Shown here: piece after piece, positions 1 to 64,000 of the stretch | How the letters are laid out: the number at the start of each line of letters is the position of its first letter | Numbering within the stretch: the stretch's first letter is position 1 | From: a bacterium | GTDB taxonomy: Bacteria; Patescibacteriota; Minisyncoccia; Phycocordibacterales; UBA5272 | Length of the DNA stretch: 64,000 nt | Direction of reading: 5' to 3' | Assembly: GCA_023267535.1 (NCBI GenBank) | Contig: JAHFNC010000002.1 | Coordinates: 119,426-183,425 of the forward strand | Program-made: the position numbers and the translations under genes | The notes under the pieces: generated by a model | What the model saw: only the letters and a program-made list of their open reading frames with translations | What the model was told of the DNA's origin: nothing | The model's database searches: none

Positions 1-1073
1 GTGGAAGAGTGATGTTCCCAATCAGAAATGTTTCTGGAGCCACGGTAGGATTTTCTGGAAGAATTCTTCCAGCCTTTGTTGATCCAACTAAAGAGGCTGG
101 AAAATATGTAAACACTCCCGAGACTCCGCTTTATCACAAATCAAAAATTTTATTCGGTTACGACACTGCTAAAAAAGGAATGCATGAAAAGAAAGAAGTA
201 GTTGTCGTTGAGGGGCAAATGGATTTGTGTATGAGTTATCAAGCAGGTGTCTATAACACCGTTGCTGTTTCCGGAACTGCTTTTACTGATGAACATATAA
301 ATTTGGTAAAAAGATTTTGTGATAAAGTAATTCTTTCTTTTGATACTGACAATGCTGGACAAAATGCTTTGAAAAAAACTGCTTTAATGTGTTTGTTTGG
401 TGGGCTTGATGTCTATGTGGTAGATGATATTGGAACCAAAGATCCGGCGGATTTAATTTTACAAAATAAAGATTTGTGGATTAAAGCCATTGAAAACAGA
501 AAACATATTATAGAATTTATAACTAAAAAAGTTTTGTCCGAAAACAAAGACGAAAGGGAAGCTGGAAGAAAAATTGTTCTTGAGGTTTTACCTTTTATTC
601 GTGCTGTGCAATCTCCAGTTGATAGAAATTATTTTATAAAATTAGTTTCTAACAAATCAAAAATAAATGAACAAACTTTGTTGGAAGAACTTTCTAGAGG
701 AATTTCTCTAAGAGAGGAGGTGGAAGAAATAACAAACACTGCCCCTAAAATGAAATCAAAAGAAAAATTAGCCAGAGAGTTAATGGCTTTTATACATTGG
801 AAAAATTTATTTGACGATGAAATGATAAAGGATTTAAATATCGATAAAAACCAATTTCCAGATGCAGTAATACAGGAAGAAATTTTTGTGCTTGAAGAAA
901 AGCTTATTGGCAATCATAATTCTTATATAAAAGACTTAATTAGAAACTATAAAAAGGAAATGTATAAAGAGGAATTGGAAATATTGAAAAGTAAATTAAA
1001 AGACGAGGACGTTAATAGTGATGAGATTCTAAAAGAGATATACACAATAGCCACACTATACAAAAATATGTAA
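1..1073 (+). CDS. dnaG: DNA primase DnaG, C-terminal portion (5' end lies outside the window)
   Basis: TOPRIM motifs VVVVEGQMDLCMSYQAG...SFDTDNAGQNA; immediately upstream of rpoD, the classic dnaG-rpoD arrangement. Confidence 0.85.
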   Translation, partial: GRVMFPIRNVSGATVGFSGRILPAFVDPTKEAGKYVNTPETPLYHKSKILFGYDTAKKGMHEKKEVVVVEGQMDLCMSYQAGVYNTVAVSGTAFTDEHINLVKRFCDKVILSFDTDNAGQNALKKTALMCLFGGLDVYVVDDIGTKDPADLILQNKDLWIKAIENRKHIIEFITKKVLSENKDEREAGRKIVLEVLPFIRAVQSPVDRNYFIKLVSNKSKINEQTLLEELSRGISLREEVEEITNTAPKMKSKEKLARELMAFIHWKNLFDDEMIKDLNIDKNQFPDAVIQEEIFVLEEKLIGNHNSYIKDLIRNYKKEMYKEELEILKSKLKDEDVNSDEILKEIYTIATLYKNM

Positions 1074-1101
1074 GCGTGATACAATACGCGCTACGCATTT
1101 T

Positions 1102-2550
1102 ATGGCGAAAAAAGTGTCTTTAAAAAAGAAGAGCGTGAGGAGATCACCTACAAAAAAAGTAAGTAGATCAAAGAAAAATACGGCTAAAACCGTATCAAAA
1201 AAAGTAAACACTAAAAAATCTGTTACTAAAAAATCAAAAAAAGTACAGACTAAAAAGAATTCTGCGAAGACAAAGAATAAGCCATCTCTAAAAAAGAAGA
1301 CTGTAAAGAAATCAGTAAAAGTAAAGAAAGCCTTCAAAAAGGCTTCTGTTAAGCGTCTCCCTAAAAAAGTTTCTACTAAAAAAACTAAAGTAACTAAAGT
1401 TAAAAAAACAAAAGAAAATAAATATAAGCCAAAAGCTTTTACTATTAAAACAGGGCCAACAAAGGCGCGTGTTGAGACTAAACCAAAAAAAATAAGTACC
1501 CGCGAACAAAACGAGCAAGAGCTTTTACAAAAAGGAAAAGAAAGAGGCTTCATTACTTATGATGAAATCATCAAATATTTCCCAACTATAGAAAATGACA
1601 TTATATATTTGGAAGAATTGTATGAAAAGTTAAGCAAAGCTGGCGTTGACGTCTTAGAAGGTGGAAACATTTTGGATATGGATGATGATATTGCCAAGCT
1701 TGGGAAAGAAGATGGTTCACACGATAGTATTCAAATGTATCTACGCGAAATCGGACAATATCCGCTTATTTCAGGTGATGATGAAAAAGAATTAGCTCAA
1801 AGAATTGAAAGGGGAGATATGGAAGCTAAAAATGTTTTAGCTAAGGCTAACCTTCGTCTGGTGGTCTCTATCGCTAAAAAGTATGTCGGCCGATCGTCAG
1901 ACCTTACTTTACTTGATCTTATCCAAGAAGGAAACTTGGGTTTGTTCAAAGCGGTTGAGAAATTTGATTGGAATAAAGGTTATAAGTTTTCTACTTATGC
2001 TACTTGGTGGATAAGACAAGCCATCACTAGAGCTTTAGCCGATCAATCAAGGACTATTCGTATTCCTGTTCACATGGTAGAAACTATTGCTAAATACAAG
2101 CAAGTTGTTCGTAGATTGTCTCAAGATTTGGGTCGCGATCCACTTGCCGAAGAAATTGCTACTGAAATGAATGTTGATGTGGAAAAAATTCACATTATTG
2201 AAAACATTAATCAAGAAACAATTTCTTTGGAAAAACCGATTGGAGATGATGATGACAAATCAACTCTTGGTGAATTTATTGCTGATGATAAAATATTATC
2301 GCCAGACCAAGAGTCATCTAGGAGAATTCTAGCAGATCAAATTAATGAAATATTAGGAGATTTGTCTGACAAAGAAAGAAGAATTGTTGAAATGAGAAAT
2401 GGATTAGGAGATTATGACGGAGTGATGCATACCCTTGAAGAAGTGGGAGCAGAATTTGGTGTTACTCGCGAAAGAATTCGTCAGATTGAAGCTAAGGTTC
2501 ATGAGAAAATCCGTTCACATGATAAAGCAGAGCGTCTTCGCAACTACTAG
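1102..2550 (+). CDS. rpoD: RNA polymerase sigma-70 factor RpoD with a roughly 140 aa Lys/Ala/Thr-rich histone-H1-like N-terminal extension
   Basis: Sigma-70 regions 2 to 4 (DLIQEGNLGLFKAVEKFD, STYATWWIRQAITRA, region 4 HTH); the N-terminus is KKxSxK repeats. Confidence 0.9.
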   Translation: MAKKVSLKKKSVRRSPTKKVSRSKKNTAKTVSKKVNTKKSVTKKSKKVQTKKNSAKTKNKPSLKKKTVKKSVKVKKAFKKASVKRLPKKVSTKKTKVTKVKKTKENKYKPKAFTIKTGPTKARVETKPKKISTREQNEQELLQKGKERGFITYDEIIKYFPTIENDIIYLEELYEKLSKAGVDVLEGGNILDMDDDIAKLGKEDGSHDSIQMYLREIGQYPLISGDDEKELAQRIERGDMEAKNVLAKANLRLVVSIAKKYVGRSSDLTLLDLIQEGNLGLFKAVEKFDWNKGYKFSTYATWWIRQAITRALADQSRTIRIPVHMVETIAKYKQVVRRLSQDLGRDPLAEEIATEMNVDVEKIHIIENINQETISLEKPIGDDDDKSTLGEFIADDKILSPDQESSRRILADQINEILGDLSDKERRIVEMRNGLGDYDGVMHTLEEVGAEFGVTRERIRQIEAKVHEKIRSHDKAERLRNY

Positions 2551-2672
2551 AAACAAATAAAATCACTTCATCTGCTTTGTTAAAAGAAATTTTTATTTCG
2601 TCACTGTACATTTAAGTACACATCCTTATAAAAATTTCTTTTGCCTCGCATCTAAAACAATTTTATTTGTTT
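2551..2672. repeat. Intergenic structured repeat family 1, copy A (conserved TCATCTGCTTTGTT ... CCTCGCATCTA core inside a 13 bp covarying outer stem)
   Basis: Outer arms aaacaaataaaat / attttatttgttt; inner stem agaaatttttat / ataaaaatttct; hairpin tgtac-attta-agtaca; homologous to the copies at 9310, 11806, 25506 and 61302. Confidence 0.7.
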
Positions 2673-2716
2673 CTATTGTGCCTACGGTTTGGATTTTGTA
2701 ATTAATTATAATTAAA

Positions 2717-2750
2717 AAAGAAAAGCGCGCCCTTAGGGCGCGCTTTTCTA
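2717..2750. terminator. Bidirectional intrinsic terminator between the convergent rpoD and Y/N-rich protein genes
   Basis: GC hairpin agcgcgccc-tta-gggcgcgct with an A-run before and a T-run after. Confidence 0.7.
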
Positions 2751-2773
2751 CGAGCTACTGACTATAAGCTAAC

Positions 2774-3328
2774 CTAGTATCCAGAATAGAAATATGAGCC
2801 ATTACACGATGAAGTGTAAATGAAATTTCCCCAAGAGTCGTAATAGCCACAAGAACTGGAATTGTTATTGTAGCTATTATAATTGCTGTAAGAATTTGAA
2901 TATGAATTATATGGATATGAATAATTGGATCCATAATCATCATAGTCGTTATCATAATCATTATGATAATTCATCATTGTTGGATAAGTGTAGTTGTTGT
3001 AATTATTGTTGTAATTATACGGATATGGTTGTATTTGTCGCGTATAATTGTTGCAGGTATAAACAGTATTTACTAAGACACGAGTGTAAGAATTGTAATA
3101 ATAGGTATAGCAACCGTTGCTGTAAGTATAGGTACTATTGTAATTCATATTAGAGTAAGAATTATTATAAGTCGGTGTGTACATGGTTGAAGTGTACATA
3201 CTTGGCATATACATATAGTTGTTATACCCGTAAGAATAAGCAGCAGAAACTAACCCTGTTCCAAGAACTAAAAACATTGATCCAAACACGATTGTAAAAA
3301 ATATTTTTTTCATAGTATTTATAATCAA
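2774..3328 (-). CDS. Secreted Tyr/Asn/Ser-rich low-complexity protein with 4 Cys
   Basis: Signal peptide MKKIFFTIVFGSMFLVLGTGLVSAAYS, then YNNxYN-type low complexity. The overlapping + ORF 2896-3153 is a frame artefact. Confidence 0.5.
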   Translation of the reverse strand: MIINTMKKIFFTIVFGSMFLVLGTGLVSAAYSYGYNNYMYMPSMYTSTMYTPTYNNSYSNMNYNSTYTYSNGCYTYYYNSYTRVLVNTVYTCNNYTRQIQPYPYNYNNNYNNYTYPTMMNYHNDYDNDYDDYGSNYSYPYNSYSNSYSNYNSYNNNSSSCGYYDSWGNFIYTSSCNGSYFYSGY

Positions 3329-3449
3329 TTACCTTATATACTCTCGTTATATTCCTTTTTTGTTTTCTAGTCAAGACCCATCAATTATTTACCATAAAAT
3401 AAGGAAAATAAAAGTGCTGACAACCTTACGATTATCAGCACTATTCTAA

Positions 3450-4187
3450 TTACACTTGTGGCATAAGCCAAGATATTAGCCACATTGGTGGTTCTTTCTT
3501 ATTACCTATATTTTTTGCTTTAAACATTAGTCTCCGTCCGTACCTCAGTTGCTCCATCTCATCAAATTTTTGTAGGTCCTCGAATCTACAAATAAAGACG
3601 GGTTCAATTGTTCCGCCAAGTTCATCCATTAATTTTTTTAGAAGTCCTGAATGTTCTTTTGATATACCTGAAGTTTCCTCTTCAGCTATATTGGATATTC
3701 TAGAAGCAATAGCTTCAATTTTTTTTGAATGATAACCCATAAACTCTTCTTTTGTTTCTAGTCTCATTTCGTAAAAACCAAACCTACAGCCCATCAGCAA
3801 AGAGAGTATTACAAAAAATTCTTTGTTCTCTTCACCACCATTAACTAATTTTTCAGGCAACTTATCTTTCTTAGCCAATTGTTCCAATACTTGCTTGTGG
3901 TCTCTCCACTCAATAAAAGACAGACCTTCTCTAATAAGAAGTTTTTCCGAAAGGTTTTTCGTGGATTCCTCCGCATCTTCGTTTGTAATGTTTTTTGTAG
4001 CTATTTTTATAAGAGCTATAGGAAGCATTAAGATTGTAACAAACAAGACCACAACTGAAGCAACAAAATCAGATACTTTTGAATGCGGAGGTTTTTCACC
4101 AACGTGTAAGTTTTTTCTACTAGTAATGGCTGAAGAAATTCTGACAGCAGTATGTATATAGGTAATTATAAGGAACAGTTCACGCAT
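3450..4187 (-). CDS. Hypothetical protein with an N-terminal transmembrane helix
   Basis: ORF with a hydrophobic segment VASVVVLFVTILMLPIALI; divergent from obg. Confidence 0.4.
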   Translation of the reverse strand: MRELFLIITYIHTAVRISSAITSRKNLHVGEKPPHSKVSDFVASVVVLFVTILMLPIALIKIATKNITNEDAEESTKNLSEKLLIREGLSFIEWRDHKQVLEQLAKKDKLPEKLVNGGEENKEFFVILSLLMGCRFGFYEMRLETKEEFMGYHSKKIEAIASRISNIAEEETSGISKEHSGLLKKLMDELGGTIEPVFICRFEDLQKFDEMEQLRYGRRLMFKAKNIGNKKEPPMWLISWLMPQV

Positions 4188-4280
4188 AGTTCTCTCCTTG
4201 AGAATTTTGTAAAGCCTGCACCTGATTCTACAACAAAAATATCTTTTGTAAATAAAGCTAATTTATGTTAGATTATATCA

Positions 4281-5261
4281 ATGTTAATTGACCATATCAC
4301 ATTAAATGTAAAGGCCGGAAAGGGAGGGGACGGCGTAGTCAGATGGCGCCGTGAGAAAGGAATTCCATACGGAGGACCAGCGGGCGGTGACGGAGGAAAA
4401 GGCGGAAACGTTTATCTTCGCGTTGTTCGTGATATCGAAGCTCTTTCGGTTTATAAACACAAAACTGAGTGGGATGCTCCAGAGGGAGAGTCAGGACAAA
4501 AAAGAAGTATGCACGGAAAGGGTGCTGAAGATTTATATTTGAATGTTCCGATTGGCTCAGTTATTTATAATCGCGAATACGATATCAAGTACGAGTGCAT
4601 GGAAGAAGGAGAAGAGATTCTTGTTCTTAAGGGTGGAAAAGGTGGACTTGGAAATGAAAATTTTAAATCTGCTACCAACAGAGCACCAATGGAATTTACC
4701 AAAGGTCAGATTGGAGAGTTCGCGACATTTGATGTTGAACTTGAACTAATTGCTGACGCTGGAATAATTGGTCTACCAAACGCCGGAAAATCATCACTAC
4801 TGAATTCTTTAACTAGAGCTGGAGCCAAAGTTGGCGATTATCAATTCACCACTCTTGAGCCAAACTTAGGCGCTTATTATAAATACGTTTTAGCCGACAT
4901 CCCAGGACTCATAGAAGGTGCGAGTGAAGGAAAAGGGCTCGGTCACAAATTTTTAAAGCACATCAGAAGAACAAGAGAATTAGTTCACTTAGTGTCAGCT
5001 GAAAATGAAGACATCAAGCAAGCTTACAAAACTATTCGCGAAGAACTTGGAAAATTTGATAAAGAACTTTTGAAAAAAGAAGAAATGGTGGTGTTGTCAA
5101 AATCAGATACTGTATCAGAAAAAGATTTAGAGAAGAAGAGAAAAGATTTGGAGAAAGTAAGTAAAAGAGAAGTAACCGTCTTATCTTTATTTGAAGACAA
5201 ATCCGTAAAAGAATTTGGTGATAGATTTATTAAGTCTATGGAAAAGGGGATGTTGGAATAA
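4281..5261 (+). CDS. obg: GTPase Obg/CgtA
   Basis: Obg fold N-domain (KAGKGGDGVVRWRREKGIPYGGPAGGDGGKGGNVYL), G1 GLPNAGKSSLLN, DIPGLIEGA. Confidence 0.9.
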   Translation: MLIDHITLNVKAGKGGDGVVRWRREKGIPYGGPAGGDGGKGGNVYLRVVRDIEALSVYKHKTEWDAPEGESGQKRSMHGKGAEDLYLNVPIGSVIYNREYDIKYECMEEGEEILVLKGGKGGLGNENFKSATNRAPMEFTKGQIGEFATFDVELELIADAGIIGLPNAGKSSLLNSLTRAGAKVGDYQFTTLEPNLGAYYKYVLADIPGLIEGASEGKGLGHKFLKHIRRTRELVHLVSAENEDIKQAYKTIREELGKFDKELLKKEEMVVLSKSDTVSEKDLEKKRKDLEKVSKREVTVLSLFEDKSVKEFGDRFIKSMEKGMLE

Positions 5262-5334
5262 TTTGCCAAATATTTAATTTTGTGTTAATGTAATGTCTGT
5301 TGCACTTTTTTGACATTAAACAAGGGATTGGTTT

Positions 5335-5667
5335 ATGAAAAGTTCCGTGAGAGCTAGAGCTGTTGTTGTTGAAGCCCCTGTGAAAATTCGCGTCGAAACA
5401 GATGATTCTGGGGAGATTTTCCGTTTTTGTACTAAAGAGGACGGGAGAATTGTTTTCGAAATCATCAGGATAAAAATGACGGTTGATGGTCTGGGGGTTT
5501 ACCAAAAGGGAAGAAATACTGCTTTGCTAGAAGCATGTCGGCTTGCCGTTGATGTGGTTCGTGCGCGTGGTAAGTCAATCTATCTTATTTTCAAAGACAG
5601 AGAGAGAAGGTATCTCGTCGAAGCCGAGTCGTCTCCCTTTGAAATCGAACACTTTTTGTTGAGTTGA
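5335..5667 (+). CDS. Small hypothetical protein on a GC-rich patch
   Basis: 110 aa ORF, noticeably GC-richer than its neighbours, followed by a hairpin terminator at about 5676-5705. Confidence 0.35.
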   Translation: MKSSVRARAVVVEAPVKIRVETDDSGEIFRFCTKEDGRIVFEIIRIKMTVDGLGVYQKGRNTALLEACRLAVDVVRARGKSIYLIFKDRERRYLVEAESSPFEIEHFLLS

Positions 5668-5711
5668 TTTTGCAAACACAGTCCATGTACGGGCTGTGTT
5701 TTATTTTTCCT

Positions 5712-6296
5712 TTACTTGGACAACAAATTTTTCCTTTCTCCAGGAGTTATCAATCCTATGTGTTTATCATTAATGCCCATACAAAAGGATAATGTAGAAG
5801 AGACAGAATTTGAATTCTCTGTTTGTCCGTTTAATGCAAAACCATAAGGTGGGTAATTAATAGTTTTCTTATTTATTTCCTCTTTGCAGTTCTCAGCTTT
5901 ACTCCAAAGATTTTCCATATCTGCCTCCGTTCCTTGAGCAAGTACAATCCCAGGATATGTTTTTTCTAAAGCAGGATTTCTTGGACCATCAAATTCCCAA
6001 ACTTTTAATAGGTCACTGTATTTTGTTCCGATATATTTCCAAGTGTTAGTGTTACTGTCAGTAGCTAACCCATGCAACTCTTTTACTATTTGATTATTTT
6101 CATCACGAAGAACTAAAAAATTATGTCCAGTAAAACCAAATACAAGAGGGTGTTGCATTTTTTCTATACTCCACATTCCAAGTACTAATTTTGGTGTCGG
6201 CTTAACTATTGGATTATGAGTAATCAAATATAAAAACACTAAAATAAATAAACTTAAGATAGAGTCTTTTCTAAATTGTGGAGTAAAGATATTCAT
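5712..6296 (-). CDS. Hypothetical secreted or membrane-anchored protein
   Basis: N-terminal hydrophobic segment ILSLFILVFLYLITH; no recognisable domain. Confidence 0.4.
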   Translation of the reverse strand: MNIFTPQFRKDSILSLFILVFLYLITHNPIVKPTPKLVLGMWSIEKMQHPLVFGFTGHNFLVLRDENNQIVKELHGLATDSNTNTWKYIGTKYSDLLKVWEFDGPRNPALEKTYPGIVLAQGTEADMENLWSKAENCKEEINKKTINYPPYGFALNGQTENSNSVSSTLSFCMGINDKHIGLITPGERKNLLSK

Positions 6297-6313
6297 AATT
6301 TTAAGTTACACAA

Positions 6314-7723
6314 TTAAAATTGTTTGATTATTTCTTGAAACATTTGTGGATTTCCACTTCCTTTACTTTCTTTCATACACTGACCGACAAAAAACATTAA
6401 TAGCTTTTCATTACCACCCTTAAATTCATTCCACTGTGTTTCGTTTGCTTTTGCTACAGTTTCTACAATTTTCTTTAATGCTTCAATATCATTCTTCTGG
6501 ATTAATCCTAATTCTTCAGCCTTTTTCTTAACATCTAAATTTTTATCAGTTAGCATAAAAGGAAGTAAATCCTTTGCTCCGCGAGAGGATAATTCATTTG
6601 CAACAATCATATCAATTAATTCTCTAAAAGATTCTATTGATGGGAAATTAGAAGAGATAAGTTCCTTACTATCTTTTTTAAGAAGACCAAAAATATCTGC
6701 CACTAAATAGTTTGATGCTAGATTAGCATAATCATTATTTTTTCCTTCAATTACTTTTTCAAAATAATCTGCAGTAGACATATCGTTTAGAATTATTTCT
6801 ACGGCTTCATCTTTAAGTGATAATGATTTATATTTTTCTCGTCTTTCTTTTGGAAGTTCTGGAAGTTCTTTTTTCAATTCTTCAATATCAAAAAGTTCTG
6901 ACAAATAAAGTTTTGGAAGATCGGGGTCAGGGAAATAACGATAATCATGAGCATTTTCTTTTTTGCGTTGACTGAAAGTTATTTGTTTGGTTTCATCCCA
7001 TCCGCGAGTTTCTTGAACAATTACACCTCCTTCATTTAAAACTTCAATATGTCGCGCGATTTCAAATTTTATTGCTTCTTCTACTGAGCGAAACGAGTTT
7101 AAATTTTTTACTTCAACTTTTGTGCCGAATTTTGAATCTTTTGAAACAGAAATATTTGCTTCCACTCTCATTTGTCCCATTTCCATATTGGCTTCGGATG
7201 CTCCCACATAACGAAGTATCCTTTGAAGTTCTCTGGCGAAATTTCCAGCGTCTTCAGCATTGTGAATAACTGGCTCAGTAACAAGCTCCATAAGAGGAAC
7301 TCCTGCGCGATTAAAATCAATCAAAGTGTAACCGTCGTTATCATGACCAGACTTGGCAGTATCTTCTTCCAAATGAATACGAGTAAGAGCAATACCTTTT
7401 ATTTCTCCATTTGATACGATAGGGAGCTTGTATTGTGATAACTGATAACCTTTTGGAATATCTGGGTAAAAATAATTTTTTCTATCAAATTCTGTAAAGT
7501 CGGCAATATCTGCACCAACTGACAATCCAACTTTTATTACTTTTCTTATAGCTTCTTTATTTGGAACGGGGAGTGTTCCAGGGTGTGCCATACACACTTC
7601 ACAAATATTTGTATTTGGCTTCTCTGCATTTGGGTCATTCTTACAACCACACCACATTTTGGAATTGGTGTGTAATTCGGCGTGTATTTCAAGACCTATG
7701 GTTGGAGTGTATTCGTTAGACAT
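6314..7723 (-). CDS. gatB: Asp-tRNA(Asn)/Glu-tRNA(Gln) amidotransferase subunit B
   Basis: N-terminus MSNEYTPTIGLEIHAELHTNSKMWCGC...CEVCMAHPGTLPV is typical GatB. Confidence 0.9.
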   Translation of the reverse strand: MSNEYTPTIGLEIHAELHTNSKMWCGCKNDPNAEKPNTNICEVCMAHPGTLPVPNKEAIRKVIKVGLSVGADIADFTEFDRKNYFYPDIPKGYQLSQYKLPIVSNGEIKGIALTRIHLEEDTAKSGHDNDGYTLIDFNRAGVPLMELVTEPVIHNAEDAGNFARELQRILRYVGASEANMEMGQMRVEANISVSKDSKFGTKVEVKNLNSFRSVEEAIKFEIARHIEVLNEGGVIVQETRGWDETKQITFSQRKKENAHDYRYFPDPDLPKLYLSELFDIEELKKELPELPKERREKYKSLSLKDEAVEIILNDMSTADYFEKVIEGKNNDYANLASNYLVADIFGLLKKDSKELISSNFPSIESFRELIDMIVANELSSRGAKDLLPFMLTDKNLDVKKKAEELGLIQKNDIEALKKIVETVAKANETQWNEFKGGNEKLLMFFVGQCMKESKGSGNPQMFQEIIKQF

Positions 7724-7767
7724 TTGTAAATTGTATCAAAAAATGTCTATTTTTTAAAGCCCGTTAT

Positions 7768-8628
7768 TTATTTAATTATCTCGGCGATTTCTTTGTATTT
7801 TGCATTCCAAGTCTGTTGGCGTTTTGCATATTGCATACTTTTGTTAATTATTTCTTCCTTCATTTCATTTTCACTAATTTCTCCTTCCAAATATTTTCCA
7901 ATGTATTTATATTCCAAACCAAACCTTTTCATCTCGTCAGAGTTATATCCTTTTTTCATTATTTTTTTGACTTCATCAATCATTCCCAGTTTTAATCTTT
8001 TTTCTAATCTTTTGGTTATTCTTTCTTTTAATATTTCACGAGTTGGATTTAGTAAATATATTTTTGTTTTAAAACGAAGAGATGGTGTTTCTTGTGTTGG
8101 CACTTCACCCAACTCTTCTATTATTTCAAGAGCTCGAACAAGTCGGACACGATTGTATTTATCTATATCTTTTCCACGACGAGAATCTTTTTTTAATAAT
8201 TCTTCAAACAGCTCTTCTGTTTTTTTATTTTCCAAAATATCTCGTAATTTTTTATTTGGCTCTACTTTTGGAATTTCTTGATCAAAAATAATTGAGTCAA
8301 TATATTGTCCTGTGCCACCACAGATGATTGGAGTTTTACCACGAGAAAAAATATCTTCAATTATTGGAAGTGCTAAGCGCTTGTATTCGGCTACAGAAAA
8401 TTCTGTAGGAATATCTGCGACATCAAGCATATAATGCTTTACTCCTTTCATTTCTTTTTTTGTGATTTTGCCAGTGCCTAAATCAAGCCCTTTAAATATT
8501 TGCCGACTATCAGCACTTATTATCTCGCCATTATTTTTCAAAGCTAAATCAACAGCGAAATCTGATTTTCCACTGGCTGTTGGGCCAACCACCACGATTA
8601 TTTCCTTTTCAGTTTGATTTTTCGTCAT
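7768..8628 (-). CDS. miaA: tRNA dimethylallyltransferase
   Basis: P-loop VVVGPTASGKS; SADSRQIFKGLDLGTGKIT. Confidence 0.85.
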   Translation of the reverse strand: MTKNQTEKEIIVVVGPTASGKSDFAVDLALKNNGEIISADSRQIFKGLDLGTGKITKKEMKGVKHYMLDVADIPTEFSVAEYKRLALPIIEDIFSRGKTPIICGGTGQYIDSIIFDQEIPKVEPNKKLRDILENKKTEELFEELLKKDSRRGKDIDKYNRVRLVRALEIIEELGEVPTQETPSLRFKTKIYLLNPTREILKERITKRLEKRLKLGMIDEVKKIMKKGYNSDEMKRFGLEYKYIGKYLEGEISENEMKEEIINKSMQYAKRQQTWNAKYKEIAEIIK

Positions 8629-8696
8629 TTAGTTTTATTATGTATTTATACAATCCTTTTACCAAATTATCAACTTATTAAATTAATAAAATAAAT

Positions 8697-9305
8697 ATGA
8701 CAAATACAAATGATTTTTCTTATGATTCGTTAGAATATGAAGTTCCGATTGTTGGAACCAAGATTCCTGATTTTTCTATGCAAGCTCTTATTGATGGAAA
8801 AATAAAAAAAGTTTCTTTATCAGATTACAATGGCAAGTGGTTTGTTTTGTTTTTCTATCCAGCCAATTTTACTTTTGTCTGTCCGACAGAACTTGAGGAA
8901 CTTGCCAAGATGTATCCAAATTTTCAAAAAATAAATTGCGAAATACTTTCCGTTTCTACCGACACCGCTTACGCACACAAAGCTTGGAGGGATGTTTCTC
9001 CAGCTATTAAGCAAGTTAATTATCCAATGCTATCGGACGCCAGTCACGAGTTATCAACTTACTGTAATGTTTTGCTTCCAGAAGAAGGAGTAACACTTAG
9101 GGGGACATTTATTGTTGATCCAGATGGAATTATAAAAGGAATAGAAGTTAATGATAATTCAATCGGTAGATCAGCTAAAGAACTTTTGAGAAAAGTTAAG
9201 GCAGGACAATTTGTTCGTGAACACGGTGATCAGGTTTGCCCAGCTTCTTGGGAGGAAGGGGATTCTACTTTAACTCCAAGTTCCGAACTAGTCGGAAAAA
9301 TATAG
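8697..9305 (+). CDS. 2-Cys peroxiredoxin (AhpC/Tsa family)
   Basis: FTFVCPTE peroxidatic cysteine motif; C-terminal resolving Cys. Confidence 0.85.
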   Translation: MTNTNDFSYDSLEYEVPIVGTKIPDFSMQALIDGKIKKVSLSDYNGKWFVLFFYPANFTFVCPTELEELAKMYPNFQKINCEILSVSTDTAYAHKAWRDVSPAIKQVNYPMLSDASHELSTYCNVLLPEEGVTLRGTFIVDPDGIIKGIEVNDNSIGRSAKELLRKVKAGQFVREHGDQVCPASWEEGDSTLTPSSELVGKI

Positions 9306-9309
9306 TCAT

Positions 9310-9426
9310 ACACGAAAAATTACTTCATCTGCTTTGTTGTAACTTCATTTTTGTCGGTCGTCGTACTAGTTGTACGCCTTTTTCCAAAAATTCGTTACGC
9401 CTCGCATATAAAGTAATTTTTCGTGT
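9310..9426. repeat. Intergenic structured repeat family 1, copy B
   Basis: Perfect 16 bp outer arms acacgaaaaattactt / aagtaatttttcgtgt; core TCATCTGCTTTGTTG ... cgtac-tagtt-gtacg ... CCTCGCATATA. Confidence 0.7.
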
Positions 9427-9442
9427 ATTTGGGTTTAGAAAA

Positions 9443-9480
9443 AATAAAGGGCGACACCTTCGGTGTCGCCCTTTATTTTG
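9443..9480 (+). terminator. Intrinsic terminator
   Basis: aaagggcgacacc-ttcg-gtgtcgcccttt followed by a T-run. Confidence 0.7.
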
Positions 9481-9493
9481 CTATAATATTTCT

Positions 9494-9730
9494 ATGATTA
9501 TTATATATACAATGGATAACTCTCCAGATTGTGAAAAAGTTAAAGATTCTTTTTTAGGAAAGATGTCAGGATTTGAAGAAAGAAATATTTCTCATAATGA
9601 ACAATATAAAAAAGAATTAATTGGAAAAGGAGGAAAACAACAAGTGCCATTTATGGTGGACACTATGGCTAATGTCATGATGTATGATACTGATGATATT
9701 TTAGACTATCTAAACGAAGGGGTGTTTTAA
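9494..9730 (+). CDS. Glutaredoxin/NrdH-like small thioredoxin-fold protein
   Basis: YTMDNSPDCEKVK ... QVPFMVD matches the glutaredoxin pattern. The start is uncertain between 9494 and 9512; the ORF track N-terminal extension is rejected. Confidence 0.55.
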   Translation: MIIIYTMDNSPDCEKVKDSFLGKMSGFEERNISHNEQYKKELIGKGGKQQVPFMVDTMANVMMYDTDDILDYLNEGVF

Positions 9731-9745
9731 AATGTTTGTATTACA

Positions 9746-9781
9746 AAAGCGCGCCCTTCGGGCGCGCTTGTTTTGTTTTTA
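9746..9781 (+). terminator. Intrinsic terminator
   Basis: aaagcgcgccc-ttcg-ggcgcgctt followed by a T-run. Confidence 0.7.
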
Positions 9782-9793
9782 TACTTTTTGTGT

Positions 9794-10027
9794 TCATGAG
9801 CGATGTCTCCGTGTTCTTTGTTGTTTCGCTACATACATAGCAAAGATGTGCATTGAAGCAGATAACACCCAACCGTAAATCAGAAGTGATATCGTTTTTT
9901 CAATCATTTTTTGGTCGAGTCCAATATATATCGTCAAAGGAAAACTTAAGACGCAAATAATCATTGCAAAGAATATTATGTTTGACACGAAAGTGAAAAA
10001 ATTGGCAATTTTCTTGGCCATATGCAA
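9794..10027 (-). CDS. Small membrane protein (2 TM)
   Basis: 77 aa hydrophobic ORF. Confidence 0.3.
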   Translation of the reverse strand: MHMAKKIANFFTFVSNIIFFAMIICVLSFPLTIYIGLDQKMIEKTISLLIYGWVLSASMHIFAMYVAKQQRTRRHRS

Positions 10028-10152
10028 CCTCCGTAAAGTTCAACTGGTTGAAAATACTATGCTGATACTACAATAGTTTAAATGAAATGTAAATGATAGA
10101 GTATTTATCTACTATTTTAAATTGATTTTTAAAATGTTAGAATCACTAAATT

Positions 10153-10235
10153 GCCGGAGTGGCGGAATGGTAGACGCGCACGACTCAAAATCGTGTATCG
10201 TAAGGTGTGAGAGTTCGAGTCTCTCCTCCGGCACA
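10153..10235 (+). tRNA. tRNA-Leu (anticodon CAA), type II with a long variable arm
   Basis: Acceptor gccggag/ctccggc, anticodon loop cuCAAaa, T-arm gagttcgagtctc. Confidence 0.85.
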
Positions 10236-10238
10236 ATT

Positions 10239-10685
10239 ATGAAGAAACATTTAACATCAAAAGAATTTAAGTCTATTTATTCTAAAGTTCCCAGAATATG
10301 TGTAGAAGTATTAATACAAACTCCAAAAGGGGTTTTGTTGTCTCTAAGAACTTTGCCTTCTTGGAATAATATGTGGCACTTGCCTGGTGGTAGCGTGTTA
10401 TATAAAGAGACTTTAGAGCAAGCTGTAAATAGGGTTTCTTTAAATGAAATTGGTGTAAAAGCAAATATAATAGAGCTACTTGGCTACATTGAATATCCAA
10501 GCGAAGAAAAAGAAAGAGGATTTGGATGGTCTATTGGAATTGTACTTTTATGTAAAACCAAAACAACGAAATTTAAACCAAACAAAGATGCAAGTGAAAT
10601 AGAATTTTTTTCAAAATTACCAGAACGAATGGTTGTTGAACAAAAAAAGTTTTTAAAAAAATACTTGTTGAATACCTCTAAATAA
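10239..10685 (+). CDS. NUDIX hydrolase
   Basis: Nudix box WHLPGGSVLYKETLEQAVNRVSLNEIGV. The ORF track N-terminus overlaps the tRNA, so the ATG at 10239 was used. Confidence 0.7.
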   Translation: MKKHLTSKEFKSIYSKVPRICVEVLIQTPKGVLLSLRTLPSWNNMWHLPGGSVLYKETLEQAVNRVSLNEIGVKANIIELLGYIEYPSEEKERGFGWSIGIVLLCKTKTTKFKPNKDASEIEFFSKLPERMVVEQKKFLKKYLLNTSK

Positions 10686-10734
10686 GTACTTAATTGAAAA
10701 TTATCGGTATCTAGAATATACTAAGAGTAATTTT

Positions 10735-11811
10735 ATGGCAGGACAATTAGAGAGTGCTATTTTTTGGATAGAGACAGAGAAAATTTTACCAAACCCTTAT
10801 CAACCAAGGCGTGAATTTGACGACGGAAGATTAAAGGAACTTTCTGAAAGTATTCGTCAATACGGAGTTCTTCAACCACTCGTTGTAACTAGAAAAGAGA
10901 CAATGCTTAATGATGGTGGAATAAAAGTAGAATATGAACTGATTGCAGGTGAAAGAAGACTTCGTGCTTCAAAATTAGCTGGCCTTTCACAAGTGCCAGT
11001 GGTAGTAAGAACAGGAGATGATAATCGCTCAAAGTTGGAATTAGCGATTATTGAAAATTTACAAAGAGAAGATTTAAATCCAGTAGAAAGAGGAAGGTCA
11101 TTCCAACAACTGGCTGATGAATTTAAATTGTCTTGGGTTGATATTGGAAAGAAAATTGGAAAGAGTCGTGAGTATGTGTCTAACACTGTTCGTATTTTGA
11201 TGCTCCCACAAGAGATGCTTGATGCTTTGTCTTCCAAAAAAATAACCGAGGGACACACGAGACCGCTTCTTATGCTTATTGATAGACCAGCTGAGCAAAC
11301 AACTTTGTTTAAGGAAATGATGATTCGTAAAATGACTGTCAGAGAAGCAGAAGCCTTGGCGCGTAGAATTGCTTTTGAAAAAATAAGAAAGAAAGATTTG
11401 TTTATGTCACCAGAAGTAATTGATATGGAAGAAAAATTAGCTGAGACATTAGGCACCCGTGTTCAGATTGAACCAAAAGAAAAAGGTGGAAGAATTTTTA
11501 TTGAATATTTTTCACATGAAGAATTGTTAGCACTTTCAATGCTACTTAGAACAGCTGGAGAAAGTAAAACTCACAGGGGAATGTTTGATAGATTAAGAGA
11601 GGAAGATTTAGACACATTAGGGAAAGTTGATAATTCAAATCTAGAAACTATGTTTGCTAATGTTGATAAAGAAATAAAACATAATCCAATGATTGCAGAA
11701 GAGGTGATTGAAGAAATAAATGACACTGATGATAGGTCAATTGATGAAATAAAAACTCACGAAGAAGAGAGTGATGACGACCTCTACTCCATCAAGAATT
11801 TCTCACTTTAA
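10735..11811 (+). CDS. parB: Chromosome partitioning protein ParB/Spo0J with a long acidic C-terminal tail
   Basis: ParB box IAGERRLRASKLAGLSQVPVVVR. Confidence 0.85.
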   Translation: MAGQLESAIFWIETEKILPNPYQPRREFDDGRLKELSESIRQYGVLQPLVVTRKETMLNDGGIKVEYELIAGERRLRASKLAGLSQVPVVVRTGDDNRSKLELAIIENLQREDLNPVERGRSFQQLADEFKLSWVDIGKKIGKSREYVSNTVRILMLPQEMLDALSSKKITEGHTRPLLMLIDRPAEQTTLFKEMMIRKMTVREAEALARRIAFEKIRKKDLFMSPEVIDMEEKLAETLGTRVQIEPKEKGGRIFIEYFSHEELLALSMLLRTAGESKTHRGMFDRLREEDLDTLGKVDNSNLETMFANVDKEIKHNPMIAEEVIEEINDTDDRSIDEIKTHEEESDDDLYSIKNFSL

Positions 11812-11930
11812 TCAAAAATTTAATTCATCTACTTTGTCGCTACAAAATTTGACTCGGTCAAAGTAGTGGTCTACATTTCTCTCGCAAAATTTCTAGACTC
11901 CTCGTATCTAAATCAAATTTTTGATTAAAG
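11806..11930. repeat. Intergenic structured repeat family 1, copy C (overlaps the parB stop codon)
   Basis: Outer arms ctttaatcaaaaatttaatt / aatcaaatttttgattaaag (19 of 20); core TCATCTACTTTGTCG ... gtag-tggt-ctac ... CCTCGTATCTA. Confidence 0.7.
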
Positions 11931-12004
11931 AATTTTGATTGAAATATAAGGGTTAAAAGATAATTTTGTCTCTCTAATATAATTATGATATAGTTTTTTG
12001 TAGC

Positions 12005-12529
12005 TTGTTCATTACCAAGGGGATTAAGATGACTGAAGCTACTATTAGATACAAAGCGCCAGAATTTGAAATACCACCACAATTTTCTTTGTTTGGAGGT
12101 GATTGTCGCATAAAAGGTATTGCTCTTTGTGTGACTGGTATCATAGAGCCACCACTCTGGTATGTAGTTTTTAAAGAGACAGTACTAGAGGAGGATTGTA
12201 ATATCAGAAAAGCCTATGTTGCTGTCAAATTTCCAGACGCGGTTAAATTGTTGGAAGGAAAAAAAATATTTGATCGGATGATTATAGACAACAATTCTTT
12301 TTCTTTTAACGGTGTTTCTTCGGAACATGGTACTTACCAACATTTTAAGGGAAATAGATACAAGGTAGAAGCTATTTGTTTTTGCCCAACGAGCGATGAA
12401 TGGTTTGTTTATTATCGTCCTTGTTACGAAAGGGCTATAGCAGAATCGTTTGTGCGAACTGTCCACGATTTCAAAAGTCCCGTTATCTTTAATAATACAG
12501 ATCATCCAAGATTTGTTCGCGTCGAGTGA
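12005..12529 (+). CDS. DUF1653-like hypothetical protein
   Basis: HGTYQHFKGNRYKVEAICFCPTSDEWFVYYRP resembles the DUF1653 signature. Confidence 0.45.
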   Translation: MFITKGIKMTEATIRYKAPEFEIPPQFSLFGGDCRIKGIALCVTGIIEPPLWYVVFKETVLEEDCNIRKAYVAVKFPDAVKLLEGKKIFDRMIIDNNSFSFNGVSSEHGTYQHFKGNRYKVEAICFCPTSDEWFVYYRPCYERAIAESFVRTVHDFKSPVIFNNTDHPRFVRVE

Positions 12530-12609
12530 ACAACATAAGCGAAGCGCCCTCTTGTGAGGTTTTGGCTTCGCTTTTTAATTTTCACTATTTTCTTTTTTCT
12601 ATATTTATA

Positions 12610-14112
12610 TTATCTAGTCAAAAACTTATCAATCAATCCTCCGTGTTCTTTTACATATTGGCGAATTTTTCTTTTAGCCATATTTGTTTTTGCTAAATCA
12701 ATCCATTTTCTTTTCGGAGAAGACGACCCCTTCACTTCTATTTCAACAATATCTCGATTTTGTAGCTTTGTATCAAGGTTTGCTAATTTTCCATTTATTT
12801 TTGCTCCAGCCATATGGTCACCAATGTCAGAATGTACAGCATAAGCAAAATCAACAGGAGTGGAGCCTTCTGGTAAATCAATCACATCTCCTTTTGGTGT
12901 AAAAATAAAAACTCTGTTATGAAAAAAATCAGTTTGGAGATTTTTCATAAAGTCCTTGTGACGATTTTCAGTGTTTTGCCACTCAAGAAGTTCTTTGGTC
13001 CAACCAATCTTCTTTTGCATTCTTTCTATTTCTTCCGCTTTTAAATTTTTCCCAATTTCTTTATAGGAAAGGTGAGATGCAATACCGAACTCGGCTTCCT
13101 GATGCATCTCTTTTGTTCTTATTTGTATCTCAAGAATGCTTCCATCACCAGAAAAGATGGTGGTATGAAGCGATCTGTAACCATTTGCTTTGGGAACAGC
13201 AATATAATCCTTAAATCTTCCAGGTAAAGGACGATACAGTCCATGAATTACACCAAGAGCTTGATAGCAATCAGCGACTGTTGGTACAAGAATACGTAAG
13301 GCTACTATGTCGTACACTTTACTGATATCTTTTCCATATCTTTTTAATTTTTGCCACAGAGAATATAAATGTTTTACTCGCGAGTCTATTCTTTCAATGT
13401 GAACATCAAATATTTCCAGTTCATCATTTAATTTTGAAACTACTCTTTCTAGTTGTTGGTCGGAAATCGGTTTTACTTCTTTAAAAATTTCAACAGTCTC
13501 TTTATATTCTTTTGGGTAAACAAAAGGGAAGGCGGCATCTTCTAATTCTGCTTTTAATCGTCCCATTCCCAAACGGTCTGCCAAGCGAGCGTGGATTTCT
13601 AAAGTCTCAAGAGCGATACGTTTTTGTTTTTCTGGAGAAACATATTGAAGAGTTCTAATGTTGTGTAATCTGTCTGCCAGCTTTATCACGACCACACGGA
13701 TATCGTCGGCCATAGCGATGAAGAATTTGCGAAGTGACTCAACGTGTCGTTCTACCCCAGAATATTTAACCTTGCCCAGTTTTGTGACTCCTGAGACCAG
13801 TTTTACAATGTGTTCTCCAAATTCTGCCTTTAATTCTGCTTCGGTAACTTTTGTATCTTCTAATACGTCGTGCAAGATTCCGGCCGAAACTGTGTCTACG
13901 TCCATTTTTATATCAGCCAAATTAAGACCAGTTGCAAAGACGTGATTATAATAAGGTTCGCCAGATTTTCGTAGCTGTCCTTTATGCGCCACCTTTGCAA
14001 ACTCACAAGCGTGAATTATCAAGTCCTTATCCTTCTGCTTTAGCTTTGGAAGCAAAGCGAAAATCCTTTCTGGTGAAGTATCCATTTTTATATAATACAT
14101 TATAATTTTCAA
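12610..14112 (-). CDS. rel: Bifunctional (p)ppGpp synthetase/hydrolase Rel/SpoT, short form without the ACT domain
   Basis: HD domain (HDVLEDT), synthetase (GYRSLHTTIF...EIQIRTKEMH), TGS (VFIFTPKGDVIDLPEGSTPVDFAY); only 500 aa. Confidence 0.85.
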   Translation of the reverse strand: MKIIMYYIKMDTSPERIFALLPKLKQKDKDLIIHACEFAKVAHKGQLRKSGEPYYNHVFATGLNLADIKMDVDTVSAGILHDVLEDTKVTEAELKAEFGEHIVKLVSGVTKLGKVKYSGVERHVESLRKFFIAMADDIRVVVIKLADRLHNIRTLQYVSPEKQKRIALETLEIHARLADRLGMGRLKAELEDAAFPFVYPKEYKETVEIFKEVKPISDQQLERVVSKLNDELEIFDVHIERIDSRVKHLYSLWQKLKRYGKDISKVYDIVALRILVPTVADCYQALGVIHGLYRPLPGRFKDYIAVPKANGYRSLHTTIFSGDGSILEIQIRTKEMHQEAEFGIASHLSYKEIGKNLKAEEIERMQKKIGWTKELLEWQNTENRHKDFMKNLQTDFFHNRVFIFTPKGDVIDLPEGSTPVDFAYAVHSDIGDHMAGAKINGKLANLDTKLQNRDIVEIEVKGSSSPKRKWIDLAKTNMAKRKIRQYVKEHGGLIDKFLTR

Positions 14113-14176
14113 TTATCAATTTTGGGGAAAAAAGAAAAATCCCCGACGTTTTAGGGTCAGGAATTTATTGGTGGTT

Positions 14177-14518
14177 TTATTTTTTCGGAATAATTATTGA
14201 AGCGATGGGCGATTCATGGTCGGGTATATAAGCAAGCATTGTTTGTCGAAAGATTTTTATTGAATCATTGTCTTGTTTTGCCATAAATTCTTTCAATGCC
14301 AGGAAAAAATTTTTTTCATTAGGTGTGTTGTCACAACTATCAAAATCAATCGGCAATTCCTGAGCGATAAACGCCAGACGTTGCATGGCATACCTTGATG
14401 TCATATTTTTCTTCATCATTCCTCTTGCTATTCTGGCTAGTCTGTCCCAATAAGATGATTGAGATTCGGTTGGCATACATCTTAAAGGTGAGTGCTTGCT
14501 TATAACGATTTTATACAT
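14177..14518 (-). CDS. Hypothetical protein
   Basis: 113 aa ORF, no recognisable domain. Confidence 0.35.
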   Translation of the reverse strand: MYKIVISKHSPLRCMPTESQSSYWDRLARIARGMMKKNMTSRYAMQRLAFIAQELPIDFDSCDNTPNEKNFFLALKEFMAKQDNDSIKIFRQTMLAYIPDHESPIASIIIPKK

Positions 14519-14606
14519 CCCTTACTCCTTTTTTGTGAAAGATTCTACATAGATACTAACTTTATTTATATAAAAGTCAAACATCTTATGTTGTCTGCAA
14601 TCAAAT

Positions 14607-14640
14607 AAAAGAGCGACGCCGTAGGCGTCGCTCTTCTTCT
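14607..14640 (-). terminator. Intrinsic terminator downstream of topA
   Basis: aaaagagcgacgcc-gta-ggcgtcgctctt; a T-run follows on the minus strand. Confidence 0.7.
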
Positions 14641-16860
14641 TTATTTTTTGACTGTTTTCTTAACTACTTTTTTATCTTCTATTTTATGTGGGTTGTGATT
14701 TATACAATTTTTATCTGAGCATCTTTCAGGAATAGTTTTTGTTCCTTCCATCATTAATTCTCCACAAAGTTTACATTTATTTCCAGTTGGTTTTGCTTTG
14801 ATAGCGTGTTTACAATCTGGATAATTTGAACAAGCATAAAATGTTCCAAATCTTCCACGACGTTCTTCAAGAACTCCATCTTTACATTTTCCACAAGAGA
14901 CACCGGTTGATTTATTTTTCTTTTCTTCTTCACTCTCCTCTATATATTTACATTTTGGATAATTTGAACAAGCGACGAACTTTCCGTATCTTCCTTCTCT
15001 TTCCATTAAATCTCCTTTTTCACATTTTGGACACTTCTTACCAAGTAACTTTGGTCCCTCCATTATAGTGCCATCTATTTTTCTGGCGCCCATACATGTT
15101 GGGTATTTAGAACAAGAATAAAATTTTCCATTTTTAGCAAGTTTGATAACCATATGAGATTTACAAAGTGGACAAAGTAAATCCTCCGGTGCATCACCTA
15201 GGTTAGTTGCCTTCTCTAATTTTTCTTTACTCTTAACATCTTTTGAAAATGGTCCGTAAAAATCTTTTAGAGTTTTTAGATAAGTTGCTTTTCCTTCAGC
15301 GATTTTGTCTAGCTTATCTTCCATATCAGCAGTAAAAGTATCTGATATATATGAATCAAAATTTTTCTCCAAAAATGTAATTACTACTTCGCCAGTGTCG
15401 GTTGGAATTAACGCCTTGTTTATTTTATCTACGTAACCTCTATCTTCAATAGTAGAAATAATAGAAGCATAAGTTGAAGGTCTTCCAATACCTCTCTTTT
15501 CAAGTTCTTTAATTAATCCAGCTTCAGTGTAGCGATTTGGCGGTTCGGTTTGCTTTTCGTTAGCGCTCATTGAAAGCAAGTTTATATTTTCTCCAACAGA
15601 TAAATTTGGCAATTGTTGGTCTTCTCCACGAGAACGAGGGTCGGCAAGTAGCCAACCTTCTTTTACAATAACTGATCCAGTAGTAGAAAAATCAGGAATC
15701 TTTTCTTTTCTATTTTCAATATTAGCAACAATTTTTGTTCTCTTTAATTTCGCATCTTTCATTTGACTAGAGATTGTTCTTTCCCAAATCAAAGTGTAAA
15801 GTTTTTTCTCATCATCACTATTTCCAGCAAATCTAGCAGAAGCGTGAGTCGGTCTTATTGCCTCGTGAGCCTCTTGAGCGTTTTTTGATTTTGTTTTATA
15901 AGTTCTAACTTGTAAATTATCTTTTCCGAAAGTTGTCTCTATGGTATTAGAAATTTCACCAAGCGCCTGATTAGATAGGGTGGTGGAGTCAGTACGCATA
16001 TAGGTTATCAAACCTTTTTCGTAAAGCTTCTGAGCAATCATCATTGTACGAGATGGAGAAAATCCTAATCTTGAAGAGGCTGTTTGTTGAATGGTTGATG
16101 TAGTAAACGGTGCTTTTGGTGATCTAGAAACATCGGTTGATTCCACATCTTTTATTATCCAAGAACTTTCTTTAGAAACTCTAACAATTCTTTTTGCTTC
16201 ATCTTTTTCTTTTACTCTTTCTTCACATTCTAAAAGAATAGAATATTTTTTACTTTCTTTAGCGCGGCCAATAGTTTTCCATTCGCCATTTATTATGAAA
16301 AATGTTTCTGGAATAAAAGCTCTAATTTCTCTTTCTCTTTCCATCACAATACGAAGCGCAGGAGATTGCACACGACCAGCAGATAACCCATAACGAACTT
16401 TTTTCCAAATAATTCCAGACAAATCATAACCCACTAGTCTGTCTAGAACGCGACGAGCTTCTTGTGCTTCTTTTAAATCCATATCAATTTCTCGTGGATG
16501 CTTTATAGCTTCTTTAATAGCGCTCTCTGTAATTTCGTGAAAAGTTACTCTTTTGGCTTTCTTTAATCCGCAGGCTTCTCTTATGTGCCAAGCGATTGCT
16601 TCTCCTTCGCGGTCGGGGTCGGTTGCTAGAAGTATTTCGGTTGCTTTCTTTGATAAAGTTTTTATCTCGCTTACAACTTTTTCTTTACCAACAGAGATTT
16701 CATAATTTGGAATAAATCCACCTTCAATATCAATTGCTTTCTTATTTGATTTTGGTAAATCACGAATATGCCCGATTGATGCGCGGACTTCATATTCTTT
16801 GCCGAGATATTTATTTATTGTTTTGGCTTTTGAGGGAGACTCGACAATCAGTAATTTCAT
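14641..16860 (-). CDS. topA: DNA topoisomerase I with C-terminal zinc-ribbon repeats
   Basis: TOPRIM N-terminus MKLLIVESPSKAKTINKYLG; repeated CxxC...CxxC fingers at the C-terminus. Confidence 0.9.
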   Translation of the reverse strand: MKLLIVESPSKAKTINKYLGKEYEVRASIGHIRDLPKSNKKAIDIEGGFIPNYEISVGKEKVVSEIKTLSKKATEILLATDPDREGEAIAWHIREACGLKKAKRVTFHEITESAIKEAIKHPREIDMDLKEAQEARRVLDRLVGYDLSGIIWKKVRYGLSAGRVQSPALRIVMEREREIRAFIPETFFIINGEWKTIGRAKESKKYSILLECEERVKEKDEAKRIVRVSKESSWIIKDVESTDVSRSPKAPFTTSTIQQTASSRLGFSPSRTMMIAQKLYEKGLITYMRTDSTTLSNQALGEISNTIETTFGKDNLQVRTYKTKSKNAQEAHEAIRPTHASARFAGNSDDEKKLYTLIWERTISSQMKDAKLKRTKIVANIENRKEKIPDFSTTGSVIVKEGWLLADPRSRGEDQQLPNLSVGENINLLSMSANEKQTEPPNRYTEAGLIKELEKRGIGRPSTYASIISTIEDRGYVDKINKALIPTDTGEVVITFLEKNFDSYISDTFTADMEDKLDKIAEGKATYLKTLKDFYGPFSKDVKSKEKLEKATNLGDAPEDLLCPLCKSHMVIKLAKNGKFYSCSKYPTCMGARKIDGTIMEGPKLLGKKCPKCEKGDLMEREGRYGKFVACSNYPKCKYIEESEEEKKNKSTGVSCGKCKDGVLEERRGRFGTFYACSNYPDCKHAIKAKPTGNKCKLCGELMMEGTKTIPERCSDKNCINHNPHKIEDKKVVKKTVKK

Positions 16861-16921
16861 ATAGTATAGAAAAGGTTAACACATTATTTATTTTTTTGGA
16901 AATCTCATGTTCGACATTTGT

Positions 16922-17815
16922 CTATTTTATTTTTCTTATTTCTCCAAATGATTCTTCTACAAAACCATTTATTTCTAAATTAGATATTGCAATTAAAAAA
17001 TCTTTTTGCGAGAGGTTGCTTCTTATTAATAATTCATCTTTTGAAAAATCATCCACGAGCAAATCAAAAATTATTTTTTCATTTTCATTTAAATTTATCT
17101 CTATATTATTTTCTTCTTTTTTCAATTTAAGAAGTTCAAACAGGTCGTTAGAGTTTGTAATTGGCATCGCTCCATCTTTAATTAAAGAATTTGTTCCTAT
17201 AGAATTCGGGGAAAATATAGATCCAGGGACAGCGCCAATTTCTTTGCCAAGTTCTAAAGATTGTCTGGCAGTTATTAGAGTTCCAGATTTTTCCTCGGCT
17301 TCTATTATTAGGACAGCATCAGATAGCGCTGCCATAATTCTGTTTCTGGCTGGAAATGTCCACTGAGCAGCAGTTTCGTTTTCTTCAAATTCAGAAAGCA
17401 GAGCTCCGCCATTTTCTAAAATTTCTTTAGCTAAATTTCTATGAGCACTTGGATAAATTATTTTGTCCCCAAGTCCGCTTCCTGGAATGGCTATAGTTTT
17501 TATTTTATTTTTAAGTGCGGTTTTGTGAGCAAGTCCATCAATGCCTAACGCAAGACCACTTAATATAATTACATTTTTATTTTTTAGAGATGATAAAAGA
17601 TTTTCAATGACATCTTTTCCGTAAAAAGAGTTTTTCCTACTACCGACTACCGTTAAAATTCTTGGAGTGAATAATCCATATTCATCAACTGTAAATTCTG
17701 GAAGAGTTCCTTTGATGTAAATTTGTTTCGGAATATCGTGAAGTGTGAGCAAGCGAGAAAGAAGAAGGGAATCTTTAAAATTTTCCTTTGTAATTTTAGT
17801 CACGAGGACTGACAT
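16922..17815 (-). CDS. dprA: DNA processing protein DprA/Smf
   Basis: Rossmann-like core VVGSRKNSFYGKDV...LSGLALGIDGLAHKTAL. Confidence 0.8.
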   Translation of the reverse strand: MSVLVTKITKENFKDSLLLSRLLTLHDIPKQIYIKGTLPEFTVDEYGLFTPRILTVVGSRKNSFYGKDVIENLLSSLKNKNVIILSGLALGIDGLAHKTALKNKIKTIAIPGSGLGDKIIYPSAHRNLAKEILENGGALLSEFEENETAAQWTFPARNRIMAALSDAVLIIEAEEKSGTLITARQSLELGKEIGAVPGSIFSPNSIGTNSLIKDGAMPITNSNDLFELLKLKKEENNIEINLNENEKIIFDLLVDDFSKDELLIRSNLSQKDFLIAISNLEINGFVEESFGEIRKIK

Positions 17816-17937
17816 CTAATTATGATAACTTAAATATGCAAAATAAAAAGGCTTCTCGTTCGCGGACATCATCGCGAAAACGAGATGATGTACACGAAAA
17901 GAAGCCTCGTGTAGTTTTTTAGAGCGGTACTGTCCGC

Positions 17938-18234
17938 TTAATATTTTATCCTGAGGAGGGCAACCACAATGATTATGATTGCTACAAGTTGAAAAAGTTC
18001 ATTTTTCCCCATTCGGAAATTGACTCCGAAGTTTGCCACTCCACTTCCTATGGCAGTAAGAAAAGCACGAATGCCTTCTCCTCCCAAGAAAAGTCCGAAA
18101 ATGACAACAACAAGTAATATGGCCGCTAATTCTCCAGCCGTTTTTGGTTTCATAACCTTTACCTCCATTTTTTGCAGCAGGTTTTTTGCTTCAGGTTTTG
18201 CTTCGGGTTTTGCAGCCGTTTTTTCGTCGCTCAC
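17938..18234 (-). CDS. Small 2-TM membrane protein with a KPEAKPEAK N-terminus
   Basis: ORF with two hydrophobic helices; GC-richer than the genome background. Confidence 0.4.
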   Translation of the reverse strand: MSDEKTAAKPEAKPEAKNLLQKMEVKVMKPKTAGELAAILLVVVIFGLFLGGEGIRAFLTAIGSGVANFGVNFRMGKNELFQLVAIIIIVVALLRIKY

Positions 18235-18236
18235 AA

Positions 18237-18512
18237 TTAGTCACTCCTTTTATCTGTCGGAAACGGCGAAGGGACAACAATTGTGGTCAATTGATTCTTG
18301 ATGTCAGGCTCTTTTGCCTTAGCTTCAATCTCCGCAATATTCTGTTTGATTTTCATCTGGGCGGTGTCTTCTTTTTTCAATTTGACAGCGTCAGACTCAA
18401 TCAGATTTGAATAAGCGTAAAGGATAAGACTAACTGAGCTCATTATTCCAAAAATAGCCCAGACCACGTTTGCAAAAATTTTGTTGCCATCTATCTTTTT
18501 TTCTTCTGCCAT
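18237..18512 (-). CDS. Small single-TM membrane protein
   Basis: ORF 4 bp downstream of the next gene; one TM helix. Confidence 0.4.
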   Translation of the reverse strand: MAEEKKIDGNKIFANVVWAIFGIMSSVSLILYAYSNLIESDAVKLKKEDTAQMKIKQNIAEIEAKAKEPDIKNQLTTIVVPSPFPTDKRSD

Positions 18513-18523
18513 AATCCTTTCTC

Positions 18524-19423
18524 CTATCTATTAAAGACAGTGGCATTGGTAATGAAGAACTTAACTGGCTCTCCGGGGCAGACACCGACTTTTAGCACTG
18601 TCGGGAAACTCATGCTCCCCATAACCGCAATGCAGTCAGCACCTTTACAAAGAAATTCTTTTGGATGTTTCATCAAATAGTATTTCCCGTAAATGTCGTG
18701 CCTTCTATAAAAGGTCATGCTACCAGAGTCGGCTCTTCTTCCTGTGTGGTTGATAAGTCCGACGCAATTTTTTCCTGACCTGTCCGCTGTTCTGATAGCG
18801 CTTTCAAATTCGCTATAGCTTCCGTAAGTGGTTTCGGAAACATCGTAGCAATCAGAGTTCCTTTCTTTTTCAAACTGACTGATTGGAACGACCGGCGGAA
18901 AGTTACAAAATTGATCTTCGTCAGCAACAATCATCTCCTGAGATGCCTGCTGTCTAGAATTCGAATTCAATCCAGATGATGGATTTCCTTCCTGACGCTT
19001 GGAAAAATTTTCCTCGACATCAAATCCGAGATGCGACAGTTTTTGCGAAGAGTCCACTCTCGGTTGTGCTTCAACTCTAACTACGGGTTGGGGAGCGACA
19101 ACAACAAGTGGGGCAGGTTGCGGAACAACTACGGGAGCTTGAGCAACCGGAGTCGGAACGGAAACAGGAACCTGAACAATTTTTTCGACTACTGTTTTTT
19201 CGATTACTTGCTTGTCTTGAAAGAAAGCAATTTTGAACAGAAGTAAGGTGACGATGATGACGAAGGCAAACATACTGAGGATTATCGCCCATCTCCACGG
19301 ACTAGCCCTTTTGGGCATTCTAAGTCTTTCTCCGTGAATGTGAACTCGTTCGTCCTCAACTATGCTTGATTCTCCGTTTATGATTAAAGAGCCTTTCCTT
19401 GGGTCCCTTGGGACAATGTTCAT
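18524..19423 (-). CDS. Membrane-anchored protein with a Pro/Val-rich linker and a Cys-rich C-terminal ectodomain
   Basis: TM helix WAIILSMFAFVIIVTLLLF, linker PVSVPTPVAQAPVVVPQPAPLVVVAPQPVV, six Cys in the C-terminal 150 aa; elevated GC. Confidence 0.45.
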   Translation of the reverse strand: MNIVPRDPRKGSLIINGESSIVEDERVHIHGERLRMPKRASPWRWAIILSMFAFVIIVTLLLFKIAFFQDKQVIEKTVVEKIVQVPVSVPTPVAQAPVVVPQPAPLVVVAPQPVVRVEAQPRVDSSQKLSHLGFDVEENFSKRQEGNPSSGLNSNSRQQASQEMIVADEDQFCNFPPVVPISQFEKERNSDCYDVSETTYGSYSEFESAIRTADRSGKNCVGLINHTGRRADSGSMTFYRRHDIYGKYYLMKHPKEFLCKGADCIAVMGSMSFPTVLKVGVCPGEPVKFFITNATVFNR

Positions 19424-19558
19424 AACTTGTACTCCTTATATTGTGAAAGTGCTAAGCTATTTTAAATACTACATCTTTTTTGAATATTGTCAAATATTAG
19501 GAGTTTGGGTTTAAAAGAAAAAAGCGCTTGGTTTTGCGGAGCAAAACCAAGCGCTTTG

Positions 19559-19840
19559 TCAGTATTTCGTATACTTTATGTAAGTAGCAAGAATCACAAA
19601 GATGACCACCAAAATGTAACCGATTCCTTGAAGTGGTTTATCCTCGGTGTTTTTTTCAAGAAGTACTTTTAATCCATAAAAAGTCTTTATCACTATTCCG
19701 ACAAAAATTGTTAGGACTAAAAATTCAAGAAATTCTTGAAACCAGTGTTTTCCTTTTGTGTATTCGCTCATAATAATCTCTCCAATAGTGAAGAAGACCA
19801 TCTCTATTTCAGATACTAATATAAAATAATATAAATTCAA
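19559..19840 (-). CDS. Small membrane protein
   Basis: 93 aa hydrophobic ORF. Confidence 0.3.
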   Translation of the reverse strand: MNLYYFILVSEIEMVFFTIGEIIMSEYTKGKHWFQEFLEFLVLTIFVGIVIKTFYGLKVLLEKNTEDKPLQGIGYILVVIFVILATYIKYTKY

Positions 19841-19957
19841 AATGTAAATATTAAAACTTTGAAAATTTTTGGTTTTTGACTTTATATCTCTACTGTGGAA
19901 GAATGCGAAATTAGATAGGTACTTTCACAAATCAACCACATTAATTAGGAGGGGATT

Positions 19958-20791
19958 ATGTCTTCTCAAGCTATCACTTTAAGAGAGGAGCTAAACACTC
20001 CTTTGATGCAAGCGATATTTGTTTTGTTCTCAGCATCGGTTTTATTTTTACTGACTTGGTTCACTTTCATAAATCACTGGTGGCTGGGATTATTCCCGAG
20101 CATAGCCTCCATATGTTTATCCTTTCGGCGCGTCAAAACATATCATCAAGCCCCACTTGAATTTTTCGGAAAATTAACTGGCAACAGTTTTCCAAATGGT
20201 TACTATTTGGTTGCTGGTATTCCAATCGTCGGAGGATTCTTTCAGTTCTTTGGAATATTTCCTTTTTGGACTTTAGGTGAACAAGTTTCAATCAAGTCTA
20301 GATCATTTGCGATTGATTCTTGCATTGGGAGAACCAAAGACGGAGTCTTAGTTATTGCTAGCGCTAAGGGTTCACTTGAAATAACCGAAGTCTCGCGGTT
20401 CAACCTCTTCTCTGACTCGATAGAAAATGTCGTCACCGGAAAAGTTTTAGGGAGAATGCTTAAGACATTAAGAGATAACACCAGAGGTGAACTTTTTGGT
20501 CACAGCTTCAGATATCCAGCTACTGGTGAGCTTATGGATATGTCTGGAAATAAAACTGGATCAAAAGCTGGGTTTGTCATCACTTCTGTCAGAGAATTCA
20601 CCGAGTCTATTCAGTCTCTTTACGATACCGTCGCCTCATCAGGCGGAAGGCGAGAAATGCTCGAGCAGTTTTCGAAAGAGATTGATAAGCTAAAGAGAGA
20701 TCATCCAAATTCTTCGGACCAGCAAATTCTTTCTCTTTACCTTGCTTCAATCGGCAAAGACTCATCTCTGTACTCTATTAAGTTTGAATAA
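19958..20791 (+). CDS. Hypothetical protein with N-terminal TM helices and a soluble C-terminal domain
   Basis: 277 aa ORF with an RBS-like aggaggggatt before the ATG. Confidence 0.45.
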   Translation: MSSQAITLREELNTPLMQAIFVLFSASVLFLLTWFTFINHWWLGLFPSIASICLSFRRVKTYHQAPLEFFGKLTGNSFPNGYYLVAGIPIVGGFFQFFGIFPFWTLGEQVSIKSRSFAIDSCIGRTKDGVLVIASAKGSLEITEVSRFNLFSDSIENVVTGKVLGRMLKTLRDNTRGELFGHSFRYPATGELMDMSGNKTGSKAGFVITSVREFTESIQSLYDTVASSGGRREMLEQFSKEIDKLKRDHPNSSDQQILSLYLASIGKDSSLYSIKFE

Positions 20792-20883
20792 TGTGGTTTG
20801 TTTTCTTTGAAGCCACATACAAAACTTACACGAGTATTACTGTGTATTTTTAAAATCAATATTGTATGTGGTTTTTCTATTTG

Positions 20884-20965
20884 TGCCCAAGGCGGGACTC
20901 GAACCCGCACGCGCTATGCGCCGAGGATTTTAAGTCCTCTATGTCTACCATTCCATCACCCGGGC
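20884..20965 (-). tRNA. tRNA-Leu (anticodon TAA), type II
   Basis: Reverse complement gives gcccggg...ggacuUAAaauc...gggttcgagtccc...cttgggc. Confidence 0.8.
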
Positions 20966-21016
20966 AGGTGTAACAAAATACAATATAACAAATTTTTTCA
21001 ATAAACAAAAAGAATA

Positions 21017-21166
21017 CTTCGTGAGACGCAGGCGGGAGAATCGGTCACGAATAATTTTTTCGCCGTCGCTCAAAAATTTTCTCGACCCCGTCTTGCTCGT
21101 TTTGCTTGCTAGCAAAACATAGCTCCGACCTTCGACTCCCGACAAAAGCCAAACTATTGGCTTTTT
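21017..21166 (-). repeat. tRNA-associated conserved element, tRNA-Cys copy (terminator hairpin, inverted copy of the tRNA-Cys T-arm/3' end, GGGGTCGAGAAAA...GCGACGGCGAA core, 22 bp direct repeat of the tRNA-Cys 3' end)
   Basis: 21017-21038 cttcgtgagacgcaggcgggag equals 21177-21198; 21125-21143 is the reverse complement of cgggagtcgaacc; the core resembles the copies at 34663 and 62737. Confidence 0.6.
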
Positions 21167-21183
21167 CCTTCTCTCACTTCGTG

Positions 21184-21258
21184 AGACGCAGGCGGGAGTC
21201 GAACCCGCGAATGGCGGTTTTGCAAACCGCAGCGTTAGGCCACTTCGCCACTGCGTCT
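21184..21258 (-). tRNA. tRNA-Cys (anticodon GCA)
   Basis: Reverse complement gives agacgca...gcggtuuGCAaaaccgc...cgggttcgactcccg...tgcgtct. Confidence 0.85.
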
Positions 21259-21289
21259 TATTTACTTATTTTATTTTTAATTAATAAAT

Positions 21290-21383
21290 TGCGAACTTTC
21301 TTTATAAACGCTGCGGTTTTAACCGCAGAGATATTTTTAAAATTCGCTTACGCTTATGGACCACTCGCCACTGCGTCTTATTT
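21290..21383 (-). pseudogene. Degenerate partial second copy of tRNA-Cys (5' half plus an anticodon-arm-like hairpin)
   Basis: 18-mer cgccactgcgtcttattt at 21366-21383 equals 21246-21263; acgctgcggttttaaccgcag resembles the anticodon arm; no T-arm or 3' end. Confidence 0.5.
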
Positions 21384-21461
21384 TAATAAGTAGCTTACAA
21401 TGAAATATATTATCACATCTAGAAATATATTTCATTGCGTGATATAGTATTTGTCATTAAT

Positions 21462-21537
21462 GCCCTTATAGCTCAGCTGGTAGAGCAGCTGCCTCTTAAG
21501 CAGACGGTCGTAGGTTCGATCCCTACTGAGGGCACCA
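21462..21537 (+). tRNA. tRNA-Lys (anticodon CTT), CCA encoded
   Basis: gccctta...gctcagctggtagagc...cuCUUaa...ggttcgatccc...tgagggcacca. Confidence 0.85.
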
Positions 21538-21562
21538 ATTCGTGCTAGCACGAGAAACAAAA

Positions 21563-22090
21563 ATGAATAGACATCTTATTAAACTTCTAAAAGATAAAAA
21601 TATTCTTAAATCTGGGAATTTTATTTTAAGAAGTGGAAAACAGTCAGATTATTATTGTGATATTAAAGAAGCACTTGGATATCCAGAAGTTTTAAATATG
21701 TTGGTGACTGAATTAATAAAATTAGTGCCAACTAACGCTACGTGTATTGCGGGTTGTGGATACGGAGGAATAACTTTAGCTTCATTAGTTGCTTACAAAA
21801 AGAAAATACCGTTAGTACTGGTGAGGGATAAAATTAAAAACCACGGTACTAAAAAAATAATTGACGGATACACTCCAAACAAAAAAGATGTTGTTTGTAT
21901 CATTGATGACGTGTTTACAACTGGAAGCAGCATTAAAGATACTAAAGAAAAACTGGCGTATTTAAAATCAAAATTCACTAAGCCTGTAGTTGTTTTAAAC
22001 AGATCAAGAAAATCAGTAGTTATAAGTATTTTGACTGACAAAAATTTATCTGGGAAAAACACCTCACTGAGAACACAAATTAAATATTAA
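21563..22090 (+). CDS. pyrE: Type I phosphoribosyltransferase, orotate phosphoribosyltransferase-like
   Basis: PRPP-binding motif VVCIIDDVFTTGSS; about 175 aa; the start was moved to MNRHLIK. Confidence 0.6.
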   Translation: MNRHLIKLLKDKNILKSGNFILRSGKQSDYYCDIKEALGYPEVLNMLVTELIKLVPTNATCIAGCGYGGITLASLVAYKKKIPLVLVRDKIKNHGTKKIIDGYTPNKKDVVCIIDDVFTTGSSIKDTKEKLAYLKSKFTKPVVVLNRSRKSVVISILTDKNLSGKNTSLRTQIKY

Positions 22091-22760
22091 ATTCTTTTGG
22101 TATTTCTGTTTCTATTAAATATTTTTTATCATTCAAGATAAATTCTATCTTTTGAGCATGGAGCATTAATCTCTGATTATCAATTATTGTTCCGTAAATT
22201 TTATCTCCAATTATAGGGTGTTTAATATATTTCATATGAGCTCTTAATTGATGAGTTCTTCCAGTTATCGGATTTAGTTCTACTAGAGTATTTCCATTTT
22301 TATTTCCTAAAACTTTTACATTGGTTATTGCTTCTCTTAATTCACCTCTTAAATTTGTCGGATTTGCAACTTGTCTATAATTTTTCTTTTCTCTTCCGAG
22401 TGGTGCGTTTATTACAAATTCATTATCATTTATAATTCCTTCAACTAGAGCTATGTAAGTCTTTTTTATTTGTCTTTCTTTAAAAAAACTTTTAAGACTA
22501 TCAAAAGTTTTTTGATTTTTTGCAACTAAAATTATACCGCTAGTATCCCTGTCTAATTTATGAACTAATCCTCCAAGATTTATTATTCTTCCATCTTGTA
22601 ATTTCTTTTCATTACTAATATCAAAAGTTTGTGGATATTTTTCTTTTAGATAATCGAGAAGTGTTTCTTCGCTAGAATAATCAAAAGGATGAACAACTAA
22701 ACCGGCAGGTTTGTTGAAAGCTACGACGTTGTCATCTTCAAAAGAAATGGGTAAATTCAT
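22080..22760 (-). CDS. RluA-family pseudouridine synthase
   Basis: Catalytic motif HKLDRDTSGIILVAKN. Confidence 0.8.
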   Translation of the reverse strand: MNLPISFEDDNVVAFNKPAGLVVHPFDYSSEETLLDYLKEKYPQTFDISNEKKLQDGRIINLGGLVHKLDRDTSGIILVAKNQKTFDSLKSFFKERQIKKTYIALVEGIINDNEFVINAPLGREKKNYRQVANPTNLRGELREAITNVKVLGNKNGNTLVELNPITGRTHQLRAHMKYIKHPIIGDKIYGTIIDNQRLMLHAQKIEFILNDKKYLIETEIPKEFNI

Positions 22761-22807
22761 ACTCGCACTTTATCATATTTTGATGTATAATCTCTAGACA
22801 TAAATAA

Positions 22808-22870
22808 GCCCAGGTGGCGAAATTGGCAAGAAGACAACTGTGCACTTGCCGTAGCAAGTAAGTTGTCTTC
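22808..22870 (+). pseudogene. Decayed partial copy of tRNA-Leu-TAG fused to a terminator-like hairpin
   Basis: gcccaggtggcgaaattgg (22808-22826) is identical to the first 19 nt of the tRNA at 22920; followed by cacttgccgtagcaagt (anticodon-arm-like) inside the hairpin gaagacaact...agttgtcttc plus a T-run. Confidence 0.5.
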
Positions 22871-22919
22871 TTTTTAAAATCAGTCAACTGTGTTAGTTTA
22901 AAATAAAAAATAAATACAA

Positions 22920-23001
22920 GCCCAGGTGGCGAAATTGGTAGACGCACTTGCCTTAGGAGCAAGCGCCGTAAGGCATGAAGGTTCAAGTCCTTTCCTGGGC
23001 A
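22920..23001 (+). tRNA. tRNA-Leu (anticodon TAG), type II
   Basis: gcccagg...cttgccuUAGgagcaag...long variable arm...ggttcaagtcc...cctgggca. Confidence 0.85.
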
Positions 23002-23233
23002 CATCAATAGAAAAATACAGACTTTCCAGTCTGTGTTTTTCTATTGACTGTGTCTCTGTAGAAGAAAGCCAACTGCTTGGCTTTCGTAAGGACTTGAATA
23101 CGGGGTCGCGAAACTACTTCGAGCGGAGCGAGGAGTTTCGTGACCAAGCCATTTCGAAAAGATTCCTTTCCTAAAATAAAAAGATATGTTTCGTGACTAA
23201 GTCTTTAGTATATATCTTTAATAAGAAAAGAAA

Positions 23234-23262
23234 AAAGCGGAACCGCATGCGGTCCCGCTTTG
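23234..23262 (-). terminator. Intrinsic terminator of the GC-rich island gene
   Basis: Minus strand reads aaagcgggaccgcatgcggttccgc followed by a T-run. Confidence 0.6.
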
Positions 23263-23298
23263 TATTTGTGTGTCGCATTGCACGACACGAAAGAACTG

Positions 23299-24954
23299 TT
23301 AGGCCGAAGCCTGTTGTGTGATTGAAGGAAGATCACCAATCTCACGGAGCTTAGCGCGAAGATATTCGCGTAGCTCTTTTCCGGGTAGACCAGTCTCTTC
23401 CATCTTCAGATGGCCGAGCTTGATGAACGGCCGGTAATTGCTAAGCGCGTGACCTTCTGGTGCCGAGACCACTTTGGCAAACCAAATGGAATCATGCGAC
23501 CAACACTTGAACACCACGCCGTCGTTACACTTCCAGTGGCCGTAACTTGCGGTCAGGAAGCCCTTGGCGAGTGGCTTCTCCTTGAGATAGGCGATTTTGT
23601 CAATCCTTTCTCCGTCACTTGCTACGAGCGTAAGGCGAGGAGACTTGCCATATTGCGGTGCAGCAATGTTGTGATGCACTGGCGTTAAGGCAGGAGTTGA
23701 TGCTTTCTTGAAGGACTTCACCACTCCGTTCGCTATGAGCTTGGATTGGATATGTCCGACCAGCGCAACAATCTTGCCGTAGTCTTTGCTACGTTGCAAG
23801 GAAGTTATGTCATCGGCTACCCATTTGGATAAAATGGAAAAACCAGATTCGACTCCGTGTTTCTTGAGATCGTGGTCGACTTCAATTTTCACGACTTCGA
23901 TTTGCTGATTGCCGAGAGAACCGAACAACTTCACAATTACGCCACCAAGGTCGTAAAAACCAATCTGGCTGTGAAGCATGTCGCTAAGCGGGCGATATTT
24001 GTATCCGGTTTCCACCGGTTCATATTTCCTTGTCGGCTTCTCTTCCGACTTAGTCGGCTCTTTTTTGGCAGATAAGCCTTCATCGTCAGCTACCTTGCGG
24101 AGAAACGTCCACAAGGTTTGCTGAGCTTTCTTGCTCACGCCCTCGAGTTTGGATTCGAAGCCTTGATTGCGGAGCTGTCCAATGGTGAGATAGACGCCTG
24201 ATACTTCCGCGTCCATCAGTCCGCTCTCCATCGGGGCGCTACGCACCTTAACGGCTGTAGTAACTCCTGTGCCGACTTTTCTTTCGCAAACTTCGAAAGT
24301 GACACCACGAACTTCGACGAGTCCCAGTCGACTGCCTTCCCAAATGATTCGGGGGGCAGTTGAAGGTTCACGTTCAATCGCTTCTTCGACGGCCGGAATT
24401 TCTTCGAGCATCGTCGTGGTGGCTGTCGTGATTTCGATGGGTTGCCCCATCATTTGTTCACCGTAAATCACCGGCGGCGCGGTCACCAATGCGTTCCGCA
24501 AAAACTTCCAGAAGGCTTCGATTGCGTCTTTCATGTCTTCATCCTTCATTTTGGAAGCGAAGTAGTTCCTTCCGATATGGAAAGAGGGGATTCTGACCCC
24601 CGCTCTCACTCCGGCCAAAGCCAGCGGATGAAACTCAGGAATCCCGTCGGCGACAATGAAGAGAGAATCCTCGGTAGCCTCCTTGAAAAGAGGAAACATA
24701 CCTTTGGAAATCTCCACCCCGTCGACGACATACAGCTCCTTGTCGTAAAGGTTGTTGAAGAGTTGGCCGATGTCATGGCAAAGGTATTCGCCTTTGCGAT
24801 TTTCGGCTCGTTCGCCTTTGGGCGTGTAATCCGGCTTGGGGCCGGCGACGCGCACCTTTTTTTCCTTTTTGACTGGCTTGGGTTTGTCGGTCCCCTTGGT
24901 AGTCTTTGGTTGACCACCACCGTTCTTGGCGCTATCCTTGTATGTTTTTCCCAC
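23299..24954 (-). CDS. Hypothetical 551 aa protein encoded on a GC-rich island (about 55% GC); basic K/P-rich N-terminal tail, then an unrecognised domain
   Basis: Long ORF with a GTG start after ttaggagaaaacc; codon usage and GC are clearly foreign to the flanks; N-terminus MGKTYKDSAKNGGGQPKTTKGTDKPKPVKKEKKVRVAGPKP. Confidence 0.5.
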   Translation of the reverse strand: MGKTYKDSAKNGGGQPKTTKGTDKPKPVKKEKKVRVAGPKPDYTPKGERAENRKGEYLCHDIGQLFNNLYDKELYVVDGVEISKGMFPLFKEATEDSLFIVADGIPEFHPLALAGVRAGVRIPSFHIGRNYFASKMKDEDMKDAIEAFWKFLRNALVTAPPVIYGEQMMGQPIEITTATTTMLEEIPAVEEAIEREPSTAPRIIWEGSRLGLVEVRGVTFEVCERKVGTGVTTAVKVRSAPMESGLMDAEVSGVYLTIGQLRNQGFESKLEGVSKKAQQTLWTFLRKVADDEGLSAKKEPTKSEEKPTRKYEPVETGYKYRPLSDMLHSQIGFYDLGGVIVKLFGSLGNQQIEVVKIEVDHDLKKHGVESGFSILSKWVADDITSLQRSKDYGKIVALVGHIQSKLIANGVVKSFKKASTPALTPVHHNIAAPQYGKSPRLTLVASDGERIDKIAYLKEKPLAKGFLTASYGHWKCNDGVVFKCWSHDSIWFAKVVSAPEGHALSNYRPFIKLGHLKMEETGLPGKELREYLRAKLREIGDLPSITQQASA

Positions 24955-25128
24955 GGTTTTCTCCTAAATTAATGGGTTTATTTCAAAGAACTCACAGTCT
25001 TTGCAAATAGGAAGAGATTTTTTAATTGTTCCCCAGCCTTTATGAAAGATAAATAATATTATACACGAAAACAGCATTTTGTCAAGCAATAAACCATAAT
25101 AAAATAAGGCTTTTTGAGCCCCATTTAT

Positions 25129-25503
25129 CTATTTTTCTCCCTCTTTATCTTTATTTTGTTCCCCAGCCTTACGAAAGATTTCATCCATATATTGTCTCTT
25201 CTTTTCTCCATAATCTAGCTCAACTTCAATGTGTGGTATAACTTTTGTTTCCAGTCTCTTTTTTATAACGTCACGAAGTTCTGAACGCATTCTTTTTGCA
25301 AATGATAAAGCCATCTCTTCTTTATTTTCTGGTAAGACACTTATGAAAAAGGTTGCTCTTCTTAAGTCAGGAGATACTTCGGCATTAGTCACAGTGATAA
25401 GTGAAGCACCAGAAGATTCGCGCTGGAAAAAAGTTTGAGCTACTGATTTTAGCTCAAGAGATACTTGTATCTGTCTTTTGGTTAATGGTTTATTTGCGTC
25501 CAT
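25129..25503 (-). CDS. rbfA: Ribosome-binding factor A
   Basis: About 120 aa and immediately downstream of infB (the nusA-infB-rbfA arrangement); the sequence is consistent with the RbfA KH-like fold. Confidence 0.75.
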   Translation of the reverse strand: MDANKPLTKRQIQVSLELKSVAQTFFQRESSGASLITVTNAEVSPDLRRATFFISVLPENKEEMALSFAKRMRSELRDVIKKRLETKVIPHIEVELDYGEKKRQYMDEIFRKAGEQNKDKEGEK

Positions 25504-25505
25504 GA

Positions 25506-25630
25506 TTTTTGTAATTAAATTGTGTCATCTACTTTGTTGCAGAATCTTACTTGCGCAGTCATCGTACTACGTGTACGACTCCTTTGCAAGTTTTCCGCGC
25601 CTCGTATCTGATACAATTTAATTACAAAAA
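25506..25630. repeat. Intergenic structured repeat family 1, copy D (between infB and rbfA, + orientation while both genes are on the minus strand)
   Basis: Perfect 18 bp outer arms tttttgtaattaaattgt / acaatttaattacaaaaa; core TCATCTACTTTGTTG ... cgtac-tacgt-gtacg ... CCTCGTATCTG. Confidence 0.7.
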
Positions 25631-25647
25631 AGATACTTGGCGTATTA

Positions 25648-27195
25648 TTAAATCTTTAATCTTTCCACCACAAAAGCCTCAAGCATATCTCCTGGAATCA
25701 TTTCGAATTTACTTTCAATAGAAATACCACATTCATTTCCTTCTAAAACTTCTTGAGTTTTTATTTTTTGTGACTGAAGTTCAATTATTTTTCCACGTCC
25801 TAAGTCAGTCCCACGACGAATTATTTTTATGTTTGCTCCATTTTGTATCTTTCCAGACTCAACACGGCCTCCGACAACATGAATTTCTTTTTGAATACTA
25901 AAAGTTTTTAATATTTTAAGAACACCAATAGTAAGCTCTTTTTCTTCAAAAGGTAGACGAGAGTCAACTAAAGTATCAAACCATTCTGTTAATTTGTAAA
26001 TTATATCAAAAATTTGTGGTTCAATTTTAAATCTATCAGCCTGATCTCTAGCCTTGCTCTCCATTTTGATAGCGAATCCTAAGATGACAGCTTTTTCATC
26101 AGATGAGGCGAGCATTATATCTCCCTCAGAAATATTTCCAACGCCTTCGCTAATTATTTTTATTTTAATATCATCGGTTTCCGTTTTCTTTATTTCTCTT
26201 TTTATAGCATCTAATGAACCCAAAGAGTCTGTTTTTATTACAACAGGAATTACAACTTTTGCATTTCTATAAATCTTTGGATCAACAACTTCTTTAACTT
26301 GTTCATTTTTTGTTTCTTGTTGAAGACGTTCTATTTCCTTTTTGTCAGAAGATGATATGAATATTGTTCCAGCAGGTGGTATAACATCAAAGCCAGTTAC
26401 CTTTATAGCTTGTCCACGATGCGCTCCCTTGATTGGTCTTCCAGCAAAATCTTCAATAATACGAATAGGGGACATTGATACTCCAGCCAAAATTGCACCA
26501 GAGCTAGCCAGTGTTCCATCTTTTATAACAAGCGTTGCCGAAACTCCTCTTTTACTGTCAACAAAACTTTCAAGTACATAACCTGTGGCATCAGCTTTTT
26601 CATTTGATTTAATATCGCTCATTTCTGCCAAGATAAGAAGAGTTTCAATTAAGTTATCAATTCCAGTTCCGACTTTGGCAGAAATTTCTACGCAAGGAAT
26701 GTCTCCGCCGTAACCTTCAATATAAATCCCATTTTCTACGAGAGAGTTTTTAGTTTTTTGTATGTCAGCATTTGGTTTATCAATTTTATTGATAGCCACA
26801 ATAAATGGAATTTTTCTTTCGCTTATAGTTTTAAAGCTTTCAATGGTTTGCTCCTTCACTGCATCTTCGGCAGAAACAATTAAAATGGCGATGTCGGCAA
26901 TTTCTGCCCCTCTTTCACGCATTGATTGAAAAGCCTCATGGCCTGGAGTATCTAGAAAAGTTATTTTTTTAATTTCGCCAGTTGGTGTTTTATGAGCCAC
27001 TTCATAAGCGCTTATACATTGAGTGATGCCACCAGCTTCTCCGTCAACTACATTTGACTTACGAATAAAATCAAGAAGAGAAGACTTTCCGTGATCAACA
27101 TGACCTAAAACAGCCACGACCGGTTGGACTTCTTCTGTAGAAACTATTTTATTTTCTACTTCTTTTGACATAAAATAATTACACCATGATACCAC
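25648..27195 (-). CDS. infB: Translation initiation factor IF-2 (short form lacking the long N-terminal region)
   Basis: G-domain AVLGHVDHGKSSLLD, DTPGHEAF, NKID; a C-terminal beta-barrel domain follows. Confidence 0.9.
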   Translation of the reverse strand: MVSWCNYFMSKEVENKIVSTEEVQPVVAVLGHVDHGKSSLLDFIRKSNVVDGEAGGITQCISAYEVAHKTPTGEIKKITFLDTPGHEAFQSMRERGAEIADIAILIVSAEDAVKEQTIESFKTISERKIPFIVAINKIDKPNADIQKTKNSLVENGIYIEGYGGDIPCVEISAKVGTGIDNLIETLLILAEMSDIKSNEKADATGYVLESFVDSKRGVSATLVIKDGTLASSGAILAGVSMSPIRIIEDFAGRPIKGAHRGQAIKVTGFDVIPPAGTIFISSSDKKEIERLQQETKNEQVKEVVDPKIYRNAKVVIPVVIKTDSLGSLDAIKREIKKTETDDIKIKIISEGVGNISEGDIMLASSDEKAVILGFAIKMESKARDQADRFKIEPQIFDIIYKLTEWFDTLVDSRLPFEEKELTIGVLKILKTFSIQKEIHVVGGRVESGKIQNGANIKIIRRGTDLGRGKIIELQSQKIKTQEVLEGNECGISIESKFEMIPGDMLEAFVVERLKI

Positions 27196-27264
27196 GAAAA
27201 TCAGTCTTTAGCTATTGCCAGCAAGATAAAAGGTGCTAAAAATAATTATTTTATTAACGACTGT

Positions 27265-27765
27265 TTAATGTTTCGCGACTGAAGATTTTTTGCTTTCGGT
27301 TTTACTTTTTTCTATAACTTCTTTTTCTTCGTCTGTTAAGTCGTATTCCGATGTAAATTTATTTATTGGTTTTGCAAAGACGCTGATTCTATCTCTGTTG
27401 TGAAGGGAAGAAATAACAACACCGTCACCTTTCTCGTTTATAAATGAAGTTGAGAAACTTTGGTTGGAGCTTCCACTTTCAAAAGCTTTGTATCTAATGG
27501 TTGAAGTATTTCTAATACTTTCAGAAACTCTTTCTTCAAGAGAAATAGAATGCTTGGCGATAAGTTCATTTTTTTCTTTCAATTCTTCTACCTGTTTTAT
27601 ACAGTTGTGAATTATATCTTCTAAACTTTTAGCATCTTGTCCTTTTGTAAATTTACTAATTTTGTTCCACAAGAAAATATTTATGATAAGAAGGATTATA
27701 GTTAGAAAAAATACAAAAGCCAGAGTGAATGGATTAGTTTCTAGTGATAAGAATAATTGCATCAA
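27265..27765 (-). CDS. DUF4446-like membrane-anchored protein
   Basis: N-terminal TM; IRYKAFESGSSNQSFSTSFINEKGDGVVISSLHNRDRISVFAKPI resembles the DUF4446 signature. Confidence 0.45.
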   Translation of the reverse strand: MMQLFLSLETNPFTLAFVFFLTIILLIINIFLWNKISKFTKGQDAKSLEDIIHNCIKQVEELKEKNELIAKHSISLEERVSESIRNTSTIRYKAFESGSSNQSFSTSFINEKGDGVVISSLHNRDRISVFAKPINKFTSEYDLTDEEKEVIEKSKTESKKSSVAKH

Positions 27766-27879
27766 ATAATTTTAACACAAGAATTAAATAGGGGTGTTGG
27801 TAAGTTATTACTTGTAATCCGTCGCACCTATGATAGGATGAAGTCTTTCTTTATTAACCTTCATTAAGGAGACATAACG

Positions 27880-28047
27880 TATGCATTTTGTTCACCAAGA
27901 AAGTCACAGTCCTAGCAGTCTCAGGCATAGATATCTTAGGCAAGTTGCTCTTGATAGAGCGCAGGCGACAAAAGGAAAAAATGAGGAAGAAAATGCTCTT
28001 TCTGGGGAAATATCCGAAAATAAGGAAATTATTACCGAAAAGGAATA
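27880..28047 (+). CDS. Possible small hydrophilic protein (55 aa), below the ORF-track cutoff
   Basis: Strong SD taaggag 8 nt before the ATG at 27880; ends before the palindrome aaagcgcgcttttttt. Confidence 0.25.
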
Positions 28048-28113
28048 GTTTTTTAGGAAGTATTAAAGGCGTAGCTTGAAAAGCGCGCTTTTTTTGTTGT
28101 GTATAACTGACAC

Positions 28114-28141
28114 TTGACAAAAACCAAGTATCTGCTACAAT
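28114..28141 (+). promoter_or_regulatory. Near-consensus sigma-70 promoter (TTGACA, 16 nt spacer, TACAAT)
   Basis: ttgacaaaaaccaagtatctgctacaat read directly from the sequence. Confidence 0.6.
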
Positions 28142-28147
28142 GTAGTT

Positions 28148-28695
28148 CGTAACACTTTCGTTACTGTTCTTTGAGGAGAAAAAGAAGATGAAGAAGCGCC
28201 AACTCGCGACTTTGGATAACAGCCATTCGATCATCGCCATCACCGCGGCCATCGGCACCAGCTGAACCGGCGCCGGCCAGTAGCATGTTCTTCGTCATCA
28301 TCGTCAGGTCCATCGCAGATGTCCTGCGTAGCGCAAGCTTCGCAATGCCCGCAAGCGTAATCGCCGTTTGGCACGAGCAATCGTCGCCGGTCGGCTTCGC
28401 ATCCGGGCCCGAGGAATCTGTGGCGGATGAAGTCATCGCCTCATGGCGTAGGCACACCGAAAAGGCCGGTGGTTAGCCCGCCCATCGAGCTCTCAGAGCT
28501 CTTCGGCGATTTCAGAATCAGCGCCCAACGATAAGGAGGTCAAAACCAGAAACCCAAAAGTAAATCCCAAAAGTTACAGGGACCGCTGCTTGCGGGCTGG
28601 TACACAAATACAATCTTCGCCTCAACAACCAAGTCGGTACATCCGACACCCACTAACGCCCCAAGAACTTCGCTGTTCTGGGGCTTTATTTTTTA
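28148..28695 (+). ncRNA. Candidate structured RNA or leader unit of about 550 nt, GC-rich (roughly 55% GC in a roughly 33% GC genome), running from the promoter to an intrinsic terminator; contains a 25-codon SD-preceded ORF (28188-28265, MKKRQLATLDNSHSIIAITAAIGTS)
   Basis: Promoter at 28114-28141; terminator gccccaagaac-ttcgct-gttctggggc plus a T-run at 28658-28695; all six frames are open across this region, so the ORF-track entries 28161-28457 and 28285-28476 are not trusted. Confidence 0.35.
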
Positions 28696-28710
28696 TGCTA
28701 GAGTATTTAT

Positions 28711-29937
28711 ATGTTTTCTTTTTTAAATAAAAATAAATCAAATTCAAAAAGAATTTATCTGGATAATGCCGGTAGTACACCAACAAGCAAGCTCGCAACG
28801 AGTGAGTTTTCGCGCGTATCTTCTATTTTTGGAAATCCTTCCGCTATTTATAAAGAAGGAGTGGAAGCAAAAAATATTTTAAATGAAGCTAAAGAAAAAA
28901 TAGGAAAAATAATAAATGCACGAACTCATGAAATATATTTTACAGGCTCGGGAACCGAGAGTTGTAACTTAGCCATACTTGGAACTTACAAACAATGGAA
29001 AAAAGAAAATGAATATTCAAATAAATTACCTCACATAATTATTTCTTCTATTGAACATCCAAGCGTTATGGAATTGGTAAACTATTTATCAATAAACAGT
29101 TTAATAAATGTAACTTATCTTCCAGTTTACGAAGACGGATTAATAAAAGTTGAAGATATAAGAAAAGCGATTACCGAAGATACGATTTTAGTTTCGGTTA
29201 TGTATGCTAACAATGAAATCGGAACTGTGGAACCAATAAAAGAAATTGGAAGAATGATACAGGAAATTAAAAGTCAAAAGTCAAAAGTCAAAACTACAAA
29301 CCATCCTTACTTTCATACTGATGCTTGTCAGGCAGGAAATTATTTAAATTTAGATACTTATCGTTTAAGAGTAGATATGATGACTGTAAACAGTAGCAAA
29401 GTCTACGGTCCAAAGGGTGTGGCTATTTTATATAAAAAAGAAGGAATAGATATCGAGCCAGTTTCGTTTGGTGGTGGACAAGAAAGAGGGTTAAGAAGTG
29501 GAACAGAAAATGTCGCCGGAGCATATTCATTTGCTTGTGCTTTGGAAGAATCACAAGAGTTAAGAGAAAAAGAAAGCGAGAGGTTAAAAGAAATTCGTGA
29601 TGATTTTAAAAATAAATTAGAAAAGAAAATACCAGAGGTGACTTTTTATGGTGTGTGGGGAGAAGATAGATTGCCTAATAATATAAATTGTAGAATTCCA
29701 AATATCGGAAGTGATGAGATGATTATTAGATTAGATAATTTGGGTTTTGCGGTGTCACATAAATCAGCTTGTGCCTCACAAGTAGATGATGGTAGTTATG
29801 TAATTAAAGCACTTGGTGCGACAGACAATGAAGCTAAAGAAAATATTAGAATAACAATGGGGAGAGACACTACAAAAGAAGATATGAATAAATTAGTCGA
29901 AGCCATATTTCAAATTTATTCAAAGTTTGCAAAATAA
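28711..29937 (+). CDS. Cysteine desulfurase (class V aminotransferase, NifS/IscS-like)
   Basis: PLP lysine region NSSKVYGPKGVAILY; active-site Cys motif HKSACASQ. Confidence 0.8.
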   Translation: MFSFLNKNKSNSKRIYLDNAGSTPTSKLATSEFSRVSSIFGNPSAIYKEGVEAKNILNEAKEKIGKIINARTHEIYFTGSGTESCNLAILGTYKQWKKENEYSNKLPHIIISSIEHPSVMELVNYLSINSLINVTYLPVYEDGLIKVEDIRKAITEDTILVSVMYANNEIGTVEPIKEIGRMIQEIKSQKSKVKTTNHPYFHTDACQAGNYLNLDTYRLRVDMMTVNSSKVYGPKGVAILYKKEGIDIEPVSFGGGQERGLRSGTENVAGAYSFACALEESQELREKESERLKEIRDDFKNKLEKKIPEVTFYGVWGEDRLPNNINCRIPNIGSDEMIIRLDNLGFAVSHKSACASQVDDGSYVIKALGATDNEAKENIRITMGRDTTKEDMNKLVEAIFQIYSKFAK

Positions 29938-29938
29938 A

Positions 29939-29978
29939 AACGCGCAAGCATTGGCTTGCGCGTTAAGTTTTTGTTTTT
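29939..29978 (+). terminator. Intrinsic terminator
   Basis: cgcgcaagc-attg-gcttgcgcg followed by a T-run. Confidence 0.7.
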
Positions 29979-30366
29979 ATTCTTCGTAGAGGAATCTTTG
30001 CCCCTTCACGACTCCGGGGTAAAAGAAGGGGATGCCGATTTTGTTTACGGCCTCCGTTACTTCAATAACCACGCCACCTTTGTCTTCTTCATACGAGGCA
30101 TGAAATATGACCGAGAAAAATCCAGCGCCATATTTGAAAGAAAGAACATCTCTCTCGACACTTTTGGCACCGAGAAAGGTAATATCATTTTCATTCGGTG
30201 CTATTCCTCGCCGAGCAAGTTTCTGCTTCATGACAAGAAGTATAGCTTTTGGCGCCACTTCCCTTATTGTTCTTATTCGTTCATTGTGCATTTTCTGCAG
30301 AAGCAGTTTTTGACGCAATTCTTCAAGAGGCGAGAACGGACAAGCGAGAAAGAGTGAAGCACTCAT
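29977..30366 (-). CDS. Hypothetical protein (GC-richer patch)
   Basis: 129 aa ORF; no recognisable domain. Confidence 0.3.
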   Translation of the reverse strand: MSASLFLACPFSPLEELRQKLLLQKMHNERIRTIREVAPKAILLVMKQKLARRGIAPNENDITFLGAKSVERDVLSFKYGAGFFSVIFHASYEEDKGGVVIEVTEAVNKIGIPFFYPGVVKGQRFLYEE

Positions 30367-30489
30367 AATTTCTCCTTATTATTAACGAATTATTGAAATG
30401 TCCAAAACTTTTACTATAATAACATATATTTAGAATTTGTAAAGAGTTTTCTGTAATTTGTTTTTATAAAATATGATATAGTTTTACAT

Positions 30490-31059
30490 ATGTACGAAAC
30501 AAAAAATTTTTCAAACTTGTTGGGCTTAGAAGGTTTTAGTGACACATTATTAAATAATCATTTTACTCTTTACTCGGGTTATGTAACCAATGTGAATAAG
30601 CTGGTTGATTTGATGAAAACTAAAGAAGTTGGAACTCCTGAATACACAGAACTTCACAGAAGATTCGGTTGGGAATGGAATGGAATGAGATTACACGAAT
30701 TATATTTTGAAAATATGAAATCGGGCGGAGTCGCAATTTCTTCAGATGGAGAATTAAAAAAAGTTTTTGATTATCTTTGGGGATCGTTTGAAAATTGGCA
30801 AAAGGATTTTGTGGGAATTGGAACAATGCGTGGAATTGGTTGGGCGGTGCTAGCTTATGATTCTGAAAAGAAAATGATATTCAATACTTGGGTAGATGAA
30901 CACAATACTGGAAATTTAGTAGGAGCTATACCACTTCTTGTTATGGATGTTTTTGAACATTCTTATATGACTGATTATGGAACCAAGCGCGCCGATTATA
31001 TAAATGCATTTATGAAAGCAATTGATTGGAGTGTTGTAGAAAAAAGATTGGGCGCTTAA
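30490..31059 (+). CDS. Fe/Mn superoxide dismutase family protein (divergent)
   Basis: C-terminal DVFEHSYMTDYG resembles the SOD DVWEHAYY motif; candidate His ligands present (NNHF, RLHELY). Confidence 0.55.
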   Translation: MYETKNFSNLLGLEGFSDTLLNNHFTLYSGYVTNVNKLVDLMKTKEVGTPEYTELHRRFGWEWNGMRLHELYFENMKSGGVAISSDGELKKVFDYLWGSFENWQKDFVGIGTMRGIGWAVLAYDSEKKMIFNTWVDEHNTGNLVGAIPLLVMDVFEHSYMTDYGTKRADYINAFMKAIDWSVVEKRLGA

Positions 31060-31216
31060 ATAGTTGACACTTGTTTCATTTTTATATATAAAAAAGATAT
31101 ACTGTAATTATCCGAACGGCTGACACGTCTGTATATATGAATCCCTGAATTTATTAATTTATTTGAAATTTACTAATGAGTCATTTATTAACTATTTTAA
31201 CTAACTAATACATCAT

Positions 31217-33910
31217 ATGCCCCCAGCATTTAATAATTTCACAACCAAAGCTAAAGAAGTAATTCGTCGTTCACACGAAATTGCTATTGAACGTGGGCAA
31301 AATCAAGTGACTCCACTTCATTTGCTCGGCGCTCTTTTGACGCAAGAAGATTCAATTATTCACGCTATTTTAGAAAAAATGGAAATCGACGTGATTCATT
31401 TAACAGACACAGTAGCTGACGCTATTGAAGTTCCTGGCGCATCTTCTACAATGTCACCTTCATATCAGATGTATTTAACTCCAGACTTTGCTTCTGTTTT
31501 AGAAGCTAGCATGCAGATAGCACAGAAGTTAAATGACGAATTTGTTTCTACTGAACATTTATTCTTGGCGGTACTTGAAAGTTCAGGACAAGCGAGAGAG
31601 GTTTTGTCACGTTTTCGTATTGATAAAGATTTAGCATACAAAATATTACAAGATCTTCGCGCACAAAATATTACCGAAGCGCAAGGTCCAAAGAAAAATA
31701 AAGCCATTGTAAAATTCACTCGTAATTTTACTGAGATGGCAAGGCAAGATAAATTAGACCCTGTTATTGGTCGCGATAGTGAAATAATGCGTCTAATGCA
31801 AGTGCTATCTCGTCGCACAAAAAATAATCCAATACTTATCGGGGAGGCAGGAACTGGAAAAACCGCGGTAGTAGAAGGATTAGCTATTCGTATGGCAAAA
31901 AATGATGTGCCAGAGAGCTTGAAAGGAAAGGAGTTAGTTTCTCTTGATTTGGGAATGTTAATTGCTGGAACAAAGTTTAGAGGTGAGTTTGAAGAGAGAC
32001 TAAAAGCGATAATGAAAGAAATTGAAAGAAGCGAGGGAAAGATTATTTTATTTATTGATGAAATACACTCAATCGTTGGAGCGGGAGCTGCTGAAGGTGG
32101 AGCAGACGCGGCCAACCTTTTAAAACCGGCACTGTCTCGTGGGGAATTAAGAGCAATCGGAGCGACTACTCTAAAAGAATATCAAAAGCATATAGAAAAA
32201 GATCCAGCGCTCGCTCGTCGTTTTCAGCCTGTATTTGTGGAAGAGCCGACTCCCGAAGATACAATCGCCATACTTCGCGGATTAAAAGAAAAATACGAAT
32301 TGTTCCACGGTGTTCGTATAACTGATGACGCCATTTTATCGGCAGTTAATTTATCTACTCGTTATATCACTTCAAGATATCTACCAGACAAGGCAATTGA
32401 CTTGATAGACGAAGCGGCGTCGTCTCTAAGAATTTCTTTGGAAAACAAACCACCAGTTCTTGAAGAGGCGCACAGAAAGATAATGCGACTTGAAATTGAG
32501 AAGGAAGCTCTCAATAAAGAAATTATTGCTCATGACGGAAGTGATCATGGTGCCAAGAAAAGAATAAAAGGTATTGAAGAAGAAATTGCTAATGTCAGAG
32601 AAAAGACTCACGAGCTTGAGCTTCGTTTTAAAAATGAAAAAAATATTCTTTTGGAAATAAGTGAGATAAAGAAATCTTTAGAATCACTAAGACTTGAATC
32701 AGAAAATGCCGAGCTCCGTGCTGATTTAACTCGTGTCGCTGAAATTCGTTACGGACAATTACCAGAACTTCAAAATGAATTAAACATTAGACTTGATAAG
32801 TTAAAGAAATTGCAAAAGTCTCGTCGTGTTTTGAAAGAAGAAATAAATGAAGAAGATATTGCAAACGTTGTTGCTCGTTGGACAGGTATTCCTGTTTCTA
32901 GAATGTTGGAAGAAGAACAAGAGAAATTAGCAAACATGGAAGACTATTTGGGAAAGAGAGTTATTGGTCAACACGAAGCCATCAAAAAAGTATCGGATGC
33001 AGTCAGAAGATCTCGTGCTGGAATTGGCGATCCTAATCGTCCGATAGGAAGCTTCTTATTCCTTGGACCAACTGGGGTTGGCAAAACTGAATTAACCAAA
33101 GCTCTTGCTGAATTTATGTTTAACGATGAGAAGGCTTTGATTAAAGTTGATATGAGTGAATATATGGAGAAGCACAGTATTTCAAAATTAATCGGTTCTC
33201 CTCCTGGATATGTCGGACATGATGAGTCAGGACAATTGACCGAAGCTGTTCGTCACCGTCCTTATGCTGTAATTTTATTTGATGAAGTGGAGAAGGCACA
33301 CCCTGAAGTATTTAATTTACTTCTTCAGATGTTAGATGAAGGAAGATTGACCGACAATAAGGGTCGTATCGCCAACTTTAAAAATACAATTATAATAATG
33401 ACTTCAAATATTGGTAGCCAGTATATTCAGAAAATGGAGACTATTGGTTTTACAAATAATGATTCTAGTAGTGAGTATGTGCAAGTAAAAGAGAGAGTGA
33501 TGACAGCGTTAAAAGATTATTTCAAACCAGAATTTCTCAACAGATTAGATGATACTGTTATTTTTGATGTATTGTCATTAGAAGAAATAAAAAGAATTGT
33601 TGATTTACAAATTGTGGACATTAAGAAGAGATTGGTAGACAAAGATATTAGTTTAGCTATTTCAAAAGAAGTAATTGAATATATTTCCAAAAAATCTTAT
33701 GATCCACATTTTGGCGCGCGACCAATAAAGAGATTTATTCAAACAAATATCTTAAATAAAATTGCTCAACTAATGCTTACGAAAAAGTTTAATAAAGGAG
33801 GGGTAGCAGAAGTGACATTAAAGAAAGATGAAATTATTGTAGAAGCAAAAAGAACAGGCAAAATACCAAGCCCTCTTTCTCGAGAGCAAGTAATCGGAAA
33901 CAATAAATAA
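31217..33910 (+). CDS. clpB: AAA+ chaperone ClpB (two AAA modules plus a coiled-coil middle domain)
   Basis: Clp_N repeats; Walker [16 protein letters not shown] and [15 protein letters not shown]; long coiled-coil M-domain between D1 and D2. Confidence 0.9.
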
Positions 33911-34004
33911 TTAATTATCAAATGGAAGGTCAAAAACCTTCCATTTGATTTTTGTTTTTATTTTGTTAGAGTTATTTTAGTTTTCTTTTGCAAGGGGAAA
34001 GAAG

Positions 34005-34472
34005 ATGTCAGCGGACCTATTGATTTATTTTTACGCCGAAAGGCCAGTGTTCTTTTGGCACAGAGTATTGGACTGTTTTATTTGCAATCTTTCGCCGGGG
34101 AATTATGCTCCTTGTTTCAAACCATTGGATTTAAATGGAAAGTGGAGTCAAATTGATCTTATACTTGATAATTCTAGAAATAAAATAATAATAGGCTTTA
34201 ACACTCAGCATTCATTTCCGGCTTCAGAGATAATTCCTAGGCTTTATCAAGTTTCCAAAACAGATACACTTACTATTAAGTTTTGTGTTTCTAGTATGGA
34301 TGAGATTTTCCGGAGTTATCAAAGCCATCGTGGCTTCGGAGATTATGTGGCGTTCTTTTGCAATCATCTTTATAAAGATTTAGCTCTTTCTGTTTGTGAT
34401 GAAGAAAGGAAAAAATTTGTTCCACTCACCAGAGAATTATTCGTAAAAAACGGTGGAAGACTTCTCTCTTAA
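34005..34472 (+). CDS. Hypothetical protein
   Basis: 155 aa ORF; no recognisable domain. Confidence 0.35.
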   Translation: MSADLLIYFYAERPVFFWHRVLDCFICNLSPGNYAPCFKPLDLNGKWSQIDLILDNSRNKIIIGFNTQHSFPASEIIPRLYQVSKTDTLTIKFCVSSMDEIFRSYQSHRGFGDYVAFFCNHLYKDLALSVCDEERKKFVPLTRELFVKNGGRLLS

Positions 34473-34550
34473 GAGAGATTTATACAGAAGGTCTGAAATT
34501 TTTTCAGGCCTTTTAAATTTTATTTATTTTGTGCTATAATTTTTTGACTT

Positions 34551-34634
34551 GCGTAGGTGGTGGAGTGGTCAATCACAACAGACTGTAAATCTGTCGCCCT
34601 TCGGGCTTCGCTGGTTCAAATCCAGCCCTACGCA
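34551..34634 (+). tRNA. tRNA-Tyr (anticodon GTA), type II with a long variable arm, no encoded CCA
   Basis: gcgtagg...acagacuGUAaaucugu...cgcccttcgggcttc...gctggttcaaatccagc...cctacgca; preceded by an extended -10 tgctataat. Confidence 0.85.
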
Positions 34635-34662
34635 CAAATAAAAATCCCGAAAGGGATTTTTT

Positions 34663-34800
34663 GCGTAGGGTTGGATTTGAACGGGAAAGGGGTCGGGAAA
34701 ACGGGAGTTTTCCCGTGGCGGAAGAATGGAAACCGAGGGGTTTCCAAACCGAAGCGATTGATAATGAGCGAAGGTTGTGAAATTACAGCCCTACGCACCA
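34663..34800 (+). repeat. tRNA-associated conserved element, tRNA-Tyr copy (inverted copy of the tRNA-Tyr T-arm/3' end, roughly 100 nt conserved core with two hairpins, direct copy of the tRNA 3' end)
   Basis: Terminator aaaaatcccgaaagggatttttt at 34640-34662; gcgtagggttggatttgaacg at 34663-34683 is the reverse complement of the tRNA 3' region; core GGAAAGGGGTCGGGAAAACGGGAGTTTTCCCGTGGCGGAAGAATGGAAACCGAGGGGTTTCCAAACCGAAG; cagccctacgcacca at 34786-34800. Confidence 0.6.
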
Positions 34801-34854
34801 TTTAGCACAATTAGTAACTCGTGACCAAATCAGAGCCCCTCACCAAAAGATTAA

Positions 34855-35454
34855 TTATTCTCTAGATTTTCGAGTATATAACTTACTAAAAACAAAAATA
34901 ATTACAATAATTGTAAAACCTATACCGATAGGCGTTATAACCGGACTTAAATTTTGCCAGGTGCTTCCTAGAAAATAACCAATCAACCCTAGTCCTACAG
35001 CATAAACAAATTCACCAGCTGAGCCATATATAAAAAATCTTTTAAATGATATTTCTTGTGATAAACCAGCCAGTATATTTACTAACGGCCCAATTTGTCC
35101 GAAAAAACGTGTAACAAAAATAGTCATTCTAGAATTTTTAAAAATGAATTTTTCAATATCAGTATATTTTTTTGATAACATCATTTTTTTTAAACCAATT
35201 TTCATTAAAAATTCTTTTCCATATAATCTTGAGATTATAAAACCCGTTAAGTCGCCTAAAATGTTAGCAAGAAAAGCTACCAACAACACTATGTAGATAT
35301 CCATATATCCTTGACTAGCAAAAGCGCCAGCGGCTAATAAACTTGTATTTGATGGCAGTGGCAATAGTAGAGCGGCTAAATAAGCAATGACAAAAAGAGC
35401 TATGTATTTATAAAACAGAATATAAGATAAGGTGGCAGAAATAATAAGACTCAT
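34855..35454 (-). CDS. DedA/SNARE-associated family membrane protein
   Basis: Multi-TM protein with the GxxxGxxxG-type DedA signature region FLANILGDLTGFIISRLYGK. Confidence 0.65.
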   Translation of the reverse strand: MSLIISATLSYILFYKYIALFVIAYLAALLLPLPSNTSLLAAGAFASQGYMDIYIVLLVAFLANILGDLTGFIISRLYGKEFLMKIGLKKMMLSKKYTDIEKFIFKNSRMTIFVTRFFGQIGPLVNILAGLSQEISFKRFFIYGSAGEFVYAVGLGLIGYFLGSTWQNLSPVITPIGIGFTIIVIIFVFSKLYTRKSRE

Positions 35455-35455
35455 G

Positions 35456-35839
35456 TTATTTTGGGGTAGAAGAAGATAAATATTCTCTCACACTAGTTTT
35501 TATATTTTCTATAAGTGTGTCTACAGGAACTTTTTTTCTTTTGGCGTATTGTCCGACAGTAAGGAAAGGGTATCTATAATCTTGTATGTTAAGAGTTTGT
35601 TCTAAATATGTTTGGGGTAAATTAAATAAATTATTAATGTAATCAAAGGTCATCCACGAAGATATGCGTGATATGTCTTCAATTAAAATCGGTTGACGGC
35701 GGCCATTTAAATGATGTTTCCATATGGAGTAATTATTATTTTTTGCTACATATGAACTAGGTATCATAACTATCAACAACAAAAACACAACGAAAATTAT
35801 TATTGTGATGGTTATTATTTTTTTCAAAACTGATTTCAT
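35456..35839 (-). CDS. Hypothetical membrane-anchored protein
   Basis: N-terminal TM IITITIIIFVVFLLLIVMI; stop and start overlap with the dedA gene. Confidence 0.35.
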   Translation of the reverse strand: MKSVLKKIITITIIIFVVFLLLIVMIPSSYVAKNNNYSIWKHHLNGRRQPILIEDISRISSWMTFDYINNLFNLPQTYLEQTLNIQDYRYPFLTVGQYAKRKKVPVDTLIENIKTSVREYLSSSTPK

Positions 35840-35968
35840 TATTAAATTAATTGTATATCAAAACAAAATTTAGTTCCATTTTTAAAAACTTTGAGATCTT
35901 TATTAAATAAGTAAAAAATTAAGACAAAATTAAAAGCGTGAGTCTTGCTCACGCTTTTGCGCATTCGG

Positions 35969-36352
35969 TTAGTGGAGATTTTTTGGTTTTTGTAGATTTT
36001 TTTCCTTTTGGAAGGAACGCATCATCTTTCTCACAGAAGACTTATGAGTCATCTTACTTCTTATATTGCACTCTACATTCCAGCGAACATTACATCCAGC
36101 AACATAGATTGAAATTATAAAAAAGAAAGGTTTATCTGTACACCAAGATACTCTCGTATGAGATTTTTCGGTCACTTTTACGAGAAGTGTTGGTTGTGGT
36201 TTACACATAGAAAAAATTTCATCACCAACTTGTTTTATTTTTTCTATAATTGCTTCCATACCTTTTTCACATTGTCTTGTTAGAAAAAGGGAACGGTTAA
36301 TTTGCTGTTTGTCACAGACATAACGACGCGATGTGTTACGCTTTGTTTCCAT
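35969..36352 (-). CDS. Hypothetical protein
   Basis: ORF only; a bidirectional hairpin at about 35935-35958 lies near its 3' end. Confidence 0.25.
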   Translation of the reverse strand: METKRNTSRRYVCDKQQINRSLFLTRQCEKGMEAIIEKIKQVGDEIFSMCKPQPTLLVKVTEKSHTRVSWCTDKPFFFIISIYVAGCNVRWNVECNIRSKMTHKSSVRKMMRSFQKEKNLQKPKNLH

Positions 36353-36448
36353 AAATTCCCCTAACTTATTTAACTAACACTAAAAAAGAACACTTGGACA
36401 TTAAATCACGATTTAATTGTTTTGTAAAATAAATGGTAATATTTCTCT

Positions 36449-37012
36449 GTGGAAGATAACTTTAAATTAAAAACTGACGAAGAGTTAATTGAGTTGATTT
36501 CTTTTAATGAAGAAGAGGCAATAATTGAATTATTAAAAAGATATGAAAAAAGTCTGTTTTTGTTTATTAGGAGATTTTCTTTTTCTAATGATGAATCGGC
36601 AGATATTTTGCAAAATATTTTTATAAAGATATGGAAGGGAAGCGGTAAGTTTGATAACAAAAGAGCCGGCGCCAAAACTTTTATTTGGACAATTGCTAGA
36701 AATACAATCTATGACGCATTAAGAAAGAAAAGATTGTTTATAGAAAATGAGTACGACAACGATGAAATGTTAGAGAACGTAACTGATAGCACAAATATAT
36801 TCTCTTCAATTCTTAAGAAGGAGGAGGAAGAAAACGTAAAAAAATTAATCAAGGAATTGAATGCCAATGAACAAACAATCTTTTCTCTTTATTACGGAGA
36901 AGATATGACTTTCAAAGAAATAGGGGAGATTTTAGGAAAATCGGTAAACACAGTTAAGAGTGTACATCTTCGTGCCATTAAGAAATTAAGGACGATGTTG
37001 CACCAAAATTAA
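36449..37012 (+). CDS. ECF-type sigma factor (sigma-70 family, regions 2 and 4)
   Basis: Region 2 FIWTIARNTIYDALRK; region 4 HTH FKEIGEILGKSVNTVKSVHLRAIKKLR. Confidence 0.8.
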   Translation: MEDNFKLKTDEELIELISFNEEEAIIELLKRYEKSLFLFIRRFSFSNDESADILQNIFIKIWKGSGKFDNKRAGAKTFIWTIARNTIYDALRKKRLFIENEYDNDEMLENVTDSTNIFSSILKKEEEENVKKLIKELNANEQTIFSLYYGEDMTFKEIGEILGKSVNTVKSVHLRAIKKLRTMLHQN

Positions 37013-37034
37013 ATATTAATCGTATAATGAAAGT

Positions 37035-37439
37035 ATGGAGAGAGCCTTAAGATCCATTTATAAAGAAAATAAAGATTATTTAGGAGAAAATGATCTAAAC
37101 AAAGTAGAGGGTAAGATATTACTCTCTATTCGTCGTAGGTTATTTTTGGCAAATATTTTTTATTCTTCAACATTTTTAATCTCTGTATTTTCTGCAGGGA
37201 AAATGTTTGTTTATATCTTAGACGATGTAAAGACCAGCGGTCTTATGTCGTTTGTTAACATGATGTTTGATGTAAATGTTTTCCAATCTTTCTCAAAGGA
37301 AATTATTTTATCAATACTTGAATTAACACCATTTATGTTTTTGATTTTGTTATCAATATCACTTATTGTTGTTCTTGTATCTGTTCGTAAAATAATTTTA
37401 AACTTTAATAATCATCTGTTCAGCTTTAATTATAAATAA
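37035..37439 (+). CDS. Putative anti-sigma factor or membrane protein co-located with the ECF sigma
   Basis: Position directly after the ECF sigma; two TM helices. Confidence 0.4.
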   Translation: MERALRSIYKENKDYLGENDLNKVEGKILLSIRRRLFLANIFYSSTFLISVFSAGKMFVYILDDVKTSGLMSFVNMMFDVNVFQSFSKEIILSILELTPFMFLILLSISLIVVLVSVRKIILNFNNHLFSFNYK

Positions 37440-37440
37440 T

Positions 37441-38001
37441 ATGAAGAATTTAAAAGAAGACCTAAAAAAAATTTGTGTTTCAAAATGGTTTCGTGTAAGC
37501 ATTAAAGTACTTGCCTTGATTATAATAATTTCACTTTCTTTTTCTTTAGGAGAATTAGTGGGATTTAAGAAATCTGGATTTGTTGAAGATTGGGGAAGAG
37601 GTTACGGAAAAAATTTTAGAAATGACAGATTTGAAGGCATACTCGGTATGATGGGTGGAGGAATGATGAGAGGTTATTTTAATTCATTTCAAAATTTACG
37701 AGGGGGTATGATGGTATCGTCTCACGGAATTTACGGTCAAGTTATTAGCAACGATGGTTCTTCTTTAATGATTGCTTTAGGAAATAATGTTGAAGATAAA
37801 ATTTTAGTTTCTTCAACTACTCTTTTAAGAAACGAAACTGGCAATGTACAACTATCAGACATAAAAGTCGGTGAATCTGTTGCAATTGTCGGTAATCCAA
37901 ACAATAGTGGAGAAATAGAAGCAAGATTTATTCGGATTATTAATCTAGATAATGGAATAAATACAAATAATAGTGAGCAAGCAAATCCTGTAAACAAATA
38001 A
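37441..38001 (+). CDS. Secreted or membrane-anchored protein with a Gly/Met-rich low-complexity region
   Basis: N-terminal TM, then GMMGGGMMRGYFNSFQNLRGGMMVSS. Confidence 0.45.
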   Translation: MKNLKEDLKKICVSKWFRVSIKVLALIIIISLSFSLGELVGFKKSGFVEDWGRGYGKNFRNDRFEGILGMMGGGMMRGYFNSFQNLRGGMMVSSHGIYGQVISNDGSSLMIALGNNVEDKILVSSTTLLRNETGNVQLSDIKVGESVAIVGNPNNSGEIEARFIRIINLDNGINTNNSEQANPVNK

Positions 38002-38011
38002 TTACCTTAAT

Positions 38012-39823
38012 ATGACTCAATCACATAAAAGTTTAAAAGATAGACTTAGATTTATCTTAAATCATAAAAAGAAAAGTTGGGCCGCTCTGATTATTATTAT
38101 CGGCGTTGTATATCTTTATTTTTTCAAAGGTGGAACAGCACAAGTAACAACTTACCAATACACTTCGGTTAAGAGGGGCTCTATTACGTCTGTTGTTTCT
38201 GGAACTGGGCAAGTGACACCAGATAGTCAGGTTGATTTGAAGCCAAAGGTAAATGCCAATGTAATTGGGGTTTATGTGAAGTCTGGAGACAGAGTAAAAA
38301 CTGGACAAGTTTTGTTTAGACTTGATGCGACCGATGCTTACAAACAAGTACGCGACGCTAAAGCATCTTTAGAAGCAGCGCAACTTGCTCTTGAAAAATT
38401 GAAAAATCCACAGCCGATAGATGTAATGTCGGTAAATAATTCTATCAAACAAGAAGAGGACAATAAAAAAAATGAAGATACAAAAGTGGCTACAGCTTAT
38501 CAGAGTTTATTAAATTCTAATTTACAAGCTGTTCCAGATTCCACTTATAGTGTGGAAACTGCCCCAACTTTATCTGGTAGTTATTTGAAGAATCAAGAGG
38601 GAGAAATTAAAATAAATGTTTCTCAGGGGGGTCCAACAGGTTATAGTTTTAGTGCATCTGGTTTAGCTAATTGTATTGGACAAGTTAGCTCTTTGGTAGC
38701 ACAACCAATTTGTGATACTGGGCTTTATATTAAATGGAATAGTTCAGCCCCTCAAGCAGGCTGGTTAATAGATCTTCCAAATAAGCAATCTAGTAGTTAC
38801 TTATCAAACTATACTTCTTGGCAAACAGCAGTTACAAATAGGAGTATTAATAACGCAGCCTCTGATAGAAATATCGTTAGTTTGAAACAGAAGTTAGCTG
38901 ACCTAACACCGGGGGATGACAATATTGATGTTAGAAGTGCCAACCTTTCAATTGAACAAAGGCAAAATGCTTTAACCGATGCCCAGAATAATTTAGCTAA
39001 TTATGTTATCACCGCACCTTTCGATGGTTTGATGGCGAGCGTCTCGGTAGACATCGGTTCTTCGGCCGTTATGGCTTCAGCAAATAGTAGCTCAGCTTTA
39101 GGTACAATCGTTACCGATAAACAGTTGGCACAAATAACTTTAAATGAATCAGACATTGCTAAAGTTCATCTAGGACAAAGTGCTAAAGTTTCGATCGATG
39201 CTCTCGATGGTCTTTCTTTGGATGGTAATGTTGTAGAGATTACAACTTTGGGAACTGTTACCTCGGGCGTGGTTACTTACAAAGTAAAAGTAGCTTTTGC
39301 AGCTGGTGATTCACAGATTCTTCCAAACATGAGTGTTTCGGCAGACATAATTACAGATAGCAAAGATAATGTTTTGTATCTACCAAATCAAGCAGTGAAG
39401 CATGATACTAATGGTTATTATGTAGAAGAAAATTCTGCTATGGGAACTTCTTCTAGAAGATTTAATAGTGCTTCATCATCTCTATCTTTTGCCTCTAGTA
39501 CTAATTTTGCTTCATCCACACGTCCTAGAAATGGTAATGCTTCTTCCAGTTATAGAAGAGGTAGTGCTGCGACATCTAGTCCCGCTCAGACGAATGTAAT
39601 TCTAACTCGCATACCCGTAACTATAGGTACACAGAGCGACACTTTAACAGAAATTACCGGTGGGCTAAATGAGGGTGACAGAGTTGTACTCAAAAAAACA
39701 ACAACCACTGCTGCTTCAGGTGCTTCCGCTCCTTCAGTAACTTCATTGCTTCGACCACAAGGAGGAGGTGGAGCAAATAGAGCTGCAGGTGCTACTGGTG
39801 GAGCTAATTTTAGAGGGCAATAA
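38012..39823 (+). CDS. HlyD-family periplasmic adaptor (MacA-like) with a Ser/Ala/Gly-rich C-terminal tail
   Basis: N-terminal TM; VDLKPKVNANVIGVYVKSGDRVKTGQVLFRLD biotinyl/lipoyl-like hairpin; coiled coil. Confidence 0.75.
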   Translation: MTQSHKSLKDRLRFILNHKKKSWAALIIIIGVVYLYFFKGGTAQVTTYQYTSVKRGSITSVVSGTGQVTPDSQVDLKPKVNANVIGVYVKSGDRVKTGQVLFRLDATDAYKQVRDAKASLEAAQLALEKLKNPQPIDVMSVNNSIKQEEDNKKNEDTKVATAYQSLLNSNLQAVPDSTYSVETAPTLSGSYLKNQEGEIKINVSQGGPTGYSFSASGLANCIGQVSSLVAQPICDTGLYIKWNSSAPQAGWLIDLPNKQSSSYLSNYTSWQTAVTNRSINNAASDRNIVSLKQKLADLTPGDDNIDVRSANLSIEQRQNALTDAQNNLANYVITAPFDGLMASVSVDIGSSAVMASANSSSALGTIVTDKQLAQITLNESDIAKVHLGQSAKVSIDALDGLSLDGNVVEITTLGTVTSGVVTYKVKVAFAAGDSQILPNMSVSADIITDSKDNVLYLPNQAVKHDTNGYYVEENSAMGTSSRRFNSASSSLSFASSTNFASSTRPRNGNASSSYRRGSAATSSPAQTNVILTRIPVTIGTQSDTLTEITGGLNEGDRVVLKKTTTTAASGASAPSVTSLLRPQGGGGANRAAGATGGANFRGQ

Positions 39824-39824
39824 T

Positions 39825-40496
39825 ATGGATATGATTAGTTGTAAAAATCTTATAAAAGATTATGTGGAAGGAGATAATGTTACTCATGTTTTAAAAAAGG
39901 TTTCTTTTGAAGTTAAAAAAGGAGAGTTCGTAGCAGTTATGGGTCCATCTGGTTCTGGGAAATCTACAATTATGAATATACTTGGTCTGCTTGACGAACC
40001 AACCAGTGGAACTTATTTATTAAATGATAAAGATGTTTCCAAGTTGTCTGATGATCAACAAGCTGATATTCGGGCTGAGAAAATCGGATTTGTGTTTCAG
40101 TCTTTCAATCTATTACCTCGTACTACTGTCCTTAGAAATGTTATGTTACCTCTTACCTATTTAAATTTAACAGTGAAAGACAGAGAAGAAAGAGCAAAGA
40201 GGGCTTTACTTTCGGTCGGGTTTCCAGAAGATAGATGGAATAATATGTCTAATCAATTATCTGGTGGGCAAATACAGCGTGTGGCTATTGCTCGTGCGCT
40301 AGTAAATGACCCTAGTATTATTTTGGCCGATGAACCAACTGGAAACCTTGATACTAAGACTGGAGAAATAGTTTTGGCAACATTTGAAAAACTAAATAAA
40401 GAAGAAGGTCGAACAATTGTACTTATTACTCATGAGCAAGATGTGGCCAATCACGCTGATCGTATTATTCATGTTCGTGATGGAAATATAATTTAA
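39825..40496 (+). CDS. ABC transporter ATP-binding protein (MacB/LolD/FtsE-type)
   Basis: Walker [10 protein letters not shown]; signature [15 protein letters not shown]; Walker [12 protein letters not shown]. Confidence 0.85.
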
Positions 40497-40499
40497 TTT

Positions 40500-41729
40500 A
40501 TGACTATTAAAGATTTAATTGAAGAAACATCTACCGCTATTATTGCAAACCCAGCTAGAACTGGATTAACAGTTTTGGGTATTGTGATTGGTATTGCCTC
40601 TGTAATAGTCATGCTTGCTATTGGTAACGGAGCTCAGGCTTCTATTTCTTCTAGTATAAATGCACTGGGCTCAAATATTTTAACTATCAGTGGTGGAGGC
40701 GGTGGAGGAGGAAATAGAATAGGAGGAGTAAGTCAGGGTAGATCAAACCAACAAACACTCACGCTAGATGACGCAACTGCAATTAAAGAAAGCGTAGCGC
40801 TTGTAAAAGATGTTTCTCCAGAGTTGAGTTCTCGTTCTCAAGTCATTGCAGAAGGGAATAATACGAACACTACAATAGTTGGAGTCGCTCCCGAATATGC
40901 TTCAGCTCATTCCGTGATAGTGGATGATGGTGATTTTATAAGTGATACCCAATATAAAAGTTCAGCGCGCGTTGCCTTACTTGGGCCAACAACAAGAGAT
41001 GATCTTTTTGGCACAGGAACAGAATCTGTTGGCAAAGAAATTAAAATCAACGGAGCAAAATTTACCGTTATTGGGGTTACAAAGTCAAAAGGAGGAACTG
41101 GTTTTGGAAATTTAGATGACAGAGTTTTTATACCGCTAACAACAGCCCAAAGATATGTTTCTGGAGGGCAGTATCTTAGTAGTATTGCTGTAACTACACA
41201 GAATCAGTCAGACTTAACTCAATTGCAATCAGATATAACAGACTTACTGTTAACTAGACACAATAAAAAATCTGTAGCCGAGGCTGACTTTAATATTCTT
41301 AATCAAGCCGATTTAGCCGCAACTGCAAACTCTATTACATCTATATTTACTATGCTTTTATCGTCAGTGGCCGGCATATCTTTACTTGTTGGTGGTATTG
41401 GAATTATGAATATGATGTTAACAAATGTAAGAGAAAGAACTAGAGAGATTGGTTTGCGTAAAGCTATAGGTGCTAGAAGAAGTGATATTAGTAATCAATT
41501 TTTAGCAGAATCAATCGTGGTCACTATTATTGGCGGAGTCATTGGTGTAATTCTTGGTTTGTCAGTATCTTTTGCTATTACTTATTTTGGTATATTACAA
41601 ACCCAAGTTACTTTAACACCAATCCTTCTAGCTTTCGGGGTGTCAGCTTTTATTGGAATTGTTTTTGGCTACTACCCAGCCAAAAAGGCGTCGGAATTAA
41701 ATCCGATTGAGGCCTTAAGATACGAATAA
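40500..41729 (+). CDS. ABC transporter permease (FtsX/MacB-like)
   Basis: N-terminal TM, large extracytoplasmic domain, C-terminal 3-TM FtsX-type bundle; follows the ATPase gene. Confidence 0.8.
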   Translation: MTIKDLIEETSTAIIANPARTGLTVLGIVIGIASVIVMLAIGNGAQASISSSINALGSNILTISGGGGGGGNRIGGVSQGRSNQQTLTLDDATAIKESVALVKDVSPELSSRSQVIAEGNNTNTTIVGVAPEYASAHSVIVDDGDFISDTQYKSSARVALLGPTTRDDLFGTGTESVGKEIKINGAKFTVIGVTKSKGGTGFGNLDDRVFIPLTTAQRYVSGGQYLSSIAVTTQNQSDLTQLQSDITDLLLTRHNKKSVAEADFNILNQADLAATANSITSIFTMLLSSVAGISLLVGGIGIMNMMLTNVRERTREIGLRKAIGARRSDISNQFLAESIVVTIIGGVIGVILGLSVSFAITYFGILQTQVTLTPILLAFGVSAFIGIVFGYYPAKKASELNPIEALRYE

Positions 41730-41827
41730 GAAACTAAGAAGCAAGAAACATGGATTAAGAAGATGGGTGCGACCGAAGGTCACACCCATTCTTGCTTCTT
41801 TATCCTTTATCCATTATTCTTATTTAT

Positions 41828-42211
41828 ATGTCTACAATTTTTTCTAAAATAATAGCTGGAGAAATTCCAAGTTATAAAATTTATGAGGATGAATATGTTT
41901 TTGCTTTTTTAGATATTAATCCAGTTCAAATGGGTCACACTTTACTTGTTCCTAAAAAAGAAGTTGATTATCTTTTTGATTTAGATCAAGAAACTTACGC
42001 TAGAGTTATGGAGAGAGTTCAATTTGTGGAAGAAATTTTACGAGTAAAATTAAGATCAAAAAGAGTTGGGTTGGTTGTTGATGGATATTTAATTCCTCAT
42101 GCTCACATTCATTTAATTCCCACCAATGGTCCACACGAGATAAATGAAAATCTTGCCAAGCCGGCAAGTAAGGAAGAACTGGAAAGAGTTCATAAGCTTA
42201 TAACAGGATAG
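41828..42211 (+). CDS. HIT-family (histidine triad) protein
   Basis: HAHIHLIP histidine triad; N-terminus IIAGEIPSYKIYEDEYVFAFLDINP. Confidence 0.75.
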   Translation: MSTIFSKIIAGEIPSYKIYEDEYVFAFLDINPVQMGHTLLVPKKEVDYLFDLDQETYARVMERVQFVEEILRVKLRSKRVGLVVDGYLIPHAHIHLIPTNGPHEINENLAKPASKEELERVHKLITG

Positions 42212-42230
42212 GTTTTGTTATAATATATTT

Positions 42231-42572
42231 ATGCTTCACATAGTTATTCGCACCATTGCTATAATAGTCACTAGTTATATAACAAAAGTTGGTGTTGTTC
42301 CAGTTACTTTTTCTGTTAAGACTTTTTTCGTAGCTTTTTTGGTTGCAGTTACTTTGGCCATAATCAATCACACCATTAAACCAATTATAAAAATAATATC
42401 TATTCCAATAAATGTTATAACGCTCGGTGCTTTTTCTTTGGTAATAAATGGACTAACTATAGTAATCGCAAGTAGAATCGTAACTGATTTTTATATTCCA
42501 TCTCTGCTTATGGCGATTTGGTTTTCCGTAGTTTTGACAATAGTTAATTTTATTCTTCACGTTGCAGAATAA
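42231..42572 (+). CDS. YvlD/phage-holin-4-like family membrane protein
   Basis: 113 aa, 3-4 TM, pattern typical of the PF04020 family. Confidence 0.5.
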   Translation: MLHIVIRTIAIIVTSYITKVGVVPVTFSVKTFFVAFLVAVTLAIINHTIKPIIKIISIPINVITLGAFSLVINGLTIVIASRIVTDFYIPSLLMAIWFSVVLTIVNFILHVAE

Positions 42573-42622
42573 TTTTTTATTTTTTAATCACTAATTAAAT
42601 CGTGTTATAATGACAATTCGTT

Positions 42623-43015
42623 ATGAAATCTCTTGAAGACATTGCAATATCGTTTACCAAATGGATTGGATCCGTCGGGTCTCTTATTGTGCACACAGTT
42701 CTTTTTATTTGTGCCTTTGTATTAGTTCTTCTTGGTGGGAAGATGGATACCGTATTTCTTGTTCTTACAACAATTGTTTCTCTAGAAGCAATCTATCTTT
42801 CTATATTTATTCAAATGAGCGTCAACAGAAATTCTCAAGCTATTGCTAACGTTGAAAAAGATATTGATGAAATTCAAGAGGACGTTGAGGAGATTGCCGA
42901 GGACGTTGAAGAAATTGCTGAAGATGTGGAGGATATCCAAGAGGCTCACGAAGAGATTCAGGAAGACATTGAAGAGATTCAAGAGGACTTGAAAGAAGGG
43001 GATAAAAAAGAATAA
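42623..43015 (+). CDS. DUF1003-like membrane protein with an acidic EDVEEIAEDVEEI repeat tail
   Basis: 2 TM, then ...IQMSVNRNSQ..., then EDxEEI repeats. Confidence 0.5.
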   Translation: MKSLEDIAISFTKWIGSVGSLIVHTVLFICAFVLVLLGGKMDTVFLVLTTIVSLEAIYLSIFIQMSVNRNSQAIANVEKDIDEIQEDVEEIAEDVEEIAEDVEDIQEAHEEIQEDIEEIQEDLKEGDKKE

Positions 43016-43066
43016 ATCAACTTTGCGTTTTTATTTGTTTTCATATAAAGTTAAAATATAAAAATC

Positions 43067-45481
43067 ATGGCTTCATACAACCACAAAGAAATAGAAAAGA
43101 AATGGCAAGAGAGATGGGACAAGGAAAATCCATACAAAACAAATATAAATAGCGATAAGAAAAAAACTTATCTATTGGTTGAGTTTCCTTATCCGTCAGG
43201 AGCAGGATTACACGTAGGACATGTTAGAAGTTATACCGCTATGGACGTTGTAGCTAGGAAACGACGTCGTGAAGGGTATGAAGTTTTATTTCCGATTGGA
43301 TGGGATGCTTTCGGGTTACCAGCAGAAAATTATGCTATTAAAACAGGAATACATCCATCTATCACAACCAGAGAAAATATTTCTACTTTTCGAAGTCAGT
43401 TAAAAGCTTGTGGTTTTTCTTTTGATTTCGAAAGAGAGGTTGATACTACAGACCCTAAGTATTACAAATGGACACAGTGGATATTTTTGAAGCTTTATGA
43501 AAAAGGTCTGGCTTACAAAAAGAACATGCCGGTAAACTGGTGTCCAAATGACAAGTGTGTTTTAGCTAACGAAGAAGTCCTTGATGGAAAATGTGAGAGA
43601 TGTGGAGCAGAAGTTGAAAAGAAAGACAAAGAGCAATGGATGTTGGCAATTACAAAATACGCCGAAAGACTAGATAAAGATTTAGACGAGACACAATTTT
43701 TAGATAAAATAAAAATCCAACAAAGAAATTGGATTGGAATTTCCGAAGGATCAGAAATTGATTTTAAATTAACAATCGGAGACAGTTTTACAATTTTTAC
43801 AACCAGAGCCGACACATTGTTTGGTTGCACTTATTGTGTCTTTGCCCCAGAACATCCACTTGTTTCTAAATTAATAGCAGAAAATAAAATAACAAATACT
43901 CTTGAAGTTAAAAAATATGTAGTTGAAGCTAGACAAAAGTTAGATATAGACAGATCAGCTGAAGGAAAAGAAAAAACAGGAGTCAAGCTAGAAGGAATAA
44001 TGGCTATCAATCCAGTTAACAAAAAAGAGATACCAGTTTTTATTGCTGATTATGTTTTACCAAACTATGGAACGGGAGCGATTATGGCCGTTCCAGCTCA
44101 CGACGAACGCGATTATGAATTTGCTAAGAAATATAATTTAGAAATAATTAAGGTTATCGATGATGGAACAGAAGGTGATTATAATGTTGGTTATGGTAAA
44201 TTAATAAACTCTGAAAATTTTTCGGGGAGTAGTTCAGAAGAAGCCAAAACAAAAATCACAGAAACACTTCACGGAAGAGTTGTGAAGAAATCAAAACTTC
44301 GTGATTGGGTTTTTGCTCGCCAAAGATATTGGGGAGAACCAATACCAATTGTTTATGATGAGACAGGAAAAATGTATCCAGTGTCTGCGACTAATCTTCC
44401 GATAACTCTACCAAATGTAGAAAAGTATGAACCAACAGACAACGGCGAGTCTCCACTTCATCAAGTTGCTGACTGGGTAAATGTAAAAGGAAAAATTGAT
44501 AATGATGGACATTTTTATTCATCAGATGAAAGTGATGCTAAAAATTTTAAAAGAGAAACAGATACTATGCCTCAATGGGCCGGCTCGTCTTGGTATTTTA
44601 TAAGATACATTGATAACTTAAACGATAGTGCTCTGGGCAATGAATCCTTACTTAAAAAATGGCTTCCAGTTGATTGGTATAACGGAGGAATGGAACACAC
44701 CACTCTTCACCTCTTATATTCTCGTTTTTGGTATAAGTTTTTATTTGATATCGGAGTCGTTCCTACTAGTGAGCCATATTTCAGAAGAACTTCACAAGGA
44801 ATGATTTTAGGTAAAGGAGGGGTTAAGATGAGTAAGAGTTTGGGTAATGTTATTAATCCTGATGAGATTGTAGAAAAAGATGGGGCGGATGTTCTTCGTC
44901 TTTACGAAATGTTTATCGGACCTTTTGATCAAGCGGTAGCTTGGGATGACAAAGCTATAATTGGAGTTAGAAGATTTTTAGAAAAAGTTGATTCACTTTC
45001 TAATAAAGTAGTAGAGGGTGATGAAGTGGAATCAATAACTCACAAAACTATTAAACAAATTGGAGAACAAATTGAAAGTATGAGTTTCAATACTTGTATA
45101 TCACAGCTAATGATTTGTGCCAATGATTATGAAAAAAGAGAAAAAATCTCAAAGAAAGAATTTACAATGTTCGTTCAGGCCATGTCTCCGTTTGCTCCGT
45201 TTCTAGGAGAAGAACTTTGGGAAAAACTTGGTATGAGCGGTTCGGTTCACATAAGTGAGTGGCCAAAATATGACGAAAATAAACTAACAGGGGACGAAGT
45301 CACCATCGCTTTTCAAGTAAATGGAAAATTAAGAGGGACTTTTGTAATCGCAACCAATTCTAGTGATGAAGATATAAAAACACTTGCCAAAAGCTTAGAT
45401 TCTTATAAAAAATATATCGGGGATTTAGTTCCAAAAAAGGAGATTGTAATCAAAAACAAGTTAATAAATGTCGTTATTTGA
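43067..45481 (+). CDS. leuS: Leucyl-tRNA synthetase
   Basis: HIGH motif HVGHVRSY; KMSKS; CP1 editing domain; 804 aa. Confidence 0.9.
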   Translation: MASYNHKEIEKKWQERWDKENPYKTNINSDKKKTYLLVEFPYPSGAGLHVGHVRSYTAMDVVARKRRREGYEVLFPIGWDAFGLPAENYAIKTGIHPSITTRENISTFRSQLKACGFSFDFEREVDTTDPKYYKWTQWIFLKLYEKGLAYKKNMPVNWCPNDKCVLANEEVLDGKCERCGAEVEKKDKEQWMLAITKYAERLDKDLDETQFLDKIKIQQRNWIGISEGSEIDFKLTIGDSFTIFTTRADTLFGCTYCVFAPEHPLVSKLIAENKITNTLEVKKYVVEARQKLDIDRSAEGKEKTGVKLEGIMAINPVNKKEIPVFIADYVLPNYGTGAIMAVPAHDERDYEFAKKYNLEIIKVIDDGTEGDYNVGYGKLINSENFSGSSSEEAKTKITETLHGRVVKKSKLRDWVFARQRYWGEPIPIVYDETGKMYPVSATNLPITLPNVEKYEPTDNGESPLHQVADWVNVKGKIDNDGHFYSSDESDAKNFKRETDTMPQWAGSSWYFIRYIDNLNDSALGNESLLKKWLPVDWYNGGMEHTTLHLLYSRFWYKFLFDIGVVPTSEPYFRRTSQGMILGKGGVKMSKSLGNVINPDEIVEKDGADVLRLYEMFIGPFDQAVAWDDKAIIGVRRFLEKVDSLSNKVVEGDEVESITHKTIKQIGEQIESMSFNTCISQLMICANDYEKREKISKKEFTMFVQAMSPFAPFLGEELWEKLGMSGSVHISEWPKYDENKLTGDEVTIAFQVNGKLRGTFVIATNSSDEDIKTLAKSLDSYKKYIGDLVPKKEIVIKNKLINVVI

Positions 45482-45505
45482 CGCTTTTACGAAAATATAG
45501 TAGTA

Positions 45506-46558
45506 TTGATTAATATTATACATATGTCAGGAATAACCTTTAAACCAAAAGCCGTATCGAAGAAATTACTTGGTGCACTTAACCCAAGAACAAGAGAGAT
45601 TATTGTTAATCGCTATGGACTAGATAGCGGTAAAAGAATGACCCTTGAAGCTATTGGAAAGAATTATGACATTACTCGTGAGAGAGTTAGACAAATAGAA
45701 AATTTTGCACTAGCCACAATCAAGAAGTCAAAAGAGTACAAGGAACACTCTTTCGTTTTTGATGAACTAAGAAAGATAGTAGGAGAATTAGGAGCGGTTG
45801 TTTCTGAAGATCATCTAATGAAAATTATTTCAAAGGATCCAGTTATTCAAAATCATATCAATCTATATCTTGCTCTAGGAGATGGTTTTACCAAGCATAA
45901 GGAAAATGACAACTTTCATCATCATTGGACAATTGATAACAAAATGGCACTTCATGTTCAGGACGCTATAACTAAACTTTATTCTTCAATAAAAGAAGAA
46001 GATTTAATAAAAGAAGAAGAAATCTTTAATAGATTTATGACCCATCTAACAGAAGTTGAGGATGAGTATAAAAACAACAGAGAAATAATTTACAGGTATT
46101 TAACACTTTCTAAACTTATTGGAAAGAATCAATTAAATGAATGGGGAAGAATGTCATCTTCACATATCAAGGCTCGTGGAATAAAAGATTACGCATATTT
46201 AATAATGAGAAGAAAAGGATCTCCTATGCACTTCAAAGAAGTAGCTTCAGAAATAAATAAAACTTTTGATAAAAAAGCTCACACTGCAACTTGCCATAAT
46301 GAACTTATAAAGGATCCAAGATTTGTTTTAGTTGGTCGTGGTATGTACGGTCTTAAGGAATGGGGTCACACAGGAGGAGTAGTAAGAGATGTTATCGCTA
46401 CAGTTCTCAAAGAAGAAAAAAGACCACTATCCAAAGATGAAATTATCAAACTAGTTTTATCAAAGAGAATAGTTAAACCAAACACAATTATCGTCAATCT
46501 TCAGAATTCAAAATTCTTTAAGAAAGACAAGGAGAGTAGATATTCATTCATAGGTTAG
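45506..46558 (+). CDS. Protein with an N-terminal sigma-70 region-4-like HTH and a C-terminal HARE-HTH-like winged helix
   Basis: N-terminus REIIVNRYGLDSGKRMTLEAIGKNYDITRERVRQIENFAL; C-terminus SPMHFKEVASEINKTF...KDPRFVLVGRGMYGLKEWG matches the HARE-HTH pattern. Confidence 0.5.
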   Translation: MINIIHMSGITFKPKAVSKKLLGALNPRTREIIVNRYGLDSGKRMTLEAIGKNYDITRERVRQIENFALATIKKSKEYKEHSFVFDELRKIVGELGAVVSEDHLMKIISKDPVIQNHINLYLALGDGFTKHKENDNFHHHWTIDNKMALHVQDAITKLYSSIKEEDLIKEEEIFNRFMTHLTEVEDEYKNNREIIYRYLTLSKLIGKNQLNEWGRMSSSHIKARGIKDYAYLIMRRKGSPMHFKEVASEINKTFDKKAHTATCHNELIKDPRFVLVGRGMYGLKEWGHTGGVVRDVIATVLKEEKRPLSKDEIIKLVLSKRIVKPNTIIVNLQNSKFFKKDKESRYSFIG

Positions 46559-46623
46559 TTAAAAACGAAGTGAAATTCACTTCGTTTTTAATTTGTGTCT
46601 TTAAATTGTGATATAATTTTATA

Positions 46624-48111
46624 ATGCAGTTTTTCGTTGATATCATATTACTTTTGGTCTACGCAATACCTGTTTTATATATGTGTGCTTTGCTTTGGAG
46701 ATTTTGGATGCTTTATATAAATCAAAAAGCGGTAAACAAGGTGAACAAAGACACCATAATGCTTGAGATTAAACTTCCTCGCGAAATAGACAAATCTCCA
46801 TTTGCTATGGAAATTACCTCTAGAGCTTTTTTACAAGGAGGAGGAATAGGAACTTGGTATCATAGGCAATGGCTTGGTAATTTGCCGATGCAATTTTCTT
46901 TAGAAATTGCTTCCCTCGAAGGAATCGTACACTTTTATATAAGAACACAAAAGAAATTTAAATCTCTTATTGAGTCCAATATATACGCTCAATATCCGGG
47001 TGTAGAAATAGTTGAAGCCGATGACTATACAAAACTAATTAGATATCATCACCTTTCTAAAGATGTTAAATTATGGGGGGCTGCTTTTGTTTTAGGTGCA
47101 AAAAGAAAAGTTGGATTTGATAAAAAAGGAAAAGATTATGAAATGGTAGCCGATTACATTCCTTTAAAAACTTATATTGATTATGGTTTCGATAAAGACC
47201 CAAAAGAGCAATACAAAAATGATCCAATCACTCCACTTCTTGAATTTATGGGATCCGTGGGTAAAGGAGAATATGTTTGGTATCAAATCATCATTCAAGA
47301 CGAAGCTGCTTTCAATGATAAGAAATTTCCAAAATATTATTTCGATAAAGTATTAGGTAAAAGATTGGGGCTTGCTGACTTGGCTGATATGAGAAAGAAA
47401 TTTATAAGAAAATATAAAAAAATTAAAGAAGGCTCTTTAGCTTTTGATCAATTTGGTAATCCTATTCAAAAAACCGTAAGAGGGAGTGATGACAAAGTTG
47501 AATTACAACCAGTGACTTACGCTGACGACAGAGAAACTCAATTGAAAGAAGTTGATTTAACTCCTGAAGAAAAAGATGAAATAGAGCTCATCAATCGTAA
47601 ACTATCAAAACCATTAGCGAAAGTAATTTTAAGGTTAGTTTATCTTGCCAGAGATGACATGAAAGCTTTTAAACCAGATAGAATACAAAATGTTCTAAAT
47701 ATATTAAGACCTTTCCATGGTGTAAATAGTTTTATTCCTAAGCCGTCGGATGGTTACGATTATCCATGGCAAGATTTTATGAAGCGTCGTGTTCCATGGA
47801 GAGGTGAAGAAATGTATGATGAATACGTTCAAAGAGATGGTTTTACTCCATACGCCTCAAAAAGAGATGGTTTAGATAAATTTGAAGATGTTTTCTTTTG
47901 GGGTTTTCCTATGAGAACAAGAAGACTCTGGAGAACATTTTTTGAAACAGTAGCTCATCCATTTTCTTATCCACAGTCAGATTTAGTTTTCACCTTAAAT
48001 GTAGAGGAATTAGCTACCATGTATCACTTCCCAGGACAAACCGCCAACATCCCAACTCTTCCAAGAATTGATAGCACCAAGGGTGTGGCCCCATTTAATT
48101 TACCTCAATAA
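46624..48111 (+). CDS. Hypothetical 495 aa protein with a single N-terminal TM
   Basis: ORF only; no recognised motif. Confidence 0.4.
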   Translation: MQFFVDIILLLVYAIPVLYMCALLWRFWMLYINQKAVNKVNKDTIMLEIKLPREIDKSPFAMEITSRAFLQGGGIGTWYHRQWLGNLPMQFSLEIASLEGIVHFYIRTQKKFKSLIESNIYAQYPGVEIVEADDYTKLIRYHHLSKDVKLWGAAFVLGAKRKVGFDKKGKDYEMVADYIPLKTYIDYGFDKDPKEQYKNDPITPLLEFMGSVGKGEYVWYQIIIQDEAAFNDKKFPKYYFDKVLGKRLGLADLADMRKKFIRKYKKIKEGSLAFDQFGNPIQKTVRGSDDKVELQPVTYADDRETQLKEVDLTPEEKDEIELINRKLSKPLAKVILRLVYLARDDMKAFKPDRIQNVLNILRPFHGVNSFIPKPSDGYDYPWQDFMKRRVPWRGEEMYDEYVQRDGFTPYASKRDGLDKFEDVFFWGFPMRTRRLWRTFFETVAHPFSYPQSDLVFTLNVEELATMYHFPGQTANIPTLPRIDSTKGVAPFNLPQ

Positions 48112-48113
48112 AT

Positions 48114-49007
48114 ATGTTTAGTTTTCGTAATTTTATTTATTTAATAATTTTAATTTCAGTTCTTATAATAGGATATTTCTATAATGTATTTTATACAATA
48201 CCAGGAAATTTTCCGAGAGGTGAAGTCTTTTTAATTGAAGAAGGTGAAAGTTTAAAAAGTGTAAGTGTTAGATTAGAAAATGACCATATTATAAACTCGG
48301 CGCTATGGTTTCGTGCTTTTCTTTCTTTGAAAAGAAAAGATAGAAATATGCAACTTGGATATTATAAATTTGATACACCGATTTCTCTTTCTAATGTGGC
48401 GCAGAAGATTTTCCAAACTGGCCCTGATTTACCGCTTATAAAAGTAACTTTCCCAGAGGGAAGTAATACTGATGAAATTTCAAAAATTTTAAAGGGGGCG
48501 TTGCCAAATTTTTCTGAAGACAAATTTAAATTATTTGTTAAACAGAATTCTTTAAATGGATTTTTATTTCCATCCACCTATTTTTTACTTCCATCGAGTA
48601 ATGAAGAAAGTATCGCTCTTAAAATGAAAAAAGTTTTTGACAAACAGTTTGTTTGGATAGATGTAAACGGAAAACACTTTTTAAATAATGAAAAAGATTT
48701 TGTCATTTTAGCTTCCATCTTGGAAGGGGAGGCAAAAACTGGAGACGACATGAAAATTGTTTCCGGAATTTTACAGAAAAGGTTGGCTAGTAATATGGCT
48801 CTTCAGGTAGATGTTGCTAAAGAAACATACAAAACAAAAGGATTGCCCATAACACCACTTAATAATCCAGGAAGTATTGCCATAGATGCAGCTTATAACC
48901 CAACGGAAACCAATTATTTTTTTTATTTAACAGGCCGTGATGGAAAAATGCATTATGCTAAAACTTTTGCAGAGCATAAAAGTAATATTGCTAAGTATTT
49001 AAAATAA
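48114..49007 (+). CDS. mltG: Endolytic murein transglycosylase MltG (YceG-like)
   Basis: N-terminal TM; YceG-like region LQKRLASNMALQVD and conserved Glu region ASILEGEAK. Confidence 0.8.
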   Translation: MFSFRNFIYLIILISVLIIGYFYNVFYTIPGNFPRGEVFLIEEGESLKSVSVRLENDHIINSALWFRAFLSLKRKDRNMQLGYYKFDTPISLSNVAQKIFQTGPDLPLIKVTFPEGSNTDEISKILKGALPNFSEDKFKLFVKQNSLNGFLFPSTYFLLPSSNEESIALKMKKVFDKQFVWIDVNGKHFLNNEKDFVILASILEGEAKTGDDMKIVSGILQKRLASNMALQVDVAKETYKTKGLPITPLNNPGSIAIDAAYNPTETNYFFYLTGRDGKMHYAKTFAEHKSNIAKYLK

Positions 49008-49123
49008 ATAATTTTTTATGGTAGAGTCAAGAGGTAGATGCTTGTTTAGCTTCTATGAGTGTTACGGCGACTCAGCTAGAAATGGCTTAACTGCCTCAGT
49101 AGTTCTTTCCAAGGAGAAATATC

Positions 49124-49702
49124 GTGGCTGGTTACGATGGTTCTGAGGGTGAATCACCTTGTAGTAGAAACAATTCTGAAGGGTGTGAGAAATGTCGTAG
49201 AGGATGTTTCCCGTACTCTGCTTTAATAGAAACACCCAGTGGTAAGATCCCTATTGGAGATTTAAGAGTAGGGCAAATGGTTCTATCTTATAGCAATACC
49301 GGTATTCTAGTGCCAAGACGTATCACGCGCAAATTATCGTATGGCCCAGCCTCAATTGTTAGAGTTGAGTTTACGCCTAACAAGACACACCTAAACTGTA
49401 CCGAGAGTCACAGTTTCCTGACCGGTAGAGGTTGGCTAGCTGTTAAAAAACTTCACTCAGGTGATAGTATTTTTCAGGCTAAGACCTCCCGCATCAGCCC
49501 AATACAGATTCGCAGAATCACATCAACTGGAAAAATGGAACCGGTGTTCAACCTTTATACGGAAGGTGAACACAATTTCATAGCCGATGATTGCATTGCT
49601 CATAACTTTACATTCCTTAGAGTGTTTAGGATGGCTTTGCACAGAATTTTCTTTGATAATTCTTCCAAGATTATGTTCGGCCAATTGACCGGACAAAACT
49701 AA
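49124..49702 (+). CDS. Stand-alone Hint (intein/bacterial-intein-like) domain protein with a Cys-rich N-terminal peptide and a 31 aa hydrophobic C-terminal tail; GTG start
   Basis: Hint blocks CFPYSALIETPSGKIPIGDLRVGQMV (N-terminal Cys), TESHSF (TxxH), EGEHNFIADDCIAHN (terminal HN); GC-richer patch. Confidence 0.6.
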   Translation: MAGYDGSEGESPCSRNNSEGCEKCRRGCFPYSALIETPSGKIPIGDLRVGQMVLSYSNTGILVPRRITRKLSYGPASIVRVEFTPNKTHLNCTESHSFLTGRGWLAVKKLHSGDSIFQAKTSRISPIQIRRITSTGKMEPVFNLYTEGEHNFIADDCIAHNFTFLRVFRMALHRIFFDNSSKIMFGQLTGQN

Positions 49703-49714
49703 TCGAAATTACTT

Positions 49715-49746
49715 ATAAGCTCACTTGCGTGGGCTTATTTTTTTAT
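49715..49746 (+). terminator. Intrinsic terminator
   Basis: ataagctcac-ttgc-gtgggcttat followed by a T-run. Confidence 0.65.
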
Positions 49747-49778
49747 TAACGACGTAGAGCGAGAGAAGTGGAAAAGTA
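49743..49778 (+). repeat. Post-terminator motif, copy 1 (TTATTRACGACGTARAGCGAGAGAAG.G.AAAAGTA)
   Basis: ttattaacgacgtagagcgagagaagtggaaaagta; compare 57923-57958. Confidence 0.5.
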
Positions 49779-49889
49779 ATCTTTTACACTTCCGAGCCGA
49801 GGAGTTAAAAAGGATGAAATACCTCGTCAGCTTGCTGCTATAATCTTTTATTTTATAAACTCTCATATGTTATAATCTATTATCTAATT

Positions 49890-50441
49890 ATGAAATTACA
49901 CAACCTCGCATTTATCGACACCGAAACAACAGGACTTGATCCAAATAAGCACGAAATAATAGAACTTGCCGTGATTGTTGCAAAACAAATACCACGCGAA
50001 GGCAGAGGCCCTAAGTTAGAAGTTATTGAAGAATATGAATGGAAAATAAAACCTCTTCATATAGAAACTGCTGAAGAACAAGCTCTTCGCGTGAATGGAT
50101 ATAACGAAGTAGATTGGATGTTCGCTCTTGATTTAAAACCCGTCATGGAAGAATTTTCTAAAAAAACTGAAAGCGCAATTTTCGTATCACACAATTTAAC
50201 TTTTGATTATAATTTTTTGATGAAAGCCTTTGAAGAAACAGGAGTAGAAAATAGAATGCATTATGGAAAATTAGACACGATATCAATTGCTTTCGCTAGA
50301 TTATATGACGCACCACTAGCTGAAAGATTTTCTCTAAAGGCAATTGCTGAATTATTAAAAGTAGAAAACACTAAAGCACACACCGCACTTGCCGATACTA
50401 GAGCTTTGTTTGAATCATATCGTAAACTTATGGGGGCTTAG
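49890..50441 (+). CDS. DnaQ-like 3'-5' exonuclease (DEDDh)
   Basis: Exo I AFIDTETTGLD; Exo III HTALADTRAL. Confidence 0.75.
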   Translation: MKLHNLAFIDTETTGLDPNKHEIIELAVIVAKQIPREGRGPKLEVIEEYEWKIKPLHIETAEEQALRVNGYNEVDWMFALDLKPVMEEFSKKTESAIFVSHNLTFDYNFLMKAFEETGVENRMHYGKLDTISIAFARLYDAPLAERFSLKAIAELLKVENTKAHTALADTRALFESYRKLMGA

Positions 50442-50456
50442 TTTATAAATTAATAA

Positions 50457-50486
50457 GCGCAAGCTTTTGGCTTGCGCTCGTTTTTA
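50457..50486. terminator. Bidirectional intrinsic terminator
   Basis: agcgcaagc-ttttg-gcttgcgct followed by a T-run. Confidence 0.65.
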
Positions 50487-50813
50487 TCTCCATATTTGTT
50501 CAATCCAGCAATTGGGGTAAATATGAGGAGTCCCGAATTGGTCATACTGGAGATTGTAGCTATTGCCACACCTGAGTATCTGAATTGGTTGTGGCCTCAT
50601 CTGAGGTGTTTGATACATTGGCATTGGGGCCATATATCCGCCCATATACCCACCCTGGAAACCAAAATACTGGCTACGGGGGGTGTTACCTAAGGATAAG
50701 GCGAAACCGTTACCGGCAATGGAAATGTTCCCGTAAACTCGAGAATTGGCGTTTGCGGGGATTATGGTTACCACCAAAATACAAAGAGCAATTATTGCCA
50801 ACAATCTTTTCAT
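50484..50813 (-). CDS. Small secreted Gly/Tyr/Met/Pro/Gln-rich protein with 3 Cys
   Basis: Signal peptide MKRLLAIIALCILVVTIIPANA; GC-richer patch. Confidence 0.4.
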   Translation of the reverse strand: MKRLLAIIALCILVVTIIPANANSRVYGNISIAGNGFALSLGNTPRSQYFGFQGGYMGGYMAPMPMYQTPQMRPQPIQILRCGNSYNLQYDQFGTPHIYPNCWIEQIWR

Positions 50814-50951
50814 GATTGTCTCCTTTTCATTTAGGATAATCTTATTCTATTCTTCTAAAATTGAATTGTATAGAGTTGACGAAATCAATAATTTTCTCTT
50901 TTTAGTTGTCAATTTTATTGTTAATATTTTTAAATATGTTAGATTCATTTA

Positions 50952-52007
50952 ATGGATAAAGTGAAAGGAAAAAAAATTTTTGTTGGCATGTCTGGCGGAG
51001 TGGACTCATCTGTCTCAGCTCTTCTTCTTAAACAAGAAGGATATGACGTGACCGGTGTGTTTATAAAAGTTTGGCAACCAGATTTTGTAGAATGTACTTG
51101 GAAGGAAGATAGATTAGATGCTATGCGTGTTTGTGCACAATTAGAAATTCCATTTGTTACTCTAGACTTAGAAAAGGAATATAAAAGAGAAGTGATTGAT
51201 TATATGATAGACGAATATAAAGTTGGCCGTACTCCAAATCCAGATGTAATGTGTAATCGTTATGTAAAGTTTGGTGCATTTTGGGATTGGGCAAAAGATA
51301 ATGGTGCCGACTTTATCGCCACTGGTCACTACGCAAATACCGACAATCAGAATTTAATTGTAAGCAAAGATAAAAACAAAGATCAAACTTATTTTCTTTG
51401 GACGTTAAACAAAAACGATTTAGAGCATATTTTATTTCCGATTGGAAATATGGAAAAAAGCAAAGTTAGAAAAATTGCTGAAAAAAACAATATATATACA
51501 AGTCATAAAAAAGATAGCCAAGGATTGTGTTTTATTGGAACAATTGATATTAAAGATTTTTTGAAGTCGCAAATAGAAAGTCAAAAGGGAAATATTGTAA
51601 ATGAAAATGGAAATGTAATTGGTCATCACGAAGGCGTCATATTTTATACCATTGGAGAAAGACACGGATTTACAATTACAGAAAAAAGTACAGAAGAAAA
51701 GCCGTACTTTATTGTTGCTAAAGATTTTGAAAATAATTTACTAGTTGTCTCACATCATAAGCCAGAGGAAAAAGTTGGCGATGAATTTGAAATTGAAAAA
51801 GTAAATTTTGTAAACGATAGAGTTGAGGAAGAAAAAACTTATTCTGCTCGTGCTCGCTACCGTGCACCACTTTCGAAAATAAAAATTAGAAATGAAAATG
51901 GAAAATGGATTGTAAAGAAAGTTGAAGGGGATTTGGTGCCTGTCTCTGGGCAATCGCTGGTAATTTATGATAACGAAAAATGTATTGGTGGTGGAATTAT
52001 ACTATAA
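50952..52007 (+). CDS. mnmA: tRNA-specific 2-thiouridylase MnmA
   Basis: PP-loop VGMSGGVDSSVSALLL; CNRYVKFGAF. Confidence 0.9.
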   Translation: MDKVKGKKIFVGMSGGVDSSVSALLLKQEGYDVTGVFIKVWQPDFVECTWKEDRLDAMRVCAQLEIPFVTLDLEKEYKREVIDYMIDEYKVGRTPNPDVMCNRYVKFGAFWDWAKDNGADFIATGHYANTDNQNLIVSKDKNKDQTYFLWTLNKNDLEHILFPIGNMEKSKVRKIAEKNNIYTSHKKDSQGLCFIGTIDIKDFLKSQIESQKGNIVNENGNVIGHHEGVIFYTIGERHGFTITEKSTEEKPYFIVAKDFENNLLVVSHHKPEEKVGDEFEIEKVNFVNDRVEEEKTYSARARYRAPLSKIKIRNENGKWIVKKVEGDLVPVSGQSLVIYDNEKCIGGGIIL

Positions 52008-52734
52008 ACCCAATTATCAAATACATTAACACTGCTCCTAAAACAGTCGCTACAACTGTGGATATTTTTGATTCATCGCTGTGTGCTTCTGGCAAAATAT
52101 CGGAAGCACTAATGTAAAGTAAAAATCCTCCGAATAGTCCAAGATAAATTAGAGAAAAAGTTTGTGGAATTTGGAAAAACAAAGTTCCAGTGGCTCCAAG
52201 TATTGGGGCGAGCGAATCTATAACCAAAAATATAAAAGCTTTTTTATTTGAATTTTTATGAGCTTTCATTAAAGACACTGTATTTATTCCATCAAAAAAG
52301 TCATGAGCCAGTACTGCAATGGCTACAGAGATTCCAGCTACATTTGAAAATTGAAAAGCAATACCAATACCAACACCGTCTAGAAATGAATGAGCAATCA
52401 AAGCTACGGCTGACCCGACACCAATTGATGGATGATGATGTGAATTATATTCCTTTTCATGAGAATGATGAATTAAAATATATTTTTCAATAATATGAAA
52501 TAGTAAAAACCCAACGATAAAAGGAAGCATAGCTTTACTAAAATTTATATTTAATTTATTAGAGAGCTCAGCTACTTCAGGTAAAATATCAAAGAATACT
52601 ACGGAAATTATGGCTCCAGCGGCAAACCCAAGCAATAAGCGAAGACTTTTGTGAAATTTGAAAGCAACAAAACCGCCCAAAGAGGTGGTGAAAAAAGTGG
52701 CAATTATTAAACCAAATAACCAGTAGTTATGCAT
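51997..52734 (-). CDS. ZIP-family metal (zinc) transporter
   Basis: HSFLDGVGIGIAF and HDFFDGIN motifs; His-rich loop HHSHEKEYNSHHHP. Confidence 0.8.
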   Translation of the reverse strand: MHNYWLFGLIIATFFTTSLGGFVAFKFHKSLRLLLGFAAGAIISVVFFDILPEVAELSNKLNINFSKAMLPFIVGFLLFHIIEKYILIHHSHEKEYNSHHHPSIGVGSAVALIAHSFLDGVGIGIAFQFSNVAGISVAIAVLAHDFFDGINTVSLMKAHKNSNKKAFIFLVIDSLAPILGATGTLFFQIPQTFSLIYLGLFGGFLLYISASDILPEAHSDESKISTVVATVLGAVLMYLIIGFIV

Positions 52735-52820
52735 AATTAGTTAGTTTATTTTATATTTTTTTGTGATTATGTCAAATGCAAATCATTTGCAAAAATAAAA
52801 AGTAAGATTATAATTTAATT

Positions 52821-53249
52821 ATGAAGAAATACACTAATGAAGAAATAGAAAAGATTTTGAAAGATTTAGGACTTAGGGTTACTGATCACAGAGTATTAAT
52901 TTTCAAAACACTTTCCAAATCTAGAAATGGAATGTCTGTAGAAGAAATATTTCAAAAAGTAGACAAGAGAGGAAATATTGATCAAGCCACAGTTTATAGA
53001 AATCTCTCATCTTTGGTTAAAGTGGGACTTATTAGAAAGACTGATTTTAATTTAGGAAAATCTTTTTATGAATTAGAACAAGGTATTGTGGTCTGTCGTT
53101 TTGTTTGTAGCGTGTGTCACCAAATAGAAAAGACGGATAATAAACAAGTTGTTGATAGCTTAAAAAAGATTTACAAAAATAGTAAGAAGTTTAAGAATAC
53201 GACCTTATCTTCTGTTGAGTTTTATGGTGTTTGCAAGAAGTGCGTTTAG
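52821..53249 (+). CDS. Fur-family regulator, probably Zur (divergent from the ZIP transporter)
   Basis: Winged-helix HTH region ATVYRNLSSLVKVGLI; C-terminal CxxC...CxxC. Confidence 0.75.
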   Translation: MKKYTNEEIEKILKDLGLRVTDHRVLIFKTLSKSRNGMSVEEIFQKVDKRGNIDQATVYRNLSSLVKVGLIRKTDFNLGKSFYELEQGIVVCRFVCSVCHQIEKTDNKQVVDSLKKIYKNSKKFKNTTLSSVEFYGVCKKCV

Positions 53250-53263
53250 TTTTTTGAATATTA

Positions 53264-53292
53264 AAAAGAGCGAGCCGTAGGCCCGCTCTTTT
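53264..53292. terminator. Bidirectional intrinsic terminator between the convergent Fur and DsbA-like genes
   Basis: aaaagagcgagcc-gta-ggcccgctctttt. Confidence 0.7.
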
Positions 53293-53305
53293 TACATTAA
53301 CTTAA

Positions 53306-54097
53306 TTATTTGCTTAATGCTTGGTCAACAGCAGCTTTTACAAAATCATAAGGTCTTGCTCCGTCTATCATGGCTACCACTTGATATTCACTACCTTTTT
53401 TAACCAATACAAAAGTTGAAGGTGTTCCCTGAACTCCAGCCTTAACTCCGTCAGCCATAGAATCGTTCACTTCTGTTGCAGTGTCGTTATTATTCATACA
53501 GGAATTAAATTTAGTCATATCTAGCCCAATGCTATTTGCTAAGTCTTCCTTTCCTGTTTTTGTTAGTTGTGTTGTTTGTTTATTAAATTTGTAATCAAAC
53601 AAAGCGTTCATATAATCATAATAACTTTTTGTTCCTCCAATTTTTCCAGCACAGGCAATAGCACGAGATTCATCAAATGCATGTTGATGAATAGAAGTGA
53701 GTGGGAATTGTCTGTATACAAAAGAGATTTTATTACCGTAGTCATTCATCATACTTTTTATTGTTGGATGAAATTGAGCACAGAACGGACATTCTGGATC
53801 AGAATATTCAATCACTGTGACATTACTTTTAGCGTTTCCTAGAACGTAATCTTTAGAATCAATTGCTTTACCAGTAAATTGTGTTGACGGAGCAGAAGGC
53901 GCTTTGTTGTTTAGATTAACTTTTTTACCAGTTAAGTCAGAGAAAAATGCTGACAAAGCAGAAGATTGATCGTCGATTTTCTGGTTAACTGTTTTGCCAA
54001 CTATAATAATACTTCCGCCAATTATAATTGCGCCAATGATAACCGCAATTGGCGTTGTTAGTTTAATATTTTTTAATAGGTGTTTTATTTTTGACAT
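53306..54097 (-). CDS. DsbA-like thiol:disulfide oxidoreductase, membrane-anchored
   Basis: N-terminal TM; thioredoxin-fold CPFC active site (CPFCAQFH). Confidence 0.75.
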   Translation of the reverse strand: MSKIKHLLKNIKLTTPIAVIIGAIIIGGSIIIVGKTVNQKIDDQSSALSAFFSDLTGKKVNLNNKAPSAPSTQFTGKAIDSKDYVLGNAKSNVTVIEYSDPECPFCAQFHPTIKSMMNDYGNKISFVYRQFPLTSIHQHAFDESRAIACAGKIGGTKSYYDYMNALFDYKFNKQTTQLTKTGKEDLANSIGLDMTKFNSCMNNNDTATEVNDSMADGVKAGVQGTPSTFVLVKKGSEYQVVAMIDGARPYDFVKAAVDQALSK

Positions 54098-54153
54098 ATT
54101 TGTTATTATATCTATAAAGATAATAGATGAAATTATATCATTAAATCACCATT

Positions 54154-54729
54154 ATGTTCAAAAAACTAACATTTCCATCTAAAAGAGTCCTGCGTCATGC
54201 CTTTATATCTTTCTTAATTGAGTTTTCTCCAATACTTGTTTTTGTTTTTTCTTATAAATATTTACATATTTATAAAGATACTTTTCTTTTAATGATAATG
54301 ACTATCATATCAACCTTCTTTGCATATATAAAAGAAAAAAGAATTCCTTACGTTGGTCTTTATGTGGCTCTTCTTACTATAATCTTTGGTTATATAACAA
54401 TCGCTTATCGTATTCCTAAATTTATTCAGATAAGAGATACTTTTTATGATTTAACTTTTGCTCTAACACTGGCAGTGGGTCTTTTGTATGGAAAAGTCTT
54501 TTTTAAAGATGCCTTAAATACTTCTATACCAATGCTTAGAGAATCTTGGATAAAAGTAACTCAAGCCTGGGTTGTCTTTTTTATAGCTTGCGCCATAATG
54601 AATGAATTTATTCGTAGGAATTTTTCTATTCACGCTTGGATACAATACAAAATGATTATGATTTTTGTTTCTATTTTATTTGCCTTCATTATTTTAGTTA
54701 GTTTTTATAAACCAGAGCCTAAACATTAG
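54154..54729 (+). CDS. Multi-TM membrane protein, possibly intracellular septation protein A (YciB)-like
   Basis: 191 aa, about 5 TM, overall pattern similar to YciB. Confidence 0.4.
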   Translation: MFKKLTFPSKRVLRHAFISFLIEFSPILVFVFSYKYLHIYKDTFLLMIMTIISTFFAYIKEKRIPYVGLYVALLTIIFGYITIAYRIPKFIQIRDTFYDLTFALTLAVGLLYGKVFFKDALNTSIPMLRESWIKVTQAWVVFFIACAIMNEFIRRNFSIHAWIQYKMIMIFVSILFAFIILVSFYKPEPKH

Positions 54730-54800
54730 AAATGTGTTTTTTTAAAAATAATGGTAGTATCTAGATGCCGTTTTAGTTCTTTAACTGTGGGGGATTAAGA

Positions 54801-55097
54801 ATGCGTATTTTTGAGAGAATAATAATCTGTGGATCAATTAGCCACAGAAACGGGACCTCCAGAATAAGGAGATGTTACATTTTGGTGGAAGGAGTGGAGT
54901 TACCAGAGGAAGATTCTTTTCCTCCTGGGAACCAAAAAGATTATCAAGTTTTTATGGATAATCTCTCGCCCTTTTTAGGGGTAGGAAATTTTCCCTCCGG
55001 AGAAGTTGAGATACCAGTAAGTAAAACCAAAAATCCGAGTCATGTTTTTGAAATAATAACCTTAACCTACCCAAATCTGATTGACAAGTATTGTTAA
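54801..55097 (+). CDS. Hypothetical small protein
   Basis: ORF only. Confidence 0.25.
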   Translation: MRIFERIIICGSISHRNGTSRIRRCYILVEGVELPEEDSFPPGNQKDYQVFMDNLSPFLGVGNFPSGEVEIPVSKTKNPSHVFEIITLTYPNLIDKYC

Positions 55098-55143
55098 TTG
55101 CTAAAATCCAAACCCGAGCCAAGCACTCGGGTTTTCGTTTTTT

Positions 55144-55608
55144 ATGATATTATTTTTAGATATGGATTTACTTATTATATTTTTCGCCAAGTATTTTATT
55201 TTTTTAATTATTATTTTTGTTGGTTTGTTTCTATTAAATCATCACGGACATACGAAGCTTTTTTATAAAAATGCTTTAATTATTTTCTTGTCAGCTTTAT
55301 GCGCTTGGATTGTTGCTTACATTTTAAAAGATATTATTAAACATCCTCGTCCCGACGAAACTCTGGCTCTAATCAAAGACGGCTCATATAGTTTCCCTTC
55401 TGGACACACCACTTTTATTTCAGCATTAGGCATGTCTCTTTCGAATATAAACAAAAAGATTGGTTATAAAATAATATTTTTATCTTTGATTGTTGGTTTC
55501 GCTAGAGTCTTAGCTGGAGTTCACTTTTGGTATGACATATTAGGTGGTCTTGTTTTAGGTATTGTCATTTCTTTTGCTTTGACTAAATTAGTTAGAAAAT
55601 TCATTTAG
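55144..55608 (+). CDS. PAP2-family phosphatase (undecaprenyl-diphosphatase-like)
   Basis: Motifs KHPRPD, SFPSGHT, SRVLAGVHFWYD. Confidence 0.7.
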   Translation: MILFLDMDLLIIFFAKYFIFLIIIFVGLFLLNHHGHTKLFYKNALIIFLSALCAWIVAYILKDIIKHPRPDETLALIKDGSYSFPSGHTTFISALGMSLSNINKKIGYKIIFLSLIVGFARVLAGVHFWYDILGGLVLGIVISFALTKLVRKFI

Positions 55609-55653
55609 TTACCAACAGGAAACTTATTTTTCCCGTGTTAAACTTTATTTAAT

Positions 55654-57888
55654 ATGCGCTTGTCCCAGATTATTGTTCATGGTTTTAAATCTTTTGCTAA
55701 AAAGACGACTATTGATATTACTCATAGCGTAACTGGCGTTGTCGGACCAAATGGGTCAGGTAAATCAAATGTTGCTGAAGCAATACGATTTGTTTTGGGT
55801 GAGCAATCAATGAAATCAATGCGTGGCAAGCTTGGTTCTGATTTAATTTTCAAGGGTTCAGAATTTTTACCTATTGCTAGTCGTGCCTCAGTTTCCATAA
55901 TGATTGATAATCGTGATAAATCAGATTACGCTCACGCCAGTATGGAGATTGCGCCGTTTTTGGCTTATGACGAAATAAGATTAGCCAGAATGATATATTC
56001 TGATGGAACTAGTGATTACACTATAAATGATGCCAAAGTCAGATTAAAAGATGTTCAGGAGTTGTTGTCCTTTGCTGGAATTGGAGCCAGTGCTCACACA
56101 ATTATCAATCAAGGCGAGACTGATAAAATATTACTGTCATCTCCTAAAGAAAAAAAAGAAGCGATAGAAGACGCTCTTTCACTTCGTGTTTATCATATGC
56201 GCATTGATGAAAGTAAAAGAAAATTAGAAAGAGTTAAAGAAAAAGTTAGAGAAGTTGAACTTTTACGAAAAGAAATTGCTCCACACATAACTCATCTTAA
56301 AAAGCAGGTTGATAAAATAGAATCAAAAGAAAAAGAAATAAAAAAATTAAATGGAGTCCTGTCTGTTTTCTTAAAGAGAGAAGAAAAAGAAATAACAACT
56401 CTTAAAAATAATATTGAAGAAAATGGAACATCAGTTTCTTTGGCGATTATTGCTGAGTCTATAAAAAAAGAAATAAGCTCTTCTTTTTTGAACAAAAATG
56501 AAAGTGAAACAAAAGAAGAAAAGACAGTAGATAAAACTTTCAATAATAAAAATAATTTTATTATTGAAATGCGTGAATTAAGAACCAAAAAAGATTCTAT
56601 AACCAAAAATATTGGAAGACTTGAAGCCGAAAGAGCCTTTTTAGAAAGAGAAATAAAGAAAAGTAATGAAAGTGATGAATATAATATTAAATTTTCATAT
56701 TTAAAAGATGTTAAAAATAACATCAAATCATCTTTTGCTAAATTAAAAGTTTTAATTGATGAAAGCAAAAAAGAAGAGGCGCAAGCTGAATTGGTAAATA
56801 CCGAAAATATTTCGGCCGAATTTTTTGATTCTATTTTATCTAATGATCAGTCTGATAAAAAGATAGATTTGGAAGTTGAAGTTAAGAAAAGAAATGCTGA
56901 AATTGTTGATTTAGAAGAAAAAGAAAAGGAAGCAAATAGAGACATATCTTTGCTTCAAGAAAAAATTGATAAAGAAAATGAAGAAGAGAGGAAGGTTATA
57001 GAAGAAAAACACACCGAAGAAAAGAAACATTTGGTATTGGAGGGAAAACTTAAAGAATTTGAAAGTATGATTGCTCTTCGCAGAGAAGAAGAGAGCAGAT
57101 TAAATTTAAAAGAAGAAAGATTCAACTCATTATTAAATGAAGGTATGGTTATTATTGGAAAAGAAATTCTAGGATACAAGGAAGCTAATACAGAAGATAA
57201 TTTTTCTGATACAAAAAACGAGGATTTGCTTCGGGCAATAGAAAGAGCCAAGCTCCGCATCGAAGAAGCTGGAGTGGTTAATGCCTCTGATGTTATAGAA
57301 GAATACAAAACAGTAAACGAAAGAGAAGAATATCTAAAGAAAGAGCTCACTGATATAAAAGAAAGTGAAGAAAAATTATATTTATTGATTGATGATTTAA
57401 CCAAAACTCTAGAACTTAAGTTTGAACATGGGGTAAAACAGATTTCTGATTCATTTGGAAAATATTTCAATGATGTTTTCCCTGGTGGCAAAGCTCGTCT
57501 TACTTCTGTTCCGATTATAAAAATAAATGAAGAAGGGGAAGAAATAAAAGAATTTGGATTAGATATAGATATTTCTTTACCAGCAAAAAAAGTAAAAGAA
57601 TTAGCAATGTTATCCGGCGGAGAAAAAGCTCTTACTTCAATTGCACTTTTATTTGCCATGTCATCACTCACTCCGCCGCCATTTATGGTGTTAGATGAGA
57701 CTGACGCCCCGCTTGATGAACACAATGCTCAGAAATATGGTCTGATGATAAAAGAATTAGCAAAGAAAAGTAAATTACTGGTCATCACTCATAATCGAGA
57801 GACTATGAATTATTGTGATATGTTGTACGGCGTTACCTTGGGTGCCGAAGGTGCAAGTAAATTACTTTCAATAAATCTTAAGGAATAA
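55654..57888 (+). CDS. smc: SMC-family chromosome segregation ATPase (short, 744 aa)
   Basis: N-terminal Walker A GPNGSGKSNVAEAIRFVLGEQS; long coiled coil; C-terminal LSGGEKALTSIALLFA...VLDETDAPLDE. Confidence 0.8.
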   Translation: MRLSQIIVHGFKSFAKKTTIDITHSVTGVVGPNGSGKSNVAEAIRFVLGEQSMKSMRGKLGSDLIFKGSEFLPIASRASVSIMIDNRDKSDYAHASMEIAPFLAYDEIRLARMIYSDGTSDYTINDAKVRLKDVQELLSFAGIGASAHTIINQGETDKILLSSPKEKKEAIEDALSLRVYHMRIDESKRKLERVKEKVREVELLRKEIAPHITHLKKQVDKIESKEKEIKKLNGVLSVFLKREEKEITTLKNNIEENGTSVSLAIIAESIKKEISSSFLNKNESETKEEKTVDKTFNNKNNFIIEMRELRTKKDSITKNIGRLEAERAFLEREIKKSNESDEYNIKFSYLKDVKNNIKSSFAKLKVLIDESKKEEAQAELVNTENISAEFFDSILSNDQSDKKIDLEVEVKKRNAEIVDLEEKEKEANRDISLLQEKIDKENEEERKVIEEKHTEEKKHLVLEGKLKEFESMIALRREEESRLNLKEERFNSLLNEGMVIIGKEILGYKEANTEDNFSDTKNEDLLRAIERAKLRIEEAGVVNASDVIEEYKTVNEREEYLKKELTDIKESEEKLYLLIDDLTKTLELKFEHGVKQISDSFGKYFNDVFPGGKARLTSVPIIKINEEGEEIKEFGLDIDISLPAKKVKELAMLSGGEKALTSIALLFAMSSLTPPPFMVLDETDAPLDEHNAQKYGLMIKELAKKSKLLVITHNRETMNYCDMLYGVTLGAEGASKLLSINLKE

Positions 57889-57924
57889 AAATGCGCGAGT
57901 TAGCCTCGCGCATTTGCTGTTTTT
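57887..57924 (+). terminator. Intrinsic terminator after smc
   Basis: aaaatgcgcgag-ttagc-ctcgcgcattt followed by a T-run. Confidence 0.7.
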
Positions 57925-57958
57925 ATTGACGACGTAAAGCGAGAGAAGAGAAAAAGTA
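57923..57958 (+). repeat. Post-terminator motif, copy 2
   Basis: ttattgacgacgtaaagcgagagaagagaaaaagta, 29 of 36 identical to 49743-49778, at the same position relative to a terminator. Confidence 0.5.
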
Positions 57959-57965
57959 GGAACCC

Positions 57966-64000: not shown

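Follow-up and report, generated by a model that had tools for sequence, protein, structure and literature searches.

Structured elements matched to tRNA 3' ends, an apparently undescribed class downstream of tRNA genes in Paceibacteria-type CPR bacteria

A class of structured elements, apparently not described before, is found on the 3' side of tRNA genes in CPR bacteria of the Paceibacteria type, and each element carries segments matched to the end of the tRNA beside it. The elements are noncoding and about 160 nt long (range, approximately 150 to 190 nt). The analysis started from a copy that follows tRNA-Cys in a 64,000-nt stretch of bacterial DNA (GCA_023267535.1 JAHFNC010000002.1:119426-183425), referred to here as the window. 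The observation on which the original prediction was based was real and partly misdescribed, and its interpretation was partly right. The architecture that it proposed, in which a tRNA is followed by a hairpin, its own 3' end in inverted form, a core, and that 3' end again as a direct repeat, was borne out and generalizes beyond the window. If the family is as it appears, a large fraction of the tRNA genes of a major and poorly understood lineage of bacteria carry a structured module with the address of their own tRNA in both orientations.

The 22-mer CTTCGTGAGACGCAGGCGGGAG occurred exactly twice, at 21017-21038 and 21177-21198, as had been claimed, where 0 occurrences would be expected. A repeat search of the window extended the identity to 23 nt (21016-21038 and 21176-21198). 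The repeat copy on the tRNA-Cys side consists of the last 16 nt of the tRNA, starting from the final two T-loop bases, and 6 to 7 nt of trailer. The predicted inverted copy of the T-arm was also present. The sequence CGGGAGTCGAA at 21131-21141 is 100% complementary to 21193-21203 over 11 nt, and the complementarity extends to 13 nt with one mismatch. The parts of the copy, in tRNA orientation, are as follows.

21183-21257, minus strand: intact tRNA-Cys(GCA) (ARAGORN; Rfam tRNA, 60.1 bits)
21177-21198, minus strand: X, the left repeat copy, at the tRNA-Cys 3' end and trailer (repeat search)
21167-21176, minus strand: aA, degenerate reverse complement of the acceptor 3' strand (sequence reading; position homologous in other copies)
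21144-21165, minus strand: H1, hairpin AAAAGCCAATAGTTTGGCTTTT between the anti-acceptor and anti-T segments (conserved across the family)
21131-21143, minus strand: aT, GTCGGGAGTCGAA, reverse complement of the T-loop and the T-stem 3' strand (inverted-repeat search)
21088-21130, minus strand: core arm A (covariance model alignment; family covariation)
21043-21087, minus strand: core arm B (covariance model alignment; family covariation)
21017-21042, minus strand: X' (T'A'), second direct copy of the tRNA-Cys 3' end (21017-21038 identical to 21177-21198)

The core is 88 nt long, is GC-richer, and separates the antisense segment Xrc (21131-21143 plus 21167-21176) from X' (21017-21042). The aT segment forms the 5' strand of a helix, P1, and X' forms its 3' strand. 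The fold of 21017-21140 had a free energy of -45.3 kcal/mol (z = -3.7). The aA segment reads TGAGAGAAGG, compared with the expected TGAGACGCAGG, and lies directly 3' of the 5-nt loop CGAAG. The hairpin at 21144-21165 had been called a terminator; the hairpin itself is there, but no U-tract follows it, and it corresponds to the conserved H1 and is not evidently a terminator. The family consensus of H1 has the loop CUGC, as in GCCAACUGCUUGGC, and the H1 of the Cys copy is a variant of GCCAACTGCTTGGC. In this copy the tRNA and the element are not separated by a terminator hairpin (T1). The bases ggtcgg, which had been assigned to the end of the inverted copy, belong instead to the core helix Pa. 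Arm A comprises Pa (GUC/GAC), an internal loop (GGA/AA), Pb (GCU/AGC), and the H2 hairpin GUUUUGCU-AGCA-AGCAAAAC. The lower part of arm B has a GGUC/GACC base, a GA/GU internal loop, GAA/UUC, and a bulged A, and its upper part is a long A-U stem with a tandem G.A motif and the apex GCGACGGC.

A strict scan of metagenomes for the pattern of this element, designated type A, found at least 120 loci. Among the matches listed, 83 of 129 were within 600 nt 3' of a same-strand tRNA, and 34 different anticodons were represented. An alignment of 64 sequences, all from outside the window (alignment A2), yielded a covariance model, R1, which provides an immediate means of mapping type A elements. When R1 was applied to the window, the Cys core matched model positions 1-95 with 98.4 bits (E = 9.4e-24). 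This full-length score indicates that the Cys core is a canonical member of the abundant type A rather than a diverged relative of the cores beside tRNA-Tyr and tRNA-Thr, contrary to the proposal that it was older or more diverged. In CPR and metagenome loci R1 recovered at least 176 copies (133 plus 43), often several per 10 to 15 kb. Among the 133 matches listed, 97 were within 400 nt 3' of a same-strand tRNA, and more than 34 anticodons were represented across the family. Most of the copies that seemed to be orphans lie 3' of the T-arm and acceptor ends of tRNAs that ARAGORN missed, and several orphan loci contain sequence that was read as a putative group I intron. A downstream repeat of the 3' end was found at 99 of 236 tRNAs in loci that had been selected for holding an element.

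Copies also occur in tandem or mixed arrays (loci L118, L149, L150, L159, L161, and L186), in which they decay with distance from the tRNA. A further core type, type C, which ends in GUACUGNNNCUGUAAG, occupies the same slot in other loci, and mixed arrays in which a tRNA is followed by type C and then by type A were seen repeatedly.

The R1 model found no copies in non-CPR genome loci (approximately 0.2 Mb) or in viral loci that all held a loose version of the motif (0.92 Mb). The loose motif had 113 matches in IMG/VR, and all of these look random because none adjoins a tRNA. Stricter viral scans (0 and 5 matches) gave one weak R1 match, on a contig without a tRNA that reads as GC-rich coding sequence. 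BLAST of the core against a phage collection and a plasmid collection gave no match. When Rfam 15 families, including T-box, YrlA, and ribozymes, were searched at gathering and E-value thresholds, only tRNAs passed; the best subthreshold scores at the Cys locus were U4 (19.5 of 46 bits) and YrlA (17.1 of 69 bits). The literature search found nothing that describes the element, the nearest subject being the group I introns in Patescibacteria tRNAs, which are unrelated.

In the tRNA sense, the order of type A is X, a hairpin, Xrc (often split by H1), a two-arm core, and X'. The 5' part of the core consensus begins with an anti-T segment that ends in UUCGAA, followed by A, Pa (3 bp), GGA, Pb (3 bp), AUG, the H2 hairpin, Pb', GA, Pa', and GG. 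The 3' part consists of GGUC-GN-GAA, a long stem with tandem G.A and the apex GCGACGGC, A, and UUC-GU-GACC, directly before X'. The anti-T/anti-acceptor segment pairs with X' as helix P1, and this pairing of Xrc with X' makes the core a three-way junction with two arms. Approximately 35 conserved bases are located around the junction and in the internal loops of the arms.

The proposed pairs covary. In a MAFFT alignment, 93% of cells were paired compared with 74.5% in shuffles, with 342 double-sided changes compared with 98, and in a model-based alignment of 127 distinct copies (A3), 96% were paired compared with 69% in shuffles and 32 to 57% in slid controls, figures that carry the biases that Pa and Pb were partly prefiltered in A2 and that A3 was fitted to the R1 model. 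Double-sided changes occurred in all 30 pairs of A3. On the tRNA-sense strand, G.U pairs exceeded A.C pairs by 80 to 21 in the arms (p = 3e-9) and by 16 to 7 in P1. This excess indicates folding of the tRNA-sense strand, whether as RNA or as single-stranded DNA. The lengths of the core fall in all three residues modulo 3, which indicates that the core is not coding. The presence of diverged copies within one genome, together with the compensatory changes, points to long-term selection on structure rather than recent bursts. A kissing loop between CUGC of H1 and GCAG of H2 was unsupported across copies. Readings of the conserved loops by eye as kink-turn, hammerhead, or hairpin-ribozyme motifs gave no consistent match, and there was no Rfam match.

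The matched segments were evaluated in 93 copies. X' started at C56 of the T-loop in 40 of them and usually ended at the tRNA end or 1 to 3 nt past it; in 39 of the 93 it continued into the trailer for 8 nt or more, which tandem units explain in part. The direct repeat was at least 12 nt long in 68 of the 93 copies (range, 5 to more than 40 nt). Per 19 nt, X' had 0.95 mismatches to its own tRNA compared with 6.6 to tRNAs of the same anticodon at other loci, and the cores of the loci compared had diverged despite this tight match. The antisense segment carries the complement of the T-loop (for example, ATTTGAA against TTCAAAT in Tyr and CTTGAA against TTCAAG in Leu), and where the acceptor has a G.U pair or a mismatch, aA favored the complement of the 3' strand by 5:1. 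In many copies H1, with its CUGC loop, interrupts the antisense part at the boundary between acceptor and T-stem. In about one-quarter of copies, mainly those of tRNA-Ala, Arg-GCG, Val-CAC, and Lys-CTT, Xrc and X' are short (4 to 5 nt). No correlation was found between the end of the direct repeat and the center of the palindrome. The repeats of tRNA ends and the long palindromes that the elements create can mislead the annotation of tRNAs, the prediction of attB sites, and the assembly of metagenomes.

No recombinase, reverse transcriptase, or nuclease recurred among the open reading frames within 2.5 kb of 133 R1 copies. The recurrent neighbors, as read from the sequence, were housekeeping-like genes (L19, RluA, LepA, PilM, and RuvA) and LAGLIDADG-like endonucleases. 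A Pfam search of eight flanking open reading frames revealed no retron-type reverse transcriptase gene beside the four copies in the window.

The Cys copy had been counted as the third in the window, which in fact holds four (Cys, Leu-TAG, Tyr, and Thr-GGT) and two decayed right ends. The order of parts is common to all four. The features apart from the Cys copy are as follows.

22920-23002, plus strand: tRNA-Leu(TAG), the gene preceding a degenerate type A element
23003-23172, plus strand: degenerate type A element after tRNA-Leu(TAG) (R1, 26.7 bits, E = 4.7e-5), with arm A missing
23004-23047, plus strand: T1 of the Leu-TAG element
23064-23085, plus strand: H1 of the Leu-TAG element
23088-23098, plus strand: aT of the Leu-TAG element
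23102-23145, plus strand: arm B of the Leu-TAG element
23164-23172, plus strand: X' of the Leu-TAG element, TCCTTTCCT
23188-23206, plus strand: remnant of a further type A copy, a decayed solo right end (GTTTCGTGACTAAGTCTTT), 84% identical to 23135-23153
34636-34798, plus strand: type B element after tRNA-Tyr (34551-34635), comprising a hairpin and the three parts below (repeat, fold, and core comparison)
34662-34682, plus strand: Xrc of the Tyr element
34683-34785, plus strand: three-hairpin core of the Tyr element
34786-34798, plus strand: X' of the Tyr element
34817-34844, plus strand: decayed type A right end (ACTCGTGACC) and then a third, diverged copy of the tRNA-Tyr 3' end (AAATCAGAGCCCCTCACC)
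62701-62865, plus strand: type B element after tRNA-Thr(GGT) (62625-62700) (repeat, fold, and core comparison)
62688-62748, plus strand: perfect 30/30 palindrome that includes the end of tRNA-Thr
62749-62851, plus strand: core of the Thr element
62852-62865, plus strand: X' of the Thr element

By its alignment to R1, the Cys copy is the canonical type A element of the window and the Leu-TAG copy, which matches the model over arm B only, is its degenerate one. The Cys and Leu-TAG cores have a common layout distinct from that of type B, with an extra hairpin (GCCAA..TTGGC; p = 0.006). The type B cores of Tyr and Thr have an identity of about 85%, show a compensatory change of G-C to A-U, and are invisible to R1 (8 to 10 bits). 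All that the cores of types A and B have in common is the base of one hairpin (GGGGUCG...CGUGRC). The shared core that had been proposed for the Cys, Tyr, and Thr copies, GACGGGGTCGAGAAAA...GCGACGGCGAA, held up only for GGGGTCGNGAAA(A), which the Cys copy shares with the Tyr and Thr copies at 12 of 13 nt, but GCGACGGCGAA occurs nowhere else in the window. Aligned as whole cores, Cys showed a borderline resemblance to Tyr and Thr, with 50 to 59 of 1,000 dinucleotide shuffles scoring as high (p approximately 0.05). There were 4 matches to GGGGTCGNGAAA in the window, compared with 0.37 expected and with 0 of 100 shuffles that reached 4. Each of them is found shortly downstream of a tRNA and reads in the same direction, so the motif is nonrandom by position.

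The remnant at 23188-23206 corresponds to the 3' strand of arm B and some T-loop-like bases. The one at 34817-34844 was recognized by reading the sequence, and a weak R1 match ends at 34830. Each of the two decayed right ends is followed by another diverged copy of a tRNA end. In the Tyr copy, CCA is present in X' and absent from the gene's own end.

The genes of the window include DnaG, RpoD, Obg, GatB, MiaA, ParB, RelA/SpoT, IF-2, ClpB, TrmD, and others that are ordinarily chromosomal, and the annotated part, about half of the large open reading frames, is an ordinary CPR chromosome. The RluA of the window had only CPR relatives at 62 to 69% identity and then Paceibacteria and Giovannonibacteria at approximately 40%. 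Judged from these genes, the host is an AT-rich, Paceibacteria-like member of the Patescibacteria. In the genome loci of the CPR relatives, many tRNAs are followed by elements of the same architecture. In the two closest relatives (L114 and L115), no element follows tRNA-Cys, and tRNA-Leu-TAA begins after 26 to 32 nt. The element at tRNA-Leu-TAG is present in L114 and absent from L115. The Cys core is identical in L263, which is from another assembly and has the same flanking protein, and L264 stops short of the core; TopA and DprA were identified through identical genes that these two contigs carry. No pairs of empty and filled alleles were found among the loci fetched, in which pairs were only identical or distant, and no circular junction of an element was seen.

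The best explanation, to which we assign a probability of roughly 40%, is that X, the hairpin, Xrc, and the core together are a nonautonomous, tRNA-specific insertion ("homing") element with a mechanism that we infer as follows. The X of an element would recombine with the segment of its cognate tRNA gene that runs from the T-loop to the 3' end. The tRNA gene would be rebuilt from the X and hairpin of the element, and the old 3' end would be pushed downstream as X'. A folded single strand, either a transcript or single-stranded DNA, would display the attachment sequence as the duplex P1, and the conserved junction might be a handle for a putative trans-acting protein. P1 would then be equivalent to a forked-hairpin attP, with H1 as its mark of asymmetry. 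Recombination or slippage between X and X' could account for precise loss, tandem arrays, and homogenization. This explanation is favored because of the family membership, the tRNA linkage, the covarying structure, the folded-strand bias, the att-like repeat, the patchy distribution, the arrays and their decay, and the lack of a protein in cis.

Two kinds of known elements are the closest parallels. Integrative elements of tRNA genes (prophages, integrative and conjugative elements, and genomic islands) also duplicate the tRNA 3' end in direct orientation, usually from the T-loop to the end of the gene or just past it, keep the tRNA intact by supplying a new 3' end, and form arrays by successive insertion. 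Williams, in 2002, is said to have described a T-loop sublocation of tyrosine integrases, for which the T-loop-to-3'-end part of a tRNA gene is the attB. The Cys copy has such a repeat (22 to 23 nt, exact) beside an intact tRNA, but in place of an integrase between the repeats there is an insert of about 160 nt with no open reading frame. The inverted att copy and the conserved, covarying structured core are type A's own, as is the occurrence of homologous cores at more than 34 different tRNAs, each with a matched repeat.

The second parallel is with CTX-phi and IMEX elements, in which a single strand folds into a forked-hairpin attP, and with the attC sites of integrons, which are folded too. 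The integrated topology of CTX-phi and IMEX is the same as that of type A (att, cargo, inverted att, a spacer of about 90 to 95 nt, and att), and the Cys copy has an inverted att approximately 90 nt inside one end that is able to pair, across the 88-nt core, in a helix that is found family-wide. Type A also resembles CTX-phi, IMEX, and attC in that a single strand rebuilds the target duplex from sense and antisense copies, in strand-specific folding that tolerates G.T(U), in mixed arrays at one site, and in an extrahelical feature, here H1, that breaks the symmetry of the stem. In contrast to these systems, type A has as its target a tRNA 3' end that varies by copy, whereas dif and attI are fixed sites; its cargo amounts to a hairpin, and its spacer is a highly conserved three-way junction.

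Other small elements are less similar. MITEs (miniature transposable elements with inverted repeats) and REP/BIME repeats are likewise small, noncoding, multicopy, intergenic, hairpin-forming, and possibly terminator-like. However, the terminal inverted repeats of type A are copied from the adjacent tRNA and are not a constant of the family, there is no fixed-length target duplication, and the copies are diverged with compensatory changes rather than near-identical. The RNAs of mobile elements (IS110 bridge RNA, the omega-RNA of IS605 TnpB, retron msr-msd, and the exon-binding sites of group II introns) combine a structured scaffold with short target-matching segments, as type A does, and the retron has the same topology, with terminal inverted repeats that close two hairpin domains. 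In type A, the pairing segments are long (9 to 13 plus 9 to 13 nt) and fully complementary to each other, there is no match in Rfam, and no recombinase, nuclease, or reverse transcriptase was found beside the copies examined: neither a reverse transcriptase immediately downstream, as in a retron, nor a recombinase or nuclease in the end of an insertion sequence, as with IS110 bridge RNA or TnpB/IscB omega-RNA. What the Cys copy does have is a full-length core match between antisense and sense tRNA 3' ends.

Several observations argue against an insertion element. No autonomous copy or partner enzyme was found, no strain-level empty/filled polymorphism was seen, and there was no match in IMG/VR or in the phage and plasmid collections. 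A change of target, to cover more than 34 tRNAs in all, is hard to explain because both Xrc and X' must change and because H1 and the core are interleaved with segments derived from the target. The short Xrc and X' in about one-quarter of the copies also count against it, as do the divergence of copies within one genome and their compensatory changes. Some 35 conserved bases and so elaborate a junction would be more usual in a functional RNA than in a recombination site. If the element is nevertheless selfish, it may be of a new, protein-less, site-specific kind and would offer a minimal model for the evolution of attachment sites, homing, and tRNA targeting.

The main rival is a close one, although we consider it somewhat unlikely. 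It holds that the element is a functional noncoding RNA, linked in cis to the tRNA and belonging to its transcription unit. Read-through transcription that continues beyond the first hairpin would yield Xrc, core, and X'. P1 and H1 would resemble an acceptor/T-arm minihelix that bears the cognate 3' end and could be a substrate for RNase P, RNase Z, and the CCA-adding enzyme. The junction would bind a protein or ligand and act in the maturation, quality control, or regulation of the RNA's own tRNA; for example, Xrc might pair alternatively with the 3' third of the tRNA or with X'. The strong covariation, the conserved bases at the junction and in the internal loops of the arms, and the bias toward G.U pairs on the sense strand are all consistent with such an RNA. 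So are the orientation of the element, which is always that of the tRNA, and the retention of the match among X, Xrc, and X' despite diverged cores, which would be expected if both pairings matter. Approximately 10 copies, read by eye, have an apparently strong terminator hairpin after X', and the Cys copy lacks a terminator between tRNA and element. The frequency of the 3'-end repeat in the element-selected loci also fits, in that CPR genomes are usually described as streamlined. However, in most copies a terminator-like hairpin and a U-tract do separate the tRNA from the element. Elements are missing at orthologous tRNAs of related genomes, some copies are decayed, and different core types are stacked in arrays at one tRNA. 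Furthermore, features of tRNA identity such as G.U pairs are not kept in P1, and one-quarter of the X' copies stop short of the acceptor end. If the RNA reading is true, these elements may be a new tRNA-linked regulatory or processing RNA in organisms whose genomes are very small.

It is also conceivable, although we think it doubtful, that the elements are the RNA or single-stranded DNA parts of a programmable recombination or processing system whose protein acts in trans, with sense and antisense tRNA addresses of about 19 nt mounted on a junction scaffold. Targeting of tRNA genes or pre-tRNAs by such a nucleic-acid-guided system in CPR bacteria would constitute a class that is new and differs from CRISPR, OMEGA, bridge-RNA, and TIGR systems.

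Two further readings are less likely than a cis-linked RNA. The first, which we consider improbable, is a guide RNA for a trans-encoded RNA-guided enzyme. The core would be the scaffold and X', whose start immediately follows the T-loop's invariant GTT, a variable "spacer" of 19 nt; Xrc would be the guide for the other strand, and the enzyme would recombine, cleave, or modify the tRNA gene or pre-tRNA. Recognition of two strands is a feature of IS110 bridge RNAs and of TIGR-Tas. The fixed register of X' (C56 in 40 of 93 copies), its usual length of 19 nt, its position against the conserved ...UUCGUGAC, and its tight cognate match would suit a guide, as would the interleaving of target-matched variable segments with conserved modules (aA, H1, aT, core, and X'). 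However, none of the loci examined had a nuclease or recombinase gene adjacent to the element. Pairing in cis would be expected of Xrc and X', which complement each other fully; the neighboring intact tRNA gene would be a perfect self-target, and the subtype with a short P1 has almost no guide.

The second, which is more improbable still, is a by-product of replication error, in which fold-back template switching at the terminator hairpin of the tRNA extends a palindrome into the tRNA 3' end and re-priming at the near-palindromic T-loop (TTCGAA) recopies X. The cores would then be unrelated passengers with neither movement nor function. Long, perfect palindromes centered just past the tRNA end, such as that of the Thr copy in the window, are what such errors would leave, and the T-loop as the usual boundary and the extension of X' into the trailer (39 of 93 copies) are also compatible with them. 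At locus L230, an inverted repeat of 319 nt with 99% identity starts at the tRNA end and flanks nrdAB. However, this explanation leaves unexplained a homologous, covarying core of 95 nt and a conserved H1 at the same positions in at least 176 copies. In addition, the end of the direct repeat does not track the palindrome center, and many T-loops that are not palindromic (TTCAAGT and TTCAAAT) have the identical layout.

A decayed tandem tRNA duplicate, or chance resemblance, has already been refuted: aA and part of aT resemble the 5' strands of the acceptor and T-stem because the stems are self-complementary, but there are no direct copies of the 5' acceptor or T-arm strands, aT is a true reverse complement of the T-loop rather than a copy, at G.U positions aA agrees with the 3' strand's complement, and the repeat and motif statistics exclude chance.

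The tRNA-Cys gene has one further partial copy, on its other side.

21310-21385, minus strand: partial upstream copy of the tRNA-Cys 5' half (repeat searches)

This copy includes a 19-nt exact repeat of the leader and positions 1-16 of the tRNA. The anticodon arm is replaced in it by a tetraloop hairpin whose 3' strand is a perfect, 13-nt reverse complement of the tRNA. A promoter-like site for tRNA-Cys lies at 21295-21268, and the partial copy is located upstream of that site. Like tRNA-Cys, tRNA-Leu-TAG has a partial copy of its own 5' half upstream.

The elements behind tRNA genes, in which an antisense copy of the tRNA end, a folded core and a sense copy of the 3' end follow the gene, include a second structured core family, designated type C, with the form GCCNNNNUGAG...hairpin...GG(G/U)GUACUGNNNCUGUAAGNNN. 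Type C cores occupy the same slot as other cores, between the antisense and sense tRNA-end copies, and were found downstream of tRNAs at loci L118, L159, L161, L186, L188, L197, L211, L214, L229, and L230 of the CPR genomes and metagenomes compared. Where a type C core and a type A core (the subfamily matched by covariance model R1) occur at one tRNA, type C is usually the nearer to the tRNA.

In the window, the displaced copy of the tRNA-Tyr end (34786-34799) reads ...CCCTACGCACCA, with CCA encoded, whereas the functional gene's own end (34622-34638) reads ...CCCTACGCACAA. Such a difference would be expected had the insert supplied the 3' end that the gene now has.

Several elements (L178, L190, L209, L212, and L149) sit after T-arm/acceptor ends of tRNAs that ARAGORN did not call. 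The sequence upstream of these ends (…GATATAGTCC…) looks like a group I intron, which is consistent with the intron-containing tRNAs reported in Patescibacteria (PMC13011429). Two further elements follow a sequence that is not a tRNA:

L179, R1 match at 2595-2689, minus strand: element with the shared sequence about 200 nt upstream of the match
L213, about 10400-10500: shared non-tRNA sequence with an element downstream

The upstream sequence common to both (…CAAGGTCTCACA..GTAATTCCG.GACCGAG…) could represent the 3' terminus of a further stable RNA gene, suggesting that the elements are not strictly confined to tRNAs.

A much larger structure was found at L230:

L230, 2138-2456 and 6249-6567: inverted repeat of 319 nt, 99% identical

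The repeat starts at the exact 3' end of tRNA-Leu-GAG, and between its arms lie 3.8 kb that carry nrdA/nrdB. Next to the right arm is a normal series of antisense acceptor segment, conserved H1 hairpin, antisense T-arm segment, core, and sense 3'-end copy; this last copy matches tRNA-Leu-GAG, at a distance of 4.4 kb. Either kilobases can be accommodated in an element's "hairpin loop", or an inversion-duplication happened at this locus.

Partial copies of tRNA 5' halves lie upstream of two intact genes in the window:

21310-21385, minus strand: partial 5'-half copy of tRNA-Cys
22806-22875, plus strand: partial 5'-half copy of tRNA-Leu-TAG

Lying 110-120 nt from the intact genes, both contain an exact 19-21 nt repeat of the tRNA 5' end, and in both the anticodon arm has become a hairpin with a tetraloop, after which comes a T-run. 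Comparable 5' repeats occur upstream of other CPR tRNAs (L169 Val-CAC, L190 Arg-GCG, L118 Arg/Ser, and L129 Leu-TAG), and some of them surround a conserved insert that is structured and about 140 nt long.

tRNA-Leu-TAG and its element also have a recurrent neighbor:

22080-22760, minus strand: RluA-type pseudouridine synthase gene

Such a gene directly adjoins them in the window, in its closest relatives (L114 and L115), and at 10 metagenome loci; in the window it runs in the opposite orientation to that seen in L114 and L115.

What the first reader, a model, noticed from the sequence alone, without database searches (positions are those of the whole stretch)
23005..25128. GC-rich single-gene island next to tRNA-Leu(TAG), with a decayed tRNA-Leu copy on the far side and a duplicated rbfA 3' end
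The 1.66 kb ORF at 23299-24954 (minus strand) is about 55% GC against about 33% for its neighbours. It has its own terminator at 23234-23262 and a basic K/P-rich N-terminal tail, then about 500 aa with no recognisable motif. Its left boundary is tRNA-Leu. A decayed partial copy of the tRNA (19 nt identical 5' end plus an anticodon-arm-like hairpin, 22808-22870) lies 50 bp upstream of the tRNA, on the side away from the island. At the right boundary a 24-27 bp segment, ttgttccccagcctt(t)a(t/c)gaaagat, is duplicated. One copy is the real 3' end of rbfA (25151-25177); the other lies about 100 bp downstream (25027-25053) and would encode an alternative rbfA C-terminus. Foreign composition, a tRNA boundary, an adjacent decayed tRNA copy and a duplicated boundary together suggest a horizontally acquired cargo gene, possibly a single-gene system of unknown function.
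Basis: seen in the sequence. Interest (0 to 1): 0.7.

Follow-up and report, generated by a model that had tools for sequence, protein, structure and literature searches.

The report
GC-rich orphan repeat-protein gene after rbfA
The GC-rich gene is not a freshly imported island: it belongs to an undescribed, fast-evolving protein family that sits in the same slot after rbfA in many related candidate-phyla-radiation (CPR) bacteria, always behind a near-perfect promoter and always far more GC-rich than its host genome, for reasons still unknown.

Summary
ORF 23299-24954(-) has GC 0.51 (not 0.55) and GC3 0.57, against about 0.2 in its neighbours. It has its own terminator, and both small duplications are non-chance.

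The gene is a self-contained transcription unit with a 12/12 sigma-70 promoter, an AGGAG ribosome-binding site and a double 3' hairpin. It encodes a basic disordered tail plus four homologous ~90-aa beta-beta-beta-beta-alpha modules (AlphaFold2 pLDDT >90). Nothing matches in Pfam, NCBIfam, PHROGs, PADLOC or PDB.

Relatives number 47 cluster representatives among 1.84 billion proteins. HMM-supported members sit directly after rbfA, on the same strand, in 18 of 48 related Paceibacteria-type species genomes. All are GC-rich (GC3 0.50-0.81), and nearly all carry the same consensus promoter. Other relatives show an empty site, rbfA-tRNA-Leu-rluA.

Synonymous sites are close to saturation between orthologous loci, yet third-position composition is identical, and the GC excess stops at the start codon. 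This points to a sustained, coding-region-specific pressure, not unameliorated foreign DNA. Allele divergence is decoupled from host divergence, so the slot is a plastic locus.

The likeliest function is an abundant nucleic-acid-binding protein of PUR/PC4-like topology. The fold match is not significant, so this remains inference.

The parts
23299..24954 (-). Coding sequence of the 551-aa family protein (GTG start, TAA stop). GC 0.51, GC3 0.57.
24784..24954 (-). Codons 1-57: disordered Lys/Pro-rich basic tail containing the conserved motif GPKPDYTPK (residues 38-46).
   Evidence: motif conserved across the family; pLDDT <65
24475..24783 (-). Module R1 (residues ~58-160): beta-beta-beta-beta-alpha, pLDDT >90.
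24073..24369 (-). Module R2 (residues ~196-294). This is the most widely conserved module of the family.
23725..24003 (-). Module R3 (residues ~318-410).
23332..23559 (-). Module R4 (residues ~466-541). It is absent from the L004 orthologue. The C-terminus ends ...QASA.
25058..25085 (-). Sigma-70 consensus promoter, TTGACA-16 nt-TATAAT (12/12).
   Evidence: The same promoter type occurs upstream of 24 of 27 family genes, against 12 of 394 control genes.
24955..25051 (-). Predicted ~97-nt 5' leader. It is AT-rich (GC about 0.29) with no significant structure. The Shine-Dalgarno AGGAG lies at 24961-24965.
25026..25051 (+). Copy of the rbfA 3' end (15 nt exact, about 24 nt in all). It forms the first bases of the leader.
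25156..25180 (+). The original of that repeat: the last codons of rbfA (…IFRKAGEQ…).
23234..23288 (-). 3'UTR double hairpin. The stem-loop at 23270-23288 is followed by the intrinsic terminator at 23234-23261 and a TTTTTTCTTTTCT tail. The arrangement is conserved in L001 and L004.
25102..25126 (-). Terminator-like hairpin of rbfA, separating rbfA from the ORF's promoter.
25129..25503 (-). rbfA, the conserved upstream anchor of the slot.
22920..23002 (+). tRNA-Leu(UAG), convergent with the ORF. It is a conserved resident of the rbfA-rluA interval, in either orientation among relatives.
22806..22880 (+). tRNA-Leu 5'-half-like element (21 nt identical to the tRNA's 5' end) running into a 12-bp hairpin plus U-run. 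Not part of the gene unit. It recurs in L014 and L033.
22080..22760 (-). RluA-family pseudouridine synthase gene, the conserved downstream anchor of the slot.

Best explanation
Shown:
- ORF 23299-24954(-) is a real, independently transcribed gene. It has a perfect sigma-70 promoter, an unstructured ~97-nt leader, an AGGAG ribosome-binding site, and a double 3' hairpin with terminator.
- It encodes a member of an undescribed protein family that was found only in CPR-type contigs wherever context was examined. All related genome records were Paceibacterota, Nomurabacteria or Parcubacteria MAGs.
- The architecture is a disordered basic N-tail with a GPKPDYTPK motif, followed by 1-4 homologous ~90-aa beta-beta-beta-beta-alpha modules (four here) on disordered linkers. 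A second short motif, APQ(F/Y)GK, lies in a linker, and the C-terminus often ends in small residue plus Ala.
- The gene occupies a long-standing plastic slot between rbfA and tRNA-Leu(UAG)/rluA. Across related species the slot is empty, or holds one or two GC-rich genes of this modular family.
- Allele divergence is decoupled from host divergence.
- The GC excess is confined to the coding region. It is the same in orthologues whose synonymous sites are close to saturation.

Inferred:
- The GC-richness is maintained by a sustained, gene-specific pressure on coding-sequence composition. The logit offset from host GC3 is about 1.5. This is a population-scaled strength only if the mutation-selection-drift equilibrium model holds.
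- It is not a leftover of recent horizontal transfer, and it is not ordinary translational selection.
- Alleles are replaced or sorted within the clade, either by recombination through the conserved flanks or by differential loss of old tandem paralogues.
- The product is probably a strongly expressed cytoplasmic protein. I propose that it binds single-stranded nucleic acid through PUR/PC4-like modules and its basic tail.
For: Gene and signals:
- ORF, start, promoter, terminators.
- 3' hairpins fold with z = -5.5 (window) and -6.6 (L001). The leader is unstructured.
- TTGACA plus TATAAT/TATACT at >=11/12, 50-115 nt upstream of the start, in 24 of 27 family genes against 12 of 394 control genes. 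AGGAG-type ribosome-binding sites are also present.

Family:
- Only 3 proteins were found by the word-index search.
- The exhaustive HMMER search found 47 representatives among 1.84 billion proteins.
- No hit in Pfam, PHROGs, PADLOC or NCBIfam, and none by PDB sequence, whether single sequence or profile.

Structure:
- AlphaFold2 with 46 sequences gives mean pLDDT 81. There are four modules above 90, each with the same beta3-(h)-beta-(h)-alpha order, and disordered linkers.
- The modules are mutually homologous by hhalign: 95-98% probability (E 2e-8 to 3e-12) for R1-R2, R1-R3, R2-R3 and R3-R4, and 72-81% (E about 1e-5) for the R1-R4 and R2-R4 pairs.
- The top Foldseek PDB hits are PUR repeats I-II, PC4/Sub1 and MRP1/2. 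The topology matches the PC4-like beta-beta-beta-beta-alpha definition given in PMC7549692.

Synteny:
- infB-rbfA-[gene] in L001, L004, L010 and L013.
- 18 of 48 species loci have an HMM-supported member right after rbfA on the same strand, and about 7 more have another GC-rich ORF there.
- Empty sites exist in L050 and L045.

Composition:
- GC3 is 0.50-0.81 against host medians of 0.21-0.41. The mean logit offset is 1.49.
- Four-fold sites are near saturation (observed about equal to expected identity). The ORF's four-fold composition is A .17, C .37, G .21, T .24 in all three orthologues, against host A .33, C .12, G .09, T .45.
- Mean GC is 0.36 for the 5'UTR and 0.53 for the CDS, and the excess starts within the first 30 codons.
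- S16, ClpB, SodA and peroxiredoxin genes all have GC3 about 0.25.

Decoupling from the host:
- L004-L013: IF2 C-terminal half 91% identical, family protein 33%.
- Window-L001: IF2 C-terminal half 73%, family protein 50%.
Against: - AlphaFold2 does not confidently pair the modules as PUR repeats pair (pTM 0.36).
- High expression is inferred from sequence signals only. No transcript or protein data were examined.
- The cause of the GC excess is unidentified. GC1 and GC2 are also raised, which pure codon selection does not predict.
- Host GC3 and gene GC3 are only weakly correlated (r = 0.25, p = 0.2). That independent argument for long residence therefore fails.
- Window-L001 four-fold identity is somewhat above expectation (0.39 against 0.27), so a not-so-ancient exchange between these two co-occurring organisms is possible.
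- The module alignments used for hhalign were cut from one MAFFT alignment, which may mix repeat types and inflate the scores. With 3 sequences only, the signal is weak (P = 0.0016-0.03).
Confidence: 0.5

Rival explanations
1. Recent horizontally acquired single-gene island, integrated next to tRNA-Leu, whose foreign GC content has not yet ameliorated.
For: - The compositional break is sharp.
- The gene uses codons that are rare in the host.
- Empty sites exist in some relatives.
- Small duplications lie at both ends.
- Allele divergence is decoupled from host divergence.
Against: - The same slot, strand and GC excess are seen in many species-level relatives.
- Synonymous sites are near saturation, yet composition is identical.
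- No integrase or transposase lies between rbfA and rluA.
- The tRNA copy is the 5' half, lies outside the island, and is shared with L014 and L033.
- The promoter and leader are host-like and AT-rich.
- No GC-rich donor was found: the family was found only in CPR-type contigs wherever context was examined, and there were no IMG/VR or JGI hits.
Confidence: 0.05
2. A recombination hot spot carrying a diversifying 'conflict' gene, for example anti-phage or anti-defence, or an effector delivered to the host cell. The alleles would be swapped frequently between co-occurring lineages, and GC would be driven up by GC-biased gene conversion.
For: - Presence/absence variation, 0-2 copies, 1-4 modules and module shuffling with a second GC-rich family.
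- Divergence is decoupled from host divergence.
- The window organism and the L001 organism occur in the same samples.
- The locus shows inversions of the tRNA unit and extra inserted genes.
Against: - The GC excess stops at the start codon. The 5'UTR, whose sequence is not conserved, stays host-like. A regional DNA-level bias should not respect that boundary.
- No PADLOC or other defence-family match.
- No signal peptide or transmembrane segment.
- The magnitude (GC3 up to 0.8 against 0.3) is far larger than the small GC3 shifts attributed to biased gene conversion in bacteria (from my own knowledge, not checked here).
Confidence: 0.2
3. An ordinary, very highly expressed structural protein whose GC-ending codons reflect translational selection for optimal codons.
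For: - Consensus promoter, strong ribosome-binding site and stabilising 3' hairpins.
- C-ending codons are preferred in two-fold boxes.
Against: - Genes expected to be highly expressed (S16, ClpB, SodA, peroxiredoxin) have GC3 about 0.25, the same as the genome.
- G-ending codons and codons rare in the host (CTC, TCC, CCG, ACG, CGG) are enriched as well.
- GC1 and GC2 are also shifted.
Confidence: 0.1
4. The GC-rich stretch owes its composition to an overlapping non-coding function, either a structured RNA or an antisense gene, rather than to the 551-aa protein.
For: - Long antisense ORFs exist, for example 24442-24972(+), 176 aa.
- A second GC-rich unit in the window (28114-28695) has no long ORF.
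Against: - The sense frame is conserved at protein level across 47 divergent relatives and folds into four confident modules.
- The periodicity GC1/GC2/GC3 = 0.57/0.39/0.57 fits the sense frame.
- No Rfam hit.
- Antisense ORFs are expected by chance in GC-rich DNA.
Confidence: 0.03

Closest known systems
PUR-repeat / PC4-like (Whirly-like) single-stranded nucleic-acid-binding domains: Pur-alpha, Borrelia Bpur, PC4/Sub1, MRP1/2 (review PMC7549692)
   Same: - Each module has the beta-beta-beta-beta-alpha order that defines a PC4-like half-domain.
- Modules occur in tandem (1-4 copies), as PUR repeats do (3 in Pur-alpha, 1 in Bpur).
- A basic tail suits nucleic-acid binding.
- PUR, PC4 and MRP structures top the Foldseek PDB list.
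   Different: - No sequence or profile similarity.
- The modules are longer (~90 aa, with two extra short helices) and are joined by 30-60-aa disordered linkers.
- Intramolecular pairing is not predicted (pTM 0.36).
- Nucleic-acid binding is untested.
tRNA-associated genomic islands (integrase-mediated)
   Same: - A compositionally deviant gene next to a tRNA gene.
- Patchy presence among relatives, with an 'empty site' state.
   Different: - No integrase.
- No 3'-tRNA direct repeats bracketing the insert.
- The slot is occupied across a whole clade, with near-saturated synonymous divergence.
- The deviation is towards higher GC and is maintained, not decaying.
Hypervariable chromosomal slots flanked by conserved core genes, where divergent alleles are exchanged by homologous recombination in the flanks. 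This comparison comes from my own knowledge and was not checked against the literature here.
   Same: - Conserved anchors (rbfA; tRNA-Leu/rluA).
- Variable content and copy number.
- Allele divergence unrelated to host divergence.
   Different: - The cargo is a cytoplasmic repeat protein rather than a surface-structure gene.
- The cargo's composition deviates upward in GC, uniformly across hosts.

Membership tests
tRNA-flanked, integrase-mediated genomic island | Integrase or recombinase gene inside the island or at its edge | tested here: not met
   The rbfA-rluA interval (22761-25128) holds only the 551-aa ORF and tRNA-Leu. The ORF has no recombinase domain.
tRNA-flanked, integrase-mediated genomic island | Direct repeat of the tRNA 3' part (attL/attR) bracketing the inserted DNA | tested here: not met
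   The only tRNA-derived repeat is the 5' 21 nt. It lies 112 nt upstream of the tRNA, on the side away from the ORF, and it is also present in L014 and L033.
tRNA-flanked, integrase-mediated genomic island | Recent acquisition: absent from close relatives, with composition still decaying towards the host's | tested here: not met
   The gene is present at the same site in L001, L004, L010, L013 and others. Four-fold sites are near saturation, yet composition is identical. Empty sites occur only in more distant relatives.
tRNA-flanked, integrase-mediated genomic island | Base composition and codon usage deviating from the host genome | tested here: met
   GC 0.51 against 0.35, and GC3 0.57 against about 0.2. 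Codons rare in the host are enriched.
PUR-repeat / PC4-like nucleic-acid-binding domain | [quoted passage not shown] | tested here: met
   DSSP on the AlphaFold2 model gives, for example, E74-77, E80-88, E96-104, E121-123, H139-158. The same order appears in all four modules.
PUR-repeat / PC4-like nucleic-acid-binding domain | Significant structural similarity to solved members | tested here: inconclusive
PUR-repeat / PC4-like nucleic-acid-binding domain | Sequence-profile match to Pfam PUR/PC4/Whirly families or to solved members | tested here: not met
   No Pfam hit for any of 46 members at E <= 1. The module profile against PDB sequences gives a best E of 0.075, to unrelated proteins.
PUR-repeat / PC4-like nucleic-acid-binding domain | Two half-domains pair (within or between chains) to form the binding unit; binds ssDNA/RNA | not testable with these tools
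pTM of 0.36 suggests no confident inter-module packing. Binding needs experiment.
Known anti-phage defence systems (PADLOC-DB) | Match to a defence-protein model | tested here: not met
   No families for any of 8 diverse members at E <= 1.
Phage or prophage gene | Match to phage protein families, viral structures or viral contigs | tested here: not met
   PHROGs gave 0 hits. BFVD Foldseek gave a best E of 0.02, with no meaningful match. The IMG/VR pattern scan found no relative (limited sensitivity).

The most novel reading that the evidence does not exclude
A 2026 preprint (10.64898/2026.06.21.733656) proposes that these bacteria are parasites that import RNA from GC-rich hosts and keep a codon usage complementary to the host's.

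On that background, this family would be a parasite gene deliberately written in 'host-like' GC-rich codons. It is transcribed constitutively from a consensus promoter, and it often ends in an ssrA-like tail. Its protein level would then be set by translation, for example by the supply of host-derived tRNA or RNA, so that it acts as a feeding-state sensor.

Alternatively, it could be a nucleic-acid-binding effector that captures or handles host RNA and evolves in an arms race with the host.
Probability: 0.05. Interest if true: 0.9.

Novelty: new variant of a known kind. Interest (0 to 1): 0.6.

Why it matters
A deviant GC content next to a tRNA is usually read as recent horizontal transfer. 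Here that rule of thumb fails. The deviation is a stable property of a gene family across a whole CPR clade. It is confined to the coding region, and it persists although synonymous sites have nearly turned over completely.

That points to an unrecognised force on the coding-sequence composition of particular genes in very AT-rich, reduced genomes.

It also flags an undescribed, probably abundant repeat protein with an invariant consensus promoter in bacteria whose biology is almost unknown: episymbiosis or parasitism, and possibly feeding on host RNA.

The family gives a concrete, clonable target. The questions are whether it binds RNA or ssDNA, and why its mRNA must be GC-rich. Other GC-rich orphan genes in the same genomes suggest that the phenomenon extends beyond this one family.

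Tried and rejected
- The word-index homology search with the 40-sequence family alignment returned only the same 3 proteins, so that search was wasted.
I used the IF2 C-terminal half instead, to fetch the syntenic loci.
- Scans of IMG/VR and JGI metagenome contigs with the 3-sequence alignment found no relatives.
The run with 3 sequences gave a poor model, pLDDT 48.
- I looked for a correlation between host GC3 and gene GC3, as evidence of long residence. It is weak (r = 0.25, p = 0.2) and I dropped it as an argument.
- The 5' leader was considered as a riboswitch-like element. Leaders are similar in length but not in sequence, and the window's leader is unstructured, z = +0.8. Rfam found nothing.
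- The partial tRNA copy was considered as an att scar. I rejected this.
- Two literature searches for a prior description of this gene or phenomenon found none. A third, on codon usage, found only the RNA-feeding preprint used above.
- Cluster look-up gave no source names for the proteins.
Full report
**1. What is in the sequence**

The ORF at 23299-24954 on the minus strand (551 aa, GTG start) is real. Its GC is 0.511, not 0.55, and the three codon positions are 0.57/0.39/0.57. The flanking genes are far lower: rbfA 0.357 (GC3 0.25), infB 0.348 (0.20), the RluA-family gene 0.275 (0.14) and pyrE 0.302 (0.21). Among about 60 ORFs of at least 100 aa in the 64-kb window it has the highest GC3 of the real genes. 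The median is about 0.25, and only the probably spurious 133-aa ORF at 29956-30357 comes close, at 0.567.

- tRNA-Leu(UAG) lies at 22920-23002(+).
- The terminator at 23234-23261(-) is a 12-bp stem with a T-run. A second hairpin at 23270-23288 precedes it, and the pair folds with z = -5.5.
- Both small repeats are real and not chance. The tRNA 5' end is copied exactly over 21 nt (22806-22826 = 22918-22938). The end of rbfA is copied exactly over 15 nt (25026-25040 = 25156-25170), extending to about 24 nt.

**2. The gene is a self-contained transcription unit**

rbfA has its own terminator-like hairpin at 25102-25126. Between it and the ORF start lies a 12/12 sigma-70 promoter, TTGACA-16-TATAAT, at 25085-25058(-). 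It is followed by a ~97-nt AT-rich, unstructured leader and AGGAG 6 nt before the GTG.

The copy of the rbfA 3' end forms the first ~25 nt of this predicted leader. It lies beyond rbfA's stop and terminator, so it cannot give rbfA an alternative C-terminus.

**3. The protein**

No match was found in any curated library:
- Pfam, PHROGs and PDB sequences;
- NCBIfam and PADLOC;
- Pfam for any of 46 relatives.

AlphaFold2 with only 3 sequences was poor (pLDDT 48). With 46 family sequences it gave mean pLDDT 81 and four modules above 90, at residues about 62-158, 199-291, 323-408 and 472-539. Each has the same order: short helix, three strands, short helix, short strand, long helix. The linkers and the basic N-tail are disordered, and pTM is 0.36.

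Profile-profile comparison of the four module alignments shows that they are homologous. Probability is 95-98% (E 2e-8 to 3e-12) for R1-R2, R1-R3, R2-R3 and R3-R4, and 72-81% (E about 1e-5) for the R1-R4 and R2-R4 pairs. With 3 sequences alone the signal is weak but in register.

Two short motifs are conserved inside disordered parts: GPKPDYTPK near the N-terminus and APQ(F/Y)GK in a linker. About 20 of 46 members end in small residue plus Ala (..QASA..KAA..QAA).

Fold searches gave the following:
- Foldseek against the PDB found nothing significant (best E = 0.5). The top of the list is dominated by PUR repeats I-II of PURA/Pur-alpha, PC4/Sub1 and the MRP1/2 guide-RNA-binding proteins.
- The module's beta-beta-beta-beta-alpha order is the topology that defines PC4-like half-domains (PMC7549692).

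I therefore treat 'PUR/PC4-like single-stranded nucleic-acid binder with a basic tail' as the best functional lead, not as a finding.

**4. Relatives and their genomic setting**

The word-index search found only two relatives, at 50% and 35% identity. The exhaustive HMMER search with their alignment found 47 representatives among 1.84 billion proteins. They are 115-624 aa long, with 1-4 modules in varying combinations.

Every relative whose context could be read in an AT-rich genome sits directly after infB-rbfA:
- L001, L004 and the window's own copies;
- L010;
- L061, which is followed by the RluA-like gene.

To sample the clade without bias towards the gene, I fetched the infB region from one genome per species. 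This gave 48 loci, all Paceibacterota/Nomurabacteria/Parcubacteria-type MAGs.
- 18 have an HMM-supported family member right after rbfA on the same strand, sometimes two in tandem.
- About 7 more have another GC-rich ORF there. Some of these belong to a second family that shares a C-terminal domain with family member P0016.
- About 15 have ordinary AT-rich genes there.
- The rest end too early to tell.

The distance from rbfA to the RluA-like gene ranges from 174 nt (L050, only tRNA-Leu between them) and 397 nt (L045) to 5.1 kb. In the window it is 2.4 kb. An empty site exists, but only in more distant relatives, and the occupied state is clade-wide.

**5. The compositional anomaly is a stable family trait**

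Family genes have GC3 of 0.50-0.81 in hosts whose median GC3 is 0.21-0.41. Even in a genome of about 50% GC, and away from rbfA, the family gene is richer than its neighbours: 0.75 against 0.46-0.69 (L059).

Between the window, L001 and L004, identity at four-fold sites of conserved codons is close to that expected from composition alone, in host genes and in the ORF. Synonymous sites have therefore nearly turned over. Even so, the ORF's four-fold composition is the same in all three (A .17-.18, C .35-.38, G .19-.23, T .23-.26), against about A .33, C .12, G .09, T .45 in host genes. Foreign DNA that had merely failed to ameliorate would not behave like this.

The mean logit difference between gene and host GC3 is 1.49 (SD 0.51). 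Under a mutation-selection-drift equilibrium this equals the population-scaled strength of the bias. That step is my inference.

The excess begins at the start codon. 5'UTRs average 0.36 GC, coding regions 0.53 and GC3 0.62, and the first 30 codons are already GC-rich. This argues against a regional DNA-level cause such as biased gene conversion or a local mutation bias.

It is not ordinary translational selection either:
- Ribosomal protein S16, ClpB, SodA and a peroxiredoxin all have GC3 of about 0.25.
- The ORF is enriched in codons that are rare in the host: CTC .36 against .04, TCC .26 against .03, CCG .40 against .14, GTG .40 against .13.
- GC1 and GC2 are raised too. The pressure therefore acts on nucleotide content across the translated region.

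I cannot identify its cause. Candidates are listed as rivals and next steps.

**6. Expression signals are as conserved as the position**

24 of 27 family genes have TTGACA plus TATAAT or TATACT (>=11/12) 50-115 nt upstream of the start. Only 12 of 394 control genes from the same loci do. The promoter context TTGACAAA..(N)..GTGTATA(A/C)T is nearly invariant, although the proteins share under 30% identity.

Leaders are similar in length but not in sequence. Ribosome-binding sites are AGGAG-like. The 3' double hairpin with the tail TTTTTTCTTTTCT recurs in L001 (z = -6.6), and the terminator hairpin with the same tail recurs in L004.

From these signals I infer strong, probably constitutive transcription. 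No expression data were examined.

**7. The slot is plastic and alleles do not track the host**

- Host proteins place L001 and L004 together (IF2 85%), with the window outside (74%). The ORF is 53% identical between the window and L001, and 36% to L004.
- Across species, L004 and L013 share 91% identity in the IF2 C-terminal half but only 33% in the family protein. L011 and L012 share 89% against 39%. The window and L001 share 73% against 50%.
- The window organism and the L001 organism occur in the same sequencing runs.
- The tRNA-Leu unit is inverted in some genomes.
- L001 has three extra genes in the slot: an ECF sigma factor, a DUF5667 protein and a PG-binding protein.

Either alleles are exchanged through the conserved flanks, or old tandem paralogues have been lost differentially. 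Both fit the 0-2 copy states. No integrase or transposase is present.

**8. The two small repeats**

The tRNA 5'-half copy is followed by a 12-bp hairpin and a U-run (z = -3.5). It lies upstream of the tRNA, away from the ORF. Equivalent copies 102-103 nt upstream of tRNA-Leu(UAG) exist in L014 and L033. There the copy pairs with a reverse-complement of the D-arm instead. It is a recurrent leader-like element of the tRNA gene, not an island scar.

The 24-nt rbfA-end copy is specific to this lineage. L001's leader shares only its first 9 nt. It may be a footprint of a past recombination at the junction.

**9. Verdict**

The interpretation as a horizontally acquired island bounded by a tRNA and duplications is not.

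What is there is a member of a new, clade-restricted, modular protein family. It occupies a conserved but plastic slot after rbfA, it is driven by a consensus promoter, and its coding sequence is held at a GC content far above the genome's by an unidentified, coding-region-specific pressure. I found no description of the gene or of the phenomenon.

A 2026 preprint proposes that these bacteria feed on RNA from GC-rich hosts and keep a codon usage complementary to the host's. That makes a 'host-like' GC-rich gene for a putative nucleic-acid-binding protein worth testing, but the link is speculation.

Noticed in passing
window 28114-28695 (+): A second GC-rich unit (GC 0.56-0.61) lies between the DUF4446 gene and the NifS-like gene.
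- It has a TTGACA-17-TACAAT promoter (28114-28142), GAGGAG, and an ATG at 28189 giving only a 25-aa ORF (MKKRQLATLDNSHSIIAITAAIGTS*).
- No long ORF exists in any frame.
- A terminator-like hairpin lies at about 28659-28695.
- No Rfam match.
- In relatives (L028, L030, L039, L047, L048, L050, L057) the same place holds a GC-rich gene (GC3 0.58-0.97) for a small signal-peptide, Ala/Gly-rich protein.
The window copy may be a pseudogene or a non-coding RNA.
   Followed up: partly
window 22806-22880 (+); L014 12462-12480 (-); L033 11279-11297 (+): A copy of the first 19-21 nt of tRNA-Leu(UAG) lies 102-112 nt upstream of the real tRNA in three different genomes. Each copy runs into a stable hairpin. 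In the window the hairpin is followed by a U-run. In L014 and L033 it is formed with a reverse-complement of the D-arm. This is a recurrent tRNA-leader element of unknown role.
   Followed up: partly
L028 8460-9476, L046 4844-5863, L014 9690-10871 (all +): A second GC-rich orphan family (GC3 0.61-0.71) occupies the same slot after rbfA. Its N-terminal region carries ...FRSGKY.G.RDG.NGF.PA... and its C-terminal region carries ...AGLNSGTWVG.... The C-terminal part is shared with family member P0016, which indicates module shuffling between GC-rich genes at this locus.
   Followed up: partly
window 17938-19423 (-), 19958-20791 (+), 50484-50813 (-), 49124-49702 (+), 5335-5667 (+): Several other orphan genes have moderately raised GC3 (0.38-0.47 against about 0.25). 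One of them encodes a small signal-peptide protein (MKRLLAIIALCILVV...). The cluster at 17938-19423 is conserved upstream of dprA in L004, also with raised GC. GC-richness may mark a class of lineage-specific genes in these genomes.
   Followed up: no
family proteins P0001-P0048 (window ORF residues 38-46, 432-437 and the C-terminus): Two short motifs are conserved inside disordered regions: GPKPDYTPK and APQ(F/Y)GK. About 20 of 46 members end in small residue plus Ala (..QASA, ..KAA, ..QAA, ..VAA). This resembles an ssrA-type ClpXP degron (my own knowledge; not tested).
   Followed up: no
window 25648-27195 (-) and all related loci: IF2 in this clade is only about 505-520 aa and lacks the long N-terminal region of typical bacterial IF2. 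It is preceded by a DUF4446 gene rather than by nusA.
   Followed up: no
window 23004-23047 (+) and 23048-23233: A 20-bp near-perfect hairpin directly follows tRNA-Leu. The remaining ~190-nt spacer before the ORF's terminator contains a direct repeat GTTTCGTGAC (23135 and 23188) and a GC-rich inverted repeat (GTCGCGAAACTAC...GGAGTTTCGTGAC). Nothing was identified there.
   Followed up: no
L001 9880-12097: In the closest species-level relative, three genes lie between the family gene and tRNA-Leu: a PG_binding/Pur_ac_phosph_N protein, a DUF5667 protein and an ECF-type sigma-70 factor. This is another sign that the rbfA-rluA interval accepts insertions.
   Followed up: no

Follow-up and report, generated by a model that had tools for sequence, protein, structure and literature searches.

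Copy D and the other copies in the window

The window, by which we mean the whole 64-kb stretch of DNA that was analyzed, contains infB (IF-2; 25648-27195; Pfam GTP_EFTU, IF-2, and EF-G_D2 domains) and rbfA (RbfA; 25129-25503; Pfam RBFA, PF02033, E = 2e-12), both on the minus strand. Public assemblies contain a protein identical to this IF-2 (P0001). The 144-nt gap between the two genes is occupied by copy D of a three-stem hairpin repeat (25506-25630), as identified with a covariance model and by folds. The minus strand, which is the structurally constrained strand of copy D, is also the mRNA sense of infB-rbfA. In that sense, the infB stop codon (25648-25650) is 17 nt upstream of copy D, and 2 nt separate the outer stem (P1) from the rbfA start codon (25501-25503), so that the ribosome-binding region falls in or beside a 22-bp stem. 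These Pfam-supported reading frames agree with the original prediction, which had placed the element between infB and rbfA with both genes on the minus strand.

From sequence reading and folds, the P1 arm on the TCATCT side of copy D (25506-25527) pairs with 25609-25630 over 22 bp, and the single G.T pair of this stem on the plus strand (25524/25612) is A.C on the minus strand. Folds place the inner stem P2 at ∼25539-25556 with 25584-25599, including an A.C mismatch on the plus strand (25541/25596), and the P3 hairpin (GTAC...GTAC) at 25562-25578. The proposal that all stems are purely Watson-Crick therefore does not hold for the plus strand of copy D. By pattern search and alignment, the conserved core motif TCATCTACTTTGT lies at 25525-25537 on the plus strand (the minus strand reads ACAAAGUAGAUGA), and a second core motif, CGTATCTGA, lies at 25603-25611 (minus strand, UCAGAUACG). 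On the minus strand, these two segments form UCA/UGA, a tandem G.A pair, and a covarying 3-bp helix, UAC/GUA. Columns 25525-25537 show no variation in the 87-sequence alignment described below, which was collected using the same core pattern. The covariance model built from that alignment, R1, scores copy D at 100.7 bits on the minus strand (E = 3e-23) and 20 bits on the plus strand, and the fold energy is -50.7 kcal/mol on the minus strand versus -44.7 kcal/mol on the plus strand (z about -10).

The pattern TCATCTRCTTTGT-N(50-80)-CGYATMTRA matched the 64-kb window five times, always on the plus strand, where shuffles gave an expectation of 0. A covariance model search of the window returned these five copies at 94-111 bits (E from 1e-21 to 1e-26) and no copy beyond them. 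Copies A, B, C, and E, which have the minus strand as their constrained strand and are of the majority type defined below, directly follow the plus-strand genes rpoD, an AhpC-type peroxiredoxin gene, parB, and khpA, respectively. In copy A (2550-2674), the outermost base pair of P1 overlaps the TAG that ends rpoD (2548-2550); copy B (9306-9430) begins 2 nt past the stop codon of the peroxiredoxin gene (9303-9305); P1 of copy C (11806-11930) contains the TAA that ends parB (11809-11811); and P1 of copy E (61302-61428) contains the final codon of khpA together with the TAA that follows it (61305-61307). With all five cores on the plus strand, copy D is oriented as the other four copies are, and relative to the neighboring genes it is read on the opposite strand to that of the other four, both as originally predicted.

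Several other features of the window were noted. KhpA (60963-61307) is a protein of 114 amino acids in which the KH domain ends at residue 76, and the C-terminal extension of ∼38 amino acids is common to orthologues at loci L011 and L083, whose stop codons also bear the repeat. Near-identical GC-rich terminator hairpins (AAAAGCGCGCCCTTMGGGCGCGCTT, 96% identical) are found 7 kb apart, at 2714-2750 and 9742-9778, in a genome with a GC content of 35%.

A second, unrelated repeat is present at 34636-34803 and 62701-62860, after tRNA-Tyr (34551-34635) and tRNA-Thr(ggt) (62625-62700), respectively. Its parts are, in order, a hairpin, the tRNA 3' end in inverted form, ∼110 nt of conserved sequence that reads GGAAAGGGGTCGGGAAAACG..AGTTTTCCCGTGGCGGAAGAATRGAAACCKAGGGGTTTCYAAACCGAA..GAGCGAAG, and the tRNA 3' end again, now as a direct copy. 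The two sites are 94% identical over a 48-nt core of the conserved sequence, and no Rfam match was found for the repeat. Its layout suggests an element that has tRNA 3' ends as its target or duplicates them. At 62688-62748, two 30-nt arms form a perfect inverted repeat around a 1-nt spacer, the left arm being the last 13 nt of tRNA-Thr plus A/T-rich sequence downstream of it. Short repeats at 49740-49818, 57920-57958, and 62873-62902 (TTTTTATTRACGACGTARAGCGAGAGAAG at 90% identity, and CTTCCGAGCCGAGGAGTTAAAAAGG with an inverted partner) are possibly pieces of this tRNA-associated element.

A family defined by structure

When one genome per GTDB species was scanned with the exact core pattern, at least 119 loci were found. 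Among the matches listed, ∼88 are true homologues, with a constant spacing of 85-92 nt and a paired P1. R1 was built from 87 aligned copies, and the matches listed together with the other loci examined contain at least 133 R1 copies. The hosts among the matches listed are Patescibacteria (Paceibacteria, Nomurabacteria, Kaiserbacteria, and Saccharibacteria), Desulfobacterota (Smithella, Syntrophaceae, and Desulfocapsa), Bdellovibrionota, Omnitrophota, Bacillota, and Acholeplasmataceae, and most sequences in this homologue set are metagenome-assembled genomes.

All members share an outer P1 of 18-21 bp, a conserved internal loop with a 3-bp helix, a variable P2, and a small P3 hairpin. In the alignment of 87 copies, 91.7% of the cells are paired (compared with 36-43% when partners are slid), compensatory changes are present in 31 of 37 pairs, and the covariation score is 0.706, versus 0.20 in shuffles. 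The sequences of P1, P2, and P3 are wholly different between copies, with pairing kept. Among the matches listed, the P2 and P3 pairs show compensatory changes across the 87 homologues, and purine/pyrimidine covariation in the 3-bp helix divides the sequences into AU (44) and GC (41). Only ∼25 bases, all of them in the core, are conserved, and this conservation is partly by construction, since the homologues were gathered with the exact core pattern; however, both the tandem G.A pairs and the 3-bp helix with its covariation are retained in 26 copies found by R1 alone. Within one streamlined genome, copies are only ∼60% alike and yet fully paired. The family is defined by its structure together with ∼25 conserved core bases.

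The family appears not to have been described previously. At the gathering threshold, Rfam 15 matched only tRNAs in the whole window, and a search of 25400-25750 with E values up to 10 gave only spurious eukaryotic snoRNA and miRNA matches, the top one over copy D being to a plant snoRNA model (22.9 bits). Full-text literature searches returned no description of the hairpin repeat, and a recent preprint about intergenic features proved to be unrelated. Resemblances of an 8-nt segment, GCAGAUGA, to Escherichia coli 4.5S RNA, and of AGAUGA to box C or the hammerhead core, were attributed to chance, as the covarying 3-bp helix fixes another register and Rfam gave no match. The repeat is not a phage feature: six pattern matches in viral contigs were all rejected by the covariance model. 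A blastn search of plasmids with two divergent copies gave no match.

Copies also occur in clusters. At L050 (Syntrophomonadaceae; 4010-4738), four copies on the same strand form a tandem array (72, 29, 25, and 19 bits) immediately 5' of a gene for a BadF/BcrA-type ATPase. Two contigs of one Acholeplasmataceae genome, L075 (463-2188) and L097 (907-2744), each contain two same-oriented copies ∼1.6 kb apart. The genes between them encode a GNAT acetyltransferase, a C_GCAxxG protein, and a choloylglycine hydrolase and are small, unrelated, and accessory. A methylase fragment and GmrSD are close by, and the layout is loosely like a cassette array.

The two strands of the repeat do not fold equally well. 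Among the matches listed, the reverse complement of the TCATCT core is the more stable strand in all 88 copies when folded as RNA (mean fold energy of -56.6 kcal/mol compared with -42.9 kcal/mol for the TCATCT strand) and in 85 of 88 with DNA folding parameters. The minus strand is the better folder in each of the five window copies as well. On the reverse complement, P1 in the 87-copy alignment of listed matches contains 182 G.U pairs versus 33 A.C mismatches; the G.U pairs cluster in five columns beside the core, and up to 44 of the 87 sequences have one at a single column. P2 and P3 are strand-symmetric in their G.U and A.C counts. Read in the TCATCT orientation, P1 is rich in A.C and C.A mismatches and the core opposes UC to UC, and in the reverse complement these become G.U pairs and tandem sheared G.A pairs. 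Deamination biases associated with transcription and with replication would give the opposite asymmetry. From this, we infer selection on the minus strand of the window, the complement of TCATCT.

These results dispose of the earlier suggestion of a strand-symmetric fold. They turn what had been called a weak hint, that the minus strand might be the functional one, into a strongly supported proposal, to which the conserved tandem G.A pairs, present only on the minus strand, add further support. At most loci, it is the less stable strand that is transcribed together with the gene.

Orientation and placement at gene ends

Copies were assigned to two types relative to their genes. In the majority type (A, B, C, and E), the well-folding strand is antisense to the gene that has its stop codon in or at P1. 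In the D type, the well-folding strand is in the mRNA sense, and the next start codon is 0-30 nt after P1. Among the matches listed, the 109 classifiable copies, from Patescibacteria, Desulfobacterota, Bdellovibrionota, and Bacillota, comprise 85 of the majority type and 24 of the D type (binomial p = 3.5e-9), counts that are approximate because genes were called with a crude ORF finder; a further 24 copies were unclassifiable for orientation. The bias relative to the abutting gene is thus ∼3.5 to 1 in the listed matches (majority type ∼78%, D type 22%). By host, again among the matches listed, there are 48 majority and 7 D-type copies in named Patescibacteria (13% D type), 18 and 9 in Desulfobacterota and Bdellovibrionota, and 0 and 5 in Bacillota and Mollicutes. 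In a first census of gene arrangement around 62 copies, 37 were ++, 15 were +-, 10 were --, and none was -+.

The claim that orientation is not tied to the direction of transcription does not survive the 85:24 bias or the 48:7 ratio in named Patescibacteria. Strict co-orientation with upstream genes was not found either, so copy D is a minority member and not a unique exception. Copy D is a genuine member of the family in the minority orientation, and it is not proof of free orientation. Listed D-type copies have a lower mean R1 score than majority copies (74 versus 94 bits; p = 1e-5), a difference that may partly be because R1 was built mostly from majority copies.

The plus orientation of copy D amid minus-strand genes would be explained if the repeat were a DNA-level element whose orientation is set by replication, either a single-strand transposon of the IS200/IS605 or REP type acting on the lagging-strand template or a priming signal. 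The five window copies are alike in orientation, the GC skew of the window is positive on the plus strand, and four adjacent pairs elsewhere also share one orientation while including one D-type copy. Against this, ∼10-12 of the 29 adjacent pairs found within single 8-kb loci among the matches listed face opposite ways, five of them merely following convergent genes and five being mixed beside co-directional genes, so orientation is not locked to replication. In addition, the folding strand would be the leading-strand template for co-directional genes, the rule for IS200/IS605 elements is the opposite of a folding strand on the leading-strand template, and no Y1 transposase was seen in the examined loci. 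Control of orientation by replication at the DNA level is contradicted by these opposed pairs; it is largely refuted, and we consider it highly improbable. Orientation is strictly tied neither to replication nor to transcription but is biased relative to the abutting gene.

A different reading of the strand asymmetry is that RNA of the constrained strand is itself functional. Such RNAs would be a family of cis-antisense sRNAs, or an orientation-specific barrier or processing signal on antisense transcripts that run into the 3' end of the gene, such as those started at divergent promoters of the following gene, and D-type RNAs would be made within operon mRNA. Features typical of structured RNA, namely G.U wobbles, sheared G.A pairs in tandem, and internal loops rich in A or G, are found on this strand only, and G.U dominates at specific columns (44 and 41 of 87 sequences), as it does at RNA recognition sites. 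All five classifiable Bacillota copies among the matches listed are in the mRNA sense, and only about one-third of the loci have a terminator-like hairpin able to block antisense transcription. An independent sRNA gene was nevertheless rejected, as no -10-like hexamer peak occurs at a fixed offset upstream on either strand. Promoter scans around copies A, B, C, and E gave results at shuffle level. Several loci, copy B for example, have a bidirectional terminator 10-40 nt upstream on that strand, which leaves no room for a promoter, and the element has no terminator of its own. The lower scores of the D-type copies also count against this reading, with the reservation that the model represents mostly majority copies. 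A riboswitch or leader was rejected for the D-type copies, as the genes that follow them are unrelated (DnaG, UDG, DUF5131, TrpRS/TyrRS, SOD, PPIase, and others). Taken together, function as RNA of the constrained strand seems unlikely.

In majority copies, 1-21 nt separate the stop codon from the core. In 51 of the 65 majority copies among the matches listed, the stop codon is within a P1 arm, and it is almost never >3 nt outside. In these copies, the P1 arm consists of the native stop codon and up to ∼6 native C-terminal codons, and the opposite arm is complementary to them. Pfam domains reach the C terminus in deeply overlapping copies (YchF, S12, EF-G, YidC, and a class II tRNA synthetase), and orthologues across species share the end residues (YYEVPPDR*, TGLRxKKA*, and VMNDLKxI*). 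The noncoding 3' arm tracks the particular codons of each orthologue, including synonymous differences. The offset from stop codon to core varies between species, being 5 versus 17 nt at rpoC and 9, 14, or 21 nt at khpA. The abutting genes are diverse housekeeping genes, with 159 Pfam families among 97 proteins in the matches listed, and some gene ends (khpA, rpoC, atpD, and the gene of a 583-amino acid protein) bear a copy in several species.

These properties raise the possibility of a host cis-acting mRNA module, mostly with TCATCT in the sense strand, in which terminating ribosomes would melt P1 and termination would be coupled to stability, processing, or stalling at the 3' end. REP hairpins within ∼15 nt of stop codons are reportedly coupled to termination in a comparable way. 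Orientation would then matter, and copy D would be an intercistronic variant that throttles rbfA. The confinement of the stop codon to P1, essentially never farther upstream, the construction of P1 from native C-terminal codons with a matched noncoding arm, the tight P1 length of 18-21 bp, and the retention of copies at the same gene ends in different species all fit such a module. So do the single gene-relative orientation of 78% of the listed copies and the stop codon usage of abutting genes compared with other genes in the same loci (TAG, 40% versus 25%; TGA, 9% versus 20%; p = 0.0035). However, the sense strand is the weaker folder in 88 of 88 listed copies, and its loops are UC/UC, C.A, and A.C mismatches, whereas selection on sense RNA would favor G.U. 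Moreover, the 22% of listed copies that are inverted still fold, the abutting genes have no common functional theme, and relatives lack the element at the same gene ends. We regard a cis-acting module of this kind as possible, if on balance doubtful.

A strand-symmetric hairpin that serves as a bidirectional intrinsic terminator or as a generic mRNA stabilizer, with an incidental core, would account for the location at transcription-unit ends, for the conserved A-tract and U-tract in the proximal part of P1, and for folding of both strands far better than shuffled controls. Yet terminator-like hairpins follow the element at 16 of 49 gene ends (33%) and control gene ends at 119 of 393 (30%), so that canonical terminators are neither replaced nor recruited. 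The intergenic sequence that remains after the element has a median length of 119 nt, compared with 132 nt for control intergenic regions; the normal remainder and the equal terminator rates indicate addition at the stop codon, not replacement of a terminator. Given these equal rates with and without the element, a terminator or a substitute for one was rejected. The repeat also differs from an intrinsic terminator in that its U-tract is inside the P1 stem, and its core is conserved across phyla in a fold that is strand-asymmetric. A generic symmetric hairpin is thus very unlikely.

Gain of copies and the nature of the repeat

In two relatives whose IF-2 is 75% identical to that of the window, infB and rbfA are 2-4 nt apart, the junctions being TAAttATG in L122 and TAAaagtATG in L123. 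These short junctions identify copy D as a lineage-specific insertion of ∼140 nt into an ancestral infB-rbfA junction of 2-4 nt. The L123 genome (nzgw470) bears the family at another locus, L037. A copy is located exactly on the sod stop codon in L122, and none is there in L123. Bdellovibrio-like genomes contain near-identical copies at different loci, and copies with ∼85% identity are found in one genome each of Acidaminococcaceae and Acholeplasmataceae. The mobile-element-like origin that was first proposed is thereby supported, the infB-rbfA junction being empty in two relatives of which one bears the family elsewhere.

We compared the repeat with known interspersed elements. Like REP/REPIN sequences, the copies are extragenic imperfect palindromes of ∼100 nt in many copies (here, five in 64 kb); they occupy gene 3' ends where the neighboring genes are tandem or convergent, not where they are divergent (0 of 62 divergent for the hairpin repeat in the first census), and they are cotranscribed with the upstream gene, often a few nt from its stop codon. 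REP/REPIN sequences are also thought to be recognized as folded single strands. They differ in being species-specific, with a GT[AG]G tetranucleotide 5' of a palindrome of ∼20-35 nt, whereas the core of the hairpin repeat, TCATCTRCTTTGT with CGYATMTRA, is common to several phyla, its stems are free to vary, and GTAC or GTAG occurs only inside P3 and is variable. In addition, the outer stem of the hairpin repeat takes in native codons, and its constrained strand is usually antisense to the gene. The cognate RAYT (Y1 transposase) gene of REP/REPIN systems usually has REPs on its flanks; no RAYT was seen among the 97 abutting proteins (8-kb loci and the 64-kb window).

MITEs such as ERIC, Correia (NEMIS), and RUP are likewise 100-150 bp long, have terminal inverted repeats that form a long hairpin, lie in either orientation in transcribed intergenic regions, and show presence/absence polymorphism, as do the infB-rbfA junction and the sod 3' end, which are filled or empty in relatives. 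Their TA-rich junctions are echoed by the TA flanks of some hairpin-repeat copies and by the overrepresentation of TAA and TAG stop codons. However, MITE copies are near-identical within a genome, whereas the hairpin repeat shares only core and structure (∼60% identity). The fixed terminal inverted repeats of these IS630/Tc1-type MITEs are absent here, as P1 varies and includes native codons, and a TA duplication is not consistent, since TA flanks some AT-rich copies and the Bdellovibrio-like copies and is absent in Desulfobacterota. Nor was a partner IS element found. An IS200/IS605 transposon or a PATE differs from the repeat, which has opposite orientations within 8-kb loci and a folding strand antisense to most neighbors.

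The repeat also has features of integron attC sites, which are 60-140 nt long, variable in sequence and conserved in structure, lie directly behind an ORF stop codon or overlap it, and fold on the bottom strand, antisense to the ORF, with a minority inverted. The RYYYAAC and GTTRRRY boxes of attC are not in the hairpin-repeat alignment consensus, though, no integrase is nearby, and the flanks are housekeeping genes in conserved synteny (dnaG-rpoD and infB-rbfA) rather than promoterless cassettes. With multicopy Rfam RNAs such as HEARO and self-cleaving ribozymes, the repeat shares a covariation pattern of G.U pairs, tandem G.A pairs, and purine-rich loops; it differs in having no Rfam 15 match and no associated protein gene.

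Our preferred explanation, to which we assign a probability of about 0.5, is that the family is a structure-defined interspersed repeat, probably mobile, that is recognized folded and single-stranded and is passively cotranscribed, with host selection or the insertion mechanism giving rise to the orientation bias. The repeat would be non-autonomous, and by analogy with REP/REPIN or attC, some factor may bind the constrained strand in a folded, single-stranded form. Carried passively in transcripts of host genes, it would form a 3'-untranslated region or intercistronic hairpin, and the bias in orientation could come from host selection on an effect in the RNA or from the insertion mechanism itself. 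At copy D, the strongly folding strand would be in the infB-rbfA mRNA, the ancestral stop-start coupling should be lost, and P1 should restrict rbfA initiation. Mobility in trans, recognition in single-stranded form, and an effect on rbfA translation are thus what we infer for this repeat.

Several observations bear on how an interspersed repeat of this kind would arise and persist. Linkage to a nearby transposase was rejected, as none is encoded among the 97 abutting proteins in the matches listed and the two-copy Acholeplasmataceae loci adjoin unrelated accessory genes; the examined loci contain no transposase, recombinase, or reverse transcriptase gene linked to the family as a mobilizing gene. 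No target-site duplication or fixed termini were definable among copies. Because P1 holds native coding sequence, a transposon cannot simply carry P1, and the native codons in P1 fit selection for pairing in situ or templated correction from arm to arm better than classical transposition. Copies that are only ∼60% alike and still paired, together with gene ends shared across species, suggest long-term maintenance and hence a host function. In sum, the native codons in P1, the old, diverged but paired copies, and the shared gene ends favor a host-level function or arm-to-arm correction.

In a further explanation, which is tentative and rather unlikely, the repeat would be a new, attC-like class of structure-specific site, where a single-strand-specific protein common to several phyla reads the antisense strand and the repeat settles on stop codons of essential genes as the last codons are copied into P1, or else an RNA module that couples translation termination to structure on the antisense strand. 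An attC-like site of this sort, held with the same reserve, would consist of ∼25 conserved bases, two tandem G.A motifs, and freely varying stems.

The insertion of copy D parts infB and rbfA, which are translationally coupled in relatives, and leaves 2 nt between a 22-bp helix and the start codon of rbfA. The most important outcome of this analysis is confirmation of the hint that the minus strand is the functional one, and it leaves a puzzle: the strand whose evolution resembles that of a structured RNA is, in most cases, not the one transcribed together with the gene. Although Patescibacteria are among the bacteria with the most streamlined genomes, ∼1% of the window is this repeat, at the stop codons of rpoD, parB, khpA, the peroxiredoxin gene, and infB. 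The presence of the family in at least four phyla and its absence from Rfam point to either an unrecognized mobile element that targets stop codons and last codons or an unrecognized form of control at gene 3' ends.

Follow-up and report, generated by a model that had tools for sequence, protein, structure and literature searches.

Between the DUF4446 gene and the cysteine desulfurase gene of an ultra-small (CPR) bacterium lies a short stretch of DNA with an unusual base composition, and the question raised by this locus is what kind of gene it carries. Across positions 28200–28600 of the 64-kb stretch that was analysed (the window), the GC content is 58–62% in 200-nt windows, compared with a mean of 35% for the window; overall, the unit lies at 58–64%, compared with 35% for the genome. 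The composition of the unit is 20–25 points more GC-rich than the genome, in agreement with the ~20 points of the original prediction, which had described a discrete promoter-to-terminator unit at this site; each of the sequence features that it listed is present. To our knowledge, the regulatory and structural RNAs of CPR/Patescibacteria are almost entirely undescribed apart from the universal ones, and literature searches did not turn up any account of comparable GC-rich islands or sRNAs in Patescibacteria. The features of the locus are listed below; L164 denotes the nearest related genome.

28114–28141, plus strand: predicted sigma-70 promoter with an extended −10 element (TTGACA, 16-nt spacer, TG-n-TACAAT; conserved form TTGACAAA-N12/13-TGCTAYAMT)
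28142–28172, plus strand: putative transcript start; initial sequence GTAGTTCGTAACAC (conserved), small 5′ hairpin
28173–28178, plus strand: Shine-Dalgarno (SD) sequence GAGGAG, as read from the sequence, 9 nt upstream of the ORF1 ATG
28188–28265, plus strand: ORF1, 25 codons and TGA, MKKRQLATLDNSHSIIAITAAIGTS, with a GC3 excess, an SD, and a homologue in L164
28276–28470, plus strand: conserved core (~170 nt), from the alignment of the window with L164
28285–28476, plus strand: ORF2, a 63-codon open frame without an SD, overlapping the core
28308–28430, plus strand: predicted folded domain, made up of a closing helix and two elements capped by GCAA tetraloops, namely a short hairpin and a long arm
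28477–28658, plus strand: unconserved A/C-rich tail with AAGGAGG, repeats, and weak folding
28659–28694, plus strand: intrinsic terminator (stem CCCCA(A)GAAC / GTTCTGGGG, loop TTCGCT, tail CTTTATTTTTT)
28696–28713, plus strand: predicted extended −10 promoter of the desulfurase gene, TGCTAGAGT (box 28696–28704), 6 nt before the ATG at 28711; it marks the unit boundary and lies outside the unit

Boundaries and composition of the unit

The jump in GC content is not an assembly chimera, since an independent ENA assembly spans the whole unit with an identical sequence. The unit sits in a cellular chromosome amid housekeeping genes. It shows no self-similarity inside the 64-kb window and has no blastn match among plasmids and phages, and a search for flanking direct repeats, as an insertion signature, returned only a 12-nt pair, no more than chance would give. 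As read from its sequence, the GC-rich stretch is a genuine gene in its own right and forms an autonomous unit with its own promoter and terminator, an organization that is conserved in eight units. A second GC-rich orphan gene is observed in the window at 23299–24954, behind a perfect consensus promoter, and the two GC-rich units of the window lie behind two of its best promoters.

The promoter is composed of a −35 element, TTGACA (28114–28119), and a −10 element, TACAAT (28136–28141), with TG ahead of the −10 element. Its earlier description as a near-perfect sigma-70 promoter holds: it scores 11/12, with TG, and the 64 kb contain just five near-consensus sites, this one included. The form TTGACAAA-N12/13-TGCTATACT is common to the eight related units, and GTATTTGTAACAC-like bases directly follow the −10 box in the window and in L164, L168, L166, L172, and L002. 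Transcription would start at about 28145–28149. The 5′ hairpin, GTAAC/GTTAC (28149–28164), is seen in the fold and is unexceptional (z = −0.05). No minus-strand promoter was found inside the unit in the promoter scan.

At the opposite end, the terminator stem spans 28659–28683, is followed by CTTTATTTTTT, and is also present in the folds. The T run ends 16 nt upstream of the desulfurase ATG (28711), which confirms the intrinsic terminator that had been placed ~15 bp ahead of the desulfurase, here with a one-base bulge that is the reason the automatic scan overlooked the hairpin. All related units close with a comparable GC hairpin and T run. The tail preceding the terminator has no similarity to the tail of L164 and folds weakly (z = −1.5). 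It contains AAGGAGG (28533–28539), with no start codon downstream, and two CCCAAAAGT repeats (28550–28574).

The short reading frame and the conserved core

The SD and the 25-residue ORF of the original prediction are both present, and the ORF looks real, given its SD and the GC3 excess in related units. The GC contents of its first, second, and third codon positions are 0.40, 0.48, and 0.84, respectively, and its third-position excess is larger than that of all 328 same-length windows of the unit's own tail; genome-wide, GC3 is ~0.2–0.3. Six related units have a strong SD and an equivalent short ORF. Across six units, the short ORFs have a GC3 of 0.74–0.86 compared with a GC1/GC2 of 0.39–0.63, an excess of 0.26–0.40, and this coding-like contrast tops every same-length tail window in three units; in two further units, no more than 3% of windows match it. 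The short ORF has 25 codons in the window and 8–39 in the relatives. The L164 homologue, at 36 codons, is longer than the window copy, which ends at an in-frame TGA; the frame is kept between the two, because the indels that separate them are 3 and 33 nt in length. Peptide homology is demonstrable for the window–L164 pair only: leave-one-out HMMs of the ORF1 peptides across units did not recover the omitted sequence, and the motifs LATLD, ITAA, and AFQS, considered as shared ORF1 motifs, were dropped after these searches failed. Searches of all ORFs of the unit against Pfam and NCBIfam, and of a reconstructed ORF1+2+3 fusion against 5.8 billion protein clusters, returned no match. There are no codon runs in ORF1, and the ORF1 peptides of some units are rich in Thr and Ile. 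As its SD and composition suggest, ORF1 is probably translated.

Downstream of ORF1, the body of the unit has sequence in common only with L164. Within the core, 28285–28423 is 94–96% identical to L164, including 68 invariant bases; 28424–28446 is a variable segment (about 22 nt) of equal length in the two genomes; and 28447–28470 is conserved again. For the same pair of genomes, the four-fold degenerate sites of six flanking genes are 46% identical (180/392), and the desulfurase gene has 82% nucleotide identity. The core is conserved well above the neutral level, as strongly as tRNA genes are, in a lineage with saturated neutral sites. A covariance model of the core recovered only its two training copies (the window and L164) from 283 kb of relatives. 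The first 46 codons of ORF2, which overlaps the core, differ from L164 by 2 synonymous and 6 non-synonymous changes, with 44/46 third positions identical and a dN/dS near 1. This substitution pattern does not fit protein coding, and ORF2 is probably not constrained as a protein.

For the folded domain (28308–28430) in the window copy, the minimum free energy and centroid structures coincide (z = −3.25), and none of 200 shuffled sequences folds as well. The same architecture is predicted for L164 (z = −2.5); the minus strand of the folded domain has a z of −2.3. On the plus strand, the 27 substitutions comprise 17 at unpaired positions, 5 that keep a pair, and 5 that break one, whereas the corresponding numbers on the minus strand are 13, 4, and 10. 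Compensatory covariation is absent (0 of 62 predicted pairs are changed on both sides) because the core is present in just two sequences. As both genomes were obtained from one sample, recent DNA exchange between them could mimic selection on the core. The core is probably under purifying selection at the nucleotide level and, as modeled, probably acts as a folded RNA. The earlier suggestion of a structured RNA is strengthened by conservation far above neutral, non-coding changes, and the same predicted fold in two copies; the GC spike from which it had been argued is alone no proof of RNA structure.

The same site in related genomes and alternative readings

A unit of this kind is present in seven related genomes at the corresponding site upstream of the desulfurase gene, with the layout of promoter, first transcribed bases, SD, short ORF, variable GC-rich body, and terminator. 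All eight units are GC-rich, and their body sequences are unalignable between most of them; in blastn and nhmmer searches, 161 related loci drawn from genome and metagenome collections show no similarity to the unit. At exactly the same site, the more distant relatives L004, L005, L006, L007, and L082 have GC3-rich ORFs of 103–185 codons with signal peptides. As these relatives carry GC3-rich protein genes there, GC-richness is a property of the locus and not only of RNA structure, and high GC alone is no argument for such structure. A pseudogene or frameshifted copy of a secreted protein of the L004/L006/L082 family was considered and rejected, the best E value in a tblastn search of the five proteins against the unit being 0.49. 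All relatives examined with a desulfurase at least 54% identical and the same neighbourhood hold unrelated GC-rich cargo at the site, and no homologues of the cargo were found outside the clade.

It is conceivable, if somewhat doubtful, that the DUF4446–desulfurase site is a clade-wide hypervariable expression slot, in which a frame of conserved promoter and terminator would hold a cargo that turns over completely and an undescribed process would make or maintain GC-rich genes. The cargo of such a slot may be a structured RNA with a mini-ORF in some lineages and secreted orphan proteins in others, and the gene at 23299–24954 may be part of the same phenomenon. The GC content of the cargo may always lie 20–35 points over the genome, with a GC3 of up to 0.9 compared with ~0.2. 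The process may draw on a private pool of exchangeable cassettes, or it may be gene conversion with a strong GC bias at a recombination hotspot.

The alternatives for the unit itself differ in whether it acts on the desulfurase gene, belongs to a known RNA class, or encodes protein. The original prediction had offered a leader-peptide attenuator, in which translation of ORF1, or a ligand in a riboswitch-like leader, would set termination at 28659–28694 against read-through into the desulfurase. The placement of the terminator 16 nt ahead of the ATG agrees with such a role, as do the Thr- and Ile-rich ORF1 peptides of some units and a His_leader hit on the opposite strand that is weak and falls below threshold (E = 0.17). 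The desulfurase gene, however, has an extended −10 box of its own: a TGnTAGAGT or TGTAGTATA box lies 6–7 nt upstream of its ATG in the window, L164, L166, L168, L171, L172, L007, L170, and L173, and it is retained in L170 and L173, where a VKOR gene is the upstream neighbour. With this box 6 nt before the ATG and no SD, the desulfurase mRNA is probably leaderless. In addition, the ORF1 stop (28265) is ~390 nt from the terminator (28659), in more distant relatives the slot is occupied by a conventional protein-coding gene that has a terminator of its own, and no riboswitch or T-box family matches at E ≤ 10 beyond chance level. Judged from this arrangement of promoters, the unit does not regulate the desulfurase in cis, and attenuation is very improbable. 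Even less credible is a very divergent housekeeping RNA (RNase P RNA, tmRNA, SRP RNA, or 6S RNA) missed by the models, although a GC-rich, strongly promoted unit in an AT-rich genome would suit one and no such RNA is seen elsewhere in the 64 kb. The Rfam scan proposed with the original prediction returned only eight tRNAs at gathering score in the whole window and only chance-level matches at E ≤ 10 (4227 models) in 27900–28900, and ARAGORN found eight tRNAs and no tmRNA in the window; the assignment of the unit to no known RNA family stands, and the accompanying hint at RNase P RNA, tmRNA, or SRP RNA does not. A tmRNA was rejected on the ARAGORN result and on the absence of any tmRNA-clan model at E ≤ 10 in 27900–28900, bacterial RNase P RNA on the absence of a match at gathering score in the window and at E ≤ 10 in this region, and SRP RNA and 6S RNA on the absence of an Rfam match and the multi-branched predicted core. 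The body is also unconserved among relatives with desulfurase proteins 64–69% identical, and an essential RNA would not behave so; housekeeping RNAs can lie outside the window, as the contig is at least 227 kb long.

The remaining alternatives place the function in protein. The unit may be a small-protein gene fused to a foreign fragment, as was originally proposed. That only ORF1 and the promoter matter, the rest being the decaying remnant of a GC-rich gene carried as inert cargo, and that the likeness of the core to L164 stems from recent recombination or gene conversion between co-resident species, is unlikely. The secreted-protein genes at the same site in the five distant relatives, the unalignable bodies, and the drift of the best-scoring frame (0, then 1, then 2) along 28188–28534, as in a frameshifted gene, would be expected of such a remnant, and the stretch shared by the window and L164, genomes from one sample, is so long that the Logan assembly breaks in both. 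Yet the proteins of these relatives leave no tblastn signal in the window unit, the coding periodicity past ORF1 is weak and never exceeds 8 bits per 90 nt, a remnant in a 35% GC genome should drift to AT whereas all eight units are GC-rich, and the patchy conservation (high, variable, and high again, flanked by a diverged ORF1 and an unrelated tail) is unlike a single recent transfer tract. A two-gene small-protein operon is somewhat less probable still. In such an operon, ORF1 and ORF2 would both be translated, with ORF2 coupled to ORF1 termination 19 nt upstream, and the synonymous conservation would reflect mRNA structure controlling ORF2, as in hok-type (type I) toxin mRNAs. The ORF2 frame is open in both the window and L164, where its ATG is kept; a TTG occupies the matching place in L172, with a gene-caller ORF of 82 codons; and the variable 22-nt segment does not differ in length between the genomes, which preserves the frame. 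Furthermore, the 21 nt encoding its C-terminal motif, HTEKAG, recur in the same frame in two viral contigs, where an SD and ATG immediately precede them. An open frame in both genomes and a motif that recurs in viral contigs leave room for a coding role. The N-terminus of ORF2 is moderately hydrophobic, but charged residues break the hydrophobic stretch. Against translation are the missing SD, the substitution counts given above with their dN/dS near 1, the absence of a homologue among 1.84 billion representative proteins and of a Pfam or NCBIfam match, and the absence of an antisense promoter for an antitoxin RNA; at 62% GC, moreover, a 63-codon open frame is estimated from base composition to occur by chance in ~1/6 frames. 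A type I toxin-antitoxin system was rejected because the unit has no minus-strand promoter, charged residues break ORF2, and no family matches. An attP/attB reading of the 21-nt identity was also rejected, since no integrase adjoins the match in L175 and the composition is unfitting.

Proposed organization and comparison with known systems

We tentatively favour the reading that the unit is a stand-alone, probably highly expressed dual-function RNA that combines a small ORF with a lineage-specific structured core. In this dual-function RNA, the near-consensus promoter would start a ~550-nt transcript that would end at its own terminator. The first part would be the short ORF behind a strong SD, whose translation most likely yields a fast-evolving peptide; the second would be the ~170-nt GC-rich core, probably an RNA folded into a closing helix with two GCAA-capped arms. 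The last ~180 nt up to the terminator would be unconstrained. We infer the transcription of the unit, the translation of ORF1, the fold of the core, and any role in trans.

The unit is a concrete, testable candidate for a CPR RNA that is strongly promoted and ~550 nt long, with a likely translated mini-ORF and a ~170-nt core. The wider pattern at the locus, where some of the cargo encodes secreted orphan proteins, may matter more than the single RNA. If general, this pattern would bear on how genome-reduced symbionts make new, highly expressed, and possibly host-facing genes, and on sharp base-composition divergence inside one small genome. The slot reading, if true, would point to an undescribed process that makes or maintains GC-rich, highly expressed, fast-evolving genes in episymbiotic bacteria.

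Several known systems resemble the unit in part. Phage morons and integron cassettes are compact, with a GC content sharply off that of their surroundings, and different cargo is likewise found here at one site in different genomes. The unit differs in that it lies in a cellular chromosome, its promoter belongs to the conserved frame and not to the cargo, and homologues outside the clade are lacking; no integrase or attC-like repeats are seen at the unit. The large ncRNAs of Rfam (RNase P RNA, tmRNA, SRP RNA, 6S, OLE, ROOL, GOLLD, raiA, and HEARO) are similarly GC-rich, structured, and strongly promoted in AT-rich genomes, but none of their covariance models matches the unit at E ≤ 10, and the core is here in two genomes only. 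Attenuators of the thrL, hisL, and pheL type likewise have a short ORF behind an SD and, shortly before a biosynthetic gene, a GC-rich hairpin terminator; in the unit, the terminator lies ~390 nt past the ORF stop, there are no regulatory codon runs, and the gene downstream, probably leaderless, is served by a conserved promoter of its own. The hok/sok-like type I toxin mRNAs are structured mRNAs of a few hundred nucleotides in which a first ORF stops shortly before another that has no SD and in which conservation is at the nucleotide level, as in the unit, which differs in having no detected antisense RNA promoter, no clean transmembrane peptide in ORF2, no family match, and a dN/dS of ~1.

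The closest likeness of the favoured reading is to dual-function sRNAs such as RNAIII, SgrS/SgrT, and SR1/SR1P. RNAIII of Staphylococcus aureus is 514 nt long and encodes the 26-residue delta-haemolysin (hld ORF). The unit has no sequence or Rfam relationship to these sRNAs, is found in a CPR host, and is 20–25 points more GC-rich than its genome, and its body turns over completely between related genomes while promoter and layout stay constant. By analogy, it resembles them in having its own promoter and terminator, a length of ~550 nt, a short 5′ ORF behind a good SD, and a long, apparently structured non-coding part after the ORF.

Features and surroundings of the unit

The unit is flanked by genes for IF-2, RbfA, a DUF4446 protein, cysteine desulfurase and Fe-SOD, whose nearest relatives place the window genome in the Patescibacteria/CPR, among Paceibacteria- or Nomurabacteria-like MAGs. 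The GC content of the window is 35%, and 200-nt windows over 28200-28600 reach 0.58-0.62. The features of the unit are as follows:

TTGACA at 28114, 16-nt spacer, TACAAT at 28141, plus strand: promoter with TG upstream (promoter scan, 11/12)
28173-28178, plus strand: SD GAGGAG, 9 nt ahead of the ATG of a 25-codon ORF (ORF1, 28188-28265)
28276-28470, plus strand: GC-rich conserved core, overlapped by a 63-codon frame (ORF2, 28285-28476)
28477-28658, plus strand: tail
28659-28694, plus strand: terminator, CCCCA(A)GAAC-TTCGCT-GTTCTGGGG then CTTTATTTTTT, read from the sequence; folds

The GC spike, the promoter, the terminator and the SD with its 25-codon ORF had all been described in the original prediction, and scans and reading of the sequence located each of them at these positions. 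Five sites of comparable promoter quality were found in the whole window by our own scan. The terminator is absent from the automatic scan because of a bulged A. An independent ENA assembly (L162) covers the entire unit with zero differences, and the GC jump is therefore not a chimera.

A 55-codon ORF (27881-28048, plus strand) separates the GC-rich unit from the DUF4446 gene; it has a good SD (AAGGAG), an upstream -10-like box, TGATAGGAT, and its own terminator at ~28066-28096. This ORF is annotated as a gene in public assemblies and has no family match; a 54-codon ORF occupies the matching position in the syntenic locus L171. Elsewhere in the window, a moderately GC-rich segment (~49%, 34636-34840) with no Rfam match comes immediately after tRNA-Tyr.

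Occupants of the site in related genomes

Comparison loci were first taken from genome and metagenome collections, centred on desulfurase homologues; a protein search then supplied closer homologues with their loci. All seven loci of the genome and metagenome scan with a desulfurase 54-61% identical (L002-L007 and L082) have an island of 500-700 nt and 60-72% GC in the corresponding position, immediately 5' of the desulfurase gene. The closer syntenic loci from the protein search (L164, L166, L168, L171 and L172; desulfurase 64-85%) are GC-enriched at the site over a unit of 250-690 nt, least so in L168. Among the loci compared, only L164, the locus of the nearest relative, resembles the window element in sequence.

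Two types of occupant are observed. The first comprises secreted-protein genes (L004, L005, L006, L007 and L082), with ORFs of 103-185 codons, a signal peptide, and a GC3 of 0.72-0.81 in L004, L006 and L007 and 0.57 in L005. Three of these five proteins are mutual homologues. In 5.8 billion protein clusters their family numbers no more than four members, so they are orphans specific to the clade rather than recent arrivals from sampled high-GC bacteria. The second type comprises window-like units of 250-690 nt (the window, L164, L166, L168, L171, L172, L002 and L003), which have a common frame:

Promoter: TTGACAAA-N12/13-TGCTATACT
Initial transcribed bases: conserved, GTATTTGTAACAC-like
Strong SD and short ORF: 8-39 codons
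Body: GC-rich, without long ORF and without codon periodicity
Terminator: GC hairpin

As judged from these loci, GC-richness at the site is conserved across the clade, and the sequence, even the gene type, is not.

Just upstream of the secreted-protein genes of L004 (3785-4420) and L007 (4220-5140), further GC-rich promoter-to-terminator units are found, each comprising a promoter close to consensus and, behind a strong SD, a GC-rich ORF (56 and 141 codons, respectively). With ~370-400 nt of non-coding sequence between ORF and terminator, their layout is that of the window unit. At ~4630-5280 of L005, short GC-rich palindromic REP-like elements, e.g. TTCCCGCCTCCGCGGGAATGAC, are intergenic and unrelated to the window unit.

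The window contains a second GC-rich unit (23299-24954, minus strand), a 551-codon orphan ORF of 50% GC with a GC3 of 0.57 versus ~0.2 genome-wide. It has no Pfam or NCBIfam match and lies behind the only perfect (12/12) sigma-70 consensus promoter of the window (25085-25058). Its positional counterparts have 548 (L164), 464 (L166) and 555 codons (L002); in the L002 ORF, GC3 reaches 0.91, and similarity to the window protein is undetectable. By this comparison the pattern is the same, with GC-richness kept and sequence not. Two other ORFs on the minus strand, 50484-50813 and 18237-19423, have a GC3 of 0.42-0.47, above that of the genome; the former has 109 codons and a signal-peptide-like N-terminus, MKRLLAIIALCILVVTIIPA. 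The GC-rich units may stem from GC-biased gene conversion at hotspots of recombination, or from a private pool out of which cassettes are exchanged. Translational selection fails to explain them because ribosomal protein genes are AT3-rich. Import from sampled donors, judged by protein searches, does not explain them either.

The small ORF and the conserved core

The short ORFs of six units have a GC3 of 0.74-0.86 versus 0.39-0.63 for GC1/GC2, a third-position excess of 0.26-0.40 (pooled null, mean 0.00, sd 0.11). In the window, L164 and L172, this excess is larger than in all same-length windows taken from the tail of the same unit, and in L171 and L002 it is matched by ≤3% of such windows. 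The GC3 of ordinary genes in the window genome, including that for ribosomal protein S16, is 0.2-0.3. Between the window and L164, ORF1 has indels of 3 nt and 33 nt, so that its frame is kept; GC3 excess and frame-keeping indels together make the short ORFs statistically like coding sequence. The mini-ORF of the window unit is probably translated. Its peptide is fast-evolving, with 12/25 residues common to the window and L164, and homology outside this pair is not supported among the units compared; the nucleotide match of ORF1 to L172 is weak (E about 7e-4, pairwise search). The window copy is the shortest, with an in-frame TGA where L172 continues.

L164 (GCA_023267555.1), whose desulfurase is 83-85% identical to that of the window (82% in nucleotides), is the sole locus with a homologous body. 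Positions 28285-28423 are 94-96% identical between the two, including 68 consecutive invariant bases; a variable segment of equal length (28424-28446) is followed by renewed conservation at 28447-28470, and no similarity is found beyond ~28475. Across six flanking genes, identity at four-fold degenerate sites is 46% (180/392), near saturation. ORF2 lacks an SD, and no homologue of it turned up in 1.84 billion representative proteins. Its first 46 codons differ from L164 by 2 synonymous and 6 non-synonymous changes, and third positions are identical in 44/46. Constraint on the core, if it is constraint, would act on nucleotides, not protein.

The segment 28308-28430 is predicted to fold into a closing helix around a short hairpin and a long, interrupted arm, each capped by a GCAA tetraloop. 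In the window, the MFE structure equals the centroid, with z = -3.25 and 0/200 shuffles as stable; L164 folded alone adopts the same architecture (z = -2.5), and the reverse-strand fold is weaker (z = -2.3). Each sequence was folded alone and the changes of the other were placed on the fold. Of 27 substitutions, 17 are unpaired, 5 pair-keeping and 5 pair-breaking on the plus strand, versus 13, 4 and 10, respectively, on the minus strand. A consensus structure is found by RNAalifold with 0/62 pairs changed on both sides, two near-identical sequences being unable to show covariation. Searching the window and 22 related loci with a covariance model built on the core gave no extra copy. For the structured RNA proposed originally, the fold evidence is suggestive rather than proof.

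Alternative readings of the unit

In every locus, as in the window (within 28696-28713), L164, L166, L168, L171, L172 and L007, TGnTAGAGT (or TGTAGTATA) lies 6-7 nt ahead of the desulfurase ATG, right after the terminator, and no SD precedes the desulfurase. From its spacing, this box is probably an extended -10 promoter giving a leaderless mRNA throughout the clade. L170 and L173, which lack a GC-rich unit and have a VKOR homologue upstream of the desulfurase, keep the same box, and in the secreted-protein relatives the site is occupied by an ordinary gene that ends in a terminator of its own. A leader-peptide attenuator for the desulfurase, offered earlier as an alternative, is for these reasons very unlikely. 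A divergent housekeeping RNA is scarcely credible. The unit matches no recognised RNA family: at gathering score, Rfam gave eight tRNAs and nothing else in the full 64 kb, matches at E<=10 in 27900-28900 were at chance level, ARAGORN found no tmRNA, and plasmid and phage collections held no sequence similar to the unit.

That the unit is a two-ORF operon whose mRNA is structured is improbable. Translation of ORF2 is favored by its conserved ATG, by preservation of the frame across the variable segment, and by recurrence of a 21-nt block coding for HTEKAG, in-frame after SD and ATG, in two viral contigs. This block, GGCACACCGAAAAGGCCGGTG (28450-28470), exactly matches two GC-rich IMG/VR contigs, L174 (97-117, minus strand) and L175 (6811-6831, minus strand), where it directly follows SD and ATG in the ORF2 frame within mini-ORFs of 12 and 18 codons, MRHTEKAGVSCKPILPAS and MTWHTEKAGARQ. 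The exact match between L164 and L174 extends to 26 nt, and that in L175 is upstream of a CI-like repressor gene. The chance expectation for such matches is estimated at <0.1; plasmid and phage searches with the block returned chance-level 18-mers inside genes only. In view of this link, ORF2 may have a coding role, and the sequence may be of foreign origin. Somewhat unlikely, too, is a small ORF with inert cargo and recent exchange, in which a recent conversion tract could account for the core identity. The two species are confirmed to coexist in one sample, and the Logan contigs of both genomes (L001/L163 for the window genome and L165 for the L164 genome, all SRR14366796) break at the same point within the core, exactly at the common identical stretch, consistent with de Bruijn graph branching there. 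A single tract, however, would not leave conserved, variable and conserved blocks with ORF1 diverged on one side and the tail unrelated on the other.

The unit is tentatively read as a stand-alone gene, its promoter among the best in the window, whose RNA would carry the probably translated mini-ORF, then a lineage-specific, selectively maintained structured core, and then a free tail and terminator. RNAIII is an example of a dual-function RNA, and the layout of RNAIII-type RNAs parallels that of the window unit, by analogy and not by homology.
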